Made by a program: the position numbers and the translations under genes | Notes under the pieces: model-generated | The model's database searches: none | Told to the model about the DNA's origin: nothing | Seen by the model: the letters and a program-made list of their open reading frames with translations, nothing else | In this document: positions 1 through 13,866 of the stretch, in pieces | How the letters are laid out: each line of letters starts with the position of its first letter | How positions within the stretch are numbered: position 1 is the first letter of the stretch | Virus record (IMG/VR): IMGVR_UViG_2531839666_000011 | Length of the DNA stretch: 13,866 nt | Origin: a virus | Taxonomy: Duplodnaviria; Heunggongvirae; Uroviricota; Caudoviricetes | Direction: 5' to 3' (one strand)

Positions 1-2057
1 ATTCCCCCAGAGGCAGGCCACTGAAACGGTGCTCCGTGTCGGCAGTGATGGCGGTGGTCACCAGGCGGCTGTTTTCACCACTGCCACTGGTCAGGCGCAG
101 ACTGAAGCGCACGCCCTTCACCACCCGCGGCGTGTCCCATTTCGCCAGCGCCAGATACTGGCCGTCTGAGGCACTCACCTCCACCGTGAGGTGCTGCACT
201 GCCGGCGGGATGACGCTGTTCAGTGAACCGGAGAGCGGCTCAAAGCGGGCCCCGTTATCCACGATGGCTTCTTTTTCCGGTATGTGCTGCACTGCCGTGA
301 TGGCAAAGGTGCCGTCCGTGTTTTCCCGGATGGAAACACAGCGGAACAGGCGACGACGCAGTGACGGCAGGGAGAGCCCCCACACACCGTATGTCTCCAC
401 GCCATCCGGCAGGGCGCTGACCTGTATCCGGTCAGGGGCCGGTTGTGCAGTGATGTCCACGCGCACCGGCTTACCGCTGCCGTTAATCAGGTTCACCGTC
501 GATGTCCCTGTCTCCGGCAGGGTCACCTCACGGTCCAGCGTCAGGGTACGGCTGGCGGCATCGATGGACAGGATGCGTCCGCCGGTCAGGGTCCCGGCGT
601 AGTCGTTATCACAGATTTCAATGATGTCACCGGGCGTGTGCCGCAGCCCCTGTGACCCGAGCGTGAAATCCACCGTCTGCGTTTCCAGCAGTTCTGTCTT
701 TATCACCCACAGTCCGGCACGGTGGGCCTGACCGCGGCTGGTACAGCCGAACGCGTCCATCTTCAGCAGGTTGCGTCCGTAGCGCAGGATGGCGTCCGGG
801 TCTTCCACCAGTTCCGTGGAAGTCTGCCAGCCGTTCTGCGGGTCGGTGTAATTCACCTCCACCGCCGTGTGCCGGTCCTTCAGGGCACTGAAGCTGTAGC
901 GGAACCCCACGCCGTTATCATCCACCACCACATCGCTGTTGGTGTACGGCCACACCACATCCGACGGGCGGTCCTGAACGAACGTCAGCGTCTGGCCGTT
1001 CCATACCGGCATACAGCGCATCGCCGAGCAGAAATCCCCCAGGACATCCCACACCTTACGCTGCTGTGACAGGTACGCATTAAAGGTCATCCGCGGCTCT
1101 GTGCCCCCGAAACCATCCGGGACCGTCTGGTCGCAGTACTGCCCGATGGCATACAGTGCCCACTTGTCCACATCCGCGGCCCCCAGGCGTTTTCCCATCC
1201 CGTAGCGCGGGTGGGTCAGCATGTCCCACAGGCACCAGGCCGGGTTATTGCTGTATGCCGGTTTCAGACTCCCGTCCCAGATACCGCTGTAGGTGCGTTT
1301 TTCCGGGTCATAGTTTGACGGCACCTGAATGATGCGGCCGCGGATATGGTAGTTCACCACCATCTGCTGGCCACCGAACTGCTCCGCATCCACCTGCAGC
1401 CCCACAATGGCCGTGTTCGGGTAGCACTGTTTCACATCGATGATTTCGGTGTATGACGACCACAGCGTTCTGTTCTGCAGCTGGTCCGTGGTGCTGTCCG
1501 CCGTCTCCCTGACCATCCGGATGTTAAAGGGGCGCTCAGGGAGATTATTCAGAATCACAGACGTCAGGTACTGCGAGGTGGTCTTGCCGTTAATGGTGAT
1601 ATCCTTCTCCGTCACCCAGTGCCCGTTACGCTCAAGCTGAATCAGCAGGCGGACAGAAGAGGGATTACGGTCACCCTTTGAGGTGGTCTCCACCAGTGAC
1701 TGCACCCCGAAGGTGACCCGCAGACGGTCAATGTTCGCTGACGAGATGGTGCGCGTCACCGGCTTTGCCTTCGTCACCTCCACACCCAGTGCGGTTTCCG
1801 CCCCGGAGGACTCAAAGCCTTCCGGTGGTGTCTGCTCCTGCTCCCCGGCACGCCAGACGGCGGTCACACCGTGTATCACGGGATTACCGTCCGTGTCCGT
1901 CAGCGGGGTTTTGTTCACCAGAATACTCTGCAGTCCCTTCACCGGACCTTCCACCGGTCCCTCACCAATGGCATCAATCACGCTCATCATCTGCGTTGGA
2001 TTTGAGATTGTCCTTCGCCTCACGCGGTGTGTGCCCCTTGCCGCCCCCTTTACCCAC
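1..2057 (-). CDS. J: Host specificity / central tail fibre protein J, partial (3' end beyond window start); N-terminal region frameshifted
   Basis: Hand translation of the minus strand from GTG at 2057 gives MGKGGGKGHTPREAKDNLKS (lambda J starts MGKGSSKGHTPREAKDNLKS), then a stop at 1974-1976. The neighbouring frame from ATG-ATG at 1990 reads MMSVIDAIGEGPVEGPVKGLQSI and stays J-like to the window edge (e.g. AYLSQQRKVWDVLGDFCSA near 1078; DGQYLALAKWDTPRVVKGVRFSLRL near 160). GGAGAGGGGGA Shine-Dalgarno-like sequence precedes 2057. Absent from the ORF track because no stop lies inside the window. Confidence 0.9.
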
Positions 2058-2097
2058 TCTGTCCCCCTCTCCTGTCTGATGTCTGAATCTGTTTATG

Positions 2098-2131
2098 CCA
2101 GAAAACGACAGGCACCCCGGAGGGTGCCTGT
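2098..2131 (-). terminator. Candidate intrinsic terminator (minus strand) about 50 nt upstream of the J start
   Basis: Perfect 10-bp stem (2108-2117 pairs with 2122-2131) with 4-nt loop cgga; on the minus strand it is followed by CGUUUUCUGG. Confidence 0.5.
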
Positions 2132-2144
2132 GTCATGACGGAAT

Positions 2145-2176
2145 AAAATTTCTGAAATTCTTCACATTTCCGGCAA
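2145..2176. repeat. Direct repeat copy A (32 bp) with internal 13-bp palindrome AATTTC-T-GAAATT
   Basis: aaaatttctgaaattcttcacatttccggcaa; matches copy B at 2324-2355 with one mismatch (t/c at 2167 vs 2346). Contains TCTGA-N6-TCACA. Confidence 0.8.
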
Positions 2177-2323
2177 ATTCCCGTGGAGGAAACCTTGCCG
2201 GATGGGTAGATTACCTGCGGTCAATAAAAGCAATTAATCGCAACTCCTTAAGGTGACTATTCGTTCCTCCCGTTAATATCCAGGTGTATTGCGGGAGCGT
2301 TTTTTATTTCAGCTCCGCAACAG

Positions 2324-2355
2324 AAAATTTCTGAAATTCTTCACACTTCCGGCAA
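2324..2355. repeat. Direct repeat copy B (32 bp) with the same palindrome
   Basis: aaaatttctgaaattcttcacacttccggcaa; 179 bp downstream of copy A; immediately preceded by an imperfect hairpin at 2291-2318. Confidence 0.8.
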
Positions 2356-2439
2356 TTGCCTGTAGCCGCAATAATGACGCTGCGTTACTGTTCTTCTGCC
2401 CAAAAAATAACTCCATAACGTTAATCTTCATCGTTATTT

Positions 2440-2477
2440 CCCGCAGCTCCGCTAACTCTGCGGGATTTTTTTATTTT
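2440..2477 (+). terminator. Candidate intrinsic terminator (plus strand), convergent with the end of gene I
   Basis: 7-bp stem cccgcag (2440-2446) pairing with ctgcggg (2458-2464), 11-nt loop, followed by a-ttttttt-a-tttt (2465-2477). The I stop codon (2477-2479) overlaps the T tract. Confidence 0.6.
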
Positions 2478-3116
2478 CATCCCCGCCCGATAACCACCAC
2501 TTTCCCGTCACCGCCCTCATCACGGGTGCTGATGTCCTGGGATATCCGTCGTGAACCAACCAGCATTTCACCGTAAGGCACCGGCATCGGGTTACCCTGG
2601 GCAATCATGTTGTCCAGTGACGAAAAATACGTGTTCCGTTTACCATTATCTGTTGTCGTGGCAGACGGTGTTTTCGCCCTGGGGGTGAGCATCTGCGTGA
2701 TACCCCCCACCATCATGGCCACCCCAAGATTACCGATGACAGCACCAATACCGGTCCAGCTGAACACATATCCCACAACAGCCAGAACAGCACCGGCCAC
2801 CACCTGAAGAACACCGCCGTTTTTTAGCCCCCTCCGTCCGGGGCACCAGATGGATAACATCCCCGTCATTCAACGGCTCACATACTCTGGAATGAAGCTC
2901 CTGTTCAGATACATCCCTGCCCGCAATGCGTAACTGATACCATCCCTCATACAGTTTCTGCCGGAATCCCGGCACCTGCAGCGACAGGGCACGGATGGCC
3001 TCCGCTGCCGTGTTCACATACAGGCTGATGCGGCGACCAAATCGTTGTAAATCCCCGTGAAGGCAGATACGGACCAGTGGCGGTGACGCCAGACAGAATG
3101 CGTTCGTCGTTGCCAT
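2477..3116 (-). pseudogene. I: Tail assembly protein I homologue, split by a +1 frameshift in an A6 run (possible sequencing artefact)
   Basis: ATG at 3116 with GGGAGAGG upstream. The N-terminal frame reads MATTNAFCLASPPLVRICLHGDLQRFGRR...VIHLVPRTEGAK, then runs into a Cys-rich tail. The C-terminal frame (ORF 2477..2869) resumes NGGVLQVVAGAV...TDNGKRNTYFSSLDNMIAQGN...VVVIGRG, lambda I-like. The switch is at the T6 run 2820-2825 on the plus strand; A5 instead of A6 would restore one ORF. Confidence 0.85.
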
Positions 3117-3757
3117 TTTTCAGAATACCTCTCCCGTTTACTCAGTTGTTCAGGTATATGGTGAAGCAGTTCACCGTTGCCACAGTAAATGGCGGCATGA
3201 TTCGGCACCGATGCGCCAAAGCAGCACAGCAGGATATCGCCCGCCTGTGCACAGGACGGAGACACCCGGTAAAAGCCGTTGTCCGCCAGGTTGTCCAGGT
3301 ACAGGTTCTGGCCGTTGCGCCACCAGTCATCCTCACGCACAAAATCCGGCAGCGTTATCCCCGCCAGATGGTATGCATCCCGGAACAGGGTGTAACAGTC
3401 CGTCACACCGTGTTCAAAGCGCCGTCCGGTCAGGTGCGGCACACAGCGGAACCGGTAAATGTCGCCCCGGCAGACCAGCCACCAGGGCAGGGCACTCTTT
3501 ATCTGCAGCCGCCGGTCCGCCTCGCTCAGCCAGGGCAGACCACCGGGATGACTGTGGACCAGCGCCACAATCTCCCCCTGCATCTGTGCCTGCAGCCAGT
3601 CTTCCGGTGTAATACGAAAATACGCCTCCGGCTCTGCAGAGATATTCACACAAGGGATATACCGCTCCCCCTCCGGCGTTCTCACCACGAAGCCGCACGA
3701 CTCCGCTGGCGCACACCGCCGGGCATGCACCAGAATCGCTGATTCAGTCTGTGTCAT
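3014..3757 (-). CDS. K: Tail tip assembly protein K (MPN/JAMM plus NlpC/P60-like)
   Basis: ATG at 3757 (cat 3755-3757 on plus); protein MTQTESAILVHARRCAPAESCGFV...ALVHSHPGG...SEADRR (JAMM-type motif)...GVTDCYTLFRDAYHLAG (NlpC/P60-like Cys). The tracked ORF 3014..4018 is this frame extended upstream into L. The last ~100 nt overlap the I start. Confidence 0.88.
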   Translation of the reverse strand: MTQTESAILVHARRCAPAESCGFVVRTPEGERYIPCVNISAEPEAYFRITPEDWLQAQMQGEIVALVHSHPGGLPWLSEADRRLQIKSALPWWLVCRGDIYRFRCVPHLTGRRFEHGVTDCYTLFRDAYHLAGITLPDFVREDDWWRNGQNLYLDNLADNGFYRVSPSCAQAGDILLCCFGASVPNHAAIYCGNGELLHHIPEQLSKRERYSEKWQRRTHSVWRHRHWSVSAFTGIYNDLVAASACM

Positions 3758-3767
3758 AAAACGGGAT

Positions 3768-4466
3768 TTACTGCGAAAGTTTATTGATGGAAAGGAAACC
3801 GCCAAAATTAGCCACCATGCCGCGCATCTCACACCCGCGCATGCATTTACTGCATCTGTCCTTCCGGATATCCGTGGTGGGGTTGTCGAACTCATCCGCC
3901 ACTGCCGGACCGTTATACCCGCACTCATCGCCCCGGTAATCCCACATACAGGTGTTCGCCAGCATGATGCGACCGGGAAACAGCGCACCGTCCGTCTCCG
4001 TCGGTGTCGCCAGCACAAACGAGGCCGTCATGGCCGTCAGCGCTGATAACTGCTCCACCACCCACCGGTCCGTCAGCTCCTGCTCAGGGTCTGCCTCAGG
4101 ATTGCCTGCCACAAAATTCACCGCATCCAGAAAACGCGCATAAACCCGGCGGCGGACCACCGTGGCACCCACCAGGCTCTGCAAATCCTCCGCCATCCCG
4201 GTGACCAGCCCGAAAAGATTGGACACCGTCAGCGACGGGCGGGCACTGCTGCCCTTCCCGTTCATCTCAAAGCCACTCCCCTCAATCGGGTACGCCTGAT
4301 ATTCACGCCCCTGCCAGGTCACCGGCTCCCCTTTTTCATTCAGCTCATTGCAGAAAAAATACCGCTCACCGCCCTGCACCGTCAGGTCGATTTCCCAGAG
4401 CACCACCCGCGGTGACTGCTCTGACTTAACCGACTCGTTCAGGCTTTCTTCGTGAATATCCTGCAT
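3768..4466 (-). CDS. L: Minor tail protein L
   Basis: 232 aa, MQDIHEESLNE...FPGRIMLANTCMWDYRGDECGYNGPAVADEFD...CSKCMRGC...FGGFLSINKLSQ; lambda L-like including the C-terminal cysteine cluster. ATG overlaps the M stop (ATGA-type overlap at 4466). Confidence 0.92.
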   Translation of the reverse strand: MQDIHEESLNESVKSEQSPRVVLWEIDLTVQGGERYFFCNELNEKGEPVTWQGREYQAYPIEGSGFEMNGKGSSARPSLTVSNLFGLVTGMAEDLQSLVGATVVRRRVYARFLDAVNFVAGNPEADPEQELTDRWVVEQLSALTAMTASFVLATPTETDGALFPGRIMLANTCMWDYRGDECGYNGPAVADEFDNPTTDIRKDRCSKCMRGCEMRGMVANFGGFLSINKLSQ

Positions 4467-4795
4467 CAGTTCACCACCTGCTTAAACTCCGCGCTGAACT
4501 CAACGCGCAACATCCCGACCCGCGCAGACCACCCGGCACAGGTCACCTTTATCTGCCGGTATGCATAGGGTGGCTTCCACAAAAATGCCTTCCAGCCCCC
4601 GTGCTCTGCCAGAAACGCTTCCAGATGCCGGGCCTCCTCCCGGGTCACGGAAAGCATCACCCTGTACGTCTTCAGGTCTGCATTCAGCCCTGCCGCCGTT
4701 CGCTGCGAATACCCGTCACCAAAACGCACTTCACGCACCGACGGCTGCGAGTTCACCTCCATATCCGGCTTCACTTTCCAGCGAAATGTTTTCAT
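4466..4795 (-). CDS. M: Minor tail protein M
   Basis: 109 aa, MKTFRWKVKPDMEV...LRVEFSAEFKQVVN; same length as lambda M and clearly similar. Start overlaps the H stop. Confidence 0.92.
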   Translation of the reverse strand: MKTFRWKVKPDMEVNSQPSVREVRFGDGYSQRTAAGLNADLKTYRVMLSVTREEARHLEAFLAEHGGWKAFLWKPPYAYRQIKVTCAGWSARVGMLRVEFSAEFKQVVN

Positions 4796-7446
4796 CGCCC
4801 GCTCCCTGATAACATACCGCCATCACGCAACTGCAGCCGGAGTTCATCCTGCGCCCCCTTGCGGGCCATGTCATACACCGCCTTCATCAGCTGCGGCCCC
4901 GCCTGTCCGTTGATACCGTCGTTCTGAATCACCACGTGATTGTTCTGATTAAAATTAATACCTTCCGCCCGCCGCATCTGCGCCGGACTTCCGGCACCAC
5001 CCACATAACCACCTTCCGCATACCCGCGCATCAGACGGTAAAGATTCCCCACACCTATCCGGCTGGTTGCCTCCTTAGTGAAAACAAACTCCCCGCGGTG
5101 AACTATCCCCGCAGGCTCATATTTGCCGCCCGTCCCCGTAAATCCTCCGGTCGCGAAATGGAAGTTCGCCGCCGCAGCCTCAATGGCCGTCCCCGAGGAA
5201 GCAGATGCACCACCACCGAAAGCACCACCAATGGCGCTGCCGATACGCCCGACAATTCCCACCATGGCCTGTTTAAGCAGGATTTCTGTCATCATGGACA
5301 GCACCGAACGGGTGAATCCCCGCCAGTCTGCCTCTGCACCGGTCAGCATCGCCGCCATATTCTGTGCAATACCGTCAAAGGTCTGCGTGGCAGCACTTTT
5401 AACCTGCGAAAAACTGTCCGTCGCACTTTCCGCCCACTCCCCCCAGCCGGACTTCAGCCCGGCCAGCCAGTCACCGCGCAGCATGTCTTCATCTGCCCAT
5501 GTCTGTTTCAGTGCCCCGGTGACCTGTGCCAGCGCCTGCGGATTATCGCCGTACACGTCACGAAGACGCTGCGCTTCAGACTCCCGCTGCGCCTGACGGT
5601 CAGTGAGACCACGGGCTTTTGCGCTGATGGCGGCCTGCTTCGCGCTCTGCTGCTCTTCAAACCGCACCGCCTGCTGTGCCAGCTCATTCAGCCGTTTCTG
5701 GTATTCAACCTTGTCGCCCAGCTCAGCCAGCTGGCGTTTGTACTCCAGTGTCTCTTTCTCATGGGCCAGCAGGGATTTTTCCTGCCCGGATAACTGTCGT
5801 TTCGTGGCAGCCTCTTTCAGGACCGCATACTGACTTTCCGCCTTCCATAAATCACGGCGCTGCCGGCTGATTTTCTCATTCGCACCGCTGTGCTTTTCCA
5901 GCGTCCTGAGCTCAGCTTCAAGGGCAAGCAGAGCCTCTCTTGCCTGCTCCTCTTCCCTCTCCCCGGCAGAGCGCGTTTTCGGTGATGTATGCTTTTTACC
6001 TGTCAGCTCTTCAGCCAGACGGCTGACGGCTTCCTGCTGCCCCGGACCTTTGCTGACGCCTGTTGCACGCGAACGGTTGATGTACCCCATTTCCCCCTGG
6101 CGTATACGCGCATCCCGTTCCGCAATGGATTTTCTCAGCGCCAGTTCATCGCGTTTTGTTTTCTCAATAAATACGCGGTTCTCTTCTGCCAGTTCACCAA
6201 ACAACGCACCAACGCCGGGCACATTCTTTGTCGTTTCCCAGGCTGACTGAATAAATTCAGCCAGCGCCAGATCCCCCTGCACAAGCAGCAGCTTCACCTG
6301 TTCAACGGTTCCTGCCACCACGTCAGTGATCAGACTGAGTGCCCCCAGTGTATGATCACCTATCCATGTCCATGCGTCAGAAGTCCAGGTTTTAACATCG
6401 TCCCAGATTTTTTCCACCGGCGTGGCCGCTTTATCAAGTTGCTCCAGACGTGCATTCATGACATCCGCAAACAGGGACATCGCCTCCGTCACCGCAGCCT
6501 GTTTACCTTTCGTGCGCTCAAGCTCATCAATATGGCGTAACTGGGAAACGCTCAGGAAGTTATACTGCTGATTCAGGGAGGCCAGCGCCTTCACCGGATC
6601 TGCTGCAATCCCTTCAAAGGCTTTTTCCACCTTCCCGGCATCGTCCCCCACCGTCTGCAGCCATCTCTGAGAGGTTTCCCCCATGATCCGTAGCTGCCCG
6701 GCGGTATATTTCCCGCTTTCTGCCAGACGGGCCAGATTTTCTGCCGCCTGTCTGATACCACCACCGGCTTCATCGCTGATCACCCCGGCCATTTTCCACA
6801 ATTCTGCCGTTGTGGTGGCAGCCGCCCCTCCGGTCAGGGTCAGTGAACGCAATAAGGCCCGGTCAGCCTGCTCTGCCTGCCAGGCGGCAGCAGCAAGCGC
6901 GGCCAGTACGGCAACCCCGCCACCTGCCGCCACACGGGCCACCGACATAAATCGTCCCAGTTCACCGGCATTCCGGGCATTTTCAGCCAGTGCATTTGCC
7001 GTATCTGACAGCGAATCCTCTGATGATTCAGAGGCATCCCTGATCCCGAGAAGTTCCTCCTTCAGCAGGGTAAGCAGGCTGAGCGGTCCACCGAATGAAT
7101 CGCTGATCTGCCCCCCCTGCTGCAGCATGATAAGGAAGGGATTCTGACCACCGGCGAGCTGAGTGACAATATCCGTGAACTGTGCGGGCAGTGTGCGCAT
7201 GGCAGCCTTATACTGTCCGACTGATATCCCGGCTTTTTGTGCAGCCAGCGCCTGTCGGCTCAGACTCTGCTCAGCAGCATCAGCCTGTTTTCTGAAAGAC
7301 TGACTGACTTTCCCGGACATCAAATCAGCAAGCGCACTGGTTTCACCCAGCTCTTTTTTTACCCGCGCTGCCTCTTCAGAAAAACGGGCAGAATCCAGTG
7401 TCAGCACGGCTGTCAGATCGGCAAAATTACCTGCCATCGTGGTCAC
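4792..7446 (-). CDS. H: Tail tape measure protein H
   Basis: 884-aa ORF; the C-terminal half (LLTLQAELRTLEKHAGANEKISRQRRDLWKAESQ...GGFTGTGGKYEPAGIVHRGEFVFTKEATSRIG...) closely resembles lambda H. The ORF opens with GTG at 7446, but the ATG at 7437 (MAGNFADL...) has AGGAGG 8 nt upstream and is the likelier start. Confidence 0.93.
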   Translation of the reverse strand: MTTMAGNFADLTAVLTLDSARFSEEAARVKKELGETSALADLMSGKVSQSFRKQADAAEQSLSRQALAAQKAGISVGQYKAAMRTLPAQFTDIVTQLAGGQNPFLIMLQQGGQISDSFGGPLSLLTLLKEELLGIRDASESSEDSLSDTANALAENARNAGELGRFMSVARVAAGGGVAVLAALAAAAWQAEQADRALLRSLTLTGGAAATTTAELWKMAGVISDEAGGGIRQAAENLARLAESGKYTAGQLRIMGETSQRWLQTVGDDAGKVEKAFEGIAADPVKALASLNQQYNFLSVSQLRHIDELERTKGKQAAVTEAMSLFADVMNARLEQLDKAATPVEKIWDDVKTWTSDAWTWIGDHTLGALSLITDVVAGTVEQVKLLLVQGDLALAEFIQSAWETTKNVPGVGALFGELAEENRVFIEKTKRDELALRKSIAERDARIRQGEMGYINRSRATGVSKGPGQQEAVSRLAEELTGKKHTSPKTRSAGEREEEQAREALLALEAELRTLEKHSGANEKISRQRRDLWKAESQYAVLKEAATKRQLSGQEKSLLAHEKETLEYKRQLAELGDKVEYQKRLNELAQQAVRFEEQQSAKQAAISAKARGLTDRQAQRESEAQRLRDVYGDNPQALAQVTGALKQTWADEDMLRGDWLAGLKSGWGEWAESATDSFSQVKSAATQTFDGIAQNMAAMLTGAEADWRGFTRSVLSMMTEILLKQAMVGIVGRIGSAIGGAFGGGASASSGTAIEAAAANFHFATGGFTGTGGKYEPAGIVHRGEFVFTKEATSRIGVGNLYRLMRGYAEGGYVGGAGSPAQMRRAEGINFNQNNHVVIQNDGINGQAGPQLMKAVYDMARKGAQDELRLQLRDGGMLSGSGR

Positions 7447-7480
7447 CTCCTGAAATGTCCTCTGATGCCATCAATAACTG

Positions 7481-8238
7481 TCACAACCTCCTTCCCTCCT
7501 CCCCGAAACGGACTCCACCGGCGAGGCCCGCCGCCTTCTGCATCAGTACATCATTTTCGTCCGGCATCTCCGTCTGCTCTTCCTCACACGCTGGAGCAAG
7601 CAGACTGAAATCCGCCGGATGCATATCCGGATCGCAAAAAAACAGGCTGAGTACGGCGTACGTCAGCCCGGAAAAATGCATATCCAGCTGGGTATCCTGA
7701 AAATAATGCGTGCAGTAAAAACGTCGCCAGTCGGCATATTCGGTGGATGTCATCCCGGCAAGCATGGCGCGCCAGTCGGCTCTCCCCATCTCACGCGCCA
7801 GTTTCAGGACAAAGTTCAGCTCGCCTTCAAATGCTTTTTTGATGTTACCGGCTCAGTCGCTTCTGCTTTCCCGGTTTGTTCAGGATCGGCATCGTGCCGG
7901 TTATCCAGCATACCTGAAAGATAAAGCACCCGGTTCGTTGCCTGATTCAGTGCATCAGCAGGCCATCCCAGCATCACTTCACGGCGGATCTGCTGCATCT
8001 CTGTCTCCGGAGAGGCCAGAGTGCCTTTGAGGGAATGGGAATGCCATAGCGACATCGCCACAAGCAGGGATGCCGTTTCCAGATATCGCTGGTTAATGTG
8101 CACGGCATCATGCTCCGTTGTCTCCTGTTGTGCTGCGTCTGAAACAAACTTCATATAATCAAACCGCTGCAGCGCGGACAGTTCCGACAGCGTGACGGAC
8201 ACACCGTTATATTCAAATTGTTCTGTTTTCAGAAACAT
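7481..8238 (-). CDS. T: G-T tail assembly chaperone fusion made by -1 programmed frameshift (T part 7481..7840)
   Basis: The T frame is -1 relative to G and open from 7852 to the stop at 7481. After the slip the product reads ...EPVTSKK-AFEGELNFVLKLAREMGRADWRAMLAGMTSTEYADWRRF..., lambda T-like. Arrangement is as in lambda G/G-T. Confidence 0.75.
7816..8238 (-). CDS. G: Tail assembly chaperone G
   Basis: 140 aa, MFLKTEQFEYNGVSVTLSELSALQRF...; same length and N-terminus as lambda G (MFLKTESFEHNGVTVTLSELSALQR...). ATG at 8238 with G-rich Shine-Dalgarno-like sequence. Confidence 0.9.
   Translation of the reverse strand: MFLKTEQFEYNGVSVTLSELSALQRFDYMKFVSDAAQQETTEHDAVHINQRYLETASLLVAMSLWHSHSLKGTLASPETEMQQIRREVMLGWPADALNQATNRVLYLSGMLDNRHDADPEQTGKAEATEPVTSKKHLKAS
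7834..7840 (-). other. Putative -1 slippery heptamer A AAA AAG for G-T recoding
   Basis: In the G zero frame the codons are TCA AAA AAG (S K K), seven codons before the G stop. The -1 frame is open across this site only (it has a stop at 7853-7855 just upstream). Confidence 0.65.
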
Positions 8239-8253
8239 GCTTTATCTCCCCCC

Positions 8254-13866: not shown

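What the first reader, a model, noticed from the sequence alone, without database searches (positions are those of the whole stretch)
2058..2476. AT-rich ~420 bp non-coding insert between tail genes I and J, bracketed by convergent terminator-like hairpins
In lambda, I and J are adjacent, and every other junction in this operon is tight or overlapping. Here a ~420 bp AT-rich segment sits between the I stop (2477) and the J start (2057). It has a plus-strand intrinsic terminator at 2440-2477 (facing into I), a minus-strand terminator-like hairpin at 2098-2131 just upstream of J, a third imperfect hairpin at 2291-2318, and no convincing ORF (longest candidates 11-40 aa, none conserved between the two repeat units). 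This looks like a moron-type insertion carrying a small non-coding RNA or regulatory cassette, or the scar of one. A terminator just upstream of J would also make J expression depend on antiterminated read-through.
Basis: partly seen in the sequence, partly recalled or inferred. Interest (0 to 1): 0.6.

Follow-up and report, generated by a model that had tools for sequence, protein, structure and literature searches.

The report
Two tandem prophage small-RNA genes (PasB family)
The AT-rich spacer between tail genes I and J is not junk: it holds two back-to-back small regulatory RNA genes, read opposite to the tail genes. One matches the known Hfq-bound prophage sRNA PasB/EcOnc22; the other is an undescribed divergent copy.

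Summary
There is a 419-bp, AT-rich, ORF-free gap (2058-2476) between tail genes J and I, which lie on the minus strand.

The gap has three parts:
- **J leader (2058-2139).** It carries a conserved sense-strand hairpin followed by a U-tract. Phage lambda has a hairpin at the same position in its own 60-nt I-J spacer.
- **Cassette A (2140-2318, plus strand).**
- **Cassette B (2319-2476, plus strand).**

Each cassette has a conserved head motif (TCTGA-N6-TCACA), -10-like hexamers, a single-stranded body and an intrinsic terminator.

Cassette B encodes the ortholog of a verified Hfq-dependent sRNA. It matches 72/76 nt with the region of E. coli O157 Sakai that holds EcOnc22, and 63/83 with EPEC PasB. 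PasB maps to exactly this I-J gap, antisense to the tail genes.

Cassette A is a divergent paralog with a different terminator stem. No transcript has been reported for it.

Relatives carry 1-4 such cassettes in tandem. Deposited phage genomes carry only one. The recent PasB survey reports no pasB copies closer than 28 kb.

Verdict: this is a moron-type sRNA locus. One gene is already known, and the other adds a new family member and a tandem-array architecture. Interest is moderate. Genes I and J are both frameshifted in this window.

The parts
2058..2139 (-). J leader, not part of the insert. It holds the J ribosome-binding region (GGAGAGGGGG, plus-strand 2062-2072), imperfect 7-nt repeats (about 2072-2091) and the hairpin with U-tract.
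   Evidence: The leader is conserved in two sequence classes across 76 loci. The copy number of the 7-nt repeat varies, giving leaders of 81, 88 or 95 nt.
2098..2131 (-). Sense-strand (tail-operon strand) hairpin ACAGGCACCC/GGGTGCCTGT with tail CGUUUUCUGG. It looks like an intrinsic terminator immediately upstream of J.
   Evidence: Found by the terminator scan. Fold energy -23.1 kcal/mol, z -4.5. 91% of cells are paired across 9 variants, and one pair runs C-G / U-G / U-A. Lambda has a hairpin at the same position in its 60-nt I-J spacer.
2140..2318 (+). Cassette A: a divergent ('type 2') paralog of the PasB-family sRNA gene.
   Evidence: Its head is 90% identical to that of cassette B. The same unit occurs alone or inside 2-4-unit arrays in relatives. 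The full-length unit is present in 27 of 5426 E. coli genomes and in no phage record.
2151..2166 (+). Head motif TCTGA-N6-TCACA of cassette A (CRP-like core, 9 of 10 positions).
   Evidence: The half-sites do not vary across the genuine cassette classes, while the spacer does.
2207..2212 (+). TAGATT, a candidate -10 hexamer for cassette A. The upstream TATAAT-like box of the family reads AACCTT here (2191-2196).
   Evidence: Every cassette has TA[C/G]NNT at this position, allowing 1-nt indels in four rows.
2218..2305 (+). Predicted RNA A, about 88 nt. The 5' end is inferred. The body contains AACUCCUUAAGGUGACUAUUCG. The terminator stem is 2267-2297 and the U-run is 2300-2305.
   Evidence: Folds. 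The terminator stem is 100% paired (12 pairs) in 6 distinct variants. No transcript data exist.
2306..2318 (.). Short stretch, ATTTCAGCTCCGC, that resembles the stop-codon region of gene I (ATTTTCATCCCCGC at 2473-2486). It may be a relic marking the junction of an old recombination event.
   Evidence: Repeat family D2 and the cassette alignment. The match is short and weak.
2319..2476 (+). Cassette B: the PasB/EcOnc22 sRNA gene ('type 1').
   Evidence: Alignment with the E2348/69 PasB locus and the Sakai Sp15 locus. Similar cassettes occur in 1280 of 5426 E. coli genomes.
2330..2345 (+). Head motif TCTGA-N6-TCACA of cassette B.
2370..2391 (+). Two candidate -10 hexamers: AATAAT (2370-2375) and TACTGT (2386-2391).
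   Evidence: The second hexamer lies 5 nt upstream of the position that aligns with the published PasB 5' end.
2397..2472 (+). Ortholog of the 83-nt PasB RNA, 76 nt here. The body is single-stranded with conserved AACUCC and GUUAAUCUUCAU. The terminator is 2439-2465 and the U7 run is 2466-2472, ending 4 nt before the I stop codon (2477-2479).
   Evidence: 72/76 identical to the Sakai copy and 63/83 to E2348/69 PasB. The northern-probe sequence matches. The consensus structure is the terminator only, with one compensatory pair.
2477..3016 (-). Tail assembly gene I. It is frameshifted by one extra base at about 2826.
   Evidence: context confirmed.
1..2057 (-). Tail tip / host-specificity gene J. 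It runs off the window and is frameshifted by one extra base at 1998-1999, so the GTG-initiated frame stops after 27 aa.

Best explanation
**What it is.** The I-J spacer consists of the ordinary J leader plus a moron-type insert. The insert is two tandem, independently terminated small-RNA genes, transcribed from the strand opposite the late tail operon.

**Cassette B.**
- It makes the PasB/EcOnc22 sRNA, about 76 nt here (2397-2472).
- The RNA has a long unstructured body followed by a Rho-independent terminator with a U-tail.
- By homology, it is made from the resident prophage while the late genes are silent. It is bound and stabilised by Hfq, and it base-pairs in trans with host mRNAs.

**Cassette A.**
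- It is an older, divergent paralog with its own intact terminator and a different body sequence.
- It probably makes a second sRNA of about 88 nt. Alternatively, it may be a silent relic.

**How the tandem arrangement arose.** It most likely arose by recombination between the I-J regions of different lambdoid prophages.

**What is shown and what is inferred.**
- Shown here: the anatomy, the homology, the position, terminator conservation and the array architecture.
- Taken from papers on homologs: expression, Hfq dependence and trans partners.
- Inferred: the 5' ends, which -10 hexamer is used, CRP-type control through the head motif, and activity of cassette A.
For: **PasB maps to this position.**
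- PasB is listed as NC_011601 1466343->1466261, minus strand, 83 nt (PMC8550237 Table S6). In that genome the I stop is at 1466255 and the J start at 1466496.
- The reverse complement of the PasB northern probe is AGCTCCGCGATCACTGCGGGATT. The window reads AGCTCCGCTAACTCTGCGGGATT at 2445-2467.
- Identity is 72/76 to the Sakai copy and 63/83 to PasB.

**Experimental support in homologs.**
- The Hfq-CRAC peaks EcOnc22/23/24 gave a northern band of about 85 nt that is destabilised in a hfq deletion.
- These peaks lie in the I-J gaps of Sp15, Sp14 and Sp11, antisense to the tail genes.
- With a coordinate shift of about +140 calibrated on AgvB1, they fall on the PasB homolog.
- PasB abundance falls in the hfq deletion (log2 fold change -6.8 and -2.4).
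- PasB is the second RNA in RIL-seq chimeras with core mRNAs, for example yhhX, ygeV and ydbJ.

**Structure.** Terminators were found by scan and by folding. The family consensus structure is the terminator only, with a single-stranded body. The type-2 terminator is fully paired in all variants.

**Cassette architecture.** It is repeated across 118 cassettes, with T, A and T fixed at positions 1, 2 and 6 of a TA[C/G]NNT hexamer.

**Non-coding.** No ORF is conserved.

**Insert status.** Lambda has only a 60-nt spacer.
Against: - There are no transcript data for this genome or for any type-2 cassette.
- No sigma-70 promoter passed the consensus scan in 1800-2800.
- Cassette A has lost the family's TATAAT-like box, which reads AACCTT here.
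- Rfam has no model that matches, so the family assignment rests on pairwise homology.
- Placing the EcOnc22 peaks on the sRNA depends on a coordinate shift calibrated about 1 Mb away.
- I and J are frameshifted, so the prophage may be decaying and its sRNA genes could be decaying too.
Confidence: 0.82

Rival explanations
1. Cassette A is a dead relic. In this reading only cassette B is a working gene. Unit A is a leftover of an illegitimate recombination between the I-J regions of two prophages, kept because it is harmless.
For: - The TATAAT-like box of the family is degenerate in unit A, reading AACCTT.
- Unit A of this type is rare: 27 of 5426 genomes, and none in phage records.
- Its copies are at least 97% identical, so conservation says nothing about selection.
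- The flanking genes I and J are frameshifted.
- Multi-unit arrays are absent from all 147 phage records that hold the locus.
Against: - The terminator of unit A is intact and fully paired in all type-2 variants.
- The TA[C/G]NNT hexamer found in every cassette is present as TAGATT.
- The head motif is intact.
- Type-2 cassettes with good TATAAT or CATAAT boxes exist, including as the only unit of a locus.
Confidence: 0.4
2. The spacer is mainly a cis-acting control region of the tail operon. In this reading, hairpins and terminators on the late mRNA tune J expression or stabilise the upstream message, and any antisense RNAs are by-products.
For: - A conserved sense-strand hairpin with a U-tract sits just upstream of the J ribosome-binding site.
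- Lambda has one at the same place.
- The late mRNA necessarily contains the complement of every cassette.
Against: - That hairpin lies outside the inserted cassettes.
- On the sense strand the cassette terminators are not followed by U-runs, so they would not terminate late transcription (sequence).
- The homologous plus-strand RNA is abundant, Hfq-bound and found in chimeras with unlinked host mRNAs.
- Cassette number varies from 1 to 4 while the J leader stays the same.
Confidence: 0.1
3. The RNAs act as cis-antisense regulators. In this reading they pair with the I-J intercistronic part of the late transcript of this or co-resident prophages, and trigger its cleavage.
For: - They are perfectly complementary to the late mRNA by construction.
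- The PasB 3' end lies 4-5 nt from the I stop codon.
- EHEC genomes hold up to 9 related loci.
Against: - The RNAs do not overlap the J ribosome-binding site or any coding sequence.
- Predicted pairing with the J leader is no better than for shuffled sequences.
- The RIL-seq partners that were read are core-genome mRNAs.
Confidence: 0.12
4. The spacer is the remnant of a decayed protein-coding moron.
For: The composition is AT-rich and foreign-looking. Short ORFs of 40-95 aa exist.
Against: - No ORF is shared in strand, frame or length across 51 distinct gap versions, and one version has none of 25 aa or more.
- There are no Pfam matches.
- No relative carries a long ORF here.
Confidence: 0.02

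Closest known systems
PasB, pathogenicity-associated sRNA B of EPEC E2348/69 (Pearl Mizrahi et al. 2021, PMC8550237; Zhu, Shabalina & Storz 2026 preprint, 10.64898/2026.05.13.724894)
   Same: - Same locus: the I-J gap of a lambdoid prophage.
- Same strand relation: antisense to the tail genes.
- Same terminator stem, CCCGCAG/CTGCGGG followed by U7.
- Same conserved body motifs, AACUCC and (G/A)UU(A/G)AUCUUCAU.
- Same upstream head motif.
   Different: - Only 63/83 aligned positions are identical.
- The terminator loop and the 5' third differ.
- E2348/69 has one cassette, while the window has two.
- The preprint reports pasB copies never closer than 28 kb and attributes multiple Pas copies to separate prophages rather than tandem duplication.
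EcOnc22 / EcOnc23 / EcOnc24 of E. coli O157:H7 Sakai (Tree et al. 2014, PMC4104026; listed with unknown targets in PMC7873438)
   Same: - The window's RNA B is 72/76 identical to the Sp15/Sp14/Sp11 copies.
- Same single-cassette architecture as the window's cassette B.
- Hfq-bound, with a band of about 85 nt that is destabilised without Hfq.
   Different: - Each Sakai prophage has one cassette.
- The mapping of the published peak onto the sRNA needs a shift of about +140 nt between genome versions.
AgvB / AsxR anti-sRNA family of EHEC prophages (Rfam RF02702 and RF02703)
   Same: Both are prophage-borne, Hfq-binding short RNAs. Both form families with conserved terminators and variable bodies, sit at moron sites, and occur in many copies per genome.
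   Different: - The sequence is different: there is no Rfam match even at E<=10.
- The position is different: that family lies downstream of PR', not in the tail operon.
- There is no evidence here of sponge activity.
Tandem paralogous sRNA genes such as OmrA/OmrB and PrrF1/PrrF2 (cited)
   Same: Adjacent sRNA genes with shared ends and divergent bodies, each with its own terminator.
   Different: Those are chromosomal core genes. Here the units sit inside a phage late operon, vary from 1 to 4 between strains, and appear to carry relics of the neighbouring gene between units.
Phage morons (Juhala et al. 2000, as cited in PMC4104026)
   Same: Extra DNA between two genes that lie close together in lambda. 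It has its own terminator, a deviant base composition, and expression from the prophage.
   Different: The cargo is RNA genes rather than a protein gene, and it is oriented against the late operon.
The lambda I-J spacer (J02459 15445-15504)
   Same: Both have a GC-rich hairpin just upstream of the J ribosome-binding site on the sense strand.
   Different: Lambda has no antisense cassette. Its hairpin did not pass the terminator scan.

Membership tests
PasB/EcOnc22 sRNA family (cassette B) | Encoded in the I-J intergenic region of a lambdoid prophage, on the strand opposite the tail genes | tested here: met
   Published PasB coordinates compared with the RefSeq annotation of E2348/69. The Sakai peaks lie in the Sp11/14/15 I-J gaps. 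Window layout.
PasB/EcOnc22 sRNA family (cassette B) | Sequence homology to the mapped RNA | tested here: met
   72/76 identical to the Sakai copy and 63/83 to E2348/69 PasB. The northern-probe sequence matches except in the loop.
PasB/EcOnc22 sRNA family (cassette B) | [quoted passage not shown] | tested here: met
   The stem has 8 pairs: seven are kept in all 19 representative sequences (one of them through a compensatory G-C to A-U change), and the outermost pair is broken in 2.
PasB/EcOnc22 sRNA family (cassette B) | Expressed as an RNA of about 83-85 nt, Hfq-bound and Hfq-stabilised, and forming chimeras with mRNAs | not testable with these tools
   Known only for the homologs. No transcript data exist for this genome.
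PasB/EcOnc22 sRNA family (cassette A) | Homology over the promoter, body and terminator | tested here: inconclusive
   The head is 90% identical over 40 nt, and the AACTCC..TAA and TCTCCCG motifs are shared. However, the terminator pairs differently (CUCCCGU/GCGGGAG) and the body is different. It is a paralog rather than an ortholog.
Moron (autonomous insert in a phage late operon) | Absent from the same junction in a related phage; deviant composition; own terminator | tested here: met
   The lambda spacer is 60 nt against 419 nt here. GC is 0.43-0.475 against 0.55-0.65 in the flanks. Terminators.
Moron (autonomous insert in a phage late operon) | Own promoter | tested here: inconclusive
   Conserved -10-like hexamers are present, but nothing passes the sigma-70 consensus scan. 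The transcription start is not mapped.
AgvB/AsxR anti-sRNAs | Conserved 3' region of about 42 nt (Rfam RF02702/RF02703) and position downstream of PR' | tested here: not met
   No Rfam match at E<=10 in 1800-2800, nor at gathering score in the whole window. The locus is in the tail operon.
HnrS (EcOnc10/11/12) | 66-nt multicopy prophage sRNA that represses hha | tested here: not met
   HnrS corresponds to EcOnc10-12 in Sp12/Sp10/Sp9, at coordinates far from the I-J gaps. It is a different locus.
Intrinsic terminator (J-proximal hairpin, sense strand) | GC-rich stem followed by a U-tract | tested here: met
   (10 pairs, 7 G-C). The tail is CGUUUUCUGG here and UGUUUUUG in most relatives. Termination activity was not tested.
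CRP-dependent promoter | TGTGA-N6-TCACA site at a class I or class II distance from the start | tested here: inconclusive
   The core matches 9 of 10 positions at both heads. This count is not significant in the window alone, since 17 of 200 shuffles do as well. The half-sites are fixed and the spacer varies across cassette classes. The centre would lie near -60 from the inferred start. Binding was not tested.
Protein-coding gene or pseudogene | Conserved ORF or protein-level homology | tested here: not met

The most novel reading that the evidence does not exclude
**The proposal.** The I-J junction of lambda-like tail operons may be a growing array of sRNA genes. It holds 1-4 tandem cassettes that share a promoter-proximal operator (TCTGA-N6-TCACA, CRP-like) and terminator modules, but carry different single-stranded bodies.

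**What that would mean.** One prophage locus could deliver several differently targeted, co-regulated Hfq sRNAs.

**How arrays would grow.** They would grow in resident prophages by recombination between co-resident phages, leaving short relics of the 3' end of gene I between units. The 'type 2' unit seen in this window would then be an unrecognised, expressed sRNA class.
Probability: 0.35. Interest if true: 0.55.

Novelty: new member of a known kind. Interest (0 to 1): 0.36.

Why it matters
**Annotation gap.** About a quarter of complete E. coli genomes (1280 of 5426) carry this cassette. There are 4247 copies, up to 9 per genome, and none is annotated in RefSeq.

**Unknown function.** The targets and role of PasB/EcOnc22 are still listed as unknown.

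**What the tandem structure would change if the extra units are active:**
- The locus is a variable tandem array with at least two structural classes, so the sRNA content of pathogenic E. coli would be larger and more variable than copy counts based on PasB similarity suggest.
- The recent conclusion that PasB is a single-copy, low-diversity sRNA would need revising.
- There would be a concrete place to watch new sRNA genes arise by recombination between prophages.

**A testable lead.** The shared head motif suggests a regulator, such as CRP-type control, that would link prophage sRNA output to host physiology.

Tried and rejected
- **Rfam.** Searches at gathering score over the whole window, and at E<=10 over 1800-2800, gave only chance-level hits.
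- **Species-representative genomes.** A scan with the head motif gave 64 single chance hits in unrelated taxa. None has a cassette-type terminator downstream, so the scan shows no cassette in other species but does not map the range.
- **Trans pairing with the J leader.** Duplex energies for either predicted RNA against the J leader and start were no better than for shuffled sequences.
- **Small ORFs.** No Pfam match and no conservation.
- **Origin of the long inter-unit spacers.**
  - On the tail-gene strand, the roughly 60-nt spacers of 3-4-unit arrays read ...ISVAEDRKYQAGFKG*.
  - I looked for an intact gene I allele with this end. It occurs only in unannotated intergenic DNA, in 80 genomes.
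  - The 'relic of gene I' reading therefore remains a conjecture.
- **Other sRNAs considered and rejected.** AgvB/AsxR (different sequence and locus) and HnrS (EcOnc10-12, a different locus).
- **Transcript-end data.** The supplement of Sy et al. 2020, which could hold mapped ends for EcOnc22, is not held as text.
- **Covariation.**
  - The type-1 stem has one compensatory event.
  - The type-2 stem has wobble changes only.
  - The J-proximal hairpin does not exceed the shuffle controls.
  - Structural support therefore rests mostly on conservation of pairing.
Rejected as a functional unit.
Full report
**1. The observation**

The tail genes lie on the minus strand. The order H, M, L, K, I, J follows from the ORF table and from the RefSeq annotation of a 96.7%-identical relative.

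- J starts with GTG at 2057 and the I stop codon is at 2477-2479. This leaves a 419-bp gap, 2058-2476.
- GC is 0.43-0.475 in the gap, against 0.55-0.65 in the flanks.
- The terminator scan finds two sites in the gap. One is a plus-strand site at the I end. The other is a minus-strand site (stem 2108-2131) at the J end.
- Both fold well. The plus-strand terminator is stem 2439-2446/2458-2465 followed by U7. The minus-strand hairpin has an energy of -23.1 kcal/mol and z -4.5.
- A 40-nt direct repeat (2145-2184 and 2324-2363, 90% identical, 179 nt apart) defines two units.
- No ORF is credible. The longest ones have no Pfam match. Among 51 distinct versions of this gap, no ORF is shared in strand, frame or length.

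**2. What it is**

The decisive lead came from the literature. PasB is an Hfq-dependent sRNA of EPEC E2348/69. It is listed at NC_011601 1466343->1466261 (minus strand, 83 nt, prophage PP6) with northern probe AATCCCGCAGTGATCGCGGAGCT (PMC8550237 Table S6).

- In that genome, gene I ends at 1466255 and J starts at 1466496, both on the plus strand. PasB therefore lies in the I-J gap, antisense to the tail genes, and its 3' end is 5 nt from the I stop.
- Aligning that gap with the window puts the PasB RNA on window 2397-2472.
- The reverse complement of the probe matches 2445-2467 except in the terminator loop.

In E. coli O157 Sakai there are three Hfq-CRAC peaks, EcOnc22/23/24. They gave a northern band of about 85 nt that is destabilised without Hfq (Tree et al. 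2014 Table S2).

- The peaks lie in the I-J gaps of prophages Sp15, Sp14 and Sp11, on the strand opposite the tail genes.
- The published coordinates refer to an older genome version.
- A shift of about +138 to +145 nt, calibrated on AgvB1, puts the peaks on the PasB homolog. Without any shift they would fall on the J-proximal hairpin.
- The three peaks keep the same relative offset, so the shift is constant between 2.17 and 2.90 Mb.
- The window's RNA B is 72/76 identical to the Sakai copy and 63/83 identical to PasB.
- Rfam has no model for this family.

**3. Anatomy of a cassette**

I extracted 118 cassettes from 76 loci. These comprised the window, annotated E. coli and phage records, and 78 IMG/VR loci found with the head motif. 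Each cassette has five parts:

1. **Head.** The sequence is AATAAAAWTTCTGAAWTTCTTCACATTT. The half-sites TCTGA and TCACA are fixed and the 6-nt spacer varies.
2. **TATAAT-like box.** It lies 24 nt after TCACA and reads TATAAT, AATAAT, CATAAT or TATCAT. It is degenerate in some classes.
3. **Second hexamer.** It starts 10 nt further on and reads TA[C/G]NNT in every cassette, allowing 1-nt indels in four rows. The published PasB 5' end lies 6 nt downstream of it.
4. **Body.** About 45-65 nt that the consensus fold leaves single-stranded. It carries the conserved motifs AACUCC and GUUAAUCUUCAU.
5. **Intrinsic terminator.**

There are two terminator classes:

- **Type 1 (PasB type).** The stem is CCCGCAG/CTGCGGG followed by U7. 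Seven of its eight pairs are kept in all 19 representative sequences, one of them through a compensatory G-C to A-U change. The outermost pair is broken in two.
- **Type 2.** The stem is (U)CUCCCGU..AAUA/UAUU..(A/G)CGGGAG(A) followed by U6. All 12 pairs form in all six distinct variants, with wobble changes only.

In the window:

- Cassette B (2319-2476) is type 1.
- Cassette A (2140-2318) is type 2. Its stem is 2267-2297 and its U-run is 2300-2305.

That downstream sequence changes without compensation in relatives. I do not regard it as a functional unit.

**4. The J-proximal part is not insert**

- The 82-nt leader (2058-2139) carries the J ribosome-binding site, a variable number of 7-nt repeats and the sense-strand hairpin with U-tract.
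- It occurs once per locus, however many cassettes follow.
- Lambda has a 60-nt I-J spacer with a GC-rich hairpin at the same relative position. That hairpin does not pass the terminator scan.
- The insert proper is therefore 2140-2476. It sits between the I stop and the ancestral leader.
- The hairpin keeps its pairing in two leader classes, and one pair runs C-G / U-G / U-A. The covariation statistics do not exceed the controls.
- In a lysogen the hairpin would stop unmodified RNA polymerase before J. Q-modified late transcription reads through terminators. That is established knowledge for lambdoid phages and was not tested here.

**5. Arrays**

Gap lengths fall into classes:

| Gap length (nt) | Loci | Cassettes |
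|---|---|---|
| about 235-261 | 54 | 1 |
| about 419-424 (includes the window) | 10 | 2 |
| 477-488 | 2 | 2 |
| 714 | 1 | 3 |
| 906-928 | 9 | 4 |

The recurrent orders of cassette types are 2-1 (the window's form), 1-2-1-1, 2-1-1 and 1-1.

- Bodies differ between the units of an array.
- Internal units of the long arrays carry spacers of about 60 nt after the terminator. On the tail-gene strand these read ...ISVAEDRKYQAGFKG* and ...ISVAEDRRHHIGFRG.
- They look like 3' ends of another gene I allele. No intact gene with that end was found.
- In the window the corresponding relic is only 13 nt, 2306-2318.
- One array is interrupted by an IS66 element.

Counts in complete E. coli genomes:

| Feature | Genomes (of 5426) |
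|---|---|
| Cassette-B-like sequence (4247 places, up to 9 per genome, none annotated) | 1280 |
| The window's cassette A, at full length | 27 |
| The long-array spacer | 80 |

- All 147 phage records that hold the locus have a single cassette, and cassette A matches none of them.
- Multi-unit arrays are thus seen only in chromosomes and in isolate-derived viral contigs. This fits growth by recombination among co-resident prophages.
- The 2026 survey of Pas sRNAs reports a minimum distance of 28 kb between pasB copies. It attributes multiple Pas copies to separate prophages rather than tandem duplication. The arrays therefore do not appear to have been described.

**6. How it most likely works**

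From homology, cassette B makes an Hfq-dependent, trans-acting sRNA from the resident prophage.

- In EPEC, PasB drops strongly in a hfq deletion.
- It ranks high in the number of RIL-seq partners, with 37.
- In the chimeras I read, it is the second RNA, with core mRNAs such as yhhX, ygeV, ydbJ 5'UTR and yibT. The PasB part of these chimeras covers its 3' 58 nt.
- It is higher in overnight static LB than in exponential DMEM.
- Its targets are still described as unknown in EHEC.

Which hexamer serves as the -10 is unresolved.

- The TA[C/G]NNT hexamer, found in every cassette, fits the reported 5' end.
- The TATAAT-like box would give a precursor about 13-16 nt longer.
- The head motif matches the CRP core at 9 of 10 positions. 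It would be centred near -60 from the inferred start, a class I distance.
- Spot 42, which CRP represses (my own knowledge), behaves oppositely to PasB in the same data set.
- This CRP idea is inference only. The motif count in the window is not significant on its own.

Cassette A keeps its head, the TA[C/G]NNT hexamer (as TAGATT) and its terminator. It has lost the TATAAT-like box. I put its chance of being an active sRNA gene at roughly one half.

**7. Comparison and novelty**

- Cassette B is a member of a known, experimentally verified family (PasB/EcOnc22).
- Cassette A is a new, divergent member. The tandem, variable-number arrangement is a new observation about a known kind of element.
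- It is not an AgvB/AsxR anti-sRNA and it is not HnrS.
- Nothing here lies outside the established picture of prophage morons that encode Hfq sRNAs. I therefore rate the interest as moderate.

**8. Side observations**

- J carries an extra base at 1998-1999, so the GTG frame stops after 27 aa.
- I carries an extra base at about 2826, which splits its ORF.
- This prophage is therefore either defective in both tail genes flanking the sRNA locus, or the sequence has errors.

Noticed in passing
window 1974-2057 (minus strand), extra base at 1998-1999: Gene J is frameshifted. The GTG-initiated frame stops after 27 aa. Relative to the CFIAFB20190157 J gene there is one extra C (AAATCCAACG against AAGT-CAACG), and the long J frame continues in another frame.
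   Followed up: partly
window 2477-3116 (minus strand), extra base at about 2826: Gene I is also frameshifted (GGGGGC-T-AAAAAACGG against GGGGGCAAAAAACGG in the relative). This splits it into ORFs 2730-3116 and 2477-2869. With J also broken, the prophage looks defective, unless these are sequencing errors.
   Followed up: partly
window about 2072-2091; leaders of L008, L013 and L051: An imperfect 7-nt repeat (GATGTCT on the plus strand) lies between the J ribosome-binding site and the hairpin. Its copy number varies among relatives, giving leaders of 81, 88 or 95 nt. This changes the distance from the hairpin to the ribosome-binding site.
   Followed up: no
L006 (E. coli 2013C-3181, NZ_CP027312) 1886-2900: The third cassette of a three-unit array is interrupted by an IS66-family element (tnpA/tnpB/tnpC), and gene I is no longer adjacent.
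   Followed up: no
L008 1333-1395 and 1786-1849 (E. coli CB6837), and 80 E. coli genomes: The roughly 60-nt spacers after internal cassettes are 87% identical to each other. On the tail-gene strand they encode ...ISVAEDRKYQAGFKG* and ...ISVAEDRRHHIGFRG. They look like relics of the 3' end of another gene I allele, but no intact gene with this end was found.
   Followed up: partly
E. coli RefSeq complete genomes: All 4247 places that match the PasB-type cassette, in 1280 genomes, are unannotated. PGAP has no model for this sRNA and Rfam 15 has none either.
   Followed up: yes
window 2309-2431 (minus strand): A 40-aa ORF starts with ATGAAGATTAAC (MKIN...), which is exactly the complement of the conserved sRNA motif GUUAAUCUUCAU. 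Similar 'MKIN' ORFs of 31-39 aa occur in some cassette classes. The ATG is ACG in others and the downstream peptides are unrelated, so it is probably not a gene.
   Followed up: partly
L091 (lambda J02459) 15445-15504: Lambda's own I-J spacer is 60 nt and folds into a GC-rich hairpin (AAACCGCC-UGCG-GGCGGUUU) followed by UGUCAUUU, just before the J ribosome-binding site. It is a positional counterpart of the window's hairpin at 2108-2131.
   Followed up: partly

What the first reader, a model, noticed from the sequence alone, without database searches (positions are those of the whole stretch)
2145..2355. Two 32-bp direct repeats 179 bp apart, each with a perfect 13-bp palindrome and a CRP-like TCTGA-N6-TCACA site
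Copy A (2145-2176) and copy B (2324-2355) differ at one position. Each contains the perfect inverted repeat AATTTC-T-GAAATT and, overlapping it, TCTGA-aattct-TCACA followed by TTT. This is one mismatch from the CRP consensus TGTGA-N6-TCACA, though the mismatch falls on a conserved G. Duplicated palindromic sites at this spacing are typical of operators for dimeric regulators or of a tandemly duplicated promoter or sRNA unit. No good sigma70 -35/-10 pair was found on either strand, so the function is unresolved.
Basis: partly seen in the sequence, partly recalled or inferred. Interest (0 to 1): 0.55.

Follow-up and report, generated by a model that had tools for sequence, protein, structure and literature searches.

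The report
Promoter boxes of tandem prophage sRNA genes
The two repeats are the conserved upstream promoter boxes of two small-RNA gene cassettes that sit head-to-tail between the tail genes I and J of an E. coli lambda-like prophage; the small-RNA family is already known (PasB / EcOnc22-24), so the finding is real but mostly ordinary.

Summary
The repeat runs 40 nt (2145-2184 / 2324-2363, 36/40 identical), 179 bp apart.

It lies in the I-J intergenic region of a lambdoid prophage tail operon, which is on the - strand. Each repeat heads a + strand, sRNA-like unit that ends in an intrinsic terminator.

Unit B (2324-2472) is a close homologue of two validated Hfq-dependent sRNAs at the same locus: EcOnc22/23/24 (EHEC Sakai) and PasB (EPEC E2348/69). 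Unit A (2145-2305) is a diverged paralogue.

Across phage contigs the 22-nt core AAAAWTTCTGA-N5-TTCACA is nearly invariant. It sits 24 nt upstream of the -10 hexamer in 49 of 54 distinct promoters, so it spans about -58 to -37. It is more conserved than the spacer or the upstream flank.

The closest relative of the whole window carries one cassette. The 179-bp difference is bounded exactly by the box, which indicates cassette gain or loss by recombination between boxes.

The CRP reading is weak:
- the left half is TCTGA in all 42 units picked without reference to the box, never TGTGA;
- the centre is at about -44.5;
- a one-mismatch CRP match is near chance expectation.

The 13-bp palindrome is not conserved (14 of 54). 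What binds the box remains unknown.

The parts
1..2057 (-). 5' part of the tail tip / host specificity gene J (start GTG at 2057..2055; runs off the left end of the window)
   Evidence: RefSeq annotation of homologous loci. MGKGGGKG... reading seen directly.
2108..2131 (-). GC-rich hairpin followed on the - strand by CGTTTTCTGG, just upstream of J. Terminator-like on the tail-gene strand. Present upstream of the first box in most loci.
   Evidence: 10 pairs, 7 GC; same element in E2348/69 and FHI_NMBU_10. Function inferred only.
2145..2184 (+). Box A: copy 1 of the 40-nt repeat. The conserved core AAAATTTCTGAAATTCTTCACA is 2145-2166.
   Evidence: family conservation.
2185..2305 (+). Cassette A body. 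It holds a non-canonical promoter-proximal segment with hairpin CCGGCAA..TTGCCGG (2171-2201), a possible -10 TAGATT at 2207-2212, a conserved AACTCCTTAAGGTGACTATTCGT motif, and an intrinsic terminator (stem 2267-2297, T-run to 2305). It is a diverged 'type A' paralogue of the PasB family.
   Evidence: Fold; alignment with other type-A units; AACCTT sits where the family's -10 should be. Expression not shown.
2324..2363 (+). Box B: copy 2 of the 40-nt repeat. The conserved core is 2324-2345.
2370..2375 (+). -10 hexamer AATAAT of cassette B, 24 nt after the box. Aligns with TATAAT of the E2348/69 pasB promoter. The -35 position reads TCCGGC (poor).
   Evidence: Alignment; tool-called promoter TTCACA-16-TATAAT in E2348/69; fixed 24-nt spacing in 49 of 54 distinct promoters.
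2382..2472 (+). Predicted cassette B sRNA, about 91 nt (GCGUUACUG...GGGAUUUUUUU), a homologue of EcOnc22/PasB. Terminator stem 2439-2465, U-run 2466-2472, abutting the stop codon of I.
   Evidence: The 5' end is predicted from the -10 hexamer, not mapped.
2477..3116 (-). Tail assembly gene I (stop codon at 2477-2479). It carries a 1-nt insertion at 2826 relative to its closest relative, which shifts the frame.

Best explanation
The two repeats are the conserved upstream promoter module of two head-to-tail sRNA gene cassettes. The cassettes are inserted between tail genes I and J of a lambdoid E. coli prophage and are transcribed opposite to the tail operon. Each cassette consists of a box (AAAAWTTCTGA-N5-TTCACA, about -58 to -37), a variable 24-nt spacer holding a weak -35, a -10 hexamer, a roughly 90-100 nt sRNA and an intrinsic terminator. 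Cassette B is a member of the experimentally validated, Hfq-dependent PasB / EcOnc22-24 family. Cassette A is a diverged paralogue whose canonical -10 has been replaced. The box most likely acts in cis on transcription initiation, as the docking site for a host activator and/or the RNA polymerase alpha C-terminal domain. That would let an sRNA promoter with a poor -35 fire in the lysogen while the surrounding tail operon is silent. Because the box is the one stretch shared by all cassette variants, it also serves as the homology at which cassettes are gained, lost and stacked; this gives the 179-bp period here. Shown: the repeat, the cassette anatomy, the homology to validated sRNAs, the conservation and fixed geometry of the box, and the box-bounded indel. 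Inferred: that the box activates transcription, what binds it, the exact 5' ends, and whether cassette A is expressed.
For: Location and anatomy. Homology: PasB of E2348/69 maps between the tail assembly gene and gpJ on the opposite strand. Its northern probe is complementary to the terminator sequence that cassette B shares. EcOnc22/23/24 of Sakai map to I-J intergenic regions of Sp15, Sp14 and Sp11. Their probe is complementary to TAACTCC..GTTAATCTTCATCGTTCTCTCCC, and that RNA is about 85 nt and destabilised without Hfq. Independent promoter: in EPEC RNA-seq pasB baseMean is 482-1082, against 5 and 15 for the flanking I and J genes. The tool calls TTCACA-16-TATAAT (11/12) on the pasB strand. 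Box conservation: 40 of 42 distinct units chosen only by their 3' part carry the strict box, and the other two differ by 1 nt. Mean pairwise identity is 0.91 for the box, 0.63 for the spacer and 0.42 upstream. The -10 sits exactly 24 nt after the box in 49 of 54 distinct promoters. Cassette behaviour: arrays B, AB, ABB and BA occur. The closest relative of the whole window (98.2%) has one cassette, and the 179-bp difference is bounded by the box.
Against: No transcription start, reporter or binding data exist for the box in any paper I could find; the 2026 Pas preprint contains the word 'promoter' 0 times. Part of the comparative set was collected with the box itself as bait, and the 3'-anchored control still shares loci with it. 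Cassette A lacks a -10 at the family position (AACCTT), and no promoter-like site is called in the window region. Box A may therefore head a silent or rewired unit. Window-type unit A is at least 97.9% identical in all 27 genomes that carry it, so conservation says nothing about its function. The published PasB 5' end (1466343) lies 15 nt downstream of the start I predict from TATAAT.
Confidence: 0.8

Rival explanations
1. The box is a cAMP-CRP (or other CRP/FNR-family) binding site that makes the sRNA promoters catabolite- or oxygen-responsive.
For: The TGA-N6-TCA core is present and the right half TCACATTT matches the CRP consensus. PasB is more abundant in overnight static LB than in glucose-containing DMEM, as a CRP- or FNR-activated gene would be.
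Against: The left half is TCTGA in all 42 distinct units chosen by their 3' part, never TGTGA. That argues for selection for C rather than a degenerate CRP half-site. The 16-mer ends 24 nt before the -10, so its centre is 32.5 bp from the hexamer, about -44.5. That is three bp off the class II position (-41.5, established knowledge) and far from -61.5. One-mismatch matches are expected 0.48 times per window by chance. The growth comparison also differs in growth phase and aeration, so it does not discriminate.
Confidence: 0.12
2. The box is an UP element: it recruits the RNA polymerase alpha C-terminal domains directly, with no dedicated regulator.
For: It occupies about -58 to -37, is 68% A+T, and begins AAAAWTT. 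That resembles the distal UP subsite AAAWWTWTTTT (consensus recalled from Estrem et al. 1998; 7 of 11 positions by my count). The core -35 is weak in many units, for example TCCGGC in 11 of 54, so an UP element would be useful.
Against: The invariant positions include the G/C-containing blocks CTGA and TCACA, whereas the A/T-rich middle is what varies. That is the opposite of what a pure A-tract element predicts. The proximal UP subsite (A-rich, -46 to -38) is not matched.
Confidence: 0.2
3. The 13-bp palindrome AATTTC-T-GAAATT is an operator for a dimeric (phage) repressor, duplicated for cooperative binding.
For: The palindrome is perfect in both copies of the window.
Against: It is perfect in only 14 of 54 distinct family promoters. 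The commonest variants read AAATTCTGAATAT or AATTTCTGAATAT. Most loci carry a single box (106 of 117 arrays). The box is shared by Stx1, Stx2 and non-Stx prophages, which on general knowledge differ in immunity region.
Confidence: 0.04
4. The repeats have no function of their own. They are only the scar or homology of a recent tandem duplication or recombination event.
For: The 179-bp indel relative to the closest prophage is bounded by the box. Window-type cassette A is nearly identical in all 27 genomes that carry it, so the event is recent.
Against: The same box heads every single-copy cassette too. It stays about 91% identical while the adjoining spacer and upstream flank drop to 63% and 42%. 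Its distance to the -10 is fixed.
Confidence: 0.08
5. The 32-mer is a fragment of a dispersed repetitive element (REP, ERIC or an IS end).
For: None found.
Against: All non-chance matches in viral contigs lie in I-J intergenic sRNA cassettes. The scan of species-representative genomes with the box plus the -10 and 5' motif returned only E. albertii and one suspect 460-bp contig. There are no terminal inverted repeats or transposase genes nearby.
Confidence: 0.01

Closest known systems
PasB sRNA of EPEC E2348/69 (Pearl Mizrahi et al. 2021, PMC8550237; Zhu, Shabalina and Storz 2026 preprint, 10.64898/2026.05.13.724894)
   Same: Same locus (between tail assembly gene I and gpJ) and same opposite-strand orientation. 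Same box, same 24-nt spacing to the -10, same GCGTTA 5' region, same ..TTAATCTTC.. motif and same CCCGCAG/CTGCGGG terminator.
   Different: E2348/69 has one cassette with a strong TTCACA-16-TATAAT promoter. The window has two cassettes, and cassette B has AATAAT with a poor -35. The promoter box and tandem arrays are not discussed in either paper.
EcOnc22/23/24 of EHEC O157:H7 Sakai (Tree et al. 2014, PMC4104026)
   Same: Cassette B is about 94% identical to the Sp15 / VT1-Sakai locus. That RNA is about 85 nt on northern blots, bound by Hfq and destabilised in an hfq mutant.
   Different: Sakai prophages Sp11, Sp14 and Sp15 each carry a single cassette in a 240-bp intergenic region. Targets and function are listed as unknown.
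Convergent prophage 'anti-sRNAs' AgvB and AsxR at the PR' moron site (Tree et al. 2014)
   Same: Short Hfq-binding sRNAs at a fixed position of lambdoid prophages, transcribed against the late operon, occurring as related but non-identical variants.
   Different: Different site (downstream of Q, not I-J), different sequence, and no Rfam AgvB or AsxR match in the window.
Tandem duplicated sRNA genes with shared promoter elements, such as OmrA/OmrB in E. coli and PrrF1/PrrF2 in Pseudomonas (from my own knowledge; both are cited in the Pas preprint)
   Same: Adjacent paralogous sRNA genes whose upstream regulatory regions are conserved while parts of the RNA body diverge.
   Different: Those pairs are chromosomal, with known regulators (OmpR, Fur). 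Here the regulator is unknown and copy number varies from 1 to 3 between prophages.
Class II CRP-dependent promoter and rrnB P1-type UP element
   Same: A conserved element immediately upstream of a weak -35. It has a CRP-like right half-site and an A-tract at about -58 to -52.
   Different: The centre is at about -44.5 rather than -41.5. The left half-site carries C instead of the consensus G in every unit examined. The conserved positions are not the A/T ones.

Membership tests
PasB / EcOnc22-24 prophage sRNA family | Gene lies in the I-J intergenic region of a lambdoid prophage, on the strand opposite to the tail genes | tested here: met
   Window anatomy compared with E2348/69 and Sakai Sp15, Sp14 and Sp11.
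PasB / EcOnc22-24 prophage sRNA family | Sequence homology to the validated RNAs, including the regions targeted by the published northern probes | tested here: met
   Cassette B aligns along its whole length with the E2348/69 and Sakai loci. The probes are complementary to its 3' half. Cassette A shares only the box, the AACTCCTTA motif and the terminator architecture.
PasB / EcOnc22-24 prophage sRNA family | Own sigma-70-type promoter and Rho-independent terminator with a U-tail | tested here: inconclusive
   Terminators are present for both cassettes. Cassette B has AATAAT at the family's -10 position but a poor -35, and no site passes the tool's criteria. Cassette A has AACCTT at that position.
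PasB / EcOnc22-24 prophage sRNA family | Expressed and Hfq-dependent in the host | not testable with these tools
   Shown only for the EPEC and EHEC homologues.
CRP binding site | Match to TGTGA-N6-TCACA | tested here: inconclusive
   One mismatch, at the first G of the left half. Such matches are expected 0.48 times per window by chance. TCTGA is present in all 42 distinct units chosen by their 3' part.
CRP binding site | Centre at -41.5 (class II) or -61.5 and further by helical turns (class I) | tested here: not met
   The fixed 24-nt distance to the -10 puts the centre at about -44.5, assuming a start 7 nt after the hexamer. In cassette A a start after TAGATT would give about -60.5, but that promoter is hypothetical.
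CRP binding site | cAMP-CRP binds and activates | not testable with these tools
   No binding or mutant data found.
UP element | A/T-rich element at -40 to -60 matching AAAWWTWTTTT / AAAAAARNR | tested here: inconclusive
   The position fits. The distal subsite matches at 7 of 11 positions by eye and the proximal subsite does not match. The conserved positions include G/C.
Dispersed repeats (REP / ERIC / IS ends) | Many copies at unrelated genomic sites | tested here: not met
   real copies occur only in I-J intergenic cassettes. The box-plus-promoter scan of species-representative genomes found it only in Escherichia albertii and one suspect contig.
Any Rfam 15 family | Covariance-model match at the gathering score | tested here: not met
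   0 matches at gathering score. Only chance-level matches at E up to 10.

The most novel reading that the evidence does not exclude
The box is the operator of an as yet unidentified, Escherichia-specific regulator. That regulator would co-ordinate a whole family of prophage sRNAs. The I-J junction would then be a cassette platform where sRNA genes with different seeds are stacked and swapped by recombination at the shared box, giving lysogens a quickly changeable set of riboregulators.
Probability: 0.2. Interest if true: 0.55.

Novelty: new member of a known kind. Interest (0 to 1): 0.3.

Why it matters
The finding links two separately named sRNAs, EcOnc22-24 in EHEC and PasB in EPEC. I did not find either paper naming the other as a homologue. 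It also defines their common promoter architecture. The invariant 22-nt box is a concrete handle for finding their regulator; their targets and role are listed as unknown. The results also show that these genes behave as cassettes, with one to three copies and at least two body types, exchanged at the box. That matters for how pathogenic E. coli acquire and vary prophage-borne riboregulators. It does not reveal a new kind of system.

Tried and rejected
- Rfam at gathering and at permissive thresholds: nothing.
- AgvB/AsxR identity, my first guess: no match, and a different locus.
- A promoter on the - strand inside the box, or a - strand sRNA ending at the 2108-2131 hairpin: no -10 or -35 candidates by eye, and none from the tool.
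- Similarity of the cassette A-specific segment (ATTCCCGTGGAG...) to the EcOnc32 probe: only 15 of 17 nt with two gaps (13 of 15 identical bases), E = 0.29, so chance.
- Secondary-structure covariation in the sRNA family: only the terminator hairpin is predicted and its stem never varies, so this is uninformative.
- By-eye comparison of the box with remembered consensus sites (FNR, LexA, Cra, DeoR, ArgR, DnaA box, OmpR, PhoP, PhoB, CpxR, UvrY, IclR, IHF, Fis, lambda CII, sigma-E, sigma-32, sigma-54): none fits in both sequence and spacing. TT(A/C)TTCACA resembles a DnaA box (TTWTNCACA) in some variants only. These are leads from memory, not tests.
- Literature search for the exact box and sRNA strings: 0 papers.
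- Tree 2014 peak coordinates for EcOnc22 fall over the hairpin and box region when placed on NC_002695.2. I attribute this to a coordinate shift between record versions, which I did not verify, and relied on the probe sequence instead.

Full report
**Observation.** Copies 2145-2176 and 2324-2355 differ at one base. The similarity extends to 40 nt, 2145-2184 / 2324-2363, 36/40 identical, 179 bp apart. Both copies contain the perfect palindrome AATTTC-T-GAAATT and the 16-mer TCTGAAATTCTTCACA, which has one mismatch to TGTGA-N6-TCACA. The repeat itself is far beyond chance: the core TTCTGA-N5-TTCACA has 2 matches against 0.06 expected. The CRP resemblance is not. One-mismatch matches are expected 0.48 times per window, and the two matches here are copies of each other.

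**Context.** The window is the structural module of a lambdoid E. coli prophage, with all genes on the - strand: portal, protease/capsid fusion, tail genes, tape measure, M, L, K, I and J. The repeats lie in the 419-bp gap between the stop codon of tail assembly gene I (2477-2479) and the GTG start of J (2057). No RNA gene is annotated there in any RefSeq record I looked at.

**Anatomy.** On the + strand, opposite to the tail genes, each repeat is followed by roughly 100 nt of unrelated sequence and an intrinsic terminator.
- Cassette A has stem 2267-2297 and a T-run to 2305.
- Cassette B has stem 2439-2465 and T7 at 2466-2472.
- A GC-rich hairpin at 2108-2131, terminator-like on the - strand, precedes J.

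The 179-bp period is therefore the length of one box-to-terminator unit.

**Identity.** The northern probe for PasB of EPEC E2348/69 is complementary to the terminator region that cassette B shares. PasB maps to NC_011601.1 1466343..1466261, between the tail assembly gene and gpJ on the opposite strand. The E2348/69 intergenic region aligns with cassette B from the box to the terminator.

Separately, EcOnc22, 23 and 24 of EHEC Sakai fall in the I-J gaps of prophages Sp15, Sp14 and Sp11. That RNA gives an approximately 85-nt northern band, was recovered by Hfq CRAC, and is destabilised without Hfq. Its probe is complementary to TAACTCC..GTTAATCTTCATCGTTCTCTCCC, the 3' half of the same RNA. Cassette B is about 94% identical to the Sp15 / VT1-Sakai locus.

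The gene downstream of box B therefore belongs to a known, validated sRNA family. A 2021 review lists its targets as unknown. Rfam 15 has no model for it.

**The box across the family.** I collected loci from IMG/VR in two ways: with the box as bait, and with a 3' pattern of the sRNA as bait.
- Of 42 distinct units defined only by the 3' pattern, 40 carry AAAWTTCTGA-N5-TTCACA exactly and the other two differ by one base. None has TGTGA.
- In a MAFFT alignment of such units, mean pairwise identity is 0.91 over the 22-nt box, 0.63 over the following 24-nt spacer and 0.42 upstream. The 5' end of the RNA (GCGTTA) scores 0.94.
- The upstream context changes completely between first and internal units of arrays and between prophage types, so the box is a discrete conserved island.
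- The -10 hexamer (TATAAT 27, AATAAT 13, TATCAT 5, CATAAT 3, AATAAC 1) starts exactly 24 nt after the box in 49 of 54 distinct promoters.
- In E2348/69 the scan tool calls TTCACA-16-TATAAT, 11 of 12, on the pasB strand.
- The box therefore occupies about -58 to -37, directly upstream of a -35 hexamer that ranges from good (TTCACA) to poor (TCCGGC, as in the window).
- In EPEC lysogens pasB reads are 30- to 200-fold above the flanking I and J genes, so the unit has its own active promoter.

Part of the sample was ascertained with the box itself, and no start site has been mapped. The published PasB 5' end, estimated from coverage, is 15 nt downstream of the start I predict.

**Cassette behaviour.** Among the loci collected, arrays are B (106), AB (6), ABB (2), A (2) and BA (1). 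Two body types exist.
- Type B has ..TTAATCTTC.. and a CCCGCAG/CTGCGGG terminator.
- Type A has CTCCTTAAGGTGACTATTCGT and a CTCCCG/CGGGAG terminator.

The closest relative of the entire window (E. coli OkiPb01692, 98.2% over 13.7 kb) has a single type B cassette. The alignment shows one 179-bp gap whose ends fall inside the box. Gain or loss of cassette A by recombination between boxes explains the finding's repeat spacing. Window-type cassette A is rare: 27 of 5426 complete E. coli genomes, all at least 97.9% identical. The family appears confined to Escherichia. The scan of species representatives with the box plus the -10 and 5' motif returned only E. albertii and a 460-bp contig of doubtful origin.

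**What the box does.** The best-supported reading is a cis-acting promoter element, judged from its position, its fixed spacing and its conservation above that of the core promoter. What binds it is open.

CRP is unlikely.
- The C that breaks the consensus is present in every unit of the unbiased set.
- The site centre is 32.5 bp from the -10, about -44.5, which is three bp off the class II position.
- The only physiological hint is more PasB in static overnight LB than in exponential DMEM. That comparison also differs in growth phase and oxygen.

A pure UP element fits the position and the leading A-tract. It does not fit the pattern of conservation, in which the G/C-containing CTGA and TCACA blocks are fixed while the A/T-rich middle varies.

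The 13-bp palindrome is incidental: it is perfect in only 14 of 54 promoter variants. I could not run curated matrix scans. My by-eye comparisons with remembered consensus sites found no convincing fit.

**Cassette A.** Its box is intact, but the 44 nt that carry the -10 and the U-rich 5' end in other type A units are replaced by a sequence of the same length. That sequence reads AACCTT at the -10 position and forms a hairpin, CCGGCAA..TTGCCGG. A TAGATT hexamer lies 16 bp further downstream. If it were used, the box would be centred near -60.5. Whether this unit is silent, rewired or merely recent cannot be decided from sequence.

**The RNAs.** Alignment folding predicts only the terminator hairpin, and its stem never varies. 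The conserved single-stranded motifs, AACUCC(U/A)UA and UUAAUCUUC, are the likely pairing regions. The first resembles the anti-Shine-Dalgarno end of 16S rRNA, which is my own observation and untested. The RNAs are fully complementary to the I-J spacer of the late transcript, so a cis-antisense role during lytic growth is possible. No I or J identifier occurs in the stored part of the RIL-seq table.

**Verdict.** The repeat is real and functional-looking, and it is explained by a known kind of element. Cassette B is a member of the PasB/EcOnc22-24 family, and cassette A is a new paralogue. The conserved box, the link between the EHEC and EPEC names, and the tandem, box-bounded cassette arrangement do not appear in the papers I could read. 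They are refinements rather than a new system.

Noticed in passing
window 2826 (within gene I, 2477-3116, - strand): Relative to the closest prophage (OkiPb01692), gene I has one extra base next to a homopolymer run (+ strand ccgTTTTTTAgcc). This splits the reading frame into ORFs 2730-3116 and 2477-2869. It is either a defective prophage or a sequencing error.
   Followed up: partly
window 2108-2131, - strand: A strong hairpin (10 pairs) with a short T-run lies on the tail-gene strand between the sRNA cassettes and the J start. It is conserved in most loci, and another prophage type (L021 2500-2545) has a different hairpin at the same place. It may attenuate read-through into J without Q antitermination, or stabilise the J message.
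   Followed up: no
window 2246-2254 (cassette A) and 2408-2416 (cassette B); family alignment: The conserved motif AACUCC(U/A)UA in the sRNAs resembles the anti-Shine-Dalgarno 3' end of 16S rRNA (CCUCCUUA), which suggests pairing with strong ribosome-binding sites. In type A it is part of the self-complementary CCUUAAGG.
   Followed up: no
L212 (NZ_FWPT01000051.1, 460 bp): A 460-bp contig in a Parendozoicomonas haliclonae assembly is nearly identical to the E. coli O157 prophage EcOnc22 locus and the 3' end of gene I. It is probably contamination of that assembly.
   Followed up: partly
L006 (E. coli FHI_NMBU_10) 755-1270; L059 and L065 (IMG/VR): Three-cassette arrays (A-B-B) and a B-A order exist. 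The internal junction sequences differ, so stacking happened more than once.
   Followed up: partly
Sakai NC_002695.2 2902714-2902774 (L007 715-775): The Tree 2014 Hfq peak coordinates for EcOnc22-24 fall over the J-proximal hairpin and box when placed on the current record version, not over the sRNA body that the probe targets. A coordinate shift between record versions is the likely cause (my recollection is that the older version was about 128 bp shorter), but I did not verify this.
   Followed up: no
window 7481-8238, - strand: ORFs 7816-8238 and 7481-7789 correspond to tail chaperones G and T. The relative's T is annotated as 'incomplete', as expected for the programmed -1 frameshift product G-T of lambda-like phages.
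   Followed up: no
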